From: Sandaracinaceae bacterium
Lineage (GTDB): Bacteria; Myxococcota_A; Polyangia; Polyangiales; Sandaracinaceae
DNA: 64,000 bases
Direction: 5' to 3'
NCBI GenBank assembly: GCA_044220955.1
Contig: JBGAQA010000008.1
Coordinates: forward strand, 64,316-128,315
Made by a program: the position numbers and the translations under genes. Below, one piece after another: positions 1 through 64,000 of the stretch. A model generated the notes under the pieces. That model saw only the letters and a list, made by a program, of their open reading frames with translations, had not been told where the DNA came from and searched no databases. The number at the start of each line of letters is the position of its first letter. Positions within the stretch are counted from its first letter, which is position 1.

Positions 1-387
1 GACTCGCTCTCGCCGCTCGTGGATCTCGGGCAGGTCGAGGGCGCCTTCGCGCAGGGCGCGGGGTGGCTGACCCAGGAGGAGCTCGTCTGGGACGCACAGG
101 GTGCTCTGAGGACGAGCAACGCGAGCACCTACAAGCTGCCGAGCCTCGGCGAGTGCCCGCCCGTCTTCCGCGCGCGCCTGCTCGAGCGCGCGCCGCAGCC
201 CGGCGTCGTCATGGGCAGCAAGGCCGTCGGCGAGCCGCCCTTCATGCTGGCGTTCTCGGTGCGCGAGGCGATCCGCGCCGCCGTCGCGGCGTTCGCGCCG
301 CAGGGCCACCGCGCGCCCGTCGCGCTCGGCTGCCCCGCGACGAGCGAGCAGATCTACTGGGCGATCGAGGCGGTGCGCGAGGGCTAG
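1..387 (+). CDS. xdhB: Xanthine dehydrogenase molybdopterin-binding subunit, C-terminal part (runs off the window start)
   Basis: DLGQVEGAFAQGAGWLTQEEL, STYKLP and SKAVGEPPFMLA motifs of the XdhB C-terminus. Confidence 0.88.
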   Translation, partial: DSLSPLVDLGQVEGAFAQGAGWLTQEELVWDAQGALRTSNASTYKLPSLGECPPVFRARLLERAPQPGVVMGSKAVGEPPFMLAFSVREAIRAAVAAFAPQGHRAPVALGCPATSEQIYWAIEAVREG

Positions 388-393
388 GTTTCC

Positions 394-517
394 AGGGGCC
401 CTGGGCGGGCCCCTCGACGCACCGGCAGAGCCGGATGCGTCTCACCCCCTCACCGACTCGGCTCGCTACCGCTCGCCTCGCGAGGCACAGCGCTCGTCTC
501 GCGCACCAACCTCGTCG
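394..517. repeat. Structured intergenic repeat, copy 1 (REP/MITE-like, several hairpins)
   Basis: Hairpins AGGGGCCC-N5-GGGCCCCT and GACGCA.CCGGC-N3-GCCGG.TGCGTC; reverse complement resembles 40079-40192. Confidence 0.6.
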
Positions 518-555
518 TGCCCGAGGCCGTCGTCGATCTAGGGACAGCCTTCGAG

Positions 556-1641
556 TCAGGCGACGGCGCCGTACTCGGAGTCGTCGGCCGAGACGGTGCC
601 TTCGCGGACGCGGGCGTCGATCCAGGGCTCGTCTTGCCGCGGCGGCCCGAGCACGACCGGCGTGCCGTCGTAGCGCACGCGGCGGCCCGGGAAGATGTAC
701 GCCTTGAAGCAGTAGACGAAGAGCGACTTCTGCTCGAGGCGCGGATCGATGAAGGGCGCGAGCTCCTTCGCGTGCGCCGCGGGCGTCAGGCTCCAGTGCA
801 GGCCGGCGTGCATGTGGTGGATGCCGTGGAAGCCGTTGTTGAACGTGAACCAGTTGACGAACTTCCCGACGAAGTTCCGCGAGTGGTTGTAGGGCGACTC
901 CGGATCGCAGCCGTCGTGCTGCACGAAGTTGATGCCGGCGATTCCCCACACCGCGTACTGGTGCGGGATGAAGACGAACACGATGAACTTCCACGGCTCG
1001 AAGGAGGGCCAGAGCGAGATCGCGAGGGTCACCGCGAGGAAGAGCGCGTACGCGCCGAGCTCGAGCATGAGCTGGCGGTACCAGACGGGCTTGCGGGTGC
1101 GCATCACCTTCGCGTACTCGTAGTTGTCCTTGAAGATGGCGCCGCCGACCGCGAAGTTGAAGAAGAGCTGGTTCAGCAGGTTCCAGCGGAAGCGCATCTT
1201 GTCCGTGCGCATCCGGTCCTTCGGCGTCTGCGTGTACTTGTGGTGCGAGAGGTTGTGCCCGGGCACGAACATGCTGACCGGGTGCCCGTAGGTCAGCGAG
1301 AGCGCCATCTGGAAGATGCGGTTGTGCGTGCGATCGCGGAACACCGGCGCATGCACCGTGTTGTGCGTCGCCACGGCGCAGAAGAACGAGAGGAAGCAGA
1401 TCGTCGCGCAGAGGATCGCCGCGGCCCATCCGGGCATCGGGACGGCGTAGCCGACCGCGACCAGCGCGAAGTACGTGACCACGAAGGCGACGGTGCGCCG
1501 GTCCGCCGCATATCGGAGCAGGCCCGCGCGCCGCGCGCCGCCGTGCGTGTAGAGCGCGTCCACTGCGTGCTGGTTGCCCGTGTCCCCCGGGATGGCTTGC
1601 ATGACGCGGCGAGTCTTAGCCCCGGCTCTGCGCTTGTCCAT
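556..1641 (-). CDS. Membrane fatty acid desaturase family protein (start may be 1602)
   Basis: Three His boxes HNTVH, HNLSHH, HGIHH plus hydrophobic segments. Confidence 0.88.
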   Translation of the reverse strand: MDKRRAGAKTRRVMQAIPGDTGNQHAVDALYTHGGARRAGLLRYAADRRTVAFVVTYFALVAVGYAVPMPGWAAAILCATICFLSFFCAVATHNTVHAPVFRDRTHNRIFQMALSLTYGHPVSMFVPGHNLSHHKYTQTPKDRMRTDKMRFRWNLLNQLFFNFAVGGAIFKDNYEYAKVMRTRKPVWYRQLMLELGAYALFLAVTLAISLWPSFEPWKFIVFVFIPHQYAVWGIAGINFVQHDGCDPESPYNHSRNFVGKFVNWFTFNNGFHGIHHMHAGLHWSLTPAAHAKELAPFIDPRLEQKSLFVYCFKAYIFPGRRVRYDGTPVVLGPPRQDEPWIDARVREGTVSADDSEYGAVA

Positions 1642-3528
1642 TTCGGGCCAGGGCCGTTCTGAGGCCCGTCACACGGTGCGAAGCGCGCTTCACGCCAGCG
1701 CTCAGGAGCCGCGGATCTCCTACGATCAGCGCGGATCTTCGTGCTCGGGTGATGGCCGTGTAGAGCAGCGAGCGGCCGAGGAGCAAGGGGACGTCCTGGC
1801 TCGGGAGCAGCAGGGTCACGTGATCGTGCTCGGACCCCTGCGCCTTGTGGACCGTGGTCGCGTACGCGCGCTCGACGGTGCCGAGCACCAGCTCGAGCGG
1901 GTGGTGGACCAGCCGACCGCCGCGCACGAACACGGCCATCAGCCGCGGACCCTCGGGCGTCGACAGCGTCGCGACCATGCCCTGGTCGCCGTTCAAGAGC
2001 TCGCGGTCGTAGTCGTTGCGGTGCGCCAGGAGCGGCTCGCCCGGGACGAACCCCTCGGAGCCGGAGAGCTCGGCGGCCATGCGGCCGAGGCGCGCGTTCG
2101 CGCCGTCTGCGCTCGCGGCGTCGCGACCCGTGCGCGTCACCGTGAGCACCCGGCTGGCTGCCAGCTGCGTGAGGCAGCTCTCGAGGCGCGCGCGATCGAG
2201 CTGGCTCTGCATGTCGAACGCCGCGCGCGCGAGCTCGAGCACAGGGGCGAAGCGCTCGGCGAACGTCGCCCTGAGAAACGCCGCGCGCTCCCGCTCGAGC
2301 CGCGCGACGCCCGAGTCGTGCTGGGCCGCCTGGGCCGGGTCGTCGAGCGCGCGGACCGAGGCCGGGTCGAGCGAGCCGTCCCGGATCGACGCGGCGACGC
2401 GGCGCACCTCGGCTCCGCCTGGATCGCGCGCGTCGGTCCGGTGGCTCACGCTCAGTCGCGCGACCGGCACGACGCCCGGCGCCGCCACCAGGTCGGCGAG
2501 CACCGCGCCGGGATCCACGGAGGGCAGCTGATCGGGGTCGCCCAGGAGCACGAGTCGCGTGTCCGGCGAGAGCGCCGCGACGAGGCGCTCGGCGAGCGCG
2601 AGGTCGAGCATCGACGCCTCGTCCACGATCACCAGGCGCTGAGGGAGCGGGTTCTGCCCGTGGAACGTGAACGCGCCGTCGGAGGGGCGGAACCCGAGCA
2701 GGCGGTGCACCGTCTCCGCGCGGGGCAGCCGGTCGAGCAGGGCGGTCTCGCCGCGCAGCGTGGCCGAGAGCGAGGCGAAGATGCGGTCTGCCGCCTTCCC
2801 GGTCGGTGCGGCGAGCGCCACCGACGCTGGAGCGACGATCGGGCGATCGCCTCCCGCGAGCGCGCGGACGATCGCGGCCACGATCGACGTCTTGCCCGTG
2901 CCGGGGCCGCCGGCGATGACGACCTGCGGGCCAGCCACGGCGGCCCGGAGCGCCGCGAGCTGCTCGGGGCCGAGCGCGGCAGGTCCCTCTGGCGTCATCA
3001 ACGTTCCGGCGCGCTCCGTCGCGGCCTCCGTCGCGGTCCCCGCTGCGCCCGGAGCCGCCGCCGCTCGCGCCGCGAGCGAGCGGGCGAGGCGGTCCTCGAG
3101 CGCGACGTGGCGCGCGGCCGCGAGCCGTCCCTCGTCGAGCACGAGCGGCCGCGCCTCGCCCGGTCCCCCGACGATCGAGCCGAGCAGGAGCCGCGCGCGA
3201 GAGAGACCGTCCGTGAGGGCGTCGCGCTCGGCGGCGTCGAGCCCGAGCTCCTCCGCGCGGGCGAGCGCATCGTCACGATCTCCGAGCACGATCGCCGTTC
3301 CGCCGCGGTGGGCCGCGTCGAGCGTGGCGAGCACCACGAGGGTCGCGGCGAGCGGATCGCTCGGTCGTGGCCGCACGAGGCGCACGAGCTCCCACGCGAG
3401 CGCGAGCGGCTCGGCGCCGAGGTCGCTCTCGGCGAGGCGCTCCGCCAGCGCGTGAGGGAAGGGCAGCTCGTCTCGGGCCGCGAGCCCTGCGCGGAGCCAC
3501 GCGGTGCCGTGCGGCGTCAGCGTGCTCT

Positions 3529-3532
<4 letters not shown>
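1616..3532 (-). CDS. recD: Exodeoxyribonuclease V alpha subunit RecD
   Basis: GGPGTGKT, LAAPTGKAA, TVHRLLG, IVDEASM, GDPDQLPSV, TVHKAQGSE, LLYTAITRA; ATGA overlap with the recB stop. Confidence 0.93.
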
Positions 3533-7016
<3,484 letters not shown>

Positions 7017-7020
<4 letters not shown>

Positions 7021-10000
7021 CGCGCCGCTCCCTTGGACGGTGGGACGATCGCGGGCTCGTGCAGGTGCTGGAAGAAGAGCGCGAAGCGTTGCCCCACGAG
7101 CCGCGCGGGCGCGCTCGGCGCGGGGAGCCTCACCGCGCCGCGCACGGGGCCGTAGCGGCTGCGGCCACCCTCCCACTTGGGGCCACGGACGACGTCGATC
7201 GAGCGCGAGAGGTCGCGCTCGAGCGTCGGGCTGCCCGAGACGAAGAGGTGGGCGACGCGCAGCACCGACTCGATGGGCATGAACGACGTCTGCGGCTCGG
7301 TCGCGAGCTCCCTGGCCAGGCCGGCGAGCCAGCGCCGGGCGAGGTCGGGTCGCAGTGGCTTGAGCGTGACGCTCGTGCTGCCGTGGCGAGCGACGACGAG
7401 CGCGCGGCGCGAGCGAGCCGTCGCGCGGGGCTCGAGGCAGAGCGCGGCGTGGTCGACGAATGCGCGCAGTGCGAGCCGCAGGTCGGCGATCTGCTTGCGC
7501 TCGCGCGCGCGCTCGGCGCCGAAGTCGAGCTGGAGCGGCTCCTCCCCGCCGAGCAGCGGGGCCGTCGTGCCCACGAGCTCGAGCGCTCGGCCATCGGGGA
7601 GCGGTCCGAGCGCGATCGGATCGAGCGCGCGGCCCGCGGCGTCGCCGTGCTCGCGGCCCGCACCGAAGCGCACCGCCGCCGCCTCGCGGACGCCCGGCCG
7701 CGCGCGGCGAAGCTCGGCGAGCATCTGCTCGGCCTCGTCCGACGCGAGCGAGCGTGCCCGCTCACCGAACGCGCCGAGCGGGAACGTCCCGTGCGCGACG
7801 CCGTGGGCCGCCAGCGCCTCGACGGACGTCGTCGCGCCGAGCGCCCCGAGCACCAGCGCGCGGACGACGTCGGCGTGCGTCCAGCGGTCGAGGTCGAATG
7901 GCTCCGAGTCGCCGCTCGCGTCGTCGTCGTCGTCCGCGCGCCCCACGATGCGGCGCGCAGCCGCCTGCACGGGGCAGTCGAGGAAGCGGCGCAGATCATC
8001 GAGCGTCACCCGGACCACGGCGCCGGCCTCGGCAGCCGGTCGCGGCGGGATCGGCGGCAGCAGGAGCCCGGCCCGGCGCGGATCGTCCGGGGCGAGCTCG
8101 CGCAGCAGATCCGCCAGCGGCAGGGCGCTGCTCGCCCAGCGCGCGCGCTCGGCGTCGCCGAGCACGCGAGCCCGAGCCTCCGCCTCGGCGATAGGGAACG
8201 CGAGCGTGGCGACGCGCGCCGCGAGGTCGCCCTCTCTCGCCGCGGCGAGCAGCGCCACGTCGCGGCGGAGCGGGGGGCGGGAGCGCTCGAGCTCCGGTAG
8301 CTGCGCGTGCAGCTCGCTCAGCGCGTGCGCGGGTGCGATGTCGTCGCCCGTCTGCTCGTCGCGCGCGACCCACGAGAGCACCAGCGCGTCCCGCGCCGAC
8401 ACGAGCGCCTCGAGCAGCGCCAGGCGATCGCGGTCCTCCGCCGTGACCTCGCAGGCCTGACGGCCCGTCTCCGCGCGCAGGTCCAGCCCCGTCTCCGGCT
8501 CGTGCGAGGGGAAGCGGCTCTCCCCGAGGCCGAGGACGAAGACGAGCCGGTGGTCGCCGGCGCGGTGCGGCGCGAGCGCTCCGACGAGCACGCCGCGATC
8601 GCTGGCGCCGCGCGCCGCCGGGAGCGACTCGAGCGCGCGGAGCGCCAGGCTGGAGGCCGCGGCGCAGCCGAGCCTCGCCCCCCCGTCCAGCGAAGGTCCG
8701 CCCAGATCGCGCAGGGCCAGGAGCGCACGGCGATGCTCCGCCTGCTCCATCCCCTCGGTCACGACGTACGTCTCCGCGAGCGACACGAAGAAGCGCGCCC
8801 ACGCGTCGACGGGCAGCGACGCGCGGCGCGCAGCCGCCACGTCGGCGGCGAGCGAGCGGATCAGCGACACCACGCCGTCCACGCCTCCATCCAAGTCCAG
8901 CTCCTCGGGGAGCCATCGCTGCCCGTCCTGCTCGAAGAAGCGCTCGTCGCCGCTTCGCTCGCCGAGCATCACAGCGCCCAGCGCGAGCCGCTCGATCGCC
9001 TGCTCGAGGTGGATCGCGCACGGATCGGCCGCGTACGTGGCGGGCAGCTCTTCCGGGCCCGTGCCGAAGTACACGCCGAGGCGTTCGATCGCCAGCGCGA
9101 GCGCCTCCGGCTCGGGAGCGCCCGCCTCGCCGGCGCCCGGCAGCCGCGCGAGCACGAGCGGGTGGAGCAGCACGTCGAGCAGGCCCGCGCGCGTCGGCCC
9201 CGCCGCGACCAGCCGCACGAGGCGCACGATCACCTCGAGGACGCGGCTGCGCGAGGCGAGCGCGAGATCGACGCCGCTCCAGGGGATGTCGCGCGCCTCG
9301 GCGAAGACGGTCTCGATCTGCGGGAGATAGAGGTCGCGGTCGCGCGCCGGGATCCAGACGGCCACGTCCGGGAAGCGCAGCGGCGCGCCGGTGGTCGCGG
9401 CCTGGTGAACGCGCGCCCAGATCTCGCCGGCGACCGCCTCGACCTCGCGGCGCAGCGAGGGCGCGGCGACGACGACGACGGAACCGTCCCGGGCGGCGCT
9501 CGCCTCCGCGGCGCGGATCGGGCGCCTCTGCCGGATCGAGGCCTGCAGGCGCCCGAGGCGCGTGCGCTCGTCGGCGTCGGCGAAGAAGCGCTCCGCCGCG
9601 TACTCGGTCGCCGCGTCGAGCGCTGCGACGTGCTCGCGGGCCGCGGTTCCCCACGACGCGAGCAGAGGGCTCTCGGAGCCGGTGTCGTCGGCCGAGCGCC
9701 GCGTCGCGTCCTCCCAGAACTCGGCGCAGGGCGCCGGCGTGAGCACCAGCACTTCGCCGCGCGTCGCGATGGCGCGCACGAGCTCGTGCTCGACGCGGGA
9801 GAAGTACGAGTAGCCGAGCACGACGAGCGGCACGCTCTCCGCGCGTCGATCCGGCGCCGCGAGCGCGAGCGCGCCCTCCGCGAGCGTCGTGACCGCGTCG
9901 TCGAGCGGACCGAGCGCCTCGCGCAGGAGCGCGCCCTGCCACCAAGCCCGGGCGCCCGGACCGCGCTCGCCGGCGCGCCAGGCGCGGACGAGCTCCGGCC

Positions 10001-10436
10001 GGTCGAGGGTGTAGCTGGCGTAGAGCCGTGCGAGGCGTGAGGCCAGCTCGCACGCGCGGCGCTCGCGCAGCGCGCGCGTGCCGCCGCCTTCGCCTTCGCC
10101 GTCGACGTAGGCGCGCACGGGCGCGAGCTCGTCGCTCGCGAGCCGCGCCGGAGTGAGCAGGACGTCCCGGACGAGCCCCTCGCAGAGGCTCGCCGAGAGC
10201 ACCTCGCGCCCGGTCGCGCTCCGCACGCGCGCCTCGAGCTCCGCCGGCAGCCGCGTCAGATCGATCGCCGCGACGATCCCCAGCGCGCGCGCGAGCGCTA
10301 GCTCGGCGCGCCGCTCGACGACCCGGCTCGGCACGGCGACGACCAGCCGCTCGAAGGGATCGACGCGCGCGCGCACCCGCTCCGCGAGCACCTCCCACAA
10401 CCGCTCCACGCGATCGGAGAAGACGACGCGCAGCAC
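7017..10436 (-). CDS. recC: Exodeoxyribonuclease V gamma subunit RecC
   Basis: N-terminal VVFSDRVERL, PAPCAEFWED, PLLASWG, LGRLQASI, SLRREVE, LRRFLDCPVQA; position upstream of recB-recD. Confidence 0.88.
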
Positions 10437-10440
10437 GCGC

Positions 10441-10938
10441 TCAGCCCTTCCGGCGTCCCTCGAAGGGCGCCCGCCCGCGCACCACGAGGTCCCACCACTT
10501 GAAGGTCATCGCGAGCGCCGCGTCGAGCTCGCGCGTCGCCTCGGTGGGCGCGAGCGTCGCGTCCGGGAGGCACTGCGCGGCGATCGGCGAGGCCGCGAGC
10601 ATGTGCTGGATTCCCTGCGAGAACCCCTCGCCCGCATACACGAGGCAGACGGGCATCCCGAGCTGTGCGAGGTCCTGGAGCGCGTACGGGATCTTCTCGT
10701 CTGCCGTGCCCGCGCTGTCCTGGTACTTGCACTCGAGCGCCATCGCGGTGCGCGTGGACTCCTCGATGATCAGGATGTCGATCCGTCGGTTCTTGCCGAT
10801 GATCGTCTTGCCGAGCGGGACCTCGCGATAGATCGTGATGCCGCGGTGGCCGAAGCTCGTGGCCAGATACGACGCGATGGTGTTCGCGTACTGGGCCCCG
10901 GTCATGGTGACGGTCTTGCGCACGGCCGGTTCTCTCAC
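10441..10938 (-). CDS. Small PD-(D/E)XK (restriction-endonuclease-like) nuclease
   Basis: EVPLG..RRIDILI..ALECKYQDSAGTADEKIPY, i.e. a D...ExK catalytic arrangement. Confidence 0.75.
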   Translation of the reverse strand: MREPAVRKTVTMTGAQYANTIASYLATSFGHRGITIYREVPLGKTIIGKNRRIDILIIEESTRTAMALECKYQDSAGTADEKIPYALQDLAQLGMPVCLVYAGEGFSQGIQHMLAASPIAAQCLPDATLAPTEATRELDAALAMTFKWWDLVVRGRAPFEGRRKG

Positions 10939-11345
10939 GCGAGGAGTCGAAAGCCCAGCGCGCGCGCGGCCACGGCCATCTGCTCGTCGTGGGTCGCGAA
11001 GCGCAGGGCGGAGTCACGCTGCCGCAGCGCCAGCGCGCTGGCGAGGTGGATGGCGTCCAGCGTACGGAGGCTCGTCGGCATCGGCTCGGCAGCGCGGCGG
11101 AGGATGCGGCGATCGAGCACCGCGATCTCGAACGCCGACAGGATCTCGTCGACCGCGTCGCGCCGGTCGGCGACCTCGTCGTCGTCGAGCTCGCCCGCGA
11201 GCCGCTGCCGGTCGACGACCCGGAAGCACTCGACGCGCGCGAGCTCGCTCGTCACCGGGTCGCGCAGCTTCGACCAGCTGGCGAGGCGTGCCCGCTCACC
11301 GAACGCCACGCGCAGCACGACCGAGGAGTCGACGTAGGCCCTCAA
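10935..11345 (-). CDS. vapC: VapC/PIN-domain toxin (TTG start)
   Basis: AYVDSSVVL, SELARVE, LRTLDAIHLASAL, FATHD. Confidence 0.85.
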   Translation of the reverse strand: MRAYVDSSVVLRVAFGERARLASWSKLRDPVTSELARVECFRVVDRQRLAGELDDDEVADRRDAVDEILSAFEIAVLDRRILRRAAEPMPTSLRTLDAIHLASALALRQRDSALRFATHDEQMAVAARALGFRLLA

Positions 11346-11355
11346 GGCTCGGTCC

Positions 11356-11610
11356 TCATCGCTCGCCGCGCTCGGCGCGGAGGGTGGCCAGCGTCGAGGC
11401 GCGCGCGCGGGTGGGCGCGTAGCGCTTCCGCCGGAGCGCACCGAACGACGTCGACGCGGGGATCACCGTGACGCCCTCGTCGTCGTCCACGGGCACGAGC
11501 CGTGCGACGGGTCGATCCCGGTCGGTGACGAGGATCGTCTCGCCGCGCTGCACGCGACGCAGCGTCACCGAGAGCTCGTCCTTCAGGCGCGCGATCTTGA
11601 TCGACCTCAT
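11356..11610 (-). CDS. Phd/YefM-family antitoxin
   Basis: MRSIKIARLKDELSVTLRRVQRGETILVTDRDRPVARLVP; directly upstream of a PIN toxin. Confidence 0.85.
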   Translation of the reverse strand: MRSIKIARLKDELSVTLRRVQRGETILVTDRDRPVARLVPVDDDEGVTVIPASTSFGALRRKRYAPTRARASTLATLRAERGER

Positions 11611-11666
11611 GGCTAGATCTGGCCATGACGCCCCCTCCACGTCAAACGTACCGAGGTCGAGGCGCA

Positions 11667-13745
11667 TCACTTCTCCTCGTCCATCGCGAGCGTCAGCTGG
11701 CCCACGCGGCTCTCGGGCGTCGTCCGGATCCGCTCCGCGCCCGTCGCCCCGAGCCGCTCCTCGGCGATCGCGAGCGCCTTCTCGCTGATGTCGGCGCCGG
11801 CGAACGAGCGCCCGCCGAGCACCGCCGCCACCCCCGCGCTCGCCGTCCCCATGAAGGGATCGATCACCAGCTCGGCCGGCGACGAGGACTGCTCGATCAG
11901 CACGCGGCTCACCGCCACCGGCTTCTCGGTCGGATAGCCGCGGTGGATGCGCTTTTCCCGGATCAGGTCGGCGACCCCGAGGTCGGCGAGCTTCCGCTTC
12001 CCCTTCTCGAAGAAGAGGATCAGCTCGTACCTGGAACGGTAGTGGTATCCCATGCCGATCGCGCAATTGTGCGTCACGAGGCCGTTCGCGAGCACGAAGA
12101 GCTGGGCATCGTCGTCGATCGCGATGTCCACCAGCTCCTGCTCGGGTCCCGACTCGACCGAGGTGACGGTGAGCGGCTCCGCCCGGCGCTGCGGGTCGCT
12201 CCTCACCCGAAATCCTCCGGCGTGATCGTTCGAGAACGGCCGCAGGGTCGCGTGCTCTCCGCGCCGACGCAGCTCGCGTAGGGCGAAGTACGAGAGATCC
12301 GCCGACGCGAGGTTCAAGGTCGTTCGCTGCTCGTCGTGGGACCACGATCCGTCGCCCTCGAGCAGTCCGTCGAGGACGCCGTCACGAAACGCTCGCGGCG
12401 CCCGATACACGGCAGGCTTGAAGTACTTGGTGGTCGCGTCGGTGCCTCCGACGAACGTCTCGACGAGGCGCCGCGCGATCAGGAACGAGACGTGAACGAT
12501 CGTCGATCTCGTTCCGTCTCGCGTCTCGATCCGGGCTCGGAGGCCCAGGCGGCGTGCCATGCGGGCCACGTGGGCGTGGAGGATCACCTCGCGCTCGTGG
12601 AAGGCGAACGAGATCCCGGCTTGATCGACGCAACCTTCGGCGGCGAAGAGCCCGACGAAGCGGCCCCACGCGTGGTCGAGCTCGATCGCGTCCGGAATCG
12701 TGCGTGCGGAATCGTTCGCCAGTGCCTGCCGGAACCGGCCGGTCGCGAGGTGCTCGAGCCCGAGCGCGCGGGCCCAGGTCGCGGGCAGGGCCCGCTTCGC
12801 CATCCATCGGCGCAGTCGACGCGCGGGAATGCCGAGCTCGGCGGCCATCGCTTCCTTGCTCCGTGCCTGCTCGCAGTGGCGTGCCTGGTGCGCGGAGCAC
12901 GCGCGAGGGGTCTCGAACGATCGGCCGCAGAACAGGCACGAGCTCGCGCTCGGGAGCTCGAGCACGCGCTCCTCGTCGCTCAGGAGCGCGTCCAGCGAGA
13001 GCACGGCTTCGACGTCGCGATCGACCTCCGTGCTCGTGGCGAGCGTCGCGCCGGCCACCAGGGCGTGGGCCTCGACGTGCGACCCATCCGCGAGGACGAA
13101 CCGGTGCTCCGCCGATGAGATGACGTCGGTCCCGTCCGACAAGCCCAGTCGCAACGTCGGCGCGTGCGTCCGACGCGTCGCGAGGACGGGAACCAAGCGC
13201 CCTTCGTGCGTTCGGACGCTCTCGCCACCTCGGACCTCCCCGATGGGTACGACGCCACGTTCCGTCCATACCGGCGTGGACGGGTGAAGGCACTTGTCCC
13301 ACACCAGAGGCTTCCAGAACTTGAAGCCGGCCGCCTCGCCCGCCGGCTTGGCCACGAACGCCGTCTCCTGGTCGCAGTAGAGATAGAAGTGCGCGTTCTT
13401 CTTCAGCACGCGGTGCACCTCCGCGAAGAGCTCGGGGAAGCGCGCGTTCGGGAACACGGTGAACCAGTCGTTGCTCGACGACTTGCTGTGCGAGAGGCGC
13501 GTCGTCGTGCCGACCGCACGGTGCTTCTCCAGCGACTCGTAGGGCGGGTCCGTCACCACCAGATCCACCGACGCGTCGGGCAGGGTGCGCAGCCACGCGA
13601 CGGCGTCGAGGCGGGTGAGCGCGTAGCGCGTGCCCGGCGGGGCACGCTCGACGGCTACCTCTTTCTCCTCGTCTCGGGCCACGGGATGCTCCGTCGCCCA
13701 TACCACGGGCTCGGAAGGGGTCAGGGAGGGATCTCGCTCGGTCAC
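11667..13745 (-). CDS. Site-specific DNA methyltransferase (N4-C/N6-A, beta-class motif order) interrupted by an intein; start uncertain (13745 or 13682)
   Basis: DLVVTDPPY catalytic motif precedes YPTEKP and VIDPFMGTAS (SAM motif I); exteins join as WDK|CAIGMGYHYR. Confidence 0.88.
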   Translation of the reverse strand: MTERDPSLTPSEPVVWATEHPVARDEEKEVAVERAPPGTRYALTRLDAVAWLRTLPDASVDLVVTDPPYESLEKHRAVGTTTRLSHSKSSSNDWFTVFPNARFPELFAEVHRVLKKNAHFYLYCDQETAFVAKPAGEAAGFKFWKPLVWDKCLHPSTPVWTERGVVPIGEVRGGESVRTHEGRLVPVLATRRTHAPTLRLGLSDGTDVISSAEHRFVLADGSHVEAHALVAGATLATSTEVDRDVEAVLSLDALLSDEERVLELPSASSCLFCGRSFETPRACSAHQARHCEQARSKEAMAAELGIPARRLRRWMAKRALPATWARALGLEHLATGRFRQALANDSARTIPDAIELDHAWGRFVGLFAAEGCVDQAGISFAFHEREVILHAHVARMARRLGLRARIETRDGTRSTIVHVSFLIARRLVETFVGGTDATTKYFKPAVYRAPRAFRDGVLDGLLEGDGSWSHDEQRTTLNLASADLSYFALRELRRRGEHATLRPFSNDHAGGFRVRSDPQRRAEPLTVTSVESGPEQELVDIAIDDDAQLFVLANGLVTHNCAIGMGYHYRSRYELILFFEKGKRKLADLGVADLIREKRIHRGYPTEKPVAVSRVLIEQSSSPAELVIDPFMGTASAGVAAVLGGRSFAGADISEKALAIAEERLGATGAERIRTTPESRVGQLTLAMDEEK
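12066..13292 (-). mobile_element. Intein (409 aa) with LAGLIDADG homing endonuclease, C2H2 zinc finger and HTH
   Basis: Block A CLHPSTPV, block B SSAEHRF, block C GLFAAEG, block E DGLLEGDG, block F LVDIAI, block G LVTHN followed by +1 Cys. Confidence 0.92.
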
Positions 13746-13802
13746 CCCCCACCGACGTCCGGGTCCCGTCCGGACTGACGCCTCGTGGTAGGAGACACGG
13801 CC

Positions 13803-14258
13803 ATGACGCGTCACACCCTGCTGATGGGCCTGCTCCTGCTCGGAGCGTGCGGCGCGTCCCGCGCGTCCGATCCCCCGCCGAGCGTCGCCCCCATCGACAC
13901 CGTGCCGCCGCCGCCTCCGGGGCCGGAGCCCTGCACCGGCGCGTGCCCCGGCGCCGGCGCGACGTGCACGCGCGGTCCTGCCTGGAGCTGCACGTGCACC
14001 GAGCACGCGGACGTGAACTGCGGCGGGGCGCAGCGCATGCTCGGCCCGAGCTGGTGGGCCTGGTCGTGTGTGCCGACCGACGACTCGGCCGATCGCGGCG
14101 ACGGCTGTCCGTTCGCCGAACCGATCGAGGGCAGCGCCTGCTCTGGCGCTCCCACGTGTCGCTACGAGCAGGGCCCCTGCGGCTGGAGCGGCGTCGACGC
14201 TGCGTGCGTCGGCGGGGCGTGGCACCTCACCGCGTTCATGATGCCGCCGCCCCCGTGA
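13803..14258 (+). CDS. Cys-rich lipoprotein, hypothetical
   Basis: Lipobox LLGAC, Pro-rich linker, many Cys. Confidence 0.7.
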   Translation: MTRHTLLMGLLLLGACGASRASDPPPSVAPIDTVPPPPPGPEPCTGACPGAGATCTRGPAWSCTCTEHADVNCGGAQRMLGPSWWAWSCVPTDDSADRGDGCPFAEPIEGSACSGAPTCRYEQGPCGWSGVDAACVGGAWHLTAFMMPPPP

Positions 14259-14261
14259 GCA

Positions 14262-16235
14262 TCAGCGCGGCAGCGCGATCAGCGCGAGCCGCGCGTGCCC
14301 CGCGCTCTCTTGCGTCGAGAGCATGACGAGCCGGTCGCCGACGAAGGCCCAGCGAGCCTGGTGCGTGTCGAAGGGCAGCGCGGGGATCGCGACCGACCAC
14401 GTGCGCGCCGCCGGGTCGAAGACCTCGATCGAGCGGTCGGCGACGAGGCCGCCGTCGCCGCGGGCGGAGCCGCCGACCAGATAGAGGTGTCCGTCGTGCG
14501 CGAGCATCGTCGCCGAGATGCGCACGTGGGCGGGGCAGGGCATCGGCGCGAACGTGCGCGCGGCGAGGTCGAAGTCGAGGCAGTCGTCGACCGGGGCGAA
14601 GCCCTCGCGCATGCCGCCGACGATGAAGAAGTGATCGCCTTGCGCCGCCGATGCGAACGCGCGCCGCGTACCCGTGAGCTCCGCGTCGATCGTCTCGCAC
14701 GTGCCCACCGTGCCGTCCGTCACCGGGCAGCGCAGCACGTCGGACAGGTGCGTGAACTGCTCCTGCTCCGGCAGGCTCTCGTCGAAGCGGAGGCCGGCGA
14801 AGATCCAGATCGCTCCTTCGAAGAACGTCGCGCCGAACTGCGTGCGGCCCGCCGGGAGCACGTCGCGCGCGATCGCGAAGCGCTCGTCCTCTCCGATGAC
14901 GAAGCCGTCCGCGAACGTGCGCGCCGCGTGCCCGTCGTGGCCGAAGCCACCCAGCGCGAGCACGCGATCGCCGAGATCGATCGACTCGAGCGACTGCCGT
15001 GCCTCGGGCAGCGGCGCGAGCGGGAACCAGCGGAGCGAGGGCACGTGCAGGCGGAACGCCTCGGCCACGAAGTTCGTCTCGGCGAAGTCGTGCTGCTCCG
15101 GGCTGTCGTTGCCGCCGAAGACGTAGAGCGAGTCGTCCGACGCGAACATGCCGAAGCGGTTGCGCGCGCGTCCGGGGAACGAGATCTCCGCCCAGCCGAC
15201 GGCAGGCGCGCCGGGCCGGATCCACTCGATGAGGCGCGCGCGACCGTCCATCGTCATCGCGCCGATCCCGCCGAGGGCGAGCACACCGTCGCCGTAGGCC
15301 ACCAGCCGGTGGAAGAAGCGCGGCTGCGCGAGCGCGCCCGCTGCGCTCCACGTCTCGCCCTCGAGCCGGAACAGCGTGCCGTCCGCACCGCTCGCGAAGA
15401 TGGCGTCGCCGATGGCGACCGCGGCCATGCCGAAGCCGTCGCCCGGGAAGTCGGGGCCGCGTGACCACGTGCCCGTCGCGGGATCGAGCAGGTCCACCGA
15501 GGTCGAGGTGTGGAGCGCGGCGTCGAGACCTCCGACGACGACGATCGCGCGCGAGGTCGCGACCACGGCCAGCGCGCGGCGCTGGATCGGGCAGGGCGCG
15601 CTCGTCCACGCATGGCTCGCGGGGTCGTACACGTTCATCGTGTCCGCGAACGTCGCGTGGTCCTGGTCGCCGTCCACGTTCCAGCCGCCGACGACGTAGA
15701 GACGTCCGTCGAGCGCCGCCATGTCGAACGACGAGCGCGGCGTGGGCAGATCGGGGAAGGGCTCCCACGCGCCGGTCGCCACGACGTAGCGCATGCACGT
15801 CGCGATCGAGTGCATGTCGGTGGGCGCGCCGTGCGCGTTGTCGATGCGCGAGCCGCCGCAGCGCACGAGATCGCCGCCGAGCGCCACGAGCCCGAAGCCC
15901 TGCAGGCCCGACTCCATCGCCGCGAGCGACGTCCAGCCGCCACCCGGCTCGAGCCGATCGAGCGCGTGCGACTGCCCCTCGCGGTCGTAGTCGTGGGGCG
16001 TGCCGTGGTAGCCGCCGAGCACGTACACGCGGCCCTCGAGCGCGACCGCGCCGAAGCTCGTCACCGGCTCGTCCATCGACGCCGCGAACACGCCGTGCAC
16101 CGCGTCGATCGAGGCGGCCGTGAAGGGCGGCACCGGGTCCTCCGAAGCCACGGGCGGGGTCTGCGCCCGCGGCGTAGCACCACCGCACGCGGCGAGCACG
16201 ACCAGCGAGGCCACGGATGCGCTTCGACCCATCAC
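14262..16235 (-). CDS. Kelch-repeat (probably double beta-propeller) lipoprotein
   Basis: Lipobox LAAC; repeated GRVYVLGG / GRLYVVGG / LYVFGG / HLYLVGG with W-terminated Kelch units. Confidence 0.85.
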   Translation of the reverse strand: MMGRSASVASLVVLAACGGATPRAQTPPVASEDPVPPFTAASIDAVHGVFAASMDEPVTSFGAVALEGRVYVLGGYHGTPHDYDREGQSHALDRLEPGGGWTSLAAMESGLQGFGLVALGGDLVRCGGSRIDNAHGAPTDMHSIATCMRYVVATGAWEPFPDLPTPRSSFDMAALDGRLYVVGGWNVDGDQDHATFADTMNVYDPASHAWTSAPCPIQRRALAVVATSRAIVVVGGLDAALHTSTSVDLLDPATGTWSRGPDFPGDGFGMAAVAIGDAIFASGADGTLFRLEGETWSAAGALAQPRFFHRLVAYGDGVLALGGIGAMTMDGRARLIEWIRPGAPAVGWAEISFPGRARNRFGMFASDDSLYVFGGNDSPEQHDFAETNFVAEAFRLHVPSLRWFPLAPLPEARQSLESIDLGDRVLALGGFGHDGHAARTFADGFVIGEDERFAIARDVLPAGRTQFGATFFEGAIWIFAGLRFDESLPEQEQFTHLSDVLRCPVTDGTVGTCETIDAELTGTRRAFASAAQGDHFFIVGGMREGFAPVDDCLDFDLAARTFAPMPCPAHVRISATMLAHDGHLYLVGGSARGDGGLVADRSIEVFDPAARTWSVAIPALPFDTHQARWAFVGDRLVMLSTQESAGHARLALIALPR

Positions 16236-16287
16236 GGCGGCAGGACAGCACGCGCGGCCCGGGCCGTCGAGCCCGTCCGGCGCTCAC

Positions 16288-16730
16288 TCAGCGGCAGACG
16301 TACGTGCCGCTCGGGATCGCGGCGCACTCGGCGTCGGAGAGGCAGCCGAGGCCGCGGCAGACGCCGGCCTCGCAGGCGAAGTTGTCGGCGTCGGCGTAGG
16401 GGACGCCGAGCGAGCAGTCGTCCGCGTTGCTGCAGGCCTGGATGCACCCGGCGACGCCGCCACCGAGGTCGCGGCAGACGTAGGTTCCGCCGGGGATCGC
16501 GGCGCACTCGGCGTCGGAGAGGCAGCCGAGGCCGCGGCAGACGCCGGCGTCGCAGGCGAAGTTGTCGGCGTCGGCGTAGGGGACGCCGAGCGAGCAGTCG
16601 TCCGCGGTGCTGCAGGCCTCGACGCAGCCGGCGAGGCCTCCGCCGAGGTCGCGACAGACGTAGGTGCCGCTCGGGATCGTGGCGCACTCGGTGTCGGACA
16701 GGCAGCCGAGGCTCCGGCACACGCCGGCGT
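16288..16730 (-). pseudogene. 5'-truncated Cys-rich repeat protein
   Basis: 60-aa Cys-rich units; repeat breaks at 16730, in-frame stop at 16771-16773, no signal peptide. Confidence 0.6.
16291..16730. repeat. Tandem repeat, 180-bp period, about 2.4 copies
   Basis: GC(G/A)CAGACGTA..GGGATCG.GGCGCACTCGG recurs at 16291, 16471 and 16651. Confidence 0.9.
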
Positions 16731-17243
16731 GGCTCTGCCATCGTCCTCTTCGTCTCGCTCGCCGTCGCCCTCAGCGTCGCCCTGGCCCGGCGCAGCGTGG
16801 GCGACCGCTCGTGGGCGCTCACGGCCTTGCCGTTCGTGCTCGTGGCGGCCGGGCACCTCGTTCTCGCTCTTCGCGCGGGCAGCGCGCAGAGCTCGCGCGA
16901 CGCGGAGCGCGAGTCACGGGCTCGGGTGGTGCAAGCGAGGTTCGACGAGATCCCGGCGAGCTTCCGCCATCGCGGGAGCTTCGGTGAGCTCTCCGAGCAG
17001 CTCGACTCCGTCCTCGTGATCGACGACGCGTCGCAGTCGATCGTCCGCGTCGACCACGAGCGAGAGTCGCTGGTGGCCATCTGCGTGGGCCGGATCGAGG
17101 GCACGACGCTCCGGCTCGTCGACGACACGAGCGTCCGCGACTACGCGGACGAGAGCGGACGGACGGTCTACGAGCGATTCACCGTACTGCCGGGCGAGGC
17201 GGCAGGACGCACGGACTGCGCCTACGAGCGCTACACGTTCTGA
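16731..17243 (+). pseudogene. 5'-truncated membrane protein sharing its C-terminal domain with 19142-19477
   Basis: Two hydrophobic helices then EQLDSVLVIDD...YERYTF; no nearby in-frame start. Confidence 0.55.
16994..17243 (+). repeat. 250-bp direct repeat, copy 1 (copy 2 at 19228-19477)
   Basis: No mismatches found on manual comparison; offset 2234 bp; ends at the TGA stop. Confidence 0.93.
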
Positions 17244-17248
17244 TCCCT

Positions 17249-19075
17249 TCACTCGTCGCAGATGCGTGTGCAGGTGTGGCGCGCGCCCGTGCGCACGAAC
17301 GACGAAGTGAAGGGAGTGGGCCCGAAGTACTCGGACGCGGAGCGCTGATCGCAGGTCTGTGCCGGCAGGTCCGAGGGTGTCGCGCAGTCCGCGTCCGTGC
17401 TGCACGGACGGGCACACCCCTCTGCGAAGGGATCACAGATCAGCGCGGTGTACGGGCTCCCGGGCATCGGAGTCGCGCGCGTGCAAGGGTCGTCGGCGCC
17501 GGTCAGGCGTGGGTCACAGGGCAGCCCCAGCTCGCGCGGGACCTCCGGGCCGGGCGGCTCCCGCAGACAGCTCCGCGTGATCCACGCGCCTGCGACAGGT
17601 GTGATCACGCTGAAGGCGATGCGCCGTGCGCAGCCCACCGGCAGCCCCGCGGAGAACGCGCCGAGCGTCCCATCGTCGTACACCCAGCCCGGCAGCCTGT
17701 CTGCATCTGCCCCCGTCACCTGCGACACGCGACAGACCTCGCGCAGAGCCCCGGCGGCGTCGGCCTCGAGTCCGCCGAACGTGAACGCCTCGGGGTGATC
17801 GAGGTCGCCGCAACGAACGCCGAGGGGCAAGATCTCCCAGACGTCGCACCCCGCGAGCCCCTGGGCATCGCGCGTGAGCGGGCTCCACTGACAGCGTCCA
17901 TCGAGGACGGGCGCGAGGCGGCGCACGAGCAGGTCGATGGCGGGCCCGAAGTCGTCGCCGCAGATCGACTGCACGATGCCGCCCGTCTGCCGTGTGAAGT
18001 CGACCAGGCGCCGCGCCGGGAACGCGTCGCCTGTCGCGCCCACGCATGCCGGAACGAGGAACCCCGTGCGGGTCGGGTCTTGTCGAACGTCCATGCGTGG
18101 GTCGGCGAGGATCGCGTCGAGGTTCGTCGTCCCCTCGCCGTGCTCGGGCTCGTCCACGAGATCGGGGGGAACGCCGGCGAGCGTCAGCACCACCGCGTGG
18201 TCGCCGGCCACCGCGCGCAGCCCATCGACGTAGCGCTCGATCGGGTACGTGACCTCGGGATGGAGTGGAACACGGATGTTCGGCTCGTCGGGCGTGAACG
18301 AGAGGCTCTCGTCGAAGATGTCCGAGCTCGACACCGAGCCGTCGTCCGAGTTGGCCAGGATCACGACCACCAGCGTCGAGTCGCCGCCGGGAAACTCATT
18401 GTCCCCGTAGCCCCCATGCGCCGGCGTGCCCGAGAGATACGGGCCCGTCGGAGGAACGTAGTCTGGCCGGGCGACCGCCTTGAGCATCGCCTCGAGGCTC
18501 TGCTCGTAGCCGCAGCCGCCCGCTCCGACGCGCGTCTGACACTCGAGCGTGCTCGTGAACGTCGCGACGTCGGTCGAGAACCAGAGCTGGGCGATCGGCG
18601 CGATCGAGGCTGGATCACAGGCTGCATCGGCCCTCCGCCGCGCGTTCGCCTCGGGCATGGCGAGCAGGCCGTCGTCGCCTGCGACACTCGTACAGACGTG
18701 CGAGCGCCCGAGACCCCCCATGTCCTGCGTGGTGACGCCGACGCGCAGGATCTGAACCGGGGAGAAGTCTCGCTCGCCGGCCCCGGGATCGCTCGTCCCG
18801 GCCTCGAGATCGCCCGTGGCGAGGATCTGCACCAGGCGCGGCAGCTGCGCGCGGAGCGCGTCCCGCGCAGGCTCCATCGCGGCCGACGTTCCGAGGACGA
18901 AGAGGATGTCCACGTCTCCGCCCGGATACGTGTACTCGACCGGGTTGATGATGGGACCACACGGCCGGTGCGGCGAGCTGGGCGTGCAGCTCCCCGCGAT
19001 CGCCGACACGGCGACCGAGGCGAGCACGCGAGCGAGCGCACGACGGAGGCTCACGAGGCACCTCCCGACTCCCAT
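17249..19075 (-). CDS. Myxobacterial vWA-like Cys-rich lipoprotein (start uncertain)
   Basis: IAGSC lipobox, DVDILFVLGTSAAM, RVGVTTQDMG, GCGYEQSLEA, SICGDDFGPAI. Confidence 0.7.
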   Translation of the reverse strand: MGVGRCLVSLRRALARVLASVAVSAIAGSCTPSSPHRPCGPIINPVEYTYPGGDVDILFVLGTSAAMEPARDALRAQLPRLVQILATGDLEAGTSDPGAGERDFSPVQILRVGVTTQDMGGLGRSHVCTSVAGDDGLLAMPEANARRRADAACDPASIAPIAQLWFSTDVATFTSTLECQTRVGAGGCGYEQSLEAMLKAVARPDYVPPTGPYLSGTPAHGGYGDNEFPGGDSTLVVVILANSDDGSVSSSDIFDESLSFTPDEPNIRVPLHPEVTYPIERYVDGLRAVAGDHAVVLTLAGVPPDLVDEPEHGEGTTNLDAILADPRMDVRQDPTRTGFLVPACVGATGDAFPARRLVDFTRQTGGIVQSICGDDFGPAIDLLVRRLAPVLDGRCQWSPLTRDAQGLAGCDVWEILPLGVRCGDLDHPEAFTFGGLEADAAGALREVCRVSQVTGADADRLPGWVYDDGTLGAFSAGLPVGCARRIAFSVITPVAGAWITRSCLREPPGPEVPRELGLPCDPRLTGADDPCTRATPMPGSPYTALICDPFAEGCARPCSTDADCATPSDLPAQTCDQRSASEYFGPTPFTSSFVRTGARHTCTRICDE

Positions 19076-19141
19076 CCTCCGCGTAGTCCGACCGATTCTC
19101 AAGGAGGGCGCGGCTCGCGATCACGATGCGCTCCGGTCCGG

Positions 19142-19477
19142 ATGAAGGCCGCCCTGCATGTGCTCGCGGTCCTCGTCTGCCTCGTGTGGGCGGGCGCGTA
19201 CTACCTGCGGGAGCTCGGCAGGGCTTTCGAGCAGCTCGACTCCGTCCTCGTGATCGACGACGCGTCGCAGTCGATCGTCCGCGTCGACCACGAGCGAGAG
19301 TCGCTGGTGGCCATCTGCGTGGGCCGGATCGAGGGCACGACGCTCCGGCTCGTCGACGACACGAGCGTCCGCGACTACGCGGACGAGAGCGGACGGACGG
19401 TCTACGAGCGATTCACCGTACTGCCGGGCGAGGCGGCAGGACGCACGGACTGCGCCTACGAGCGCTACACGTTCTGA
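19142..19477 (+). CDS. Small single-TM hypothetical protein; C-terminal 82 aa identical to the end of 16731-17243
   Basis: MKAALHVLAVLVCLVWAGAYY then the duplicated domain. Confidence 0.6.
   Translation: MKAALHVLAVLVCLVWAGAYYLRELGRAFEQLDSVLVIDDASQSIVRVDHERESLVAICVGRIEGTTLRLVDDTSVRDYADESGRTVYERFTVLPGEAAGRTDCAYERYTF
19228..19477 (+). repeat. 250-bp direct repeat, copy 2
   Basis: Identical to 16994-17243. Confidence 0.93.
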
Positions 19478-19533
19478 GCCAACGGGCCGCAGGCCGGAGT
19501 CGCTCTGAGGTAGGGTTCGCGACGAGGTGGGGC

Positions 19534-20622
19534 ATGCGGGCACCGACGGTGTGTCTGATCGTCCTGGGGGCGCTCGCGCTCGCGACGCCGGTGAGGGCGC
19601 AGGACGACGACGGCGGTGATGGCGACGGCGCCTCGGGCGACGCGGGCCAGCCGCCGGTGACGGCCGGCGGGGTCTTCACGCAGGAGTCGTATCCGCAGGC
19701 GGAGGTGGACCGGCCGCTCACGCTGGCGCAGGGAGCGATCGCGTTCGGTGCCCCCGCCGACGGCTCCTTCCGGCTCTCCGCGCAGTGGGACACGGCGGTG
19801 TTCACCGAGACGGCGGCGTCGGGGCTCGGCACGGCCGTGAACGTGACCTCGTGGAGCAACCTCTTCTCCTTCGAGCTGGACACCGGCGACTTCGTCGGGC
19901 GCGTCGTGCTCCCGCTCGGCTACCTGCGCAGCGCGCTCAGCCCGGCGCCGGCCACCGGGAGCGGCGCGAGCGATCAGGCCGAGCTCGGCAACGTCGAGCT
20001 CGAAGGGTACGCGAGCATCGTCCTGGGCGCGGAGCACCGCCTCCTGATCGGAGGCGGCGTCGCGCTCCCCACGGCCACCGATCAGCCGTGCGACTCCGGC
20101 GCGTGCAGTGGGACGGGCGCGATCGTCCGTCAGATCTCGTGGGTCGCGACGTTCCGGAACGCGCCTGCGTGGGCCAACCAGGCCTTCACGCTCTGGCCGA
20201 GCGTCGACTACACGCTGGGCGTCCCCTGGGTGCTGGTGCACGCGAGCGCGGCGATCCCGATCTTCTTCCCGACGAGCTCGCGCATCGGCGGCGGCCCGAT
20301 CGTGCAGCACGGCAACGTGGACCTGATGCTCTCGCTCGACGTGTCGGGCGCCGTGCGCATCGTGAACGTGGTGGACGTCGGCGCTTCGTTCCTCGCGTGG
20401 GCGCTGCCGAGCGGGGTCGGCTACAGCCCCGGCCCGGGCCGCACGATCGACCTCGGGCAGACGGCGCTCTCCTTCTTCGTCCGGACCGATCCGGAGCTCG
20501 ACGTGCCCGTGAACGGCGGCGCCGAGTTCATCCTCGACCTCGACAACAGCTGGGGCCCGACCGGCGACACCGGCAAGTTCTGGGGCCTGCGCTTCTGGCT
20601 CGGCGGGCGCTTCGACGTTTGA
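19534..20622 (+). CDS. Secreted, probably outer-membrane beta-barrel protein
   Basis: Signal peptide ending VRAQ, amphipathic beta strands, C-terminal LRFWLGGRFDV. Confidence 0.65.
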   Translation: MRAPTVCLIVLGALALATPVRAQDDDGGDGDGASGDAGQPPVTAGGVFTQESYPQAEVDRPLTLAQGAIAFGAPADGSFRLSAQWDTAVFTETAASGLGTAVNVTSWSNLFSFELDTGDFVGRVVLPLGYLRSALSPAPATGSGASDQAELGNVELEGYASIVLGAEHRLLIGGGVALPTATDQPCDSGACSGTGAIVRQISWVATFRNAPAWANQAFTLWPSVDYTLGVPWVLVHASAAIPIFFPTSSRIGGGPIVQHGNVDLMLSLDVSGAVRIVNVVDVGASFLAWALPSGVGYSPGPGRTIDLGQTALSFFVRTDPELDVPVNGGAEFILDLDNSWGPTGDTGKFWGLRFWLGGRFDV

Positions 20623-20688
20623 GCCTAAGGGGCGCTCGCGCGGATCGCGAAGGTGTGCCAACCGCGCAGAGGCAGACCGTCGCCCGTG

Positions 20689-21057
20689 TCAGCGGGCGCG
20701 CTTCATGGGCTTCGCGCTCATTCGCCGAAGCGTGCGCGTCACGGGGTCCACGCCGATGCCGGTGCTCTCGAGAGCGACGACGCCGAGGATGGGCTCCACG
20801 TCGTCGGCGCCGAACACCATCTTGGTGACCGTCTCGTCACCCATGAAGCGGATGCGGGCGAAGCCGACCGGAAGCTCGACCGAGCTCCCGTCCGCCAGCT
20901 CGTACGTCTCCTTGCGGGTCGGCTTGATGCCGATCTTTCGCATCAGCTTCGCGGGAGCGAGGCAGTCGATCGCGCCCGTGTCGACGAGGAACTCGCTCGA
21001 GAACGAGCGCTTGCCCGCGAGCGCGAAGACTTCGACGGTCACGTGCGTCAGACCCAT
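20689..21057 (-). CDS. Clan AA (retropepsin-like) aspartic protease, single domain
   Basis: FLVDTGA catalytic motif, LADG, PILGVVALE. Confidence 0.85.
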   Translation of the reverse strand: MGLTHVTVEVFALAGKRSFSSEFLVDTGAIDCLAPAKLMRKIGIKPTRKETYELADGSSVELPVGFARIRFMGDETVTKMVFGADDVEPILGVVALESTGIGVDPVTRTLRRMSAKPMKRAR

Positions 21058-21109
21058 CGCGCCAGCGTAGCACCGGCCCGCGCCGTGGCTCGGAGCGCAA
21101 GGGGTCGAT

Positions 21110-22675
21110 TCAGCTCTCGGTGAAGTGCGCGGCGTGCTGCTGGCGTAGCTCGCGCTTGAGCAGCTTGCCGCTCGGGTTCTTCGGGAGCGACTCCGCCAGC
21201 ACGACGGCCTTCGGGCACTTGAAGCTCGCGAGGTGCTCGTCGCAGTGCGCGCGCACCCTCGCCTCGTCGAGGGTGTGGCCGGGCTTGCCGACGACGACGG
21301 CGAGCACCGCCTCGATCCAGCGCGGGTGCGGCACGCCGATGACGGCGACCTCCGAGACCTGGGGCAGGCGGTAGATGGCTTCCTCCACCTCGCGGCTGGC
21401 GACGTTCTCGCCGCCGGTCTTGATCATGTCCTTCTTGCGATCGACGACGGTGATGTAGCCCTCGGCGTCGATCGTCGCGAGGTCGCCCGAGTGGAACCAG
21501 CCGCCCTCGAACGCCGCCCTCGTCCGCTCCTCGTCCCGGAAGTAGCCGAGCATCAGGTGCGGGGAGCGATGCACGATCTCGCCGACCTCGCCGGGCGCCA
21601 CGTCGCGCATCGCGTCGTCGACCACGCGCGTCTCGACGTTGAGCACGGCGCGGCCGCACGAGCCCGGCTTGCGGAGCTGATCCTCGGGACCGAGCATCGT
21701 GGCGAGCGGCGCGATCTCGGTCTGTCCGTAGAGGTTCCAGAGCCGCACGCCCGGCAGCCGCTCCGCGAGCTCGCGCAGCACCTCGACCGGCATGATCGAG
21801 GCGCCGTAGTAGCCCTTGCGCAGGCTCGAGAGATCGGTGCGCGCGAGGAGCGGCGAGCGCAGGAGCGAGATCCACACCGTCGGCGGCGCGAAGAACGAGC
21901 TGATGCGATGCCGCTCCATCAAGGGGAGCAGGTTCTCGGGCGTCGGCTTGGCGGTGATCACGTTGGTCGCGCCGACGTAGAGCGAGGGCCCGAGGAACGC
22001 GTCGAGCTGCGCGCAGTGGTAGAGCGGCAGCGCGTGCAGCGCGAGATCGGTGCCCTCGATGCTCGCATCGACGAGGCAGCTCACGTACTGCGAGATCACC
22101 GCCTCGTGCGTGAGCATCGCGCCCTTGGGCAGCGACTCGGTGCCGCTGGTGTAGACGATCTGCGCGAGATCCGCGCCGCCGAGCGAGACGTCCGGGAGCG
22201 CGGCCGTGCTCGCACGGAGCAGCTCGAAGCTCGTCATATCGGGCGCGGGCTCCGTCGGGTCCTCCGAGGGCAGCCAGACCAGCTCGCGCACGGCGGTGTC
22301 CTGCGCGGTGGCGGCCCGCGCGAGCTCGGCGAGGCCCGAGTCGGTGGCCAGCACCTCCGCCCCCGCGTGCCGCAGGACGTACGCGACCTCCTCGGCCTTG
22401 AGCATGAAGTTGACGGGCACGAGTACCGCGCCGATGCGCGCGAGCGCGAAGCGCAGCGCCGCGAACCCGTGCGAGTTGCGCGCGAGGACGGCCACGCGAT
22501 CTCCGAGGGCCACGCCGCGACCGGAGAGGCCCGCCGCGAGGCGATCGCAGAGCGCGTCGAGCTCGGCGTAGCTCCACCGCGTGTCGCCGCACACGACGGC
22601 GGTCTTCTCGGGATGACGCTTGGCGCTGCGACGCAAGAGGTCGGCGAGCGTCTGGCGGCGAGCGAGGTCGTGCAT
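21110..22675 (-). CDS. Acyl-CoA synthetase / AMP-binding enzyme
   Basis: YTSGTESLPKG, YGQTE, FHSGD, DRKKDMIKTGGENV, PKNPSGK. Confidence 0.92.
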   Translation of the reverse strand: MHDLARRQTLADLLRRSAKRHPEKTAVVCGDTRWSYAELDALCDRLAAGLSGRGVALGDRVAVLARNSHGFAALRFALARIGAVLVPVNFMLKAEEVAYVLRHAGAEVLATDSGLAELARAATAQDTAVRELVWLPSEDPTEPAPDMTSFELLRASTAALPDVSLGGADLAQIVYTSGTESLPKGAMLTHEAVISQYVSCLVDASIEGTDLALHALPLYHCAQLDAFLGPSLYVGATNVITAKPTPENLLPLMERHRISSFFAPPTVWISLLRSPLLARTDLSSLRKGYYGASIMPVEVLRELAERLPGVRLWNLYGQTEIAPLATMLGPEDQLRKPGSCGRAVLNVETRVVDDAMRDVAPGEVGEIVHRSPHLMLGYFRDEERTRAAFEGGWFHSGDLATIDAEGYITVVDRKKDMIKTGGENVASREVEEAIYRLPQVSEVAVIGVPHPRWIEAVLAVVVGKPGHTLDEARVRAHCDEHLASFKCPKAVVLAESLPKNPSGKLLKRELRQQHAAHFTES

Positions 22676-22734
22676 GGCGTCTCCGGCGCGAGAGGATACA
22701 TCGTGCGCAGACCGTCCGTTGCGCTCCACGCTCC

Positions 22735-22753
22735 ATGCGCATACGATGCGCAT
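22735..22753 (+). promoter_or_regulatory. Putative ccdAB operator/-10: two ATGCGCAT palindromes around TACGAT, leaderless start
   Basis: ATGCGCAT-ACG-ATGCGCAT-ATG read directly. Confidence 0.55.
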
Positions 22754-23020
22754 ATGGTGAAGGCGATGCCGTCGGCCGCGATCGACACGCGGGGGTCCAA
22801 GCGTCCGGTCAACCTGACGCTCGATGCGGAGCTCGTGAAGCGAGCGCGAGGCATGTCGAGCAACCTCTCCGCGCAAGTGGAGTCGCTGCTCACGGAGTTC
22901 GTCGAGAAGCGTGAGGCCGAGGATCGCGCGCGCAGGGGCCGCTCCGAGCGTGCGGCGCGCTCCTGGAACGCGTTCGCCGAGCGACATGGCTCGTTCGCCG
23001 ACGAGTTCTCGACCCTCTGA
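22754..23020 (+). CDS. ccdA: CcdA-family antitoxin
   Basis: KRPVNLTLDAELV..NLSAQVE..WNAFAERHGSFADEFSTL. Confidence 0.85.
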   Translation: MVKAMPSAAIDTRGSKRPVNLTLDAELVKRARGMSSNLSAQVESLLTEFVEKREAEDRARRGRSERAARSWNAFAERHGSFADEFSTL

Positions 23021-23340
23021 TGAGCCAGTTCGACGTCCACCGGAATCCGGGCACGAACCGCGAGGCCATCCCGTTCGTGGTCGTGGTGCAGTCGTCGAGC
23101 CTCGACGGCTTTCGTCGGCGCGTCGTGGTCCCGCTCGTGCGCAAGTCGCTCCTCGGCCAGGTCCATCAACCCCGTCTCAACCCGTCCTTCACGGTGAAGG
23201 GGACCGCGGTGGTGCTGCACCCGCTCGAGATCGTCTCGGTCCCGCTCGAGAGGCTGGGCAAGCCGATCGCCTCGCTGGCCAGCCGCGGCGCGAAGATATC
23301 GGACGCGCTCGACGAGCTCCTGAGTCGCGTGTACGACTGA
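23020..23340 (+). CDS. ccdB: CcdB-family toxin
   Basis: MSQFDVHRN, PFVVVVQS, RVVVPL, PRLNP; TGATG coupling to ccdA. Confidence 0.85.
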   Translation: MSQFDVHRNPGTNREAIPFVVVVQSSSLDGFRRRVVVPLVRKSLLGQVHQPRLNPSFTVKGTAVVLHPLEIVSVPLERLGKPIASLASRGAKISDALDELLSRVYD

Positions 23341-23349
23341 TCGGATCGC

Positions 23350-23670
23350 ATGACGACACGACGACCGCGCGGCCTCCGAGCTCACGACATCGTGGCCACG
23401 CGCACCGGCCGGCGTGGGGCCCTCGCGCTGCTGGGCCTCGCGGGGATCTCGGTCGTCGCGCCCGCGCGTGCAACGGCCCAGAGCGGCTGCTCCGATCACG
23501 ACGCGCACGACCCGGCCGGCAACGGCCGCAGGTGCGGCGAGTCCGGCTGCAGCGACGCCGATCACGCCGACGCCGGCGGCAGCGGCCGCCATTGCCCGCC
23601 GATGCACGACCTCTACCGCTGCTCGGACACCGACCCGACCGATCCGGCCGGCGGCGGCAGGCACTGCTGA
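23350..23670 (+). CDS. Small secreted protein with Tat-like signal and three CSDxDxxDxxGxGRxC repeats
   Basis: GRRGALALLG..ATAQ followed by three 16-aa repeats. Confidence 0.65.
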   Translation: MTTRRPRGLRAHDIVATRTGRRGALALLGLAGISVVAPARATAQSGCSDHDAHDPAGNGRRCGESGCSDADHADAGGSGRHCPPMHDLYRCSDTDPTDPAGGGRHC

Positions 23671-23742
23671 AGGTCAGGCCGGCGGCGGCGCGCCGAGCGC
23701 GCTGATCGCGGGGGAATCACGGGGGCGATTCGTGATCACGAA

Positions 23743-24495
23743 TCACGATCCCCTGGCTTCGCGGCTCACGATGCGCGCGCCCACCTCGAGCGCCGCCGCG
23801 GCGAGCACGACGCAGCTCGCCGCGAAGCCGAGCTCGAACGCCGCGCCGCTCGCCACTTCGTCCACGAGCACGTAGCCGATGACCAGGCTGAGCAGGCCGA
23901 TGAAGAACGACGTGTACTGCATGGACGTGCGCACGTCGCTCGAGAGCGCCGAGATCACCGTCCCGATCGTGCCCACGAGCGCGGCCGATGCGGGCGCGCC
24001 CGCGAGGAACGCGACCCACCACGCGGCGCTGCCCCCGAACGCGGGGAAGGGCGCGAGCAGCGGCAGGCGGCCGAGGAGCAGACAGCCCGCCCCGACGAAC
24101 ACGACGTGCAGCAGGGCGGGCAGCGCCATCGCGCCCGCGAGCTTGCCGGCGAGCAGCTCGCGTCGTCCGACGGGCGCGAGCATGAGGAAGGGCAGCGCCC
24201 CGGTGCTTCGATCGTGCAGCACGGAGTAGCCCGAGAGGATGGCGACGTAGAGCGGTAGGCTCGGTCACGAGACCGACGAGCCCGGCCGCCTCGAGCGCGA
24301 GCCGATGCGCGGGGTGCCCGGCCACCGTCACGCGCCCCGACGTCGGCGTGAGCAGACCCGCGAGCAGGAGCAGCAGCGTGCTCTTGCCGCCGCCGTTCGG
24401 CCCCACGACGCCGACCGCCTCGCCTGCCCTCACGCGCGGCGTGATCTCGCGCTGCACGGTGCGCCCCCCGAAGTCGCGGCGCACGTCGTCCATGC
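23743..24495 (-). pseudogene. Fused remnants of an ABC transporter (ATPase N-terminus plus permease C-terminus)
   Basis: GVVGPNGGGKSTLL Walker A with no Walker B or signature motif, then in another frame DRSTGALPFLMLAPVGRRELLAGKL permease helices. Confidence 0.7.
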
Positions 24496-24632
24496 TCGCC
24501 ACGATCTCGCTCGCCGATGGTGCGCGCGGCTTCTTCTTGATCGCGGTGGCGGAGTGTACGGCAACCGGCTCGCGCCGCCTCCGGGACGAGACGCAGGTTT
24601 GAGCCGTCGTTCGCACCGTGGTACGAAATCGG

Positions 24633-24884
24633 ATGGCCAAGCTCAGCATCTCCATCGCGGACGACGATCTCCGATGGCTCGAGCGCCGCGCCAAACGGCT
24701 GCACCGTGGCAACCTCTCCGCCGCCGTCGCGGAGCAGACGCGACTCGCCCGGCACCACGAGGCGCTGGGGGTCATGCTCGATCGACTCGGCGTTCCCGAG
24801 CTGTCCGAGCCAGAGAGCGACGCATGGATCGCCGAGATCGACGGGCGCGCGAAGAAGGCGAAGCGGCGGAAGCGCGCGGCGTGA
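24633..24884 (+). CDS. RHH/CopG-like antitoxin
   Basis: MAKLSISIADDDLRWLERRA..NLSAAVAE; GTGA overlap with a PIN gene; upstream inverted repeat TTCGCACC-GT-GGTACGAA (24610-24627). Confidence 0.75.
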   Translation: MAKLSISIADDDLRWLERRAKRLHRGNLSAAVAEQTRLARHHEALGVMLDRLGVPELSEPESDAWIAEIDGRAKKAKRRKRAA

Positions 24885-25270
24885 ACGAGCCGTTCGGAGG
24901 CGGCCTCACCCTCGACGCGGGCGCGCTGATCGCCCTCGAGCGCCGGGGTGCGAGAGTGACGCGCCTGCTGCGCGCGGCACACGCCCATCATCGGACCGTC
25001 ACGGCCCCGGTCGCGGCGATCGCCGAGTGGTGGCGGGGGCGTAGCGATCGTCGCGAGTGGATCGAGGCGGGCCTCCTCGTGGAGCCGATGGATCGGCAGC
25101 TCGCGCACGTCGCGGGTGAGGCGCTCGCCAGAGTGCGCGGCGCGACCGTGGTCGATGCGATCGTCGCCGCGTCCGCAGCGAGGCGAGGCGACGTGGTGCT
25201 CACCAGCGATCCCGGGGACCTCGCGCGCCTGGCGGCCCACTTCCCCGGGCTGCGTGTCCTCGCGGTCTGA
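24881..25270 (+). CDS. PIN-domain (VapC-like) toxin
   Basis: LTLDAGALIALER, AIAEWWRG, VVDAIVAASA, VLTSDPGDL. Confidence 0.82.
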   Translation: MNEPFGGGLTLDAGALIALERRGARVTRLLRAAHAHHRTVTAPVAAIAEWWRGRSDRREWIEAGLLVEPMDRQLAHVAGEALARVRGATVVDAIVAASAARRGDVVLTSDPGDLARLAAHFPGLRVLAV

Positions 25271-25279
25271 ATGACTGGT

Positions 25280-25383
25280 TCGCAGCTCGCACCGGTCGCG
25301 GCGTGTCTGCGTACGCATGCTCCGCCGACCGAGTCACGGCTCCGCGGTCCGGTGACGGCTCACGTCGTGTTCACGACGCCCTG
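25280..25383 (+). repeat. Orphan copy of the 3' end of gene 29440-30735
   Basis: 104 bp, 3 mismatches versus 30631-30734. Confidence 0.9.
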
Positions 25384-25413
25384 CGACTCGTTTCGCTATG
25401 CTGCGCGACCATC

Positions 25414-27042
25414 GTGCCGAAGCCCAAGGCAGCCAAGAGCCCGAAGTCGTCGCTCGACGCGCTCGCGAGCGCCGCGAAGTGGACGCCCAAGCTCGTCGAC
25501 GCGGCCTTCGCCGAGCACGGCGCGCGCACGCTGAGCGAGCTCGCGCCCCTGCTCGCGCGTCGCGACCTCTTCGAGAAGAACGTCGCGTCCGACACGTGCG
25601 ACTACCTGCTCGTGCACGTGCTCGATCACGCGCTCGACGCCTCGCCGCTCGTCCCCCTGCTCGAGTCCATCGTACGTGCGCCCGCGGCCGATCCCGCGAA
25701 GAGCCCACGCCTCGAGGGCGTGCGGACCTGGGCGATGCTCGTCTTCGCGCGGGACGCGCATCCTGCGTTGCGCCCGCAGCTCGCGCTCATGCTCGCTCGC
25801 CTCCCGCGTCCGCTGGACGCCTACGGAGCGCCGTTCCGGCTCCACACGCTCGCGAGGACCGCGGCGATGCTCGGTGATCCCACGCTCGCCCCGCTCTTCA
25901 CGCCGCTCTTCGACGACCTGCCCTCCCTGACCCAGCCCGTCGCGGACGTGATCGCCGAGGCGCGCGGGTGGATCTCGGACCTCGCGGCGGGAAAGAGGGC
26001 GCAGTGGGTCAGCGTGCCGATCGTGGCCGCGCCCGCACCCGCCATGCCCGCGGTCGCGCCCCGTCGCGTCGTCGTGGAGACCGACGAGCCGACCCCTCCG
26101 GCGCACACCGAGGACGGCCGCCTGCCGGGCGCGTTCGCCGCGCTGTGCTGCGATCTGCACCTCGAGCCGCTGGTGTTCGCCGATCGGGAAGGCCTCGGGT
26201 CGGCCCTCGCCGTCTTGCGTGAGGCGCTCGGCGATCGCCTCGCGTACACCGTCGACTCTCGGCGTGGCACGCGTGTCGTCCGGCATCGCAGCGAGCACTT
26301 CGACGACCTCGTGGATGGAGTCGCGTTCCTCACGCCCGAGTCGGATGCCAAGGCCACGCCGCTGGTGGCCGCGACCGCGGACACGCCGACCGGTGGGCCG
26401 TGGATCCTGGATGTCGCCTTCAAGGGGCCGAGCGCGGGAGACGACGCACCGGGAGAAGCCTCGCCGTGGACGCTCTCGTTCTACGCCGAGGTGGCTCCTC
26501 CGCGCGCAGCCCCGTACCTGCCGGTGGTGCCCGCGCTCCTGCGCTTCTCGGTGCCGCTCACGTTTCCGCGCGCGCGCTTCCAGAACCTCGTCGCGCGCGT
26601 CGCCTCGTCGCTGCGCGTGCGCTGGGGCAACGCGGGCCTCGGCTACGCCACGTGGGCCTACCTGGGCGGCTCGCGCGGTGAGCACGAGCAGCACGCAGCG
26701 CAGCACCCGAGCTTCGATCGCGGCGATCACGCGGGGCACATGCTCGCGCTGCTCGAGCGCGTGCGCAGCGTCAGCTGGCTCACGCTGATCGGCTCGGTGC
26801 TCTGGTGGCGCCTGCCCGAGGCGAGCCGCGACGCGCTGATCGCCGAGCTCGACGTCACGCGCGTCGGTGCGTGCGTGATCGTGCGCCTGCCGACCGTGCC
26901 CGACGCAGCCACGCGCGAGACGCCCGCCGCCTACGCGAGAGCGGACGCGCTCATCCGAGCGATCCGGCTCGAGACCGTCGACGAGAGCTACGTCGGCGAG
27001 GCGCGCGGCCTTCCGGCCTGGCTCGAGCGCTTCCACGCGTGA
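25414..27042 (+). CDS. DUF3396-like (T6SS immunity-type) protein with an N-terminal extension
   Basis: WGNAGLGY, RVRSVSWLTLIG, PAAYARADALIRAIR, terminal WLERF. Confidence 0.65.
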   Translation: MPKPKAAKSPKSSLDALASAAKWTPKLVDAAFAEHGARTLSELAPLLARRDLFEKNVASDTCDYLLVHVLDHALDASPLVPLLESIVRAPAADPAKSPRLEGVRTWAMLVFARDAHPALRPQLALMLARLPRPLDAYGAPFRLHTLARTAAMLGDPTLAPLFTPLFDDLPSLTQPVADVIAEARGWISDLAAGKRAQWVSVPIVAAPAPAMPAVAPRRVVVETDEPTPPAHTEDGRLPGAFAALCCDLHLEPLVFADREGLGSALAVLREALGDRLAYTVDSRRGTRVVRHRSEHFDDLVDGVAFLTPESDAKATPLVAATADTPTGGPWILDVAFKGPSAGDDAPGEASPWTLSFYAEVAPPRAAPYLPVVPALLRFSVPLTFPRARFQNLVARVASSLRVRWGNAGLGYATWAYLGGSRGEHEQHAAQHPSFDRGDHAGHMLALLERVRSVSWLTLIGSVLWWRLPEASRDALIAELDVTRVGACVIVRLPTVPDAATRETPAAYARADALIRAIRLETVDESYVGEARGLPAWLERFHA

Positions 27043-27346
27043 CGTTCAGGTACGGACGGGTGCGGCGGGGGGGTTGCGTAGTGCGGGCGTATGGCTCGGC
27101 GGCGCAGCGGGGGCCCCCGAAGTGCGGGGGGCGTGCTCGACGTGGGCGAGCAGGGCCGCGCGAAGTTGCGGACGCGTGCCGCGCCGGTCGTGCGAGGGGC
27201 TGCGAAGTGCGGGGCGCGAGGATCGGCGGCGCGAGGGGCGAGCACACGAGTGCCGGCGCGTGGTGGTCCGGACGAGGAGTGACCCCGCGATCCGCGGGCG
27301 CGGTGCCGCATCGGTCGGGTGGCGTGCCGCTACGGCGCGCTCCCGA

Positions 27347-28358
27347 TCAGGGGCGAGCCACGATCTCGAACGAGGCCGCGTCGGGCGAGCTCGGCGCCGG
27401 GGTGCACGTCACGCCGTGCGGCGCGACGGTTCCGCTCGCGGGCACGATGATCGTGCCGAGCGCCCAGTGCCCGACGATCGCGACGACCACGCCGGAAGGC
27501 GCGAAGGTGCACGCGCTCGCGTCGTCGCTCAGATCGAGCGCCTCGATGAGCAGGTCGCCCGCCGTGGACGCCACGCCCCCGAACATGAACGGCGCGTGGA
27601 GCGGGCCGATCGTGCGCGTGCCCGCCGCGCTCGCGCCGTGCGCGACCACGATCACCCAGCTCGCACCGCCGGACGCGGGGAAGCGATAGCGCGCCGGGCT
27701 GCTCGCCTCGTCCGCGGCCGCGTGCCTCTGCGCTCCTTCGGCGTAGGCGCCGCGCGCGAGGCCGACGCCCAAGGAAGTCCAGCCCGTGCCGGTCACGGGC
27801 GCGATCGGGCCGCTCTCTCCCGGCCGCTCGAGCAGGAGGATCACGATGTCTCCGAGCGCGGCGTCCTGGGGCGGCTCGATCTGCACCCAGCCAGCGACGC
27901 TGCCCGTCGCGCCGCCGTGGAACGTGAGCTCCACGGGCGCCGGCGCACCCGCGTCGCCGCGGCTCGCGTCGAAGAGCACGTTGCCCACGTCGTTGGCGGC
28001 GTCCACGCCCGGGCGCGCATCCGGACGGCCGGTGTCCGCCGCGATGCCCGCGTCGGCCGGAGCGTCGGCGTCGTCGGAAGGGCCAGCGTCGAGCTGCGCG
28101 GCGTCCATGGTCTGGCCCGCATCCACGCCGCTCGGGACGGGCACGCAGCGCGCGCGCCCGTCGCCGATAGGCTCACACGTGGCGTCGCGCGGGCACTCCA
28201 CCACGCTCGTGCACGCGTTCACGCACTCCCCGCGCACGCAGAGCAAGGGCGCGCGGCAAGCCCTCGAGGTGCACACGTCGTCGTCGAGCGCGCACGTGCC
28301 GCCGCCAGCCACGAGGAGGCAGCGCGTGCCGACCGGACAGTCGCGGTTCTCGCCGGCG
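27347..28358 (-). pseudogene. Cys-rich protein with DAG linker, apparently 5'-truncated
   Basis: RDCPVGTRC..CTSVVECP repeats and DAG-rich linker; no signal peptide or start before the upstream gene's stop. Confidence 0.5.
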
Positions 28359-28359
28359 C

Positions 28360-29370
28360 CTACTCGGTCGCGAGCTGGGCACGGGCACAGGTCGCCCACG
28401 GCGCCAGAGGCGTCGACTCGCTGTCCGCCGTGAGCTGCACCAGCAGCGGCCCGGTCGGCGCGCCGCGACGCTGCGCGAGGCGGACCGCCATCCAGGAGGC
28501 ACGCGCGCGAGAGAGCGCGACCTCGGGACCTTCGACGCCGAGCTGATCGGCGAGGGTCCGGGCGCTCGCGTAGCTCTCGGCCGCGCGCTCGAGCTGGTCC
28601 AGCGCCTCGCGCTCTGCGCCGATGAGCAGCGCCGCGTCGACCGCGAGGAAGCTCGGCGCGTACTCGTCGACGAGGCGCGTGAGCGCGGCGAGGCTGCGCG
28701 CCAGATCGCCGAGCGTCCACGCCGCGTACGCGAGGGCCGCCAGGGCGCCCTCTGCGTTCACCGTCTGCGGGAACTCCTCGATCAGCAGCTCCCAGTAGCG
28801 GACCTCGTTCTCGAGGGCGTCGTGCTCGTCTCGCTGCTGGTCCGCGATCCGGCACGCGATCTCCTCGCGCTGAGCCGTCGTCGTGGCGCGTGCCAGCTCG
28901 AGCTCGACCTCGGCGCGGGACGGCACCGCCGTGAACCGGTCGAACGCCTCGGCCACCTCGATCAGGAGCCGCTCGCGACGCGGATCACCGCGAGGGTAGC
29001 GCTCCAAGAGCTGCATCATCGGCCAGGGCCCGGGGTCCACAGGATCGAGCTGGCGTGCCGGGCCCGACTGCGAGCCGAGCGAGAACGGCACGTACGAGAG
29101 CGGATCGGCCGGGCAGGTGTCACGCTCGAGATCGAGGGACCGAGGGACGTCGACACGCGTCAGCCCGAGGATGCGCGCGAGGCAAGCGCGGGCCGCCTCG
29201 GTGTCGGCGACGTCCGCAGCAGGCCCGGCGTCGGCAGGTGTCGCTGGCGCGGTCGTCGTCACCTCGGTGCCTTCGGTCTCGGCGGTGGGTGGTGTCGCGG
29301 GTGCGGCCGTTGCCTGCGCGGCGCATCCCGCGAGCCACACGAGCGCTACGGCGATGGGTCGTCGGTTCAT
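28360..29370 (-). CDS. Lipoprotein with TPR-like C-terminus
   Basis: MNRRPIAVALVWLAGC lipobox; LIEEFPQT and LVDEYAPS TPR-type turns. Confidence 0.65.
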   Translation of the reverse strand: MNRRPIAVALVWLAGCAAQATAAPATPPTAETEGTEVTTTAPATPADAGPAADVADTEAARACLARILGLTRVDVPRSLDLERDTCPADPLSYVPFSLGSQSGPARQLDPVDPGPWPMMQLLERYPRGDPRRERLLIEVAEAFDRFTAVPSRAEVELELARATTTAQREEIACRIADQQRDEHDALENEVRYWELLIEEFPQTVNAEGALAALAYAAWTLGDLARSLAALTRLVDEYAPSFLAVDAALLIGAEREALDQLERAAESYASARTLADQLGVEGPEVALSRARASWMAVRLAQRRGAPTGPLLVQLTADSESTPLAPWATCARAQLATE

Positions 29371-29439
29371 CTCGGCATCGTGGGCCGGGCGCTGCGATGG
29401 CGCACCGCCCCCCCGCCCCGTGCGATGCTGGTGGTCACG

Positions 29440-30735
29440 ATGCGACCTCCGGCCCTCGGCGTCCTCGCCCTCTGCCTCGTGTTCGCTCCATCCGTGCACG
29501 CACAGACCGTCGACCTCGGCGAGATCGAGATCGTCGTGCCCCGTGGGGAGCCGCCGACCTACGTGATGCCGCAGCTCGAGGTCCCGGCACCGACGGCCGC
29601 GGACGTGCCGGCGTCCGCGTCCGACGAGCTCGAGCGATGGCGGGCGGCGTGCGGTGCCGCTGTCTCGGCCGCCGACTGCCCGGCTGCTGCCGCGGCGCTG
29701 CTGGCGGCTCTCGAGCCCTCGGAGCCCTCGCTCTCGCGACCGGCGCTTCTGCTCGTCGGCATGCTCCGCTATCACGCCGCCGGGTGGGCCCTCGCGGCGG
29801 CGTGCGACGCCTGTGCCGACGCGCCGGGGCCGTGCGAGAGCTGTTCCGACGTGCCCGACCAGACCCGTGCGATCACTACGTGGTCGCGGATCACGGGCGA
29901 CGACACGGTCGCGGCGTACGCACGCTACGAGCGCGCCACATGCCTGGCCGACGCGGGGCAGAGCGACGAGGCCGTCGCGGGCTTCGACGCGGTGCTCGAC
30001 GCCCATGGCCTGCCGGACGAGCTCGTCGCGGCCGCCGCGTTCTACCGGGGTGTCATCGGGGGCGTCGACGATGCGCGCTCCGTGGCGCGCACGTACGGGC
30101 GATGCGCGGGGCTCGGCGTGCCGGAGCTCTCGGAGAGCTGTCGAGAGGTCGCCGTCGACGAGCTCGACCGGCTGCGGCTCGTGGACGAGCCGATCGCGCT
30201 CCTCGTGCCACGCCTCTCCTCGGCCGACGAGACGACGGCGTTTCGAGCCGCGGATCTCATCGCGTTCATCCTCGCGAGGGCTGGCGCCGGCGCGGCCTCG
30301 CATCTGCCGACCACGATCACCTCCCCGGCGCGCGCCGCAATCCTCGGGCGAACGGCCCTGCTGCTCGAGCGCCAGGGGCTGCTCACGTGGGCCCTCGAGG
30401 CGGTCCAGGCCGCGAACGCCGTCGTGCCCAACTCCGGCAGGACCGAGCTCATCACGGCGCTGACCGCACGTCGCGCCGCGACCGCCGACGCTCCAGAGCC
30501 GTGGCTGCGTCGAGCGATCGCGTTCTGCCTCGGGCGACCGGCGTGGCCCACGGGGGCGTTCGGGGTCCGCTGGAGCTTCGGGCCGACGGGTGCTCGGGCG
30601 ATGCGGGTCGTCGTCGAGCGCGACGACGGCTCGCAGCTCGCACCGGTCGCGGCGTGTCTGCGTACGCATGCTCCGCCCACCGAGTCACGGCTCCGCGGCG
30701 CGGTGACGGCTCACGTCGTGTTCACGACGCCCTGA
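29440..30735 (+). CDS. Secreted hypothetical protein, TPR-like
   Basis: Signal peptide ending VHAQ; ARYERATCLADAG helical repeat. Confidence 0.6.
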   Translation: MRPPALGVLALCLVFAPSVHAQTVDLGEIEIVVPRGEPPTYVMPQLEVPAPTAADVPASASDELERWRAACGAAVSAADCPAAAAALLAALEPSEPSLSRPALLLVGMLRYHAAGWALAAACDACADAPGPCESCSDVPDQTRAITTWSRITGDDTVAAYARYERATCLADAGQSDEAVAGFDAVLDAHGLPDELVAAAAFYRGVIGGVDDARSVARTYGRCAGLGVPELSESCREVAVDELDRLRLVDEPIALLVPRLSSADETTAFRAADLIAFILARAGAGAASHLPTTITSPARAAILGRTALLLERQGLLTWALEAVQAANAVVPNSGRTELITALTARRAATADAPEPWLRRAIAFCLGRPAWPTGAFGVRWSFGPTGARAMRVVVERDDGSQLAPVAACLRTHAPPTESRLRGAVTAHVVFTTP

Positions 30736-30775
30736 GGTCGCGGCACGACGCAGCGCGCGCGCCGACAGGCGAGCC

Positions 30776-31132
30776 TCAGCGCGCGAGCGGAACGAGCTTG
30801 CTCCGGAGCATCTTGCGATCGCGGGTCACGAGCGCTGCGCCGTGAACCATGCTCGTGGCTGCGATCAGCTCGTCGGCGGGATCGCTCCGGAAGTCGAGGC
30901 GCGTCGACGCGCGCGCGACCGCGAGATCGATCGGCCACACGTGAACGCTGTGAACGGCGCGTTCGAGGCGTTCGGCGTCGATCGTGAGGCGACCGAGCTG
31001 GCGGAGCTTCTCGATCTCCCAGAGTACGATCGCCGAGATGCTCCACGGCTCGCGAACGAGGAGTCGCTCTTCGGCAGGACGAAGCTCACCGGCGAGCGCG
31101 TGGACGAGGACGTGCGTGTCGAGGTTCAGCAT
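30776..31132 (-). CDS. vapC: VapC/PIN-domain toxin
   Basis: LNLDTHVLV, ISAIVLWEI, DPADELIAAT, LVTRD. Confidence 0.88.
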   Translation of the reverse strand: MLNLDTHVLVHALAGELRPAEERLLVREPWSISAIVLWEIEKLRQLGRLTIDAERLERAVHSVHVWPIDLAVARASTRLDFRSDPADELIAATSMVHGAALVTRDRKMLRSKLVPLAR

Positions 31133-31337
31133 CCCAGCGGACTCCCGTGGTCATGATGTCGCCGTGAACCGCGACGTGCCCGGCGAGCGCGCCGATCAAG
31201 CTGGCCGGCGCCTGGCGGAAGGGCACGAGACGGGCGACGGGGCGGCCATGCTTCGTGATGACGATGCCGTCGTCGTCGACGTGATCGAGCAACGAAAGAC
31301 ACTCGCTCTTGAACTTCGCTGCCCCGATCGTGCGCAT
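31086..31337 (-). CDS. Phd/YefM-family antitoxin
   Basis: IGAAKFKSECLSLLD..IVITKHGRPVARLVP. Confidence 0.85.
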   Translation of the reverse strand: MRTIGAAKFKSECLSLLDHVDDDGIVITKHGRPVARLVPFRQAPASLIGALAGHVAVHGDIMTTGVRWDAEPRHARPRPRARR

Positions 31338-31394
31338 GACACAACCTAGCGCGGGCGACGCCGGATGACCAGTAGTGTGGCCACTCCGCGCTGC

Positions 31395-31639
31395 CCGACA
31401 CGTGCGACTACCTGCTCGTGTGCGATGCGCTGATCGCCGAGCTCGACGTCACGCGCATCGGCGCGTGCGTGATGGTGCGACTGCCGATCGCGCCCGACAC
31501 AGCCACGCGCGAGCCGCCCGCCGCCTACACGAGAGCGGACGCGCTCATTCGAGCGATCCGGCTCGAGACCGTCGACGAGAGCTACGTCGGTGAGGCGCGC
31601 GGCCTGCCGGCCTGGCTCGAGCGCTTCCACGCGTGACGT
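31395..31639 (+). pseudogene. Internally deleted second copy of the DUF3396-like gene
   Basis: 31395-31420 equals 25589-25614 exactly; 31422-31639 matches 26828-27045 with about 13 mismatches. Confidence 0.85.
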
Positions 31640-31667
31640 GCGTCACCGCCGGGGGCTCGAGCGGGTC

Positions 31668-33077
31668 TCAGCGCAGCCCCAGCACGAACGCACCGCTGTA
31701 CGTGCGCACCCTGGGGAGACCGGTCCCGATCGGACTCCCGGTGTACGTCCCGGTGACGAGGATCCGATCACCGCTGACGGTGACCGCACGAGGCACCAGA
31801 CCGCCGGCCTCGCCCGGGAGCACGGCATCGACGACCGCGAGCGTCTCGGTGTCGACGCGTGTGATGATCGTCGCGCCCTGGCTCTCGCCCACCACCCAGG
31901 CGCCGCGGCACGCGTCGAGCGCGATGTCGTGAACGGCATCGTCCGCGTCGAGGCCGACGCGCGTGAGCCCGATGTCGTGACCCGTGCTCGCGTCGAGCAC
32001 GACCACGACGCCGTCGGTACCTCCGAGCGCGGGCGTGCTGGGCGTCACGCCGGGATCGCCCGGGCCCACGTAGCCCACCGCGATCACGCGCGAGCCCGCG
32101 ATGACCACGCGCTCGAGCGCTTCGTTCCGCGAGGAACTGTCGGTGGTGCCGACGGCGCGCACCCACCGCGTGTGACCTGCAGCGCTGAACGACATCACGT
32201 ACCCGTCGTCGTCGCCCTGGCTCGTCGCCATCATCCCGTCGTCGGACGACACGTAGTGTCCGAAGTGGCCGACCACGTACACGTCACCGGCGTCGTCGGT
32301 CGCGAGACCCTCGACATCGGCGGACCAGCCATCGAGGCAGCGCATCCAACGGATCGTCCCTGCGTCGTCGAAGGCCGCGACGAACGAGAAGCCGCTGTCG
32401 CAGCGCTCGGTGCCGAGGACGAGCGAGCCCTGGAAGCTGCCGCCGATCACGTAGCCGTCGGCGCCCACGGCGAGCGCGTCGAGCTCGACGTCGAGGTCGG
32501 CCGCGATGGTGGTCACCGTGGTGGTCCCGCCAGCCGGGGTGCGCGCGACGAAGCCCACCGGCGTGCTCGACGCGACGGTGAAGCTCTCGCCCTCGATGTC
32601 GTTGGGCGTGGCGAACCAGCCGACGGCAAAGACCTCGCCGGCCGCGCTCGTGGCCAGCTCGGCGATCATGCTCCCCTGGTTGTCGCCGTAGTGTGTGATC
32701 GCCCCGAGTCCCGGTGGCGCATCGGTCCAGGTGCCCCGAAGCCCCTGGTAGTACGACGCGACGGGCGCCTCCTGGTGCCCGCCGAGCACGAACGTGCCTG
32801 GGGTGGAGCCGCTCGTGACCGCGAACATCCACACGTTGGGGTTGGTCTCGAAGACGCGGTTCACGTACACGATCTCGGCGGGCGGCCGACTCACGCACCC
32901 CGCATCCACGTTGGCGTCTGGCGGGGCGGCGTCGGTCGCGCCGCCATCGCGGCTCGCGTCGCTCACGAACGCGTCGTCCGGCCCCGCGTCGGGCGCGCCA
33001 CCGGCATCGGGCGACGCCTCGGTAGACGATGCGCACCCCGACGAGGCGAGCAGGGCCAGCAGGACGAGCGTTCGCAT
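31668..33077 (-). CDS. Beta-propeller (SBBP-like) lipoprotein
   Basis: LASSGC lipobox, DAG linker, repeats GDVYVVGHF / FVAAFDDAGTIRW / RILVTGTY. Confidence 0.72.
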   Translation of the reverse strand: MRTLVLLALLASSGCASSTEASPDAGGAPDAGPDDAFVSDASRDGGATDAAPPDANVDAGCVSRPPAEIVYVNRVFETNPNVWMFAVTSGSTPGTFVLGGHQEAPVASYYQGLRGTWTDAPPGLGAITHYGDNQGSMIAELATSAAGEVFAVGWFATPNDIEGESFTVASSTPVGFVARTPAGGTTTVTTIAADLDVELDALAVGADGYVIGGSFQGSLVLGTERCDSGFSFVAAFDDAGTIRWMRCLDGWSADVEGLATDDAGDVYVVGHFGHYVSSDDGMMATSQGDDDGYVMSFSAAGHTRWVRAVGTTDSSSRNEALERVVIAGSRVIAVGYVGPGDPGVTPSTPALGGTDGVVVVLDASTGHDIGLTRVGLDADDAVHDIALDACRGAWVVGESQGATIITRVDTETLAVVDAVLPGEAGGLVPRAVTVSGDRILVTGTYTGSPIGTGLPRVRTYSGAFVLGLR

Positions 33078-33126
33078 GAGTCGATGAGGGTCGGCGCATC
33101 GGCGCGCGCCGTCAACGCGCCGGCGC

Positions 33127-33208
33127 CGCCGACTCGAGCGCTTCGACGCGTCATCCCGGGCGAGGGCTAGCGGGTGCCCAGGAGGCCTGTACCATCGGGA
33201 ACGGACGT
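33127..33208 (+). repeat. Degenerate intergenic spacer element, copy 1 (others at 37129-37233, 38798-38866, partial 33762-33774)
   Basis: Shared blocks CGCCGACTCGAGC, CCGGG(GG)C(G/A)AGG, GTACCATC and CCAT.GGGAACGGACGT. Confidence 0.6.
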
Positions 33209-33212
33209 CCAC

Positions 33213-33631
33213 TCACGGTGCGCAGCGCAGGCGGCACACGTTGCTGCCGTCGGGCCGCGGGAGACAGACGAGACCCTCGTCGCACCAGTGCGTGCCGTCG
33301 CACGAAGCGCCCGCACCGAGGTGGTCCTCGCCGGCCTGACAGGTCCAGCGTCCGCTCCCGTCGTCGAAGCACCCGAACTCGCAAGGGCCGATGAGGGCTG
33401 GGGACGCCGGGTCGCACGGCTCACCTCGTGCGAGCCAGGCCGCTGCAGGCCCGTGGCCCAGCTTCCTTCCCGGTAGCACGCCGCCCAGCGCGCGCAGGTG
33501 CGCGTCCGGTACATCTCCTGCGCGGCGAGCACCTCCGCGAGCTGCGGGCACGGGCTCACGTGCTCCTGCGTGCACGCGACGAGCGCGAGCGTCGCGCCGA
33601 GCCCCAGCGCCGTGATCCGCGTCCCGCCCAT
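33213..33631 (-). pseudogene. Frameshifted or internally deleted Cys-rich lipoprotein
   Basis: Lipobox LVAC in one frame; Cys-rich C-terminus GEPCD..GASCDGTHWCDEGLVC in another. Confidence 0.55.
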
Positions 33632-33775
33632 CGCCCACGAGTGTCGCCTGCCCGCCTCTGTGCGTCGATGGAGGCCCACTGTGCTGGTGAGCGCGGCGCT
33701 CTCCGGCGACCCGACCAAGCGGGGCGAGTCCGCGAGATCGTCGCCGTGCTCTGACCCGCGTCGCCGACTCGAGCG

Positions 33776-34093
33776 TCACCGGCCCGCGGCGGCGCGCGTG
33801 CGGAGCTTGGGGAGCAGACCGCGGACCGCGCCCCACACCGCGAGCACGACGATGTCCTCGCTCGCGAAGTGAAAGTAGATGTGACGGTGAACGCGCGGGA
33901 CGTGGTGGCGTCGAACCTCGAGAGCTCCGACGCGCCTGTAGAGCGGGAGAGCTCGCGCGATCTCTGGCAGCGTCCGAAATGCGTCCTCGAGCTCCGTCAC
34001 CAGAAGCTGGGGCGCCTCCGGCCGATTCTCCATCCACCACCCGCGCGCCTCGACGATGTCCGTGCGCGCGCCTGGGGCGAAGACGATGCTCAT
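33776..34093 (-). CDS. RelE/ParE-family toxin
   Basis: IVFAPGARTDIVEARGWW..ELEDAFRTL..HIYF..IVVLAVW. Confidence 0.8.
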   Translation of the reverse strand: MSIVFAPGARTDIVEARGWWMENRPEAPQLLVTELEDAFRTLPEIARALPLYRRVGALEVRRHHVPRVHRHIYFHFASEDIVVLAVWGAVRGLLPKLRTRAAAGR

Positions 34094-34308
34094 CCGCCGG
34101 CGCGCAAGAGTGTGAGGATCTCTTCGAGCGAGTGGTGCCGCCCCGCTGCGGCGTCCGCCGCCCGAGCGGAGAGTTCCTCGTCTAGAGCCTCCGGCCACTC
34201 GTCGTCGTCGTCGCCGCCGACGACGAGTTTGACGTCGCCTTCGGGGAGGTCGGTCGGCTCGTCGACGACGAGTCTGCCGCGCGCGACGTGGCCGCGAACG
34301 TGATGCAT
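34090..34308 (-). CDS. Antitoxin partner of the ParE-like toxin
   Basis: Small acidic protein GRLVVDEPTDLPEG..AAAGRHHSLEEIL; ATGA overlap with the toxin. Confidence 0.7.
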   Translation of the reverse strand: MHHVRGHVARGRLVVDEPTDLPEGDVKLVVGGDDDDEWPEALDEELSARAADAAAGRHHSLEEILTLLRAGG

Positions 34309-34399
34309 TCGCGAAAGATAGCGCGGTTCGCGGGAGCGAGCCCGCGCCTCTGGAGAGCGAGCCGAGCCTCCGAGAGAGCGAGCCGAGTCTCTGGCACCC

Positions 34400-34507
34400 G
34401 CCGAGCGGCGCGATCGCATCGAGAAGCGTCGCGAGTATGCGGCGGCGCGTGCGGCTTGGTATTGGATCGTCGATCCGCAGCTCTGCACGATCGAGGTGCT
34501 GAGGCGC
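34400..34507 (+). pseudogene. Remnant of a Uma2-family endonuclease (C-terminal motif only)
   Basis: Frame from 34412 reads DRIEKRREYAAARAAWYWIVDPQLCTIEVLR. Confidence 0.65.
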
Positions 34508-34511
34508 GCCG

Positions 34512-35525
34512 TCAGCGCGTCGCGGCGACCCAGCTGGCGCCGGTGATCGTGCCGCCGTACCCGTGGCCCGAGGCGTCCACCGTCGTCGCGCCGGTGCCCT
34601 CGTCGAAGAGCCACGCCGCCACGGTCGAGCTGTCCGGGTCGAGGTGGGTCGGCGGGACGAAGCCCGTGCCCGAGTAGCGCGCCGTGCTGCTCACTCGGAT
34701 CTCGTCGATCTCGCCGATGAACGCGCCACGGGTCGGTCGCGAGTCCCGCCCGTCTCGGCCAGCCCAGTGGCCCATGGAGGCGGCCCAGGAGATGGGGTCG
34801 CTCTGCACGACGCTCGCGGCCATCACGCCGTCGACGTACAGCCGTACGGCGCCGCCGTCGAAGACGCCAGCGACGTGGTGCCAAGAGCCGATCGGCGTGG
34901 TGAAGCTCGCCTCCGCCGAGACCTGATGCCCACAGCCGGTCGTCGGGTAGACCCACATGCGATACCGATGAGGCTGCCGCTCGACGTTGCCCGACCACTC
35001 GAGCGAGAAGTCTCCCGTGCATCCGCCCGCGTGCTCGAAGAGCACGCCGCCCTCGCCCGCGGCCGAGCCGGGCGCCGAGGAGGTGGGCCGCGCCCAGACC
35101 TCGAGCGTGAACGCCGCCACGTGGCTCCCGAGGTCGGTCGGGAACTGCACCTGGTCGTCGGTGCCGTCGAAGGAGAGCGCGAAGCGCGGGGTGGCTGCGT
35201 CGTTGCCCGCGTCGCTTCCGGCGTCGTTGCCCGCGTCGTTGCCCGCGTCGCTTCCGGCGTCGTCGCCCGCGTCGCTTCCCGAGTCCTGCGGCGTGCGCGC
35301 ATCCATCGCATTCGCATCCGCGCCGGCGTCCGGCAGGGACACGAACGCATCGGGGCTGGGATCCGGCGTGCTCCAGCACCGCATGTCCGCGCGGCAGCGC
35401 GGGAACGACGCGGGACAGTCGCCGTCACCGCGACACGCCGAGACACCCTCGCCCGTCGAGGGCGGACACCCCGCGACCAGGCTGCAGGCAACGGTCAATG
35501 CGACGATGAGTTGGGTCCGCTGCAT
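34512..35525 (-). CDS. LamG/ConA-like domain lipoprotein
   Basis: LVAGC lipobox, 12-bp DAGx tandem linker, ALSFDGTDD, FTLEVW, WHHVAGVFDG, LYVDG, GEIDEIRVS. Confidence 0.85.
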   Translation of the reverse strand: MQRTQLIVALTVACSLVAGCPPSTGEGVSACRGDGDCPASFPRCRADMRCWSTPDPSPDAFVSLPDAGADANAMDARTPQDSGSDAGDDAGSDAGNDAGNDAGSDAGNDAATPRFALSFDGTDDQVQFPTDLGSHVAAFTLEVWARPTSSAPGSAAGEGGVLFEHAGGCTGDFSLEWSGNVERQPHRYRMWVYPTTGCGHQVSAEASFTTPIGSWHHVAGVFDGGAVRLYVDGVMAASVVQSDPISWAASMGHWAGRDGRDSRPTRGAFIGEIDEIRVSSTARYSGTGFVPPTHLDPDSSTVAAWLFDEGTGATTVDASGHGYGGTITGASWVAATR

Positions 35526-35542
35526 GTCGACCTCCGGGATGC

Positions 35543-36292
35543 TCAGAACCAGGTCTCGAGCCCATCGGGCGTGAGGCGCCAAGAGCGCTGCGACCCGCGC
35601 GCGTCGAACGTCACGAGCATCACCGCGCTCACGATCGCACCGATCAGCCCGAGGCCTAGCGCGACGCCGCCCGAGCCCGCGAGTGCCTGTGCGGTCTGCT
35701 GCCGGCTCGTCGTCTGCGCATAGGTCTCTCCGTCGCGTGGCGGCCCGAGATCCGGCGCGCCCACACCCAGGAGCACGGCGCCCGTGAGCGCGAGGACCCC
35801 CCCGGTCGTCGCGAGCACGACGCCGCCGACGTCCAGCACCTCAGGGTCCTGCGTGGGCACGTAGTCCGGGGCCGTCGCTGCGGTCGGGGGCGCTGGCGAC
35901 GCCTGCGGCGGGGACGTCAGCGTCGACTCCGGTGCCGGGGGCGCCGTCGTTCGAGCAGCGACTGCCGCCTCGAGCACGCGGACACGCCCCTCGATCTCGG
36001 CGCGGTTCTCCACGTCTGGACGGGCATCGAGGTACGCGCGGAACGCCTCGAGCGCCGTCTCGTCGTGTCGCGCACGATCGGCTGCCTGACCGATGTTGAA
36101 GAGCAGCTCCGGCCGATGGCTCAGCTCGTAGGCTCGCTGGAAGTGGCCGAGCGCGTCGTCGTAGTGGCCGCTCGAGAAGGCCGCGGCGCCTGCCTCGTAC
36201 AGCCCGTGCGCCTCGTCGTCTTGTGCGGATGCGGGGCTCTTCGTCGCGACGACGACCAACGCGACGACCCACCACCACCCCGCCCCACGCAC
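35543..36292 (-). CDS. Secreted TPR protein with C-terminal TM helices
   Basis: AHGLYEAGAAAF..ALGHFQRAYEL..LLFNIGQA. Confidence 0.8.
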   Translation of the reverse strand: MRGAGWWWVVALVVVATKSPASAQDDEAHGLYEAGAAAFSSGHYDDALGHFQRAYELSHRPELLFNIGQAADRARHDETALEAFRAYLDARPDVENRAEIEGRVRVLEAAVAARTTAPPAPESTLTSPPQASPAPPTAATAPDYVPTQDPEVLDVGGVVLATTGGVLALTGAVLLGVGAPDLGPPRDGETYAQTTSRQQTAQALAGSGGVALGLGLIGAIVSAVMLVTFDARGSQRSWRLTPDGLETWF

Positions 36293-36386
36293 GCTCCAAC
36301 CAGTACACCCATCTATGAAGAGGTGTCAGCGCACACCTCCTCCGAGCTGGGTGTTGGCGTGGACGCCCGCGCGCGACGGTGCGTGC

Positions 36387-37121
36387 GTGTCTTCGCCGCC
36401 GGATCTGTCGCGCGCGGTGGGTCGCCGGATTGCCGAGCTCCGGCGGCTTCGTGGCCTCACACAAGAGACCCTCGCGGCGCGGGTCGGGATGGCGACCAAG
36501 TACCTCCAGCGAGTCGAGAGCGGCCACAACGTCACGCTCCGCACGCTCGGCGTCGTCGCGCACGCGCTCGACGTCGCACCGCACGAGCTGCTCCGTCCCG
36601 TCGGCGCGTCGACGCCCGGGTCCGCGAGCGATCCGCTGGCGAGCTTGCGTGGATCAGGCGTGGTGGTGGCGCGACACGCGGGCCGCCAGCGCGTTCCGGT
36701 GCTCTCGCTCGGGATCGCTGCTGGTTACCTGCGCGCTCCTGCGAGCGTCGAAGTGCTCGGGTGGGCCGAGCTGCCCGGCCGTCGCGTGGCATCCCCGCGA
36801 GGAACCTTCGTGGCGCAGGTCGTGGGTGACTCGATGCAGCCGAGGATCCCTCGGGGCGCATGGTGCGTCTTCGGACCGGTCGCGAGTGGCTCGATCGTCG
36901 GTCGTGTGGTGCTCGTGGAGCATCGTGGTCTCGTCGACGCGGACACCGGTGGGTCCTTCGCGGTCAAGCAGATCGGCGACGTGACGTCGCTGCGCTCTGG
37001 CGTCCGGCGCGTGACGCTCGAGCCCGCGAATCGTCGGTACAGGGCGACCATCATCGATGTCACCGAGGACGATGACCTGCGAGCGGTCGCGGAGCTCATC
37101 GACGTGCTCGGACCGAAGTGA
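36387..37121 (+). CDS. XRE-family HTH plus S24 peptidase (CI/LexA-like) regulator; start approximate
   Basis: RIAELRRLRGLTQETLA..YLQRVESG; AAG site, VVGDSMQP, FAVK. Confidence 0.82.
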   Translation: MSSPPDLSRAVGRRIAELRRLRGLTQETLAARVGMATKYLQRVESGHNVTLRTLGVVAHALDVAPHELLRPVGASTPGSASDPLASLRGSGVVVARHAGRQRVPVLSLGIAAGYLRAPASVEVLGWAELPGRRVASPRGTFVAQVVGDSMQPRIPRGAWCVFGPVASGSIVGRVVLVEHRGLVDADTGGSFAVKQIGDVTSLRSGVRRVTLEPANRRYRATIIDVTEDDDLRAVAELIDVLGPK

Positions 37122-37237
37122 GTCTCGGCGCCGACTCGAGCCGCGCTTCGAAGAGGCGACCGAGATCCGGCCCGCGCGGTCGGGCGTTTCCGGGGGCAAG
37201 GGCTGGCCGGCGCCCCGGGAGGGCCGTACCATCCGGT

Positions 37238-37528
37238 ATGGCCACCACCGCGATCAAGACGACTTACTCACTCGACGTCGAAACGGTCGAGGCGTTGGCG
37301 CGCGTCGCGCGCGAGTGGAACGTATCGAGGTCGGAGGCGCTCCGACGTGCAATCCGGGCGGCGGCCGAGACCGCGGGAGAAGCCGACGTGGAGGAGAAGC
37401 TCGCGGCGTGGCGGAAGCTCCAACGGAGCATCGCGCTCACTCCGGCGAAGGGCGAGGCCTGGACGCGCGGCGTGCGCGCCGAGCGGCGTTCGTCGTCGAT
37501 TGCCCGCGAGCCGAAGCGCCGCCGGTGA
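37238..37528 (+). CDS. RHH/CopG antitoxin
   Basis: KTTYSLDVETVEALARVAREWNVSRSEALRRAI; TACCAT-N5-ATG. Confidence 0.8.
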   Translation: MATTAIKTTYSLDVETVEALARVAREWNVSRSEALRRAIRAAAETAGEADVEEKLAAWRKLQRSIALTPAKGEAWTRGVRAERRSSSIAREPKRRR

Positions 37529-37896
37529 TCCACCTCGACACGAGCTTCGTCATTCGCGGGCTGATTCCGGGAACGCCGGAGGACGCCCGGCTCGAGGCGT
37601 GGATCCGCGCGCGCGAGCCACTCGGCATCGCGGCGATCGCGTGGGCCGAGTTTCTGTGCGGACCCGTGACGCGATCGCAGATCACCCACGCTGCGAGCGT
37701 GCTGGGCGAGCCGGCCGTGTTCGATCGCCAGACGGCCGAGACCGCCGCGCTCCTCTTCGACGCGAGCGGTCGGCGGCGCGGAACGATGGTGGACTGCTTC
37801 ATCGCGGCGACGGCGATACGAGCGGGCGCGTCGCTCGCGACGGTGAACACCGCCGACTTCCGCCGCATGGTCGGAGCGGGCCTCGTGCTGGCCTGA
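37525..37896 (+). CDS. vapC: VapC/PIN-domain toxin
   Basis: IHLDTSFVI, AWAEFLCG, DCFIAATAI, LATVNTADF. Confidence 0.85.
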   Translation: MIHLDTSFVIRGLIPGTPEDARLEAWIRAREPLGIAAIAWAEFLCGPVTRSQITHAASVLGEPAVFDRQTAETAALLFDASGRRRGTMVDCFIAATAIRAGASLATVNTADFRRMVGAGLVLA

Positions 37897-37907
37897 CGGC
37901 CGGGGAC

Positions 37908-38128
37908 CGCGGCTCAGCCCGGCGCCGGCACCGCGAGGAACGCCGCGAGGCGCGCGAAGTACTCCACCCGGTGCTGCACGAAGTGCCGGACGTGCGCGCT
38001 GTCCGTGAGGTGCAGGCGCTCGAGGGGGTGGCCCGCGCGCTCGGCCCGATCGAGGAACGCCACCAAGTGCTCGGCGGGGACGAGCGCGTCGGCGTCGCTC
38101 CAGATCGCGAGCAGCGCACCGGCGCGCA
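37908..38128 (-). pseudogene. Diverged copy of the 3' end of the DUF829-like gene
   Basis: Aligns with 39274-39494, offset 1366 bp. Confidence 0.85.
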
Positions 38129-38189
38129 CCGCGATGCGATGCGGGGGAACCCGTTGGATCGGGCGTCGATCGCGTGTAGCGTCCCGCAC

Positions 38190-38474
38190 ATGGGACTACT
38201 CACCACACGCTGGGAAGCGAAGTTCGAGAACCACAACCTCACCGTCACCCGCAACGAGGTCGGGCGCGGCTTCGCCCTCGAGTGGGACGGCGTCGAGCTC
38301 GCCCGCCGCTCGTGGTCGTGGATCGGCCTCGGCGAGCTGCACGGCACGGCCGAGGTCGACGGCAAGCACCACGACGTGAAGGTCGCGATCGAGTGGGCCG
38401 GCTTCTCCGAGATGGACGGCAAGTGCACCATCACGGTCGACGGCCGGGAGATCCCGGTCAAGCACGTCCGCTGA
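38190..38474 (+). CDS. Small beta-rich hypothetical protein
   Basis: MGLLTTRWEAKFENHNL..., strong GC3 codon bias, TAGCGT-N7-ATG. Confidence 0.7.
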   Translation: MGLLTTRWEAKFENHNLTVTRNEVGRGFALEWDGVELARRSWSWIGLGELHGTAEVDGKHHDVKVAIEWAGFSEMDGKCTITVDGREIPVKHVR

Positions 38475-38522
38475 GCCCGCCCTCGCCGTCTCGGCTCCGG
38501 GCCGCCCTCCACCGGCCGCCGC

Positions 38523-38721
38523 GGTCGGAGGCGCTCCGACGTGCAATGGGCGGCAGCCGAGACCGCGGGAGAAGCCGACGTGGAGGAGAAGCTCGCGGCG
38601 TGGCGGAAGCTCCAACGGAGCGTCGCGCTGACTCCCGCGAAGGGCGAGGCCTGGAGGCGCGGCGTGCGCGCCGAGCTGCGGTCGTCGTGATTGCCCGCGA
38701 GCCGAAGCGCCGCCGGTGATC
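38523..38721 (+). pseudogene. Degraded copy of the RHH antitoxin 3' part plus toxin start
   Basis: Aligns with 37329-37531 with small indels. Confidence 0.85.
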
Positions 38722-38912
38722 TCCGACGCGTGTACGTGGAGCATCTTCCGACCGTGCCCTGCGCACCAGCCCCGTGCTCGCCGCCAAGCGTCGGCACCGC
38801 GGTCAGGCGTTTCCGGGGGCAAGGCCGACGGGTGCGTGGCAGTGCCGACCCATGGGGAACGGACGTGGCACACTGGCGTCAGTCCGCCGGAGGTCCTGTC
38901 GTCATGCCCCGT

Positions 38913-39218
38913 ATGACCAAGCCCACCGATCACACACTCTCCGTCCTGAAGCAGATCCGCGATGCGGTCACGCAGACCAACGTGCGGCTCGACCAGACCC
39001 GTGAAGAGCTGTCGCAGCGGCTCGACCACACCAACGAGCGACTCGAGCATCTCGCGCGCCTGCACACGGAGACCGAGATCCGACTGGCGACCGAGCTCAC
39101 GGCCGTGATCGGTGCGGTCCACACGGTCCGCGATGCCGTCGTCGCCGACCGCGAGCTGCGCAAGACCGTCGACGATCACGAGCAGCGGCTGACGGCGATC
39201 GAGCGCCGCGCCGGCTGA
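38913..39218 (+). CDS. Small coiled-coil hypothetical protein
   Basis: TNVRLDQTREELSQRLDHTNERLE heptad pattern. Confidence 0.7.
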   Translation: MTKPTDHTLSVLKQIRDAVTQTNVRLDQTREELSQRLDHTNERLEHLARLHTETEIRLATELTAVIGAVHTVRDAVVADRELRKTVDDHEQRLTAIERRAG

Positions 39219-39279
39219 CCGAGCCACGCGCCGAGCTCGCTCGCTCCGAGCTGAATCGAGAGCGCTCGACCCACGCGGC

Positions 39280-40053
39280 TCAGCCCGGCGCGGGCACCGC
39301 GAGGAACGCCGCGAGGCGCGCGAAGTACTCCACCCGGTGCTGCACGAAGTGCCGGACGTGCGCGCTGTCCGTGAAGTGCAGGCGCTCGACGCCGATGCCC
39401 GCACGCGCGGCCCGATCGAGGAACGCCACCACGTGCTCGGCGGGGACGAGCGCGTCGGCGTCGCTCCAGATCGCGAGCAGCGGCACGGCGCGCAGCCGCG
39501 CGATCACGCGCGCCTGGCCCGTCTCCATGAAGCGGACCTGCCGGCGCGCGACGAGGTGCCACGCGCCGAAGAAGAAGGCGATCGGCGGCGAGAGCAGCGG
39601 GTGGAAGAGGCGCGGGCGCCGGCCGAGCGACGCGAGCAGGCCGGGCATCATCGCGGCGCTCGCGAACTTCGCCGTGATCCACATCGGGATCCGCTCCGGG
39701 AAGCCCGGCGCCGAGTCGAGGATCACCTTCGCAGGCCGCACGCTCGCGGGCATCGCGTCGAGCAGCGCCGACATGGTCCAGAAGCCGGCGTTGCTGAACG
39801 CGTGGATCACGAGCGGCCGCGCGTCGCCGTCCACCTCGCGCGCGAGCCTGCCCCCGAACGCGGGCCAGGCGCCCGGGATCCCCATCGTGCGGAACGTCGG
39901 CGTGATCACCGTCCGCACCTCGTGACCGCGCGCCTCGTACCAGCGCGCGATCGCGCGCAGCTGCCGCTCGGTGCTGCCGTGCCAGCCGAGGATCAGGACG
40001 CGCGCGTCCGCGGCGGATCGAGACGTCGTGGAGTCGTTCGGGGGCGATGACAT
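39280..40053 (-). CDS. DUF829/TMEM53-like alpha/beta-fold protein
   Basis: ILGWHG, HAFSNAG, ILDSAPG, WSDADALVP, SAHVRH. Confidence 0.78.
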   Translation of the reverse strand: MSSPPNDSTTSRSAADARVLILGWHGSTERQLRAIARWYEARGHEVRTVITPTFRTMGIPGAWPAFGGRLAREVDGDARPLVIHAFSNAGFWTMSALLDAMPASVRPAKVILDSAPGFPERIPMWITAKFASAAMMPGLLASLGRRPRLFHPLLSPPIAFFFGAWHLVARRQVRFMETGQARVIARLRAVPLLAIWSDADALVPAEHVVAFLDRAARAGIGVERLHFTDSAHVRHFVQHRVEYFARLAAFLAVPAPG

Positions 40054-40078
40054 CGGTGCCGAGGTCCGAGAGTCGCAG

Positions 40079-40192
40079 CGACGAGGTTCTTTCTGCGAGC
40101 GAGGTGCCGTGTCGCTGGCGAGCGAAGCGAGCGGAGAAGGGGTGAGCGGGAGCCGGCTCCGCCGGGCCGGCGAGGGGACCGCTCAGGTCCCC
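40079..40192. repeat. Structured intergenic repeat, copy 2 (related to 394-517)
   Basis: CGACGAGGTT..GCGAGCGAAGCGAGC..GGGGTGAG..CCGGCTCCGCCGG..AGGGGACCGCTCAGGTCCCC. Confidence 0.6.
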
Positions 40193-41133
40193 CTGAGTAG
40201 GTGATGTTCGATCCAGTCGATCACGCGCGCCGAGAGGTTCTGCTTCATCAGCCGTGACATCTGCTGGATGCCCGTCGGGCTCGTGACGTTCACCTCGGTG
40301 AGCTTGCCGCCGATCACGTCGAGGCCCACGAAGACCAGGCCGTCCTCGCGCAGCTTGGGGGCGAGCGCCTCCACGATGCGCAGGTCGTCCGCGTCGAGCT
40401 CGCAGCCCTCGACCGTGCCGCCGACGTGGATGTTGCTGCGCACGTCGTCCTTCTTGGGCACGCGCAGGATCCCGCCGAGCGGCGCGCCGTTCAGGAGCAG
40501 GATCCGCTTGTCGCCCTTCACGACGTCGGGGATGAAGCGCTGCACCATCGCGAGGCGCTTGCCCACGTGCGTCACGGTCTCGATGATCGCGTTGGTGTTG
40601 AGGTCATCGTCCCGCATCAGGAAGACGCCGTCGCCGCCGGCGCCGGAGAGCGGCTTGATGACCGCGCGGCCGCCGACGCTGCGCAGGAACGCCTTGATGC
40701 GCGCCTTGTCGCTGCAGACGATGGTGTCCGGCATGCACGAGAGGAAGTGCATCGCGTAGAGCTTCTCGTTGGCGTCGCGGAGCGCGCGCGGATCGTTGAC
40801 GAGCAGCGTCTTGCCGCGGAGGTGCTCGAGCAGCTGCGTCGCCCAGAGGTAGCTGCTGTCGAAGGGCGGATCCTTGCGCATCAGCACCGCGTCGACCGAG
40901 TCGAGCCAGACGTCCTCGGCATCGCCGAGCGTGATGGGGAGCGCGTCGTGCACGCGCCGCATCGTCGCCCGGCGCACCTGCGCCCCGAGCCGGCCGCCGT
41001 CGAAGAAGAAGTCGGCGATGCCGCAGTGATCGACGCGATGGCCGCGCGCCTGCGCCTCTTCCATCAGCGCGAACGAGGTGTCCGCGTCGACCTGGACGGT
41101 CTCGGGCGGGTCCATGATGACGACGATGTGCAT
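40183..41133 (-). CDS. gshB: Glutathione synthetase
   Basis: IMDP..DTSFALMEEAQARGH, MRKDPPFD, ANEKL, GDKRILL, RSNIHVGG, VGLDVIG..TEVNVTSPTG. Confidence 0.95.
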   Translation of the reverse strand: MHIVVIMDPPETVQVDADTSFALMEEAQARGHRVDHCGIADFFFDGGRLGAQVRRATMRRVHDALPITLGDAEDVWLDSVDAVLMRKDPPFDSSYLWATQLLEHLRGKTLLVNDPRALRDANEKLYAMHFLSCMPDTIVCSDKARIKAFLRSVGGRAVIKPLSGAGGDGVFLMRDDDLNTNAIIETVTHVGKRLAMVQRFIPDVVKGDKRILLLNGAPLGGILRVPKKDDVRSNIHVGGTVEGCELDADDLRIVEALAPKLREDGLVFVGLDVIGGKLTEVNVTSPTGIQQMSRLMKQNLSARVIDWIEHHLLRGT

Positions 41134-41206
41134 CGCCGACGGAGACTAGGGCCGCGCCACGGGCGGGGCCAGTGCGATGGCGGCGAGTGCGATACGCTTC
41201 GCTCCG

Positions 41207-41965
41207 ATGCCGATCGAGGTCGTCCTCGCGGCGGCGGGCGTCGTGGTCGTGGGGGTCACGGACACGCTGCTCGCGCTCCGCGTGCTCCGCGCCTACCGCA
41301 AGGCGCGGCGCGTGCCCCACCTCGTCATCGTCTACGGCATCGCGAGCTCGTTCTTCGCCGTGCTCGGGGCGAGCATCGTGTTCGCGGCCGAGGGGTCGCC
41401 CGTGCTGGCCGAGGGGCTCGCGTGGGACATCGCGCGCATCACGGGCTTCGGCGGCGCGGCGCTGGCGTACGGGCTCGTCGGCGTGTTCGCGACGAGCGCG
41501 CTCGCTCGCTCGGCCGCGATGAAGCGCGCTTCGTACGCGGTTCTGGCCGCGCTCGCGTCGCTCGCGGCCGTCGCGGTGCTGGCGAGCCCCCGCGAGATCG
41601 GGACGATCGCGACGACCGCGTGGGGCATGCGCCTGCCCTTCGTGGCGCTCGCGCTGCTCGGCTCGGGCTATGGCTTCCTCGAGTCGCGCTCGCTGGTCGC
41701 GGCGTACGAGCGGGCGCGCGCGGCGGGGCGGGCGGTCGATCGCGTGGCGCTCGCGCGCATGCGCACGATGGGGCACGGGTTCGCCGCGATGGCGGCGGGG
41801 CAGGCGCCGCTGCTCGGCTTCGCGCCGGGCGGGCGCTTCGACACGCCGCTCGGCTACGCCTGCGTGGCGATGCTGCTGCTCGGTGCGCTCGGCTTCGTGC
41901 TCGCGTGCGTGGTCACGTGGGCGACGCCGGCCTTCGTGCGCGCGCGCTGGGAGGCCGCGCCATGA
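41207..41965 (+). CDS. Polytopic (about 7 TM) membrane protein, hypothetical
   Basis: About seven hydrophobic segments, no recognisable enzymatic domain. Confidence 0.65.
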   Translation: MPIEVVLAAAGVVVVGVTDTLLALRVLRAYRKARRVPHLVIVYGIASSFFAVLGASIVFAAEGSPVLAEGLAWDIARITGFGGAALAYGLVGVFATSALARSAAMKRASYAVLAALASLAAVAVLASPREIGTIATTAWGMRLPFVALALLGSGYGFLESRSLVAAYERARAAGRAVDRVALARMRTMGHGFAAMAAGQAPLLGFAPGGRFDTPLGYACVAMLLLGALGFVLACVVTWATPAFVRARWEAAP

Positions 41966-42246
41966 GCGCGCTGCTCGACGCCGCCGGCGAGGTGCTCGCG
42001 CGCGAGACGGGCATGACCGCGACGCAGGCGCGCGGGACGCTGCGGCTCCTGCTCAAGGAGCGCGGCATCGACGCGCGGATCGCCCGCAAGGCCGACGTGC
42101 TCGCGCTCTTGACCGGCACGCTCGGCGATGCGCTCGCCAAGCGCCGCATCGAGGCGCGACCGACCTTGCTCGCCGCCATCCGTCGCGCCGTCGAGAGTGC
42201 GAGCGAAGAGGACGACCTGCTCGATCTCTTCTCCGACATCGACTGA
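41962..42246 (+). CDS. Small helical hypothetical protein coupled to the membrane protein
   Basis: ATGA overlap; [35 protein letters not shown]. Confidence 0.65.
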
Positions 42247-42259
42247 GCGTGCGCCGCGC

Positions 42260-42274
42260 TACGCTCCGGCGGTG
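42260..42274 (+). promoter_or_regulatory. Putative -10 box and original GTG start of ggt (pre-intron leaderless promoter)
   Basis: TACGCT-CCGGCG-GTG immediately before the intron 5' end. Confidence 0.55.
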
Positions 42275-44303
42275 GTGCGTCGCGTCGAAGACCACGACGA
42301 AGCCGAGCGATCGGTAGAGCCGCGATCTTCTCGCTGCGCCTCTCCTTCGGGTGGAAGTCCCGACTCGGTAAGCGCCGGCGCGCCGAGTAGCAGGCTCCGG
42401 GTGCCTGGCCGAGAGGTCTACGCCCAAGCGGAGCGTCGAAAGCCCGCGAGGCGGCGAGAGCCGCGCAGCGGGGAGCGAGCACACGGGCCGCAATACGAAG
42501 TGAAGCCTGCAGCCTCGACAGAGAAACAATCCGAGAGCCGAGCCGCTCATCTCACGGCGAAGGCAACATCGCGCGGACCAGCACCGGAACGTGCGCGCGG
42601 TCTCGGCGGGGTATGGGGAGCAGCACGTGTGCACGGAGAGGAGCGGAACGCGAGAGACCCGTCTGCGCAGCGGTCGTCGCCGCAAGCGCGTGCGTATAAG
42701 CCGGAGGCGAAATCGCACGCGGCGCAGCGGGAGTCCGAGGGGGCCGTAGTAGTGGCGATCGCGGCGCAGAAGAACGCCGCGGGAGCGAAGGACCCCTGCT
42801 TTGGTCATGTCGGAGGAGCAGGTAAGCGCGAGGGAATGGCCGCCAGGAGCGGACCTAACGACCCCGGCGGCCGACGGCCGTTCGACAAAGTGCGACAACT
42901 GCGACGACGACTGTGGGCCGCAGCCAAGCGGGCTCCGGGTAGACGCTTCCACGCGCTGTACGATCACATCGCGCGGAGTGACGTCCTCGCGGAAGCGTGG
43001 AAGCGGGTGCGCGCGAACAGGGGAGCGGCGGGCGTCGATGGTGTGACGCTCGTCGAGATCGAACAGCGCGGTGTCGATGTCTTCCTGGAAGGGATCGGCG
43101 CAGCGCTGCGCGAGGGGACGTACCGGCCGGCCGTGGTCCTGCGCCGGTACATCCCGAAGGCCGATGGAAAGCAGCGGCCCTTGGGCATCCCGACGGTACG
43201 GGACCGTGTGGTCCAGATGGCGGCGACGCTCGTGCTGGAGCCGATCTTCGAGGCGGACTTTCTTCCGTCCTCGTACGGCTTCCGGCCCGGGCGAAGCGCG
43301 ACGATGGCGCTCGAGACCCTGCGCAAGCAGGGGAGCAAGAGCCATCACGTGCTCGACGCCGACATCCGCGACTACTTCGGAAGCATCGACCACGACAAGC
43401 TGCTGAAGCTCGTCGCGCGTCGAGTCTCGGATCGCCGAGTGCTCAAGCTGGTGAGGCAGTGGCTCGAAGCGGGCGTGATGGAAGACGGTGCCGTGACGGG
43501 GACGACGAAGGGCACGCCGCAAGGCGGGGTCATCTCGCCGCTCCTGTCGAACGTCTACCTGCACGTACTCGACGCGATGTGGCAACGCCACGGCGCGAAG
43601 GAGTACGGAACGCTCGTGCGCTACGCCGACGACTTCGTCGTCATCACGAGGACGAAGTCGGCGTGCGCGGCGGCCGAAGAGCGCATCGGGGTCATCCTGA
43701 AGCGTCTCGGTCTGGAGCTGCATCCCGACAAGACGAGGAAGGTGGAGCTCTTCGATGGCAAGGAGGGCTTCGACTTCCTCGGCTGCCATCTGCACAAGCG
43801 CATGAGCGGCGCGATCTGGGAACGGGAAGGACGCCGTGTGTACTTCCTGCACCGAGAGCCGTCGCAGCGTGCGATGAAGCGGATCCGGCAGCGTGTGCGT
43901 GAGCTGACTCCGAGGGGACGCTGTCACGTCGACACGCGCGACGTGATCGCCGATCTCAACCCTGTGCTTCGCGGCTGGGGCGAGTACTTCCGCACCGGGA
44001 ACGCCGCCAAGCGATTCAACCAGCTCGACTCGTACGTGTGGCAACGCCTCCGAGCGCTCCGCGTGAAGAGGAAGGGCCGCAACGTGCGACCGCGCGATCT
44101 CGATCGCTGGTCCCGCGACTACTTCGTCGGCCTCGGGCTCCACCGCCTGCGAGGCACCGTCCAATACCCGGGGGCCGCGTAATGCGTCGACCCGAGAGAC
44201 CATCGGCAAGCCGTGTGCGGGAAATCCGCACGCACGGTTTGAAAGGGGATCCTGCCCTTTCACCGATGAAACCCATCGTGTGAAAGGGCAGGATCTACCA
44301 ATG
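42275..44303 (+). mobile_element. Group II intron (ribozyme plus intron-encoded RT); boundaries +/-1 nt
   Basis: 5' GTGCG; GGGTGGAAGTCCC stem; domain V AAGCCGTGTGCGGGAAATCCGCACGCACGGTTT; long domain VI stem with bulged A at 44297. Confidence 0.9.
42836..44182 (+). CDS. ltrA: Group II intron reverse transcriptase/maturase without endonuclease domain
   Basis: [62 protein letters not shown], domain [13 protein letters not shown]. Confidence 0.95.
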
Positions 44304-46067
44304 AAGCGCGCCCCGCTCGCCCTGCTCGCCTGCTTCGTCGCCCTGACCGCGCCCGCGGCGCACGCGTACGAGCCAGACCCCTTCGCGCTCGGCGCGCCGC
44401 CGTCCTTCTTCGCGCGCTACACGCGCTACGCGGTCGCGGCCGACACGCCGCTCGCGTCGCAGGCCGGCGCCGACATCCTCGGGGCCGGCGGGAACGCCGC
44501 CGACGCGGCCGTCGCCACGGTGCTCGCGCTCGGCGTCGCCAGCCCGGCCTCGAGCGGCCTCGGGGGCGGAGGCTTCGCGCTCTACTATCGGGCGTCCGAC
44601 CGCACGCTGACCCTCCTCGACTTCCGCGAGCGCGCGCCCGCCGCGGCGAGGCCCGACATGTTCGCGCGCCGCGCGGACGAGGACGACGCCGCCGCGTCCG
44701 CGCGCTCGCAGACGGGTGGCCTGGCCGTCGGCGTTCCAGGCGAGCCCGCCGGACTCGACGCGATCCTGACGCGATTCGGCTCGGGTCGTGTCGCGCGCGC
44801 GGCCATCGCACGCCCGGCCGAGCGGCTCGCACGCGAGGGTGTCCCGGCCACCCGCTACGTCGCCACGCAGTCGCAGGCGTTCGTCGCGCTCCTCGCCGCC
44901 GACCCCGTGCTCCAGACGTTCCTGCCGACGCCGACGACGCCGATCGCGCGAGGCCAGCGGCTCGTCAACCCGATGCTGGCCCGGACGATCCACCAGTTCG
45001 GCGCGCGCGGCGCGGAGCCCTTCTATCGCGGCGCGATCGCGCGGGAGATCGCGCGGGTCGTCTCCGCGCATGGCGGTGTGCTCACGGCTGCCGACCTCGA
45101 GGCGTACGAGGTCCGTGAGCGTGCGCCGCTGCGGGCGACGCGCTTCGGACACGAGATCGTGACGGCGCCGCCGCCCTCGGCAGGAGGCTTCACCTTGCTC
45201 GCGAGCCTCGGGCTCCTCGAGCGCTGGATGCCCGCGCCGCGCGAGGGTGCGGCGCTCCGCCACGCGCTCGCCGAGAGCTGGGTCGGTCCCTTCGGCGATC
45301 GCCAGGCCTACGCCGGCGACCCCGACTTCGCCGCGATCCCGGTCGACGCGATGCTGGCCGACGATCGCTTGGCGGCGCGCGCGACTCTCTTCGATCCGCA
45401 CGGGCACCGCGGCCCGCTCGCGTGGGCGCTGCCCCTGCCCGGCTCCGAGCCGGCGAGCACGGCGGGCGGCGAGGACCACGGGACCTCGCACGTCTGCGTC
45501 GTCGACGCCGAGGGCAACGTGATGGCGCTGACCACCACGATCAACCTCCAGTTCGGTGCGCGCCTCACCGCCGCGGGGATGATCCTCAACGATCAGATGG
45601 ACGACTTCGCGCGCGAGGTCGGCGTGGCGAACGCGTTCGGCCTCGTCGGCGGCGCGCTGAACCTGCCCGGCCCGGGGCATCGACCGGTCTCCACGATGTC
45701 GCCGACGATCGTCCTCGATGCGCAGGGGGCACCCCTGCTCTGCATCGGCGGCAGCGGCGGCAGCCGCATCGTGACGGCCGTCGAGCAGGTCCTGATCTTC
45801 ACGCTCTTCGTCGACACGACCGTGGGCGATGCGGTGGCGCGGGCGCGCGTCCACCACCAGGGCGCGCCCGACGTGCTGAGCACCGAGGTCGCGCTTCCGG
45901 CGGATCTGGCGCTCGCGCTCGGGGCGCGCGGACACGACCTGAGCGCGCCGGTCGAGGCCTCGGCGAACGTGCAGGCGATCCGCATCCTGCGCGACGCCTC
46001 GGGGACGATCACGGGCCTGGAAGCGGCGAGCGATCTCCGCAAGGACGGCGAGCCCCGCGGGCTGTAG
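44301..46067 (+). CDS. ggt: Gamma-glutamyltransferase
   Basis: GGNAADAAVA, SSGLGGGGF, DFRERAP, GTSHVCVVD, TTTIN, LNDQMDDF, GGSGGSRI. Confidence 0.93.
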   Translation: MKRAPLALLACFVALTAPAAHAYEPDPFALGAPPSFFARYTRYAVAADTPLASQAGADILGAGGNAADAAVATVLALGVASPASSGLGGGGFALYYRASDRTLTLLDFRERAPAAARPDMFARRADEDDAAASARSQTGGLAVGVPGEPAGLDAILTRFGSGRVARAAIARPAERLAREGVPATRYVATQSQAFVALLAADPVLQTFLPTPTTPIARGQRLVNPMLARTIHQFGARGAEPFYRGAIAREIARVVSAHGGVLTAADLEAYEVRERAPLRATRFGHEIVTAPPPSAGGFTLLASLGLLERWMPAPREGAALRHALAESWVGPFGDRQAYAGDPDFAAIPVDAMLADDRLAARATLFDPHGHRGPLAWALPLPGSEPASTAGGEDHGTSHVCVVDAEGNVMALTTTINLQFGARLTAAGMILNDQMDDFAREVGVANAFGLVGGALNLPGPGHRPVSTMSPTIVLDAQGAPLLCIGGSGGSRIVTAVEQVLIFTLFVDTTVGDAVARARVHHQGAPDVLSTEVALPADLALALGARGHDLSAPVEASANVQAIRILRDASGTITGLEAASDLRKDGEPRGL

Positions 46068-46077
46068 GCTCCCGTCC

Positions 46078-46713
46078 ATGACCACTCCCGACACGATCCA
46101 CTACGTTCGCATCCCCAAGGGCATGGGCGGCCGCGCCGAGATGGTGCGCATGACCTACGTCCTGGCCGGCAAGCCCTACGTCGACGCGCTGGCGTCCTTC
46201 GCGGACGCGAGCAAGACCGTGGCGGGCCACAACCCGTTCAAGCAGTTCCCCTTCGTGACGACCGCGAGCGGTGAGAGCATCTACCAGGCGATCGCGATCA
46301 TGCACCACGCGGCGCACGGCACCTCGGCGTGGCCCAGCGATCCGGCGGTGCTCACGCGGACGCTCTCCGTGGCGATCGGCGCGTACGATCTCTACCAGGC
46401 GTTCGGCGGCTTCGCGGCGGACGACGAGGCCGCGCGCAAGAAGTTCGAGGGGCGCCGGGCGCCGCAGTTCTTCGGCGCGCTCGGCGAGATCTACGCGACC
46501 CGCAAGTACGCGGCGGGCGAGACGCCCTCGTTCGCGGACTGCATCGCCCACCAGGCGATCGCCTGGTGCGTGCGCAAGAACGACGTCTGCAAGGGTCTGC
46601 TCGCGGAGAGCGAGCCGCTCAAGGGCTTCATGACGCGCTTCGAGAGCATCGCCTCGATCAAGGCGTTCATGGAGAAGCAGGCGGCGGCGCGCGCGACCGA
46701 CGACTCGATCTGA
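46078..46713 (+). CDS. Glutathione S-transferase family protein
   Basis: GRAEMVRM, NPFKQFP, IYQAIAI, GETPSFAD. Confidence 0.8.
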   Translation: MTTPDTIHYVRIPKGMGGRAEMVRMTYVLAGKPYVDALASFADASKTVAGHNPFKQFPFVTTASGESIYQAIAIMHHAAHGTSAWPSDPAVLTRTLSVAIGAYDLYQAFGGFAADDEAARKKFEGRRAPQFFGALGEIYATRKYAAGETPSFADCIAHQAIAWCVRKNDVCKGLLAESEPLKGFMTRFESIASIKAFMEKQAAARATDDSI

Positions 46714-46720
46714 GGCGCCG

Positions 46721-47494
46721 GTGCCGGACGAGGAAGTCGGCCCTGCGGGGCGCACGCCGGTCCGCGGCCCCTTCGCGCGCATCATCAGCGTGCTCGGCGG
46801 CATCGTCATGCTGCCCGCCTTCGCCTTCGCCTTCGCGCTCGCCCCGGCGTGCATGGGCTTCGCCGATCCGGCGCTCTCGATGGTCAACGCGTGCCCCGCG
46901 GCGACGGCCGCGCTCGGGGCGCCGATCACTCAGGGATGGCTGGGTCTCTCGTACGGCAACGCCGAGACCGAGGACGACGACGGGCGCGCGAGCTGGTCCA
47001 TGCCGGTCGCGGGCCCGAGCGGACGCGGCACGCTCGACATCCGCGCGATGGAGCGGGCAGGGCGCTGGCAGTTCGGTGCGCTCGTGCTGACGGCCGGTGG
47101 GCACGAGATCGACGTGATCGCGTGCGCTGCCGGGAGCACGGGCGAGGTCGTCGCGATCACGCACCGCGCGCTCGCCGGCACCGCGACGACGATCGTCGGC
47201 GAGCCCGGCGTGGCCAGCGGCGCCGCGTGCACCGTCACGATCGATCCGAGCGAGGGCGCGCAGAGCTGCCACGTCGCCGTCGTGTGCGCCGATCGCACGC
47301 TCTACGGCGAGGGATCCTCCGGATACGGGCACTGTGCCGTCGATGCGGGGGGCGCGCTCGTGATGCGCGACGGCAACCCCGGCTCGGTCGACGGCGACCC
47401 GATGCTCGACCTGCGGCTCGCCGCGAACGAGGTCGTGGTGAGCGATCAGGGACGCGCCGGGACCTGGGTCGTCACGATCACGACCCGCCCCTGA
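46721..47494 (+). CDS. Hypothetical membrane-anchored protein with Coa1-like N-terminal domain
   Basis: CPAATAALGAPI..ASWSMPVAGPSGRGTL..AGRWQF. Confidence 0.55.
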   Translation: MPDEEVGPAGRTPVRGPFARIISVLGGIVMLPAFAFAFALAPACMGFADPALSMVNACPAATAALGAPITQGWLGLSYGNAETEDDDGRASWSMPVAGPSGRGTLDIRAMERAGRWQFGALVLTAGGHEIDVIACAAGSTGEVVAITHRALAGTATTIVGEPGVASGAACTVTIDPSEGAQSCHVAVVCADRTLYGEGSSGYGHCAVDAGGALVMRDGNPGSVDGDPMLDLRLAANEVVVSDQGRAGTWVVTITTRP

Positions 47495-47495
47495 T

Positions 47496-47660
47496 CGGGG
47501 TCACTCCACGCCCCCGCAACCCACCGGGATCATTCGGGTCTGGCGGGTAGGTGCGCGTTTCGTCGAATCCGCCTGGATTGGCGGGCTCCCGCGCAAAACG
47601 CGCACCTGCCCGCAGGAACGCTTTCGGTTCGCGTGGTTACGTGCGTGTGGAGTGACCCCG
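47496..47660. repeat. 165-bp MITE/REPIN-like element with 14-bp perfect terminal inverted repeats
   Basis: CGGGGTCACTCCAC ... GTGGAGTGACCCCG plus a nested 18-bp inverted repeat 47543-47560 / 47596-47613. Confidence 0.75.
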
Positions 47661-47677
47661 TCAGCGGGACCGGGCGG

Positions 47678-49315
47678 TCAGCGCGACCAGCCGAGCATGA
47701 TCACGACGGCGATGGCGTTCTCGCCCGTGTCCGGGCGCGTGCCCTGCGCGACGCCGATGCCGACGTAGTCGACGTCCTCCTCGAAGCTGGGCTCGAGCTC
47801 GGTCGCCTCGTCGAGCACCGTCACGACTGCCATCACGCCGCCGAGCCTGCGGAACGCGAGCGAGAAGCGGCGCATCGCCGTGCTCGCCTGATCGACGGCG
47901 TCCTGCGTCGTCATCTGCGGGTTCGTGAAGAAGTCGGCCGCCGCTTGCTGCGCCGCCGCCTGCAGGTTCGGCTCCATCGAGACGACCCGCGCGCCCCGCG
48001 CCGTGCGCGCGTGGTTGATCGCGTCGAGCACCGTCTGCGGCGCCGCGCCGACGTCGATGGGCTGTGCGAAGCGCAGGAAGACCTCCGTCGCCACGAACGC
48101 CGTGCGGCCGTCGCTTCCGTCCGCGATCACGCCGATGCCGACCACGTTCGCGTCCGCGTTCACGAGGTTCGCGCGGTGCCCGGGGCTCGCGACGAGCCCG
48201 TCGTGGATCTCGCGCGCGGAGTACCCGCGCCCGATGTTCTCGAGCACGAGCCCGCTGTGCAGGCCCGCGGCGCGCACGCGATCGGCGGGCGAGCCCGTCG
48301 TGGGCGACTCGTGGCCGGTGAAGTCGTGCGCGACCATGTCTTGCGAGTGCGCCAGCGCGATGGCCTCCGCGCGCGAGTCGATCGTGAGCGCCGGCAGGCC
48401 CGCGGCGGCGCGGGTCTCGTTCAGCATGCGCAGGAGCTCCGCCTGTACGGACGTCACGTCCGCGCTGCCGCTGCTCGCCTCGGCCTCGGCGTGCACGCGC
48501 ACCGAGGTGGGCACGCTCGTCCCGAGGTAGACGGGGAAGTTCGCGATCACAGAGTCGCCGTGCGGTCCATCCGCGAGCAGCTCCACGTGGTGCTCGCCGC
48601 CGTGGGTGATCGGAATGTGCAGATCGAAGGCGGGCCCCGCGCCGCCCGGGATGCGCGACGTCGAGCCGTCGGGGAGCTGCAGCGCGACGACCGGGTTCGT
48701 GTACCCGCTCGCGAGCGACCCGCGCAGCACCAGCGGGCCCGCCGCCGGTGCGCGCGGCACGGCCTCCATCGTGGCGTCACGCGAGCTGAGCACAATCACG
48801 ACCAGCCAGACGCCGCCGCGCGGCAAGATCACGCCGCCCCAGTGCGTGTACGGCTGCCGACCGAGGAACTGATCCATCGAGCGCTGCACCTGGTCGGGGA
48901 TCGACGCGCGATCCGGCAGCCCCAGCACGAGCACGTGCGGCACCGGCTCGACGAGGCCGAGGTTCCACGCGAAGAACTGGATCACCTCCGAGGGCGGCGG
49001 ATCCGCCCCGTCGCCGAGGTGGTCGCTGATCTGCTGCGCGAGCGTCGCGAGGCGCGGGTCGCCCGTGATCGTGATCGAGCGCCCGGCCGCGGCCGCCTCG
49101 ACCCCCGTGACCACGCCGGCCGCATCACCTCCGCCGATCACCGGGTCGCCGGCCGGGACCGCCGTCGCGTAGCTCGCGACCGAGGGCGTCGGCGCGCTCA
49201 CCTCCTGGCCCGCCGAAACCCCGCCGCTGCCGAGCTCCGTCTGCTGCGCGGGGTGGCAGGCGAAGAGGAGCGCCGAGGCACAGAGATAGAGGTGCAAGCG
49301 GAGGGACGTTCGCAT
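47678..49315 (-). CDS. CAP/SCP-domain lipoprotein
   Basis: LFAC lipobox; LNETRAAAGL..AHSQDM..ENIG..SPGHRANL; second degenerate CAP domain. Confidence 0.85.
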   Translation of the reverse strand: MRTSLRLHLYLCASALLFACHPAQQTELGSGGVSAGQEVSAPTPSVASYATAVPAGDPVIGGGDAAGVVTGVEAAAAGRSITITGDPRLATLAQQISDHLGDGADPPPSEVIQFFAWNLGLVEPVPHVLVLGLPDRASIPDQVQRSMDQFLGRQPYTHWGGVILPRGGVWLVVIVLSSRDATMEAVPRAPAAGPLVLRGSLASGYTNPVVALQLPDGSTSRIPGGAGPAFDLHIPITHGGEHHVELLADGPHGDSVIANFPVYLGTSVPTSVRVHAEAEASSGSADVTSVQAELLRMLNETRAAAGLPALTIDSRAEAIALAHSQDMVAHDFTGHESPTTGSPADRVRAAGLHSGLVLENIGRGYSAREIHDGLVASPGHRANLVNADANVVGIGVIADGSDGRTAFVATEVFLRFAQPIDVGAAPQTVLDAINHARTARGARVVSMEPNLQAAAQQAAADFFTNPQMTTQDAVDQASTAMRRFSLAFRRLGGVMAVVTVLDEATELEPSFEEDVDYVGIGVAQGTRPDTGENAIAVVIMLGWSR

Positions 49316-49494
49316 CCCGCTCCCGTACCACGACCGGGGCTCGTCGAGAATGGAACGGCTCGCCCATGCGGCCCCTTCCGTCGCGCGCGTTCGCGCGCTC
49401 CCGTCCGGGCCTCCGTGGCGAGCACTCTTGTCGAGAATTACCGCGCGCGAGACCGGGTCGATACGCTTCGAGCCAGGAAACGAGGAGGAGCGCG

Positions 49495-49914
49495 ATGTTC
49501 GACTTCCTGAGGCCCCAGCGTCGCGAGATTCGCCGCCGTGCGGTGTACCTGCCCTGCGAGGCGGTGCGCGAGAGCGGCTTCCGGCGCATCGGCGGCCGCA
49601 TCCTCGACCTCGCCGACGACGGCTGCTTCGTGGCGACGGACACGATCTCGCTCGACCTCGGCGAGGAGGTGTTCCTCTCGTTCCAGGCGCCGCGCACGCG
49701 CCAGTGGATGGACGCGCGCGGGATCGTGAGGCGCCGCTCGCGCGGCATGCGCCGCGACGACCACCCGATGGGCCTCGGCCTCGAGCTGCTCGAGATGAGC
49801 CCCGTCGAGCGCGCGATCCTCTCGGCGTCTCTGACGCGCCTGCCGCCGCCGATCCCGACGCGCCGTCAGGTGCCGGACTACGCGGGCTTCGTCCTCTCGA
49901 TCGCCAGCATCTGA
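49495..49914 (+). CDS. PilZ-domain protein
   Basis: RREIRR and ILDLADDGCFV (RxxxR, D/NxSxxG-like) motifs; MGLEL-like strand. Confidence 0.75.
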   Translation: MFDFLRPQRREIRRRAVYLPCEAVRESGFRRIGGRILDLADDGCFVATDTISLDLGEEVFLSFQAPRTRQWMDARGIVRRRSRGMRRDDHPMGLGLELLEMSPVERAILSASLTRLPPPIPTRRQVPDYAGFVLSIASI

Positions 49915-49925
49915 GCCGGGCGGGA

Positions 49926-50903
49926 TCAGCGCGTCCCGAGCTCGATCACGATCGGTGAGTGGTCCGAGGTGTGCGCGGGGAGCTCGCGCACCGAGCGAAT
50001 CGCCGCGCCGCGTACGTACGCGTGATCGAGCCGCATGGGCGGGACGCCGAAGATGCCGTTGGGCCACGTCGTCGCCAGGCCCCGGCCCGCGGCCTCGTGC
50101 GCGTCGACGAGCCCGAGCGCGCGCAGGCGCCGGTGCGCGTAGGCGAAAGGTGACGCGTTGAAGTCGCCGGCCGCGACCACGACGTCGAACGCCTCGACGT
50201 CGCTCGCGAGGCGCGTCGCGAGCCAGTCCATCTGCCGCTGGTAGAGCCCGGCCCATCCGCTCGTCGCGGGCGGCCCGGTGTGCACCGAGTAGATGCGCAG
50301 CGAGCGCCCGCCCACGCCCAGATCCGCGCGCGCGATCGGGACGGACTCGACCCGCTCGATCCCGGCATCGACGAGCGGCCGGCGCGAGAGCACCGCGATC
50401 CCGAAGTAGTCCTGATCGAGCGGGTGCGCCTCGACGACGCGGAAGGGATAGCCCTCGCGCGCGCCGCGGGCGTCGAGCAGGGCGAGCCACTCGACGCTGA
50501 CCTCCTGCAGCGCGAGCACGTCCGCGTCCGCGCCGAGGATCTCGTCGGCGAGCGCGTCGCTCGGTCGCGGCGCGAGCAGGTTCGCGTCCAGGACGCGCAC
50601 GAGCGGCGCCGCGTCCTGGCCATCCCCGTCGCGCCAGGGCAGCCACTCGAAGGTCCAGGCGAGGTGCACGAGCGCGAGCCCGGCCAGCACGGTGGCGATG
50701 CGCCGGTGGCGCCGCGCGAGAGCGATGAGCGCGAGCGGATACGCCGGCAGGAGCGCCCAGAACGCGAGGCTCTCGAGCGGCAAGAGCGGATAGGGCGTCT
50801 GGAACGGCAGGAAGCGAAGCAGGGCGACGAGCGCGAGCCCGCCTGCGAGCGCTGCGTAGAAGCGCGAGGTGTCTCGGGGTCGAGCAGGCAGCGCGGACGG
50901 CAC
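49926..50903 (-). CDS. Membrane-anchored endonuclease/exonuclease/phosphatase family protein
   Basis: DVLALQE, AGDFNA, RLDHAY, SDHSP; N-terminal TMs. Confidence 0.87.
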   Translation of the reverse strand: MPSALPARPRDTSRFYAALAGGLALVALLRFLPFQTPYPLLPLESLAFWALLPAYPLALIALARRHRRIATVLAGLALVHLAWTFEWLPWRDGDGQDAAPLVRVLDANLLAPRPSDALADEILGADADVLALQEVSVEWLALLDARGAREGYPFRVVEAHPLDQDYFGIAVLSRRPLVDAGIERVESVPIARADLGVGGRSLRIYSVHTGPPATSGWAGLYQRQMDWLATRLASDVEAFDVVVAAGDFNASPFAYAHRRLRALGLVDAHEAAGRGLATTWPNGIFGVPPMRLDHAYVRGAAIRSVRELPAHTSDHSPIVIELGTR

Positions 50904-51037
50904 GCACGTACGACGGTACCGCGCCGCACCGCATTTCCACCGCTCGGCCAGCGGGCACGCCGGTCCCGCGAGCGGTCGGAGCAGGAGGGTGAGCGGGCCG
51001 ATCTCGATCGCGCTGGGCGTGTGGTAGATCGCGCCCC

Positions 51038-52240
51038 ATGACCGCCGTTCTCATCGATGGACTCCGCTCTCCCTTCGGCAAGCACCGTGGCGCGCTCTCG
51101 AGCGTGCGGCCCGACGACCTCGCGGGACGCGTGATCGAGGCGCTGCTCGCGAAGCACGAGGCCGCGCGGCGCGACGTGAGCGAGGTGATCCTCGGCTGCG
51201 CGAACCAGTCGGGCGAGGACAACCGCAACGTGGCGCGCATGGCGCTCCTGCTCGCGGGCCTTCCCTACGAGGTGACGGGCGTGACCGTGAACCGGCTCTG
51301 CGCGTCCGGCATGGAGGCTGTGGTGCAGGCGGCGCGCGCGATCGAGACGGGCGATGCCGAGGTGATCGTGGCGGGCGGCGTCGAGTCGATGACGCGCGCG
51401 CCCTACGTGATGGAGAAGTCGAGCGAGCCCTTCCCGCGCACGCCGCCGGCCGTCTACGACACGAGCCTCGGCTGGCGCTTCCCGAACGCGAAGATGATCG
51501 AGCGCTTCCCCCTGCTCTCGATGGGAGAGACGGCCGAGGAGGTCGCGAAGGAGCACGCCATCTCGCGCGCCGACCAGGACGCGTTCGCGGTCGAGTCGCA
51601 GAAGCGCGCGTCGCGCGCGCGCGAGGCGGGCGTCTTCGAGAGGGAGATCCTGCCGATCACGCTGCCTGCGCCGAAGAAGGGCGCGCCGGAGGAGGTGCTG
51701 AAGCACGACGAGGGCATCCGTGCGGACACGACGCTCGAGGCCCTCGCGAAGCTCAAGCCGGTGTTCAAGAAGGACGGCTCGGTCACGGCCGGCAACGCCT
51801 CGACCCTGAACGACGGCGCCGCGGCGCTGATCGTGGCGAGCGAGGCGTGGGCGAAGAAGAACGGCCAGCGGCCGATCGCGAAGATCGTCGCGCGCGCGAC
51901 GGCCGGCGTGCACCCCAGCGTGATGGGCATCGGTCCGGTGCCCGCGACGCAGAAGGCGCTCGCGAGGGCGGGCCTCGGCGTGAAGGACCTCGACCGTGTC
52001 GAGCTCAACGAGGCCTTCGCCGCGCAGTCGCTCGCGTGCGTGCGCGCGCTCGGCCTCGATCCGGAGAAGGTGAACGTGAACGGCGGCGCGATCGCCATCG
52101 GGCACCCGCTCGGCGCGAGCGGCGCACGCCTGCTGCTCACGCTGGTGCGCGAGCTCGAGCGCAGCGGCGGCCGCTACGGCCTCGCCTCGCTCTGCATCGG
52201 CGTCGGCCAGGGCGAGGCGGTCATCGTCGAACGGCTGTGA
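51038..52240 (+). CDS. Thiolase (acetyl-CoA C-acyltransferase, PcaF/PaaJ-like)
   Basis: NRLCASG, NEAFA, GHPLGASG, LCIGVGQG. Confidence 0.94.
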   Translation: MTAVLIDGLRSPFGKHRGALSSVRPDDLAGRVIEALLAKHEAARRDVSEVILGCANQSGEDNRNVARMALLLAGLPYEVTGVTVNRLCASGMEAVVQAARAIETGDAEVIVAGGVESMTRAPYVMEKSSEPFPRTPPAVYDTSLGWRFPNAKMIERFPLLSMGETAEEVAKEHAISRADQDAFAVESQKRASRAREAGVFEREILPITLPAPKKGAPEEVLKHDEGIRADTTLEALAKLKPVFKKDGSVTAGNASTLNDGAAALIVASEAWAKKNGQRPIAKIVARATAGVHPSVMGIGPVPATQKALARAGLGVKDLDRVELNEAFAAQSLACVRALGLDPEKVNVNGGAIAIGHPLGASGARLLLTLVRELERSGGRYGLASLCIGVGQGEAVIVERL

Positions 52241-52350
52241 AGAGCTGTCTCGAAGTCGGGGCGGCTCCCCTCGCGCAGCGTACCGGCCGCGGCAAATCGA
52301 GTCCGGCGCGCGCAGCTCGACAATCTGGCTAGACTGGCTAGAATCATGGC

Positions 52351-52611
52351 ATGTCGAGGCGATGGCAGCTCCAGGAGGCGAAGAACCGGCTGAGCGAGGT
52401 CGTCGACCTGGCGCTGAGCGAGGGCCCGCAGACCGTCACGCGACACGGCAAGGAAGTGGTCGTCATCGTCGCGAAGACCGAGCTCGATCGGCGACACGGC
52501 ACGCGGGGCCGACGGGGCACGGTCGTGTCGTTCCTCCGAGGACTCGCCTTCTCGGGAGCGCGGCTCGATCTCGCCCGCTCGACCGACCTCGACCGCGGCG
52601 TGGATCTCTGA
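52351..52611 (+). CDS. Phd/YefM-family antitoxin
   Basis: WQLQEAKNRLSEVVDLA..GPQTVTRHGK. Confidence 0.88.
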   Translation: MSRRWQLQEAKNRLSEVVDLALSEGPQTVTRHGKEVVVIVAKTELDRRHGTRGRRGTVVSFLRGLAFSGARLDLARSTDLDRGVDL

Positions 52612-52613
52612 CG

Positions 52614-53030
52614 TTGGCGTACCTGCTCGACACGTGCCTCCTGTCGGAGGTCTGGAAGCCCAGCCCCAACCCCGGCGTCCTGCGCTGGCTCGGCGACTCG
52701 TACGAGGACGAGCTCTTCCTCAGCGTGCTCTCGCTCGGCGAGATCACGAAGGGCCTCGAGCGCCTGCCGGACGGCAAGAAGAGGCAACGCATCGTCCGTG
52801 ACTACTCGGTCCTGCGCAGCCGGTTCGCGTCGCGCGTGCTCGGGGTCTCCGACGTCGTCGCCGAGCGATGGGGCCAGGTCTCGGCGGGCGCCGAGCGAGC
52901 CGGGCGCCGGCTCCACGTGGTCGACGGCCTGCTCGCCGCGACGGCGCTGGTCCACGGGCTGACGGTCGTCACGCGCAACGTCGATGACTTCGAGAGTACC
53001 TCCGTCCCGCTGCTCGATCCGTGGTCGTGA
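52614..53030 (+). CDS. vapC: VapC/PIN-domain toxin (TTG start)
   Basis: YLLDTCLLSE, SVLSLGEI, DGLLAATA, VTRNVDDF. Confidence 0.88.
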   Translation: MAYLLDTCLLSEVWKPSPNPGVLRWLGDSYEDELFLSVLSLGEITKGLERLPDGKKRQRIVRDYSVLRSRFASRVLGVSDVVAERWGQVSAGAERAGRRLHVVDGLLAATALVHGLTVVTRNVDDFESTSVPLLDPWS

Positions 53031-53043
53031 GCGCTGCTCGCCC

Positions 53044-53562
53044 TCACCCGCTCGGGAACATGCGCCGCAGCGCGCCGCCGACGCGCAGCTCGTGCAGGAC
53101 CACGCCCGCGATGTGCGTGCCCGCCAGACCCAGCACACCGAACACGAAGAGCTCGTGCGCCTCGCGCGCCGGAAGCTCTTCGATGTCCGGCGCCGGGATC
53201 CCGCCCGCGAGGTAGGCAGGCCAGCCGGCCGTGACCACCGTCGCCAGCCCGCTCGCGAACGCGAGCAGCACGAAGAGATAGGTCGCTCCCTCGACGAGGG
53301 TGGCCATCCGGCGGTGCAGCGGCGCCATCGCGATCGGCTCGACCGGCCGACGGCGGCGCGAGACGAGCCGCGCGATCGTCACGAAGAGCAGGAGCCAGCC
53401 GAGCCCCACGTGCGCCCGCGACATCCACAGCCGCGCCGCGCCGTCCGGGTCGGCGTCCGACATCAGGAACCCGAGCGTCGCGAGCGCGAACACGATGAGC
53501 GCGGCCGCCCAGTGCAGCGCGGCGTGACCGCGCGACCAGGTCGCGGCGAGAGCGGTGGTCAT
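53044..53562 (-). CDS. Cytochrome b561-family protein
   Basis: LHWAAA, AHVGLG, AHE, HIAGV heme-ligand His residues in four TMs. Confidence 0.82.
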   Translation of the reverse strand: MTTALAATWSRGHAALHWAAALIVFALATLGFLMSDADPDGAARLWMSRAHVGLGWLLLFVTIARLVSRRRRPVEPIAMAPLHRRMATLVEGATYLFVLLAFASGLATVVTAGWPAYLAGGIPAPDIEELPAREAHELFVFGVLGLAGTHIAGVVLHELRVGGALRRMFPSG

Positions 53563-53638
53563 GCGACCAACGTACGCGCCGCGCGGCCGGCGGCCACTGC
53601 CCGGACGTGGGGTGCCGCGTCCTGGCCTCGACGTCGCG

Positions 53639-54055
53639 TCACATCCGGGTGAGCGTCGTGGTGACGGGACCGCCCTGGCCCTCCCAGGTCCACGTCATCG
53701 TCGCGCCGACGCAGCTCGCGTGGATGGTGCCCGCGGGCGAGCAGCTCGCGGTGGTGTGGGTGTAGACCTCGGTGAACGAGGACTCGCCGTTCGGGAGCGT
53801 GCCGCACGTCGTGAGCTGGCCGCCGCAGCCCAGCGAGGGGTACTCGATCGTGCCGCACGGCTCTCCGGTCGAAGGGGTGACGTTCAGATCGATCGGCCAG
53901 GGCGGGTAGCCGGGCTGGATCCCGTTGCCGGTCCAGTGTCCCGCGCACGCGACCCCCAGCGGGCCCGTGGGCGCGCCCGGCGCGGCCCGCGGGGCGAAGC
54001 AGCAGCCGGCGAGGAGCAGGAAGACGAGGGCGACGGCGGCGCGCGTTCGACTCAT
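53639..54055 (-). CDS. Small Cys-containing lipoprotein
   Basis: LLAGC lipobox; GTIEYPSLGCGG. Confidence 0.65.
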   Translation of the reverse strand: MSRTRAAVALVFLLLAGCCFAPRAAPGAPTGPLGVACAGHWTGNGIQPGYPPWPIDLNVTPSTGEPCGTIEYPSLGCGGQLTTCGTLPNGESSFTEVYTHTTASCSPAGTIHASCVGATMTWTWEGQGGPVTTTLTRM

Positions 54056-54108
54056 GCTGGGACAGTCGCCGAGGCTGACGAGGGCGTCAACGCGCGTAGA
54101 CTGCGCCC

Positions 54109-54678
54109 GTGATCGCACGCGCGCGGCTCGTCTCGGCCGAGGCTTCGGTGGCGCTCCGGGAGGGCCGCCTCCGGCTCGCCGTGATCGCGGACACGCACGG
54201 CAAGCCGCACCCGGGCGCCCGCGCTGCGATCGCCGCGCTCGCGCCGGACGCGATCCTGCACGCCGGAGACATCGGCGACACGGCGGTCCTCGAGACCTTC
54301 GGCCAGCTCGCGCCGCTGATCGCCGTGCGCGGGAACATCGACGAGCACGGGCTGCCGGACGTCGTCGCGATCGACGTGCGGGCCCGGGGAGCGAGCGTCT
54401 ACCGGATCACGCTGCTGCACGTCGGCGTGTACGGCGCGAAGATCCGCGCCGACGCCGCGCGCACGGCCCACGCGCAGCGGGCACGCCTGCTCGTCTGCGG
54501 GCACTCGCACGTGCCCTTCGTCGGCAAGGACAAGGGTCTGACGGTCTTCAACCCCGGCTCGATCGGTCCGCGCCGCTTCACGCTGCCGATCGTCTTCGGT
54601 GTGATCGAGATCGCGGACGGTCAGCTCTCGCTGCACCATGTGGACTGCGAGACGGCAGAGCGCTGGGAGCCAGCATGA
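54109..54678 (+). CDS. YfcE-like metallophosphoesterase
   Basis: IADTHG, LHAGD, VRGNID, GHSH, NPGS. Confidence 0.88.
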   Translation: MIARARLVSAEASVALREGRLRLAVIADTHGKPHPGARAAIAALAPDAILHAGDIGDTAVLETFGQLAPLIAVRGNIDEHGLPDVVAIDVRARGASVYRITLLHVGVYGAKIRADAARTAHAQRARLLVCGHSHVPFVGKDKGLTVFNPGSIGPRRFTLPIVFGVIEIADGQLSLHHVDCETAERWEPA

Positions 54679-54950
54679 GCACGGACGACGATCCCGAGGG
54701 CCGCGCGTACGCGAACCGGCGGCTGAACCTGATGAGGGCCGCGATCAAGCTGACGCCGCTGCTCCTGCCGCTCTTCGCGATCGCGTCGTACTTCGTCTTC
54801 CGCGCGTCCGGCGTCATCATCGTCGGCATCGTGGGCACGACGATCGGCGTCTGGGCGTACCGCAACTACCAGCTGCGCCGCGCGATGCAGGAGGTCGACC
54901 GCGAGCTCGCCGAGCAGGAGCGGCAGCGCGGCGGACCGAGCGACCGCTGA
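54675..54950 (+). CDS. Small two-TM hypothetical protein
   Basis: ATGA coupling; two hydrophobic helices. Confidence 0.6.
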   Translation: MSTDDDPEGRAYANRRLNLMRAAIKLTPLLLPLFAIASYFVFRASGVIIVGIVGTTIGVWAYRNYQLRRAMQEVDRELAEQERQRGGPSDR

Positions 54951-56476
54951 CCCGTGGAGCGCCGGCTCGTCCGAGCTCCCGGCTCCCGAGCGCCCCGATC
55001 ACGCCGACGACGCGCGCCGAGCATCGCGAGGAGCGCCAGCACCACGGGCGCGAGGCGCGGCGCGCCGCCGCTCGCGCGACAGCCGCATCCTGCGGCGAGC
55101 CCGCCACCGCGCGTCCCCGTGTCTGCGCCAGCCCGCGCGTCGAGTCCCGCGGCGGCGTCGGTCGAAGACCCGCCGCCGTCCATCCCCGGCGTGGCCGCGT
55201 CGTCTCGCGGCCCACCGTCGGTGCCCGGCGTGACCGTCACGTCCAGCGTCGGTCCCAGGCTGCAGCCGCCCGACTCGCGGGAGAGATAGTGCGCGCCGTC
55301 GGGATTCGCCGAGACGATCGCGAGGTCGATCGGGCCGCCCGCCGCGACGAGCGACGTCACGTCCCAGCTCACCGTCTCGTTCGCGGCGACGGTGTGCGCG
55401 CCGCCGCTGCACGTCGCGCTCACGGCCGGCCGGTTCGTCCACGTCAGGGTCGACTCGTCCCAGCTCGCGCCGGTCACCGCGCAGACCTGCCCCGAGCCGC
55501 CGGCCGCGCTGCCGCTGCTCGACGTGTGCATCGTGAGCGTCGCGTGCGTGACCACCCCGGTCGCCGCGGGGAAGCGCAGGTACGCGAGGGCGGTCGGCCC
55601 GCTCGCGTCGCCCTCCACGTTGAGGTCGCTCGGGTCGGGGAAGGGGCCGGGCTCCCAGATCGCCGCGGTCGAGTCCGCGATCGCGGCTCCGGCGCTGCTG
55701 CACGTCCCCGCGTCCATCGGCATGCCCGCGTCGATCCCGCCCGGGCACATCGCGAGCGCGCCCTGGGTGCCGTCGACCACGAGGTCCGAGAACGTCGCGC
55801 CGATGGGCATGGCCGCGAGGCCTCCGTCGTTACGCGGGCTGCCGATCATCATGTGCAGGTCCGAGGGGCCGAATTCGAGGCCGCTCGAGCTCCAGTCGAC
55901 CGCGACCACCTCGGCCCCGTCGCGCAGGAGGCGCGCCTGCCCGCCGCCCCACTCGACGCGGATTCGCACCGGGTCGCCCGTCCACGGGCCCGGGTTGGCG
56001 AAGGGCTCCTCGAAGAACGAGGTACAGCCGCAGCCGTCGTAGCCCGGCGCGCCGCTCGGGCACATGCCCCACATCATCTTCATCGCGCCGACGCGGCCTG
56101 GCTCCACGTCGCCGTAGATGCGCAGGAGCATCTTGTAGTGGTTGCCGCGGAACGCCGGCAGGTACGCGATCGGCTCGCCGATGCCGTATCCGTCCTCGTA
56201 CATCGCGAAGATCTCGTGGTCGGCGAGCGGGAGGTTGCTCGTCGTGACGTGCGCGAGCGTGAACTCGATGGAGCCCGACACCAGGCGCGGCAGCGCGTAC
56301 CAGATGCGGTCGCTCGGACCGGTGACCGTCCAGCCGTCGGCGCCGAACGTGCCGCCACTCGCGTCGCCGCTCGTGCTGCCGCGGAGGCCGTCGGCGAGAT
56401 GGAAGGGCTGGGCGCTGGCGAGCGCGGGAGCGAGCAGCGTCAGCGCGATCGCGAGGAGCGAGGAGAGTCGGCGCAT
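54866..56476 (-). CDS. Secreted protein with DNRLRE/CBM96-like domain and MYXO-CTERM tail
   Basis: Signal peptide; AYLRF..ATLTM..WDESTLTWTNRP..WDVTSLV..SRE; GCGCRA..LGARRRR. Confidence 0.75.
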   Translation of the reverse strand: MRRLSSLLAIALTLLAPALASAQPFHLADGLRGSTSGDASGGTFGADGWTVTGPSDRIWYALPRLVSGSIEFTLAHVTTSNLPLADHEIFAMYEDGYGIGEPIAYLPAFRGNHYKMLLRIYGDVEPGRVGAMKMMWGMCPSGAPGYDGCGCTSFFEEPFANPGPWTGDPVRIRVEWGGGQARLLRDGAEVVAVDWSSSGLEFGPSDLHMMIGSPRNDGGLAAMPIGATFSDLVVDGTQGALAMCPGGIDAGMPMDAGTCSSAGAAIADSTAAIWEPGPFPDPSDLNVEGDASGPTALAYLRFPAATGVVTHATLTMHTSSSGSAAGGSGQVCAVTGASWDESTLTWTNRPAVSATCSGGAHTVAANETVSWDVTSLVAAGGPIDLAIVSANPDGAHYLSRESGGCSLGPTLDVTVTPGTDGGPRDDAATPGMDGGGSSTDAAAGLDARAGADTGTRGGGLAAGCGCRASGGAPRLAPVVLALLAMLGARRRRDRGAREPGARTSRRSTGQRSLGPPRCRSCSASSRSTSCIARRSW

Positions 56477-56588
56477 CGGGGGAGCTTAGACCGCCGGCCT
56501 CGACGCGGAAACGGGGCGCGCCGCCGAGCGACCGCGCGCCGCGGGAATCGAATCGAACGGCGCGGGCGTTCGCCGCATCGGACGACGC

Positions 56589-57044
56589 GTGCGCATCCTG
56601 GCCATCCTCTACGGAGCGCTCCTGCTCGGCATCGTCGGCGCCGCCGATCTGGGCGCGCTCGCGCCGCTGGTTCACGGGCTGCACCGCGTGCCGCTCGGTG
56701 ACAAGGTCGCACACCTCGTGCTCGCGATCGGCCTGGGCTACTTCGCGGCGTCCTTCGCGCGACGCCCCGCCCTGCGGCTCGCCACCGTCCGCGTTCCCCT
56801 CGCGACGCTGGTCGTGCTCGCCCTCGCCGTCGTCGAGGAGGCGTCGCAGCGCTTCGTCGCCGGGCGGACTTTCGATCTGCTCGACCTCGCCGCGGACTTC
56901 GCCGGCCTCGCGGTCGGGACCGGCCTCGCGCTCCGACGCGCCGCGGGCGCTTCGTCGTCCAGGACGGACCCCATCTCGGACGCTCCGGGATCCCTCTCCA
57001 GGCAGCGTGGGGGCGGCGAGCCGAGACGGGAGCACGATGGGTAG
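56589..57044 (+). CDS. VanZ-like membrane protein
   Basis: GDKVAHL, EEASQRFVAGRTFDLLDLAAD. Confidence 0.8.
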   Translation: MRILAILYGALLLGIVGAADLGALAPLVHGLHRVPLGDKVAHLVLAIGLGYFAASFARRPALRLATVRVPLATLVVLALAVVEEASQRFVAGRTFDLLDLAADFAGLAVGTGLALRRAAGASSSRTDPISDAPGSLSRQRGGGEPRREHDG

Positions 57045-57141
57045 GATCCCGAGGGTGCGTCGTCCTTCGCTCGATCACTGAACGACTGTGCGGCCCTGCC
57101 GTGGCCTGAGCGCTGCGGAGGGGCTATGACGAGCGGCTTCC

Positions 57142-58029
57142 GTGAGCCAATTCAGGCGACTTCGAGACGCTGCCATCGCGATCGTCCTGCTCGCGCTGCC
57201 GTTCTTCGTCTTGAACGCGAACCTCCGCGAGCCGGGCCGCGAGAACTTCTACGACGGGCCGATCCTCGAGCTCTCCGCGCCGATCCAGTCGCTGGCCGCG
57301 AGCGTCGCACGCGCGTTCAGCGACGTCTTCGACGACTACGTGTACTTGGTCGAGGTCCGCGAGGAGAACGACCGCTTGCGCGCGCGCCTGGCGCGGCTCG
57401 ATCAGGAGCACGAACAGCTCACCGCGGAGGCGCTGGAGAACCGCCGCCTGCGCTCGCTCCTCTCGCTCCGGGAGCGAGTAGGGGGCCAAGTCATCGCCGC
57501 CACCGTGATCGGCCGCGACGTGTCGCCCTTCTTCCGCGTCACGCGTGTCGAGGTCGACCGCGGCGAGCGCGACCACGTGCGCGAGGGCATGCCCGTCGTG
57601 TCGGCGCGTGGGCTGGTCGGCCAGATCCGCCGGACGTGGGGCCGCTACTCGGACGTCCTGCTCGCCGTCGATGCGGGCAGCGCGGTCGACGTGATCATCC
57701 AGCGCACGGGCTCGCGCGGCATGCTCCGTGGGACCGGCGAGGACGACCGGTACATGTCCCGGATCGAGTACCTCGGCCGCGACGACGAGGTGCGCGTCGG
57801 CGACCTCGTGCACACCAGCGGGCTCGGCCAGCGCTTTCCGGCTTCGATCCTCGTCGGCCGGATCACCCGCATCGTGCGGGCGGACTCCGGCATGTTCCAG
57901 GAGGTCGAGGTCGCGCCCGCGGTCGACTTCTCCACGCTCGACGAGGTGCTCGTGCTCGAGGGCGGCTCGCGCGCCGAGGCGCGCGCCGACGTCGAGGACG
58001 AGGACGAGCCACTCACGGGGGAGCCGTGA
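57142..58029 (+). CDS. mreC: Rod shape-determining protein MreC
   Basis: ENDRLR / ENRRLRSLL coiled coil, VIGRD, GLVGQI, TSGLGQRFP. Confidence 0.93.
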   Translation: MSQFRRLRDAAIAIVLLALPFFVLNANLREPGRENFYDGPILELSAPIQSLAASVARAFSDVFDDYVYLVEVREENDRLRARLARLDQEHEQLTAEALENRRLRSLLSLRERVGGQVIAATVIGRDVSPFFRVTRVEVDRGERDHVREGMPVVSARGLVGQIRRTWGRYSDVLLAVDAGSAVDVIIQRTGSRGMLRGTGEDDRYMSRIEYLGRDDEVRVGDLVHTSGLGQRFPASILVGRITRIVRADSGMFQEVEVAPAVDFSTLDEVLVLEGGSRAEARADVEDEDEPLTGEP

Positions 58030-58129
58030 TCTCCACGGGAGTGCTCGTCCCGGCGGGCTTGGACGGGAGCGCCCGTCGGGCGCGGACGGTGGGGGCCGGA
58101 GCGGACGAGCCGTCGATCGCGGGGCCCGC

Positions 58130-58741
58130 ATGAAGAACGTGGTGCACCTGGCGTTCGGGCTCGCGCTGCTCGTCGCGCAGGCGGCGATCGCGACGTTTCT
58201 GCCTCTGCATCCGTTCGCGCCCTGCTTGCTCCTGCCGATCGTCATCTATCTCGGCGTCGATCCCGACGTGGAGCTGCTGCGCGGCGTCGCGCTCTCGTTC
58301 GTGCTCGGCTACTTCGGCGACGAGGTGGCGGGCGTGCCGACCGGCCTGACCACCTTCGTGCTCGTGGCCACTTTCCTCGTCACGCGCGGCGCGGGCATTC
58401 GCCTCGTGCTCCGCGGCGCCCCGTTCCAGATCGGTCTGGCGTTCGTGGTCTCGCTCGTCGCGAGCGGCACGATGCTGGCGCTCCGCGCGATCTTCCAGCC
58501 GCCCGAGGCGTTCCCGCTCGTGATGCCGCCGTCGGGCGCGCTCGGATGGTTCGTTCGGCTCGCCCTCGGCGAGGGCTCGCGCATCGGCAATCCGGTCGCG
58601 CTCGCCACCACGATGATCGCGTCCGCGCTCGCGACGGGCCTCTGCGCGCCGCTCGTGTTCGCGGCGGTCCGCCGCATCGAGCGCATCTCGCAGCGCACGC
58701 GCCGCAGCGCGAGCACCTCCGAGAACGTGGTGTCGCCGTGA
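58130..58741 (+). CDS. mreD: Rod shape-determining protein MreD
   Basis: Hydrophobic protein with LGYFGD, located between mreC and mrdA. Confidence 0.8.
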   Translation: MKNVVHLAFGLALLVAQAAIATFLPLHPFAPCLLLPIVIYLGVDPDVELLRGVALSFVLGYFGDEVAGVPTGLTTFVLVATFLVTRGAGIRLVLRGAPFQIGLAFVVSLVASGTMLALRAIFQPPEAFPLVMPPSGALGWFVRLALGEGSRIGNPVALATTMIASALATGLCAPLVFAAVRRIERISQRTRRSASTSENVVSP

Positions 58742-58826
58742 GGCGAGCGAGCGTGCTCGCCGTGCGGCGCCCGGACGGAAGCGGGCGCAGCCCGCGGACG
58801 GTGGGGACCGCCGTGGGGAGCCGACC

Positions 58827-60746
58827 GTGAGCCTGCTCTCCGTCCGGCGCGAGGTCGGTGAGTTCCGCAAGCGCTACAAGTGGATGGCGGGCTTCGTCGT
58901 CCTCGTCTTCACCGTGCTGACGGGGCGGATGATGGACCTGCAGGTCGTCGAGCACGAGCACTACGCCGAGATCGCGCGCGAGAACGTCACCAAGACGCTC
59001 CCGCTGCTCGCGACGCGCGGGATCGTGCGGGACACCGAGGGAAGGGTGATCGTCACGAACCGTCCGAGCTACGACGTCTACCTCACGCCGTCTCGCATCC
59101 GCGAGGGCGACGTGGAGCGCCTCGAGACGCTGATGGGCCTCTCGGACGAGGCGCGTGCGCGCTTCGAGCAGCGGCTCGACGAGGTGCCCGAGCGCCGGCA
59201 GACGCACCAGATCCGCTTCTTCACGGACATCTCGCGCGAGTCGCTCGCGGCGCTCGAGACCCACGAGCAGGACTTCATGGACGACCGCGGCCACAGCCCG
59301 CTCGACGTGGTGGTCGCGCCCGTGCGCACGTACCCGTACCGCTCGCTCGGCGCGCACGCGATCGGCTACCTCAACGAGCTGCGCCCGGACGAGCTCGCGG
59401 AGCTGCGCGGGGCGGGCTACCACCTCGGAGACCTCGTCGGGCGGACCGGCATCGAGCGCGCGTGGGAGAGCCTGCTGCGCGGCCGACGCGGCTACCGGCG
59501 CGTGCTCGTCGACGAGGACGTGGAGATCGACCCGGCGCTGCTCGCCGACGACCGCCCCGAGCTCGTCGAGCCCGTCCCCGGTCGCGACGTGACGCTGACG
59601 CTCGACATGGAGCTCATGCGCATCATCGAGCGCGCGTTCCGCGGGCGCGCGTCGGGGGCCGCGGTCGTGGTCGACGTCCGCACGGGCGCGGTGCGCGCCC
59701 TCTTCAGCAAGCCGAGCTACGACCCCGAGGCGTTCACGAGCGGGCTCTCGCGCGAGGAGTACGCGGACCTGCGAGACGATCCCTTCCGTCCGCTCATCGA
59801 CAAGACGATCTACGAGACGTACTTCCCGGCCTCGACGTTCAAGCCCTTCGCGGCGCTCGCGGCCCTGCAGGAGGGGCTGATCGACCCCGCCGAGCGCGTC
59901 ACGTGCACCGGCACCTACTCGATCGGCACGGGCGCCGGCGCCCGCCATCCCCACTGCACGGGCCAGCACGGCGAGGTCGACATGCGCCTCGGCCTCGTCG
60001 AGTCGTGCAACATCTACTTCTATCACCTGGCCGAGATCGTCGGCATCGATCGCCTCGCCCACATGGCGCAGGACTTCGGCATCGGCCGCCGATGCGGCAT
60101 CGGCATCAACAGCGAGGCGAGCGGCTTCATCCCGACGCGCGAGTGGTACGAGCAGCACCACGCGTGGCAGGGCGGCCTCGCGCTCAACACCGCGATCGGC
60201 CAGGGCGACACGCGCGTCACGCTCGTGCAGCTCGCGATGGCGTACGCCGCGATCGCGAACGGCGGGACGCTCTACGTGCCCCAGCTCGTCGAGCGCGTCT
60301 CGGCGCCCGACGGGACGGTCGTAGAGGAATTCCAGCCGCGCGTGCGCCGACGCGTGCACGTCGAGCCCGCGCACCTCGCCTACGTCATCGACTCGCTCTT
60401 CGGCGTGGTCAACGACGACCGCGGCACGGCCCACGAGGCGCGCCTCGATCACCCGGGCTCGGTCACGATCGCCGGCAAGACGGGGACCGCGCAGCTCGGC
60501 GGGCGCATCCGCTCGGAGGACGAGGCCTCCCGCGCGGCGTACGAGCGGCGCGCGCACGCGTGGTTCGCCGGCTTCGCGCCCGTGGAGGACCCCGAGGTCG
60601 CGATCGTGGTCCTCGTCGAGCACGGCGGATCGGGGGGTCGCTACGCCGCTCCGATCGCCATCCAGATCTTGCAGGAGTACCTGGGTAGCGAGGAGCCCAT
60701 CACGACGGCGTCGGCGCGCGACGTGCTCGCCCCCGGAGGCCACTGA
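58827..60746 (+). CDS. mrdA: Penicillin-binding protein 2
   Basis: ATRGIVRD, STFK (SxxK), SCN, KTGTAQ, HAWF. Confidence 0.94.
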   Translation: MSLLSVRREVGEFRKRYKWMAGFVVLVFTVLTGRMMDLQVVEHEHYAEIARENVTKTLPLLATRGIVRDTEGRVIVTNRPSYDVYLTPSRIREGDVERLETLMGLSDEARARFEQRLDEVPERRQTHQIRFFTDISRESLAALETHEQDFMDDRGHSPLDVVVAPVRTYPYRSLGAHAIGYLNELRPDELAELRGAGYHLGDLVGRTGIERAWESLLRGRRGYRRVLVDEDVEIDPALLADDRPELVEPVPGRDVTLTLDMELMRIIERAFRGRASGAAVVVDVRTGAVRALFSKPSYDPEAFTSGLSREEYADLRDDPFRPLIDKTIYETYFPASTFKPFAALAALQEGLIDPAERVTCTGTYSIGTGAGARHPHCTGQHGEVDMRLGLVESCNIYFYHLAEIVGIDRLAHMAQDFGIGRRCGIGINSEASGFIPTREWYEQHHAWQGGLALNTAIGQGDTRVTLVQLAMAYAAIANGGTLYVPQLVERVSAPDGTVVEEFQPRVRRRVHVEPAHLAYVIDSLFGVVNDDRGTAHEARLDHPGSVTIAGKTGTAQLGGRIRSEDEASRAAYERRAHAWFAGFAPVEDPEVAIVVLVEHGGSGGRYAAPIAIQILQEYLGSEEPITTASARDVLAPGGH

Positions 60747-61867
60747 TGGCCACGCTCGGCAAGGGCATCCGCGAGCAGTTCGACTGGCCGCTCTTCGTCA
60801 CGGCGTCGGCCATCGCCGTGATCGGCGTCACCAACCTCTACTCCGCGACGAGCGCGTCTTCGCGCGTCGCGCTCGCCGACCTCTACATCCAGCAGATCTA
60901 CTGGCTGGTCCTCGGCGCCGGCGTCGCGGTGCTCGTGGCCGCCATCGACTACCGGCACTTCGAGCGCTTCGGCTGGTTCGCGTACGGCGCCGGGATCGTG
61001 CTCCTCGTGCTCGTGTTCCTGCTCGCGCCCGAGATCCGGGGCTCGCAGAGGTGGATCCGCATCGGCGCGTTCTCGCTCCAGCCGAGCGAGCTGATGAAGG
61101 TCTTCTTGATCATCGCGCTCGCCAAGCACCTGCACAACGATCCGAAGACCGAGGGGCGCACGCTGCGCGACCTCGTCGTGCCGGGCGCGATCCTCGCGGT
61201 ACCGATGCTCCTGATCGTGCGGCAGCCCGACCTCGGCACGGCGCTGATGTGCGCGTTCATCTTCGCGAGCATCATGCTGCTCACGAACCTCAAGTGGCGA
61301 TCGTTCGTCACGCTGATCGGCACCTTCGTCGTGAGCGCCGTGCCGATCTGGATCTTCGGCCTGCAGGGCTACCAGAGGACCCGCTTCCTCTCGTACTTCG
61401 ACATGCTCTTCGGCGAGAACCCCGACATCCTCGGCGACGGTTGGCACACCTACCAGTCGCTCGTCGCGATCGGGTCGGGCGGCCTCACCGGCCAGGGCTT
61501 CATGCAGGGGACGCAGAGCCAGTTCCAGTTCCTGCCGGACCGTCACACCGACTTCCCGTTCAGCGTGTGGGCCGAGGAGCGGGGCTTCCTCGGCGTGCTC
61601 CTCTTGCTCGGGCTCTACGTGTTCCTGATCCTCTGGGGCCTGCGCATCGCCTACACGGCCAAGGACCGCTTCGGCGCGGTGCTCGCGGTCGGCGTCAGTG
61701 CCTTCTTCTTCTGGCACTCGGCCATCAACCTCGGGATGGTCTGTGGCCTCTTGCCCGTGGTCGGCGTCACGCTGCCCCTGTTCAGCTACGGCGGCTCGAG
61801 CGTGCTCACGAGCATGATGGGCATCGGCCTCCTGATGAACGTCTCCGTGAGGCGGCTGTCCTTCTGA
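60746..61867 (+). CDS. rodA: Rod shape-determining protein RodA
   Basis: GSQRWI, QPSELMK, QPDLGTA, HTDF, GVTLPLFSYGGSS. Confidence 0.95.
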   Translation: MATLGKGIREQFDWPLFVTASAIAVIGVTNLYSATSASSRVALADLYIQQIYWLVLGAGVAVLVAAIDYRHFERFGWFAYGAGIVLLVLVFLLAPEIRGSQRWIRIGAFSLQPSELMKVFLIIALAKHLHNDPKTEGRTLRDLVVPGAILAVPMLLIVRQPDLGTALMCAFIFASIMLLTNLKWRSFVTLIGTFVVSAVPIWIFGLQGYQRTRFLSYFDMLFGENPDILGDGWHTYQSLVAIGSGGLTGQGFMQGTQSQFQFLPDRHTDFPFSVWAEERGFLGVLLLLGLYVFLILWGLRIAYTAKDRFGAVLAVGVSAFFFWHSAINLGMVCGLLPVVGVTLPLFSYGGSSVLTSMMGIGLLMNVSVRRLSF

Positions 61868-61902
61868 GCGCGGGCACGCCGCGTGCTCCCGCGGGCTGCG
61901 CC

Positions 61903-62706
61903 ATGCGGATCTGGCTCACCCTTGCACTCCTCTCCTCGGTCGCCGGCTGTGCGGGCGATCACCTCGTCGAGCCGGGAAACGACGCCGGCTGGCACTCGAT
62001 CCCCGCGTACGACGCGGGGGCGCTGCCTCGGGACGGCGGCCCGATCCCGTCCCTCGACGCCGGAGCGGCGTCGGCATGCCACGACGTGGCCATCACGCGC
62101 GCGCACGTGCCTGCCGCCGTGCGCCTCGGGGCCACGGTGCCCGTGCACGTGGCGAGCGACACGAGCTCCTTCACCTCGTGCGGGTGCGACACGCGCGCGT
62201 CGCTCTCGGGAGCGGGGCAGGTCTCGCTCGCGGCGTGCGACTGCTGTCTCGACTGCGACTGCATCGACTTCGGGTACGAGGCCACGGTCTCGCTTCCGGG
62301 CCCCGCTCTGCCCGGCCCCGTGGGCGTCGCCGTCGAGGGGGCGCTGGTGCCGATCCCGACCACGATCGTGGATCCGGCCGCGTGCGTCGGGAGCGCCGCG
62401 CGCGTCACGGAGCTCCGGCCGCTCGCTCCCGATGCGCGCCTGCGTCAGGGATCGCCGGCGGGCGGCTGGGTGGAGCTTCGCGCGTACGAGCCGCGCTGCT
62501 GCGGGGAACCGCTCCAGCTGGTGACACCCGTGCTCGCGGCCGACGGCGCGATAGACCTGACGCTCGCCGACTGCAACCCGGACCTGTGCGAGTGCGCGAG
62601 CGACGAGCCGCACGACGCGTCCACGCCGGTCTATCTGGGGTCGCTCTCGCCCGGAACCTACACCGTGCGCGCCGGCACGGCGTCGACGACGATCACGATC
62701 CCGTGA
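61903..62706 (+). CDS. Cys-rich lipoprotein, hypothetical
   Basis: VAGC lipobox, DAG linker, CDCCLDCDC. Confidence 0.65.
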   Translation: MRIWLTLALLSSVAGCAGDHLVEPGNDAGWHSIPAYDAGALPRDGGPIPSLDAGAASACHDVAITRAHVPAAVRLGATVPVHVASDTSSFTSCGCDTRASLSGAGQVSLAACDCCLDCDCIDFGYEATVSLPGPALPGPVGVAVEGALVPIPTTIVDPAACVGSAARVTELRPLAPDARLRQGSPAGGWVELRAYEPRCCGEPLQLVTPVLAADGAIDLTLADCNPDLCECASDEPHDASTPVYLGSLSPGTYTVRAGTASTTITIP

Positions 62707-63448
62707 TCAGCTCGCGCGCCGCCGTCGCGAACACGTCGGCCAGCTCGCGGTAGAGCGCGGCGCCTTCCTTCGCCGACGCATCGGCCGGGAAGCCGAAGTA
62801 CGCCTCCGGGCCGCCGGCCTCTCCGAAGCTCTTCTTGCCCTCCTTGATCGCCCGGGAGAGGGACGTCGGGTTCGCGGCGAGCGTCCTGGCGCGCTCGGTC
62901 TTCACCAGCGCCGGCTGCGCCGCGAGCACGAGGCTCGTCTCGTAGCTGCCCGCGTGGCAGGCGCCGCTCTTGAATTCCTCGCCCAGCCGCAGCGCGTGGG
63001 GCTTGCGCGTCACGTCGGGGAACACGGCGCGCGCGCCCTTCGCGACCGCCGCCTCCAGGCCGCCCCGGAGCGCGGCCAGGTTGTCGGGCTCGAGGTGCGC
63101 GTTGACGATCACGACGCCGCGGAAGCCGGTCCGCACCGCGCCGAGGATCACGTCGCGCACGAGCGCCGTCGCCGTCTCGAGCGGGAGCGAGATCGTCCCG
63201 GCGAACTCCGCCGCGTACTCGGTCACGGCGTAGGCGAGGGGTGGCAAGACGAGCGCGCTCCGGCCCTCGTCCCGCAGGATGCGCGCCGCCCGCTTGGCAG
63301 CTTCGCGCGAGATCACGACATCCGTCGCGAGCGGCAGGTGCGGGCCGTGCGCCTCGGTCGCGCCCGTCGGCAAGAGCGCCACCGCGCCCTCGGCGATCGC
63401 GGAGCGCGCCTCCTCGTACGTCAGATCCGCGAGCTCGAGCGAGGCCAT
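62693..63448 (-). CDS. Creatininase / mycofactocin MftE-like amidohydrolase
   Basis: LPTGATEAHGPHLPLATD, VNAH, HAGSYETS. Confidence 0.88.
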   Translation of the reverse strand: MASLELADLTYEEARSAIAEGAVALLPTGATEAHGPHLPLATDVVISREAAKRAARILRDEGRSALVLPPLAYAVTEYAAEFAGTISLPLETATALVRDVILGAVRTGFRGVVIVNAHLEPDNLAALRGGLEAAVAKGARAVFPDVTRKPHALRLGEEFKSGACHAGSYETSLVLAAQPALVKTERARTLAANPTSLSRAIKEGKKSFGEAGGPEAYFGFPADASAKEGAALYRELADVFATAARELITGS

Positions 63449-63474
63449 GCGAGATCGTCTACCACGGCGTCCCG

Positions 63475-63770
63475 TCAGCGCGCACGGCTCGCGCGGACCA
63501 CCGCGGGCAACCCGACGCCGAGCACGGCGAAGCCCACCGCGCCGGCGAGCAGCGTCGCCCCGAGCTGGATGCCGTGGAGCGCGAGCGCGAACGCGCGGGC
63601 CGCATCGGCGTCACGCCCCAGGAGCACCAGCGCTCCGACGGCGCCTGCCTCGAACGAACCGACGAAGCCCGGGGTCGGCACGAGCACGACGGCCGACACG
63701 GTGGCTGCCCAGCACACGAGGGTCGTCGCCGCGGAGGCCTCGAGCGCGGGGAAGCACGCCGATCGTCGTG
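63475..63770 (-). pseudogene. C-terminal fragment of a lysylphosphatidylglycerol-synthase-TM/flippase-like membrane protein
   Basis: VPTPGFVGSFEAG..AFALALHGIQL; N-terminal TMs missing, joined to unrelated sequence. Confidence 0.55.
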
Positions 63771-64000
63771 CCGAGGGCGCCACCCGCACCCTTGGCGCCG
63801 AGCACGACGCCGGTGGCGCCCGTCGTCACGCCCGCAGTGATCACGCCGCCCGCGGTGGTCCCCGAGCCCGTCGTCATCCCGGCGGTCACGTTGGAACCGT
63901 CACCCGACGCCCTGCAGCGGCGGCTCGACCGGAGGCTGCGCGCGAGGTCTCTGGGGTCGCGGGTTCGCTTCGCGAATCGGGACGTCGGAGACCATGCGCT

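What the first reader, a model, noticed from the sequence alone, without database searches (positions are those of the whole stretch)
42260..44310. Group II intron inserted precisely at a start codon and rebuilding translation initiation from its own 3' end
Seen: removing 42275-44303 gives TACGCT-CCGGCG-GTG|AAG CGC GCC CCG, a -10 box, 6-nt spacer and GTG in frame with ggt. The intron ends ...GCAGGATCTACCAATG, supplying AGGA 7 nt before a new ATG in the ggt frame. The bulged A (44297) is 7 nt from the end only if the intron ends in AUG rather than the canonical AY (alternative boundary 42274-44302). A domain I stem-loop contains CACCG (42582-42586), complementary to the exon end CGGTG, a candidate EBS1/IBS1 pair. 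Inference: the intron is neutral whether or not it splices, and from a leaderless promoter the 5' exon would be only 3 nt. From memory, start/stop-codon-associated intron lineages have been reported, so novelty may be limited to the leaderless targeting and AUG end.
Basis: partly seen in the sequence, partly recalled or inferred. Interest (0 to 1): 0.82.

Follow-up and report, generated by a model that had tools for sequence, protein, structure and literature searches.

The report
Intron homing to leaderless start codons
A mobile self-splicing intron sits right behind the start codon of a gene that is transcribed without a leader; its relatives in many bacterial phyla do the same, apparently finding the spot by base-pairing with the start codon and part of the promoter, a habit not found in the literature searched.

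Summary
The habit is lineage-wide: among 70 tree-defined loci from about ten phyla, 62 of 64 located 5' ends follow ATG/GTG/TTG, 60 of 61 lie 5-8 nt behind TAnnnT, and 62 of 64 3' ends are RTG. CACCG is alpha', not EBS1; the real EBS1 is CAUC. The Shine-Dalgarno-like AGGA is buried in domain VI and found in only 18 of 64 relatives, so 'neutral without splicing' is unsupported. New here: an EBS2 that covaries with the downstream half of the -10 box, replication-strand bias (13 of 13), and an open frame from the host start codon through the ribozyme into the RT (22 of 26 in this clade). It is not the known CL1 start/stop-codon lineage, g1 or class C. No RNA evidence of splicing or start site was obtained. 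The scan has reported this lineage before in other genomes.

The parts
42260..42265 (+). -10-like hexamer TACGCT of the ggt promoter (inferred leaderless)
   Evidence: all 5 same-genus intron-free ggt genes have TAnnnT 6-7 nt before an in-frame start, 0 of 14 more distant ones
42263..42266 (+). IBS2 candidate: last three bases of the -10 box plus first spacer base; 3 of 4 pair with EBS2 in this copy
   Evidence: covariation
42271..42274 (+). IBS1 (GGTG), containing the host start codon GTG 42272-42274; end of the 5' exon
42275..44303 (+). group II intron, 2,029 nt, GUGCG to AUG
42272..44182 (+). open frame of 636 codons from the host GTG through ribozyme domains I-III into the RT
42375..42378 (+). 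alpha (loop of subdomain Ib)
42521..42524 (+). EBS2 candidate (GAGA); the A at 42522 is nearly invariant and faces the last T of the -10 box
42548..42551 (+). EBS1 (CAUC) in the loop of hairpin 42542-42558, preceded by U42547 (delta by position)
42614..42614 (+). EBS3 (U), pairs with A44304
42736..42738 (+). J2/3 CGA; gamma = C, pairs with terminal G44303
42836..44182 (+). RT/maturase core from the internal ATG, 448 aa, YADD, no endonuclease domain
44208..44240 (+). domain V
44245..44299 (+). domain VI with bulged A44297; AGGA 44290-44293 lies in its 3' strand
44301..44303 (+). intron-terminal ATG, in frame with ggt
44304..46067 (+). 3' exon: gamma-glutamyltransferase from codon 2, intact; signal-peptide-like N-terminus (read by eye)

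Best explanation
A mobile, endonuclease-less group II intron of a lineage that homes to promoter-adjacent (leaderless) start codons. (1) Targeting, inferred from covariation: the intron RNP reverse-splices into the sense strand directly after RTG, pairing 4 nt of EBS1 with NRTG, EBS3 with the next base, and up to 4 nt of EBS2 with the downstream half of the -10 box; the upstream TA is read by something else (RT protein, an extra RNA base or RNA polymerase; not resolved). The copies' orientation fits use of the lagging-strand template at replication forks. (2) Expression, inferred: the intron takes over the host promoter and start codon; in this clade ribosomes starting at the host GUG can run through domains I-III into the RT, so a transcript is either translated or folded and spliced. 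(3) Host gene: splicing restores the native GUG-AAG message; the intron's own terminal AUG is a probable fallback start, without a dependable Shine-Dalgarno site. Shown: boundaries, empty allele, target consensus, pair covariation, open frame, strand bias. Not shown: transcription start, splicing, which RT form is made, use of the terminal AUG.
For: Empty allele in 2 of 4 runs laid. Five identical copies in G035 follow ATG (2) or GTG (3) and all end AATG; five in G032 all follow ATG. 62 of 64 5' flanks ATG/GTG/TTG; 60 of 61 with TAnnnT at 5-8 nt, 73 of 75 with extra copies; spacers 6 (36), 7 (16), 8 (3) against 59 of 9,240 shifted anchors. EBS3 Watson-Crick 54 of 61, shuffles mean 17.6, max 32; EBS1 position 4 paired 57 of 61, shuffles mean 35.4, max 49; all 3 CAC-bearing tips follow GTG. 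gamma C with last G in 63 of 64. EBS2: top three of 5,519 column tests fall in one antiparallel register; 112 of 168 Watson-Crick pairs against shuffles mean 58 (max 80) and within-clade shuffles mean 61 (max 81). Three sites outside that set (L146, own C263, C206) pair 3, 3 and 4 of 4. Frame open into the RT in 22 of 26 of the window's clade, 0 of 52 other frames, with 5' lengths 531-597 in steps of three. In-frame ORF of at least 100 codons after the terminal RTG in 58 of 68, against 9 and 29 in the other frames. 13 of 13 copies co-directional with replication, a 14th at the predicted terminus.
Against: No RNA evidence: the one RNA run laid holds two identical intron pieces and no junction. 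In the own genome only 2 of 5 located 5' ends have a strict TAnnnT at 5-8 nt (C206 has CACAAT; C68 and C222, both remnants, have none). The RT fusion is not lineage-wide: 3 of 11 and 3 of 27 in the other two clades; an internal ATG at the RT start is conserved. The first two bases of the -10 box do not pair in the EBS2 register (6 and 3 of 56). Loci are related and were the best 80 of at least 595 matches. Monophyly is neither shown nor rejected (p-AU 0.40). How a 3-nt 5' exon is held through the second splicing step is unexplained. Genes are themselves biased to the leading strand (recalled), which weakens the strand test.
Confidence: 0.7

Rival explanations
1. One reading: the intron rebuilds a full initiation site (Shine-Dalgarno plus AUG) in domain VI, so ggt is made whether or not the intron splices.
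For: Terminal RTG in 62 of 64; AGGA 7 nt before ATG here and an SD-like 4-mer in 15 of the window's clade; several decayed copies in the own genome keep domain VI plus ATG in front of long ORFs.
Against: SD-like 4-mer in only 18 of 64 loci, none in the 29-row mostly actinobacterial clade; AGGA is paired in a -41.9 kcal/mol stem that the remnants also keep; the RT stop lies about 120 nt upstream, too far for simple coupling.
Confidence: 0.15
2. Transcription-coupled homing: the RNP attacks the non-template strand in the RNA polymerase open complex, and sigma, not the intron, supplies the TA specificity.
For: The conserved bases (TA...T) and the 6-8 nt spacing are those of a sigma-bound -10 element (recalled); the TA is unpaired in the EBS2 register; spacing varies among identical copies.
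Against: 13 of 13 copies are co-directional with replication, as for fork-dependent introns such as RmInt1 (PMC8643678 passage); half of the box is explained by RNA pairing. The two models can both hold.
Confidence: 0.3
3. The open frame only keeps ribosomes on an otherwise naked 560-nt leader (avoiding premature termination, or coupling), and the working RT starts at the internal ATG 42836.
For: Internal ATG conserved behind a purine-rich stretch; in a Solirubrobacterales group the host-started ORF stops after 160 codons, three bases before the RT ATG; in others it stops at about 125 codons.
Against: In the window's clade each of four segments changes length only in multiples of three and the frame always joins the RT; the same holds for own C263, C206 and L146.
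Confidence: 0.35
4. The terminal AUG is a splicing or folding element (gamma' G plus a self-mimic of IBS1 that pairs with EBS1), not a start codon.
For: The last G is required by gamma = C; AUG is complementary to the CAU of EBS1.
Against: Three of four introns with CAC in EBS1 still end in ATG, which mismatches (L006, L044, L060); variants are GTG (3), another start codon; the Firmicute sister introns with gamma C end in AG.
Confidence: 0.3
5. No targeting: the intron inserts at any NRTG/N site and only copies behind promoters survive.
For: Only expressed copies can spread.
Against: 82,703 sites in this genome fit EBS1/EBS3 and only 300 have the box, yet recent identical copies nearly all have it; EBS2 covaries with the box.
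Confidence: 0.04

Closest known systems
Specialised IIB1/CL1 clade at start or stop codons (Avi.groEL, EcKTE56.groEL; Michel et al. 2007 as summarised in PMC12584367)
   Same: Group II introns tied to translation signals; the process by which they find them is stated to be unknown.
   Different: Those have a CL1 RT with endonuclease and a 300-700 nt subdomain Ia insert. This one has no endonuclease, only 29-77 nt before the Ia-type hairpin, ends in AUG, targets leaderless starts behind a -10 box, and branches far from the long endonuclease-type reference L138 (34.6% identity). The 2007 paper itself was not seen.
Class C (IIC) introns, after terminators or at attC
   Same: No endonuclease, short EBS1, target defined by a recurring expression signal, many unrelated sites, lagging-strand bias (PMC4424553, PMC7306698, PMC8919778 passages).
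   Different: Target is the start of a transcript; an EBS2 exists; RT 35-38% identical to four plasmid introns with the class C 5' consensus, which form a separate clade.
Classes E/F and the unclassified relatives (Ni.ha.I1, Rh.sp.I1, My.va.I1; U1/U2 of PMC8919778)
   Same: alpha' in a terminal loop as described for IIE/IIF (PMC3753933); Rh.sp.I1 is the nearest named intron fetched (48% identity) and shares the domain I layout.
   Different: Rh.sp.I1 and Ni.ha.I1 do not follow a start codon and have gamma A or a canonical AY-type end; no start-codon or promoter habit is mentioned in the passages read. My.va.I1 could not be fetched and may be a member.
Class G (g1): Rh.js.I1, Sr.me.I2
   Same: No endonuclease; common in Actinobacteria.
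   Different: Separate clade, 35-41% identity, inserted in IS genes.
[quoted passage not shown]
   Same: Intron ORF extended through ribozyme sequence to use the host's translation signals.
   Different: Here bacterial, and the upstream exon is inferred to be the start codon alone.

Membership tests
Group II intron | Domain V/VI and domain I structure | tested here: met
   Rfam RF00029, RF02003, RF02005 above gathering scores; fold
Group II intron | RT/maturase ORF in domain IV | tested here: met
   TIGR04416 409.9 bits, cut-off 300; RVT_1 and GIIM
Group II intron | 5' GUGYG | tested here: met
   GTGCG at 42275; 46 of 63 tips GTGYG, 16 TTGCG/TCGCG
Group II intron | 3' AY | tested here: not met
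   Ends in UG; gamma-gamma' kept as C-G in 63 of 64
Group II intron | Precise insertion without duplication | tested here: met
   Empty allele differs by exactly 2,029 nt
Group II intron | Self-splicing in vivo or in vitro | not testable with these tools
   RNA run gave no junction
Specialised IIB1/CL1 start/stop-codon clade | In or next to a start or stop codon | tested here: met
Specialised IIB1/CL1 start/stop-codon clade | 300-700 nt 5'-subterminal insert (subdomain Ia) | tested here: not met
   74 nt from 5' end to the first conserved hairpin here, 29-77 in relatives
Specialised IIB1/CL1 start/stop-codon clade | CL1 RT with endonuclease | tested here: not met
   No HNH domain; no groEL intron itself was placed in the tree
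Class C (IIC) | Insertion after a terminator or attC hairpin | tested here: not met
   Flanks are TAnnnT-spacer-RTG
Class C (IIC) | No EBS2 | tested here: not met
   EBS2 covariation
Class C (IIC) | RT in the class C clade | tested here: not met
   L137, L139, L140, L144 (class assigned by me from the 5' consensus in PMC4028801) form a separate starred clade
Class G (g1) | RT groups with Rh.js.I1 and Sr.me.I2 | tested here: not met
Class F (g2-g5) | RT groups with class F members | tested here: inconclusive
   Only one reference (Ni.ha.I1, g3), outside the lineage, 43% identity; g2, g4, g5 not fetched
Class E | RT groups with class E members | not tested
   No labelled class E reference was fetched

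The most novel reading that the evidence does not exclude
A fourth target specificity for bacterial group II introns, promoter homing: the intron RNA reads the start codon with an anticodon-like CAU loop and half of the -10 box with EBS2, lands at +4 of leaderless transcripts in about ten phyla, splices with a 5' exon of only three nucleotides, and uses its catalytic RNA core simultaneously as coding sequence so that the host's leaderless start drives the RT; a spare AUG at its own end protects the host gene. Undescribed in print.
Probability: 0.55. Interest if true: 0.88.

Novelty: new variant of a known kind. Interest (0 to 1): 0.78.

Why it matters
A review lists three target specificities for bacterial group II introns: homing sites, terminators and attC (PMC4424553). 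This lineage would add a fourth, the mirror image of class C: it seeks the start of transcripts and is expressed wherever it lands. It makes several questions testable: whether a ribozyme can splice with a trinucleotide 5' exon, how translation through a ribozyme core competes with its folding, and how a retroelement recognises a promoter. Each insertion also marks a probable leaderless transcription start in uncultured bacteria, and annotation pipelines will mis-set the RT start and the intron ends (non-AY end, some 5' ends in U).

Tried and rejected
Boundary one base left (42274-44302): EBS3 and gamma disagree. Boundary three bases left (RTG belonging to the intron): excluded by G035 copies and by the empty allele keeping G42272. 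5' end at 42249: excluded. g1 assignment, my first guess: rejected. Idea that decayed copies free the AGGA by losing half of domain VI: they keep the stem. Local folds of the 5' end and of the EBS1/alpha' region were no better than shuffles (z 0.46 and -0.19), so domain I assignments rest on Rfam and covariation. An EBS2a-like base for the upstream TA could not be tested because those target bases are invariant. The full 101-row IQ-TREE run did not finish; FastTree and a 39-row IQ-TREE were used. Six of 70 tips had no locatable 5' end (L006, L010, L023, L028, L048, L066) and six no 3' end; they are outside the counts. L035, L043 and L056 were left out of the covariation scans (mis-picked end, duplicate, odd flank), and L007 and L026 were skipped. 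Simon et al. 2008 is not held. The look-up of earlier notes in this genome returned nothing and by sequence one unrelated note.
Full report
Observation. Rfam finds two domain I families and domain V. The ORF 42836-44182 is a group II RT/maturase (TIGR04416) with RVT_1 and GIIM but no endonuclease domain. The downstream gene is an intact gamma-glutamyltransferase. Domain VI folds as one long stem of -41.9 kcal/mol with A44297 bulged.

Boundaries. The letters TG occur at both ends, so the register needed independent tests. (a) Contigs of two DNA runs from different studies, of four runs laid, join 42272 to 44302 and skip 2,029 nt with two ambiguous letters; the empty allele reads GTG AAG. In X1 this joint has depth 13.2 against 14.4 for the flank, while intron pieces have 25-43, so the site is polymorphic and the intron multi-copy; X1 may be the source sample. 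(b) Five identical copies in G035 follow ATG twice and GTG three times and always end AATG, so the first start codon belongs to the exon and the last to the intron. (c) The base at the EBS3 position pairs Watson-Crick with the base after the terminal ATG in 54 of 61 loci (shuffles mean 17.6, max 32 of 10,000) but with the G of ATG in 15. (d) J2/3 is CGA and the last base G in 63 of 64; sister introns show A-U, C-G and G-C at these two positions. The intron is 42275-44303 and ends in AUG. All five same-genus intron-free ggt genes have TAnnnT 6-7 nt before their start, one of them GTG AAG CGC; 0 of 14 more distant ones do.

Lineage. The RT search kept the best 80 of at least 595 matches. In a 101-row FastTree, 69 of the 80 plus the window fall in two supported clades (14 and 58 rows); ten Firmicute loci and L075 fall outside. 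A 39-row IQ-TREE leaves these clades and the Firmicute clade in an open fork; holding the lineage together is not rejected (p-AU 0.40). Hosts named in the records span Myxococcota, Acidobacteriota, Actinomycetota, Pseudomonadota, Planctomycetota, Spirochaetota, Chloroflexota, Gemmatimonadota, Nitrospirota and Melainabacteria. Ends were located from intron-internal motifs only. Of 70 tips, 64 gave a 5' end: ATG 52, GTG 9, TTG 1, and two odd (one mis-picked by a base). 64 gave a 3' end: ATG 59, GTG 3, ACG 1, AAT 1. TAnnnT lies 5-8 nt before the codon in 60 of 61, and 73 of 75 with 14 extra copies; spacers were 6 (36), 7 (16), 8 (3), against 59 of 9,240 shifted anchors. In this genome 300 of 82,703 sites fitting EBS1 and EBS3 have the box. 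A frame of at least 100 codons follows the terminal RTG in 58 of 68 loci, against 9 and 29 in the other frames. Against this: of five 5' ends in the own genome only two have a strict box; C206 has CACAAT and two remnants have none.

Target pairing. EBS1 is the preceding hairpin, whose loop carries CAU, or CAC in introns that follow GTG. Positions 1-4 pair in 59, 60, 59 and 57 of 61; position 4 exceeds all shuffles (mean 35.4, max 49) and position 5 does not pair. An unbiased scan of domain I-III columns against flank positions put three columns of one antiparallel register on top of 5,519 tests once flanks were aligned on the box. They define an EBS2 (42521-42524): its A faces the last T of the box in 55 of 56, and the three variable positions give 112 of 168 Watson-Crick pairs against means of 58 and 61 (max 80 and 81) for free and within-clade shuffles. 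Three sites outside that set fit with 3, 3 and 4 of 4 pairs. The box's first two bases are not paired in this register. If transcription starts at the RTG, IBS2 and position -4 are absent from the precursor RNA, so these pairs can act only on DNA; this step is inference. In three single-chromosome genomes 13 of 13 copies are co-directional with replication from dnaA and a 14th lies at the predicted terminus, as expected for an endonuclease-less intron using forks (PMC8643678, PMC8919778 passages).

Expression. Here the frame from GTG 42272 is open for 636 codons through domains I-III into the RT. The same holds in 22 of 26 measurable loci of the window's clade, with 0 of 52 other frames open; 5' lengths run from 531 to 597 in steps of three, and the four exceptions are off by one or two bases. 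In the other clades fusion is rare (3 of 11, 3 of 27), yet the host-start frame still has the fewest stops, and one group stops three bases before the RT ATG. An internal ATG is conserved, so which protein is made is open. In-frame fusion to the upstream exon is known in organelles as core creep (PMC8393795 passages).

The terminal AUG. It is conserved and in frame, but the Shine-Dalgarno part is not: an SD-like 4-mer occurs in 18 of 64 loci and here lies inside the domain VI stem. Splicing is the more likely route to ggt mRNA. A fallback start is my preferred reading (about even odds), because variants remain start codons and three of four CAC-type introns keep ATG although it cannot pair with their EBS1.

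Literature. Seen: PMC12584367 part 1 of 8 and passages; PMC3552965 parts 1-3 of 4 and Table S2; PMC4244168 passages, a table search and part 2 of 10 of Table S1; passages only of PMC4424553, PMC8919778, PMC3753933, PMC4028801, PMC7306698, PMC8632793, PMC8643678, PMC8393795. Not seen: Michel et al. 2007, Simon et al. 2008, the intron database and a 2018 thesis cited in PMC8919778; any of them could mention this lineage, and PMC4028801 says unpublished new classes exist. Ten searches returned no listing that describes start-codon or leaderless-promoter targeting outside the CL1 clade. The known start/stop-codon clade differs in RT class, endonuclease and its 300-700 nt insert. Five earlier AI notes report the same lineage in other genomes; they are not independent support.

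Verdict. A real group II intron of a widespread lineage with a target rule that I could not find described: new variant of a known kind. Lineage-wide targeting about 0.93; full mechanism about 0.7; interest 0.78. Promoter function, splicing and translation are all inferred from DNA.

Noticed in passing
lineage loci, e.g. L042, L050, L055, L057, L063, L069: 17 of 64 introns begin with U (TTGCG or TCGCG); 12 of the 16 with EBS3 = C do so against 5 of 48 others, as if a 5' G were avoided when the 3' exon starts with G. Mostly one clade, so not independent.
   Followed up: partly
L046, L057, L058, L060, L065, L069: The ORF from the host start runs 160 codons through the ribozyme and stops three bases before the RT ATG, which looks like translational coupling instead of fusion.
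   Followed up: partly
G000 C68:6966-7068: 103-nt remnant holding only the intron's first bases and domain VI plus ATG, ahead of a 207-codon ORF and out of frame with the original ATG.
   Followed up: partly
G000 C34, C52, C93/C294, C167, C206, C222, C263, C271, C292: Further copies and fragments; C263 is a complete 1,981-nt intron of another clade; C93 and C294 overlap by 52 nt; most 3' remnants precede long ORFs.
   Followed up: yes
window 41177-41965 and 41962-42246: Two genes without Pfam or NCBIfam match lie between gshB and ggt here; neither was found in the 19 ggt loci of relatives, several of which have gshB directly divergent from ggt.
   Followed up: partly
L036, L071, L074, L079, L136: A Firmicute sister clade (47-52% RT identity) follows U-rich, terminator-like tracts and shows gamma/gamma' covariation A-U, C-G, G-C; no terminator scan was run.
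   Followed up: partly
L021, L048, L066: Members that seem interrupted by another intron (L021, L048) or an insertion sequence (L066).
   Followed up: no
G000, whole genome: TAnnnT peaks 6-10 nt before probable starts: 571 of 4,859 long ORFs against 141 at control spacings, so roughly 9% of genes look leaderless (crude gene calls).
   Followed up: partly
L137: A class C-like intron in Sinorhizobium also follows the letters ATG, but inside a transposase-like sequence and without a -10 box; taken as coincidence.
   Followed up: no
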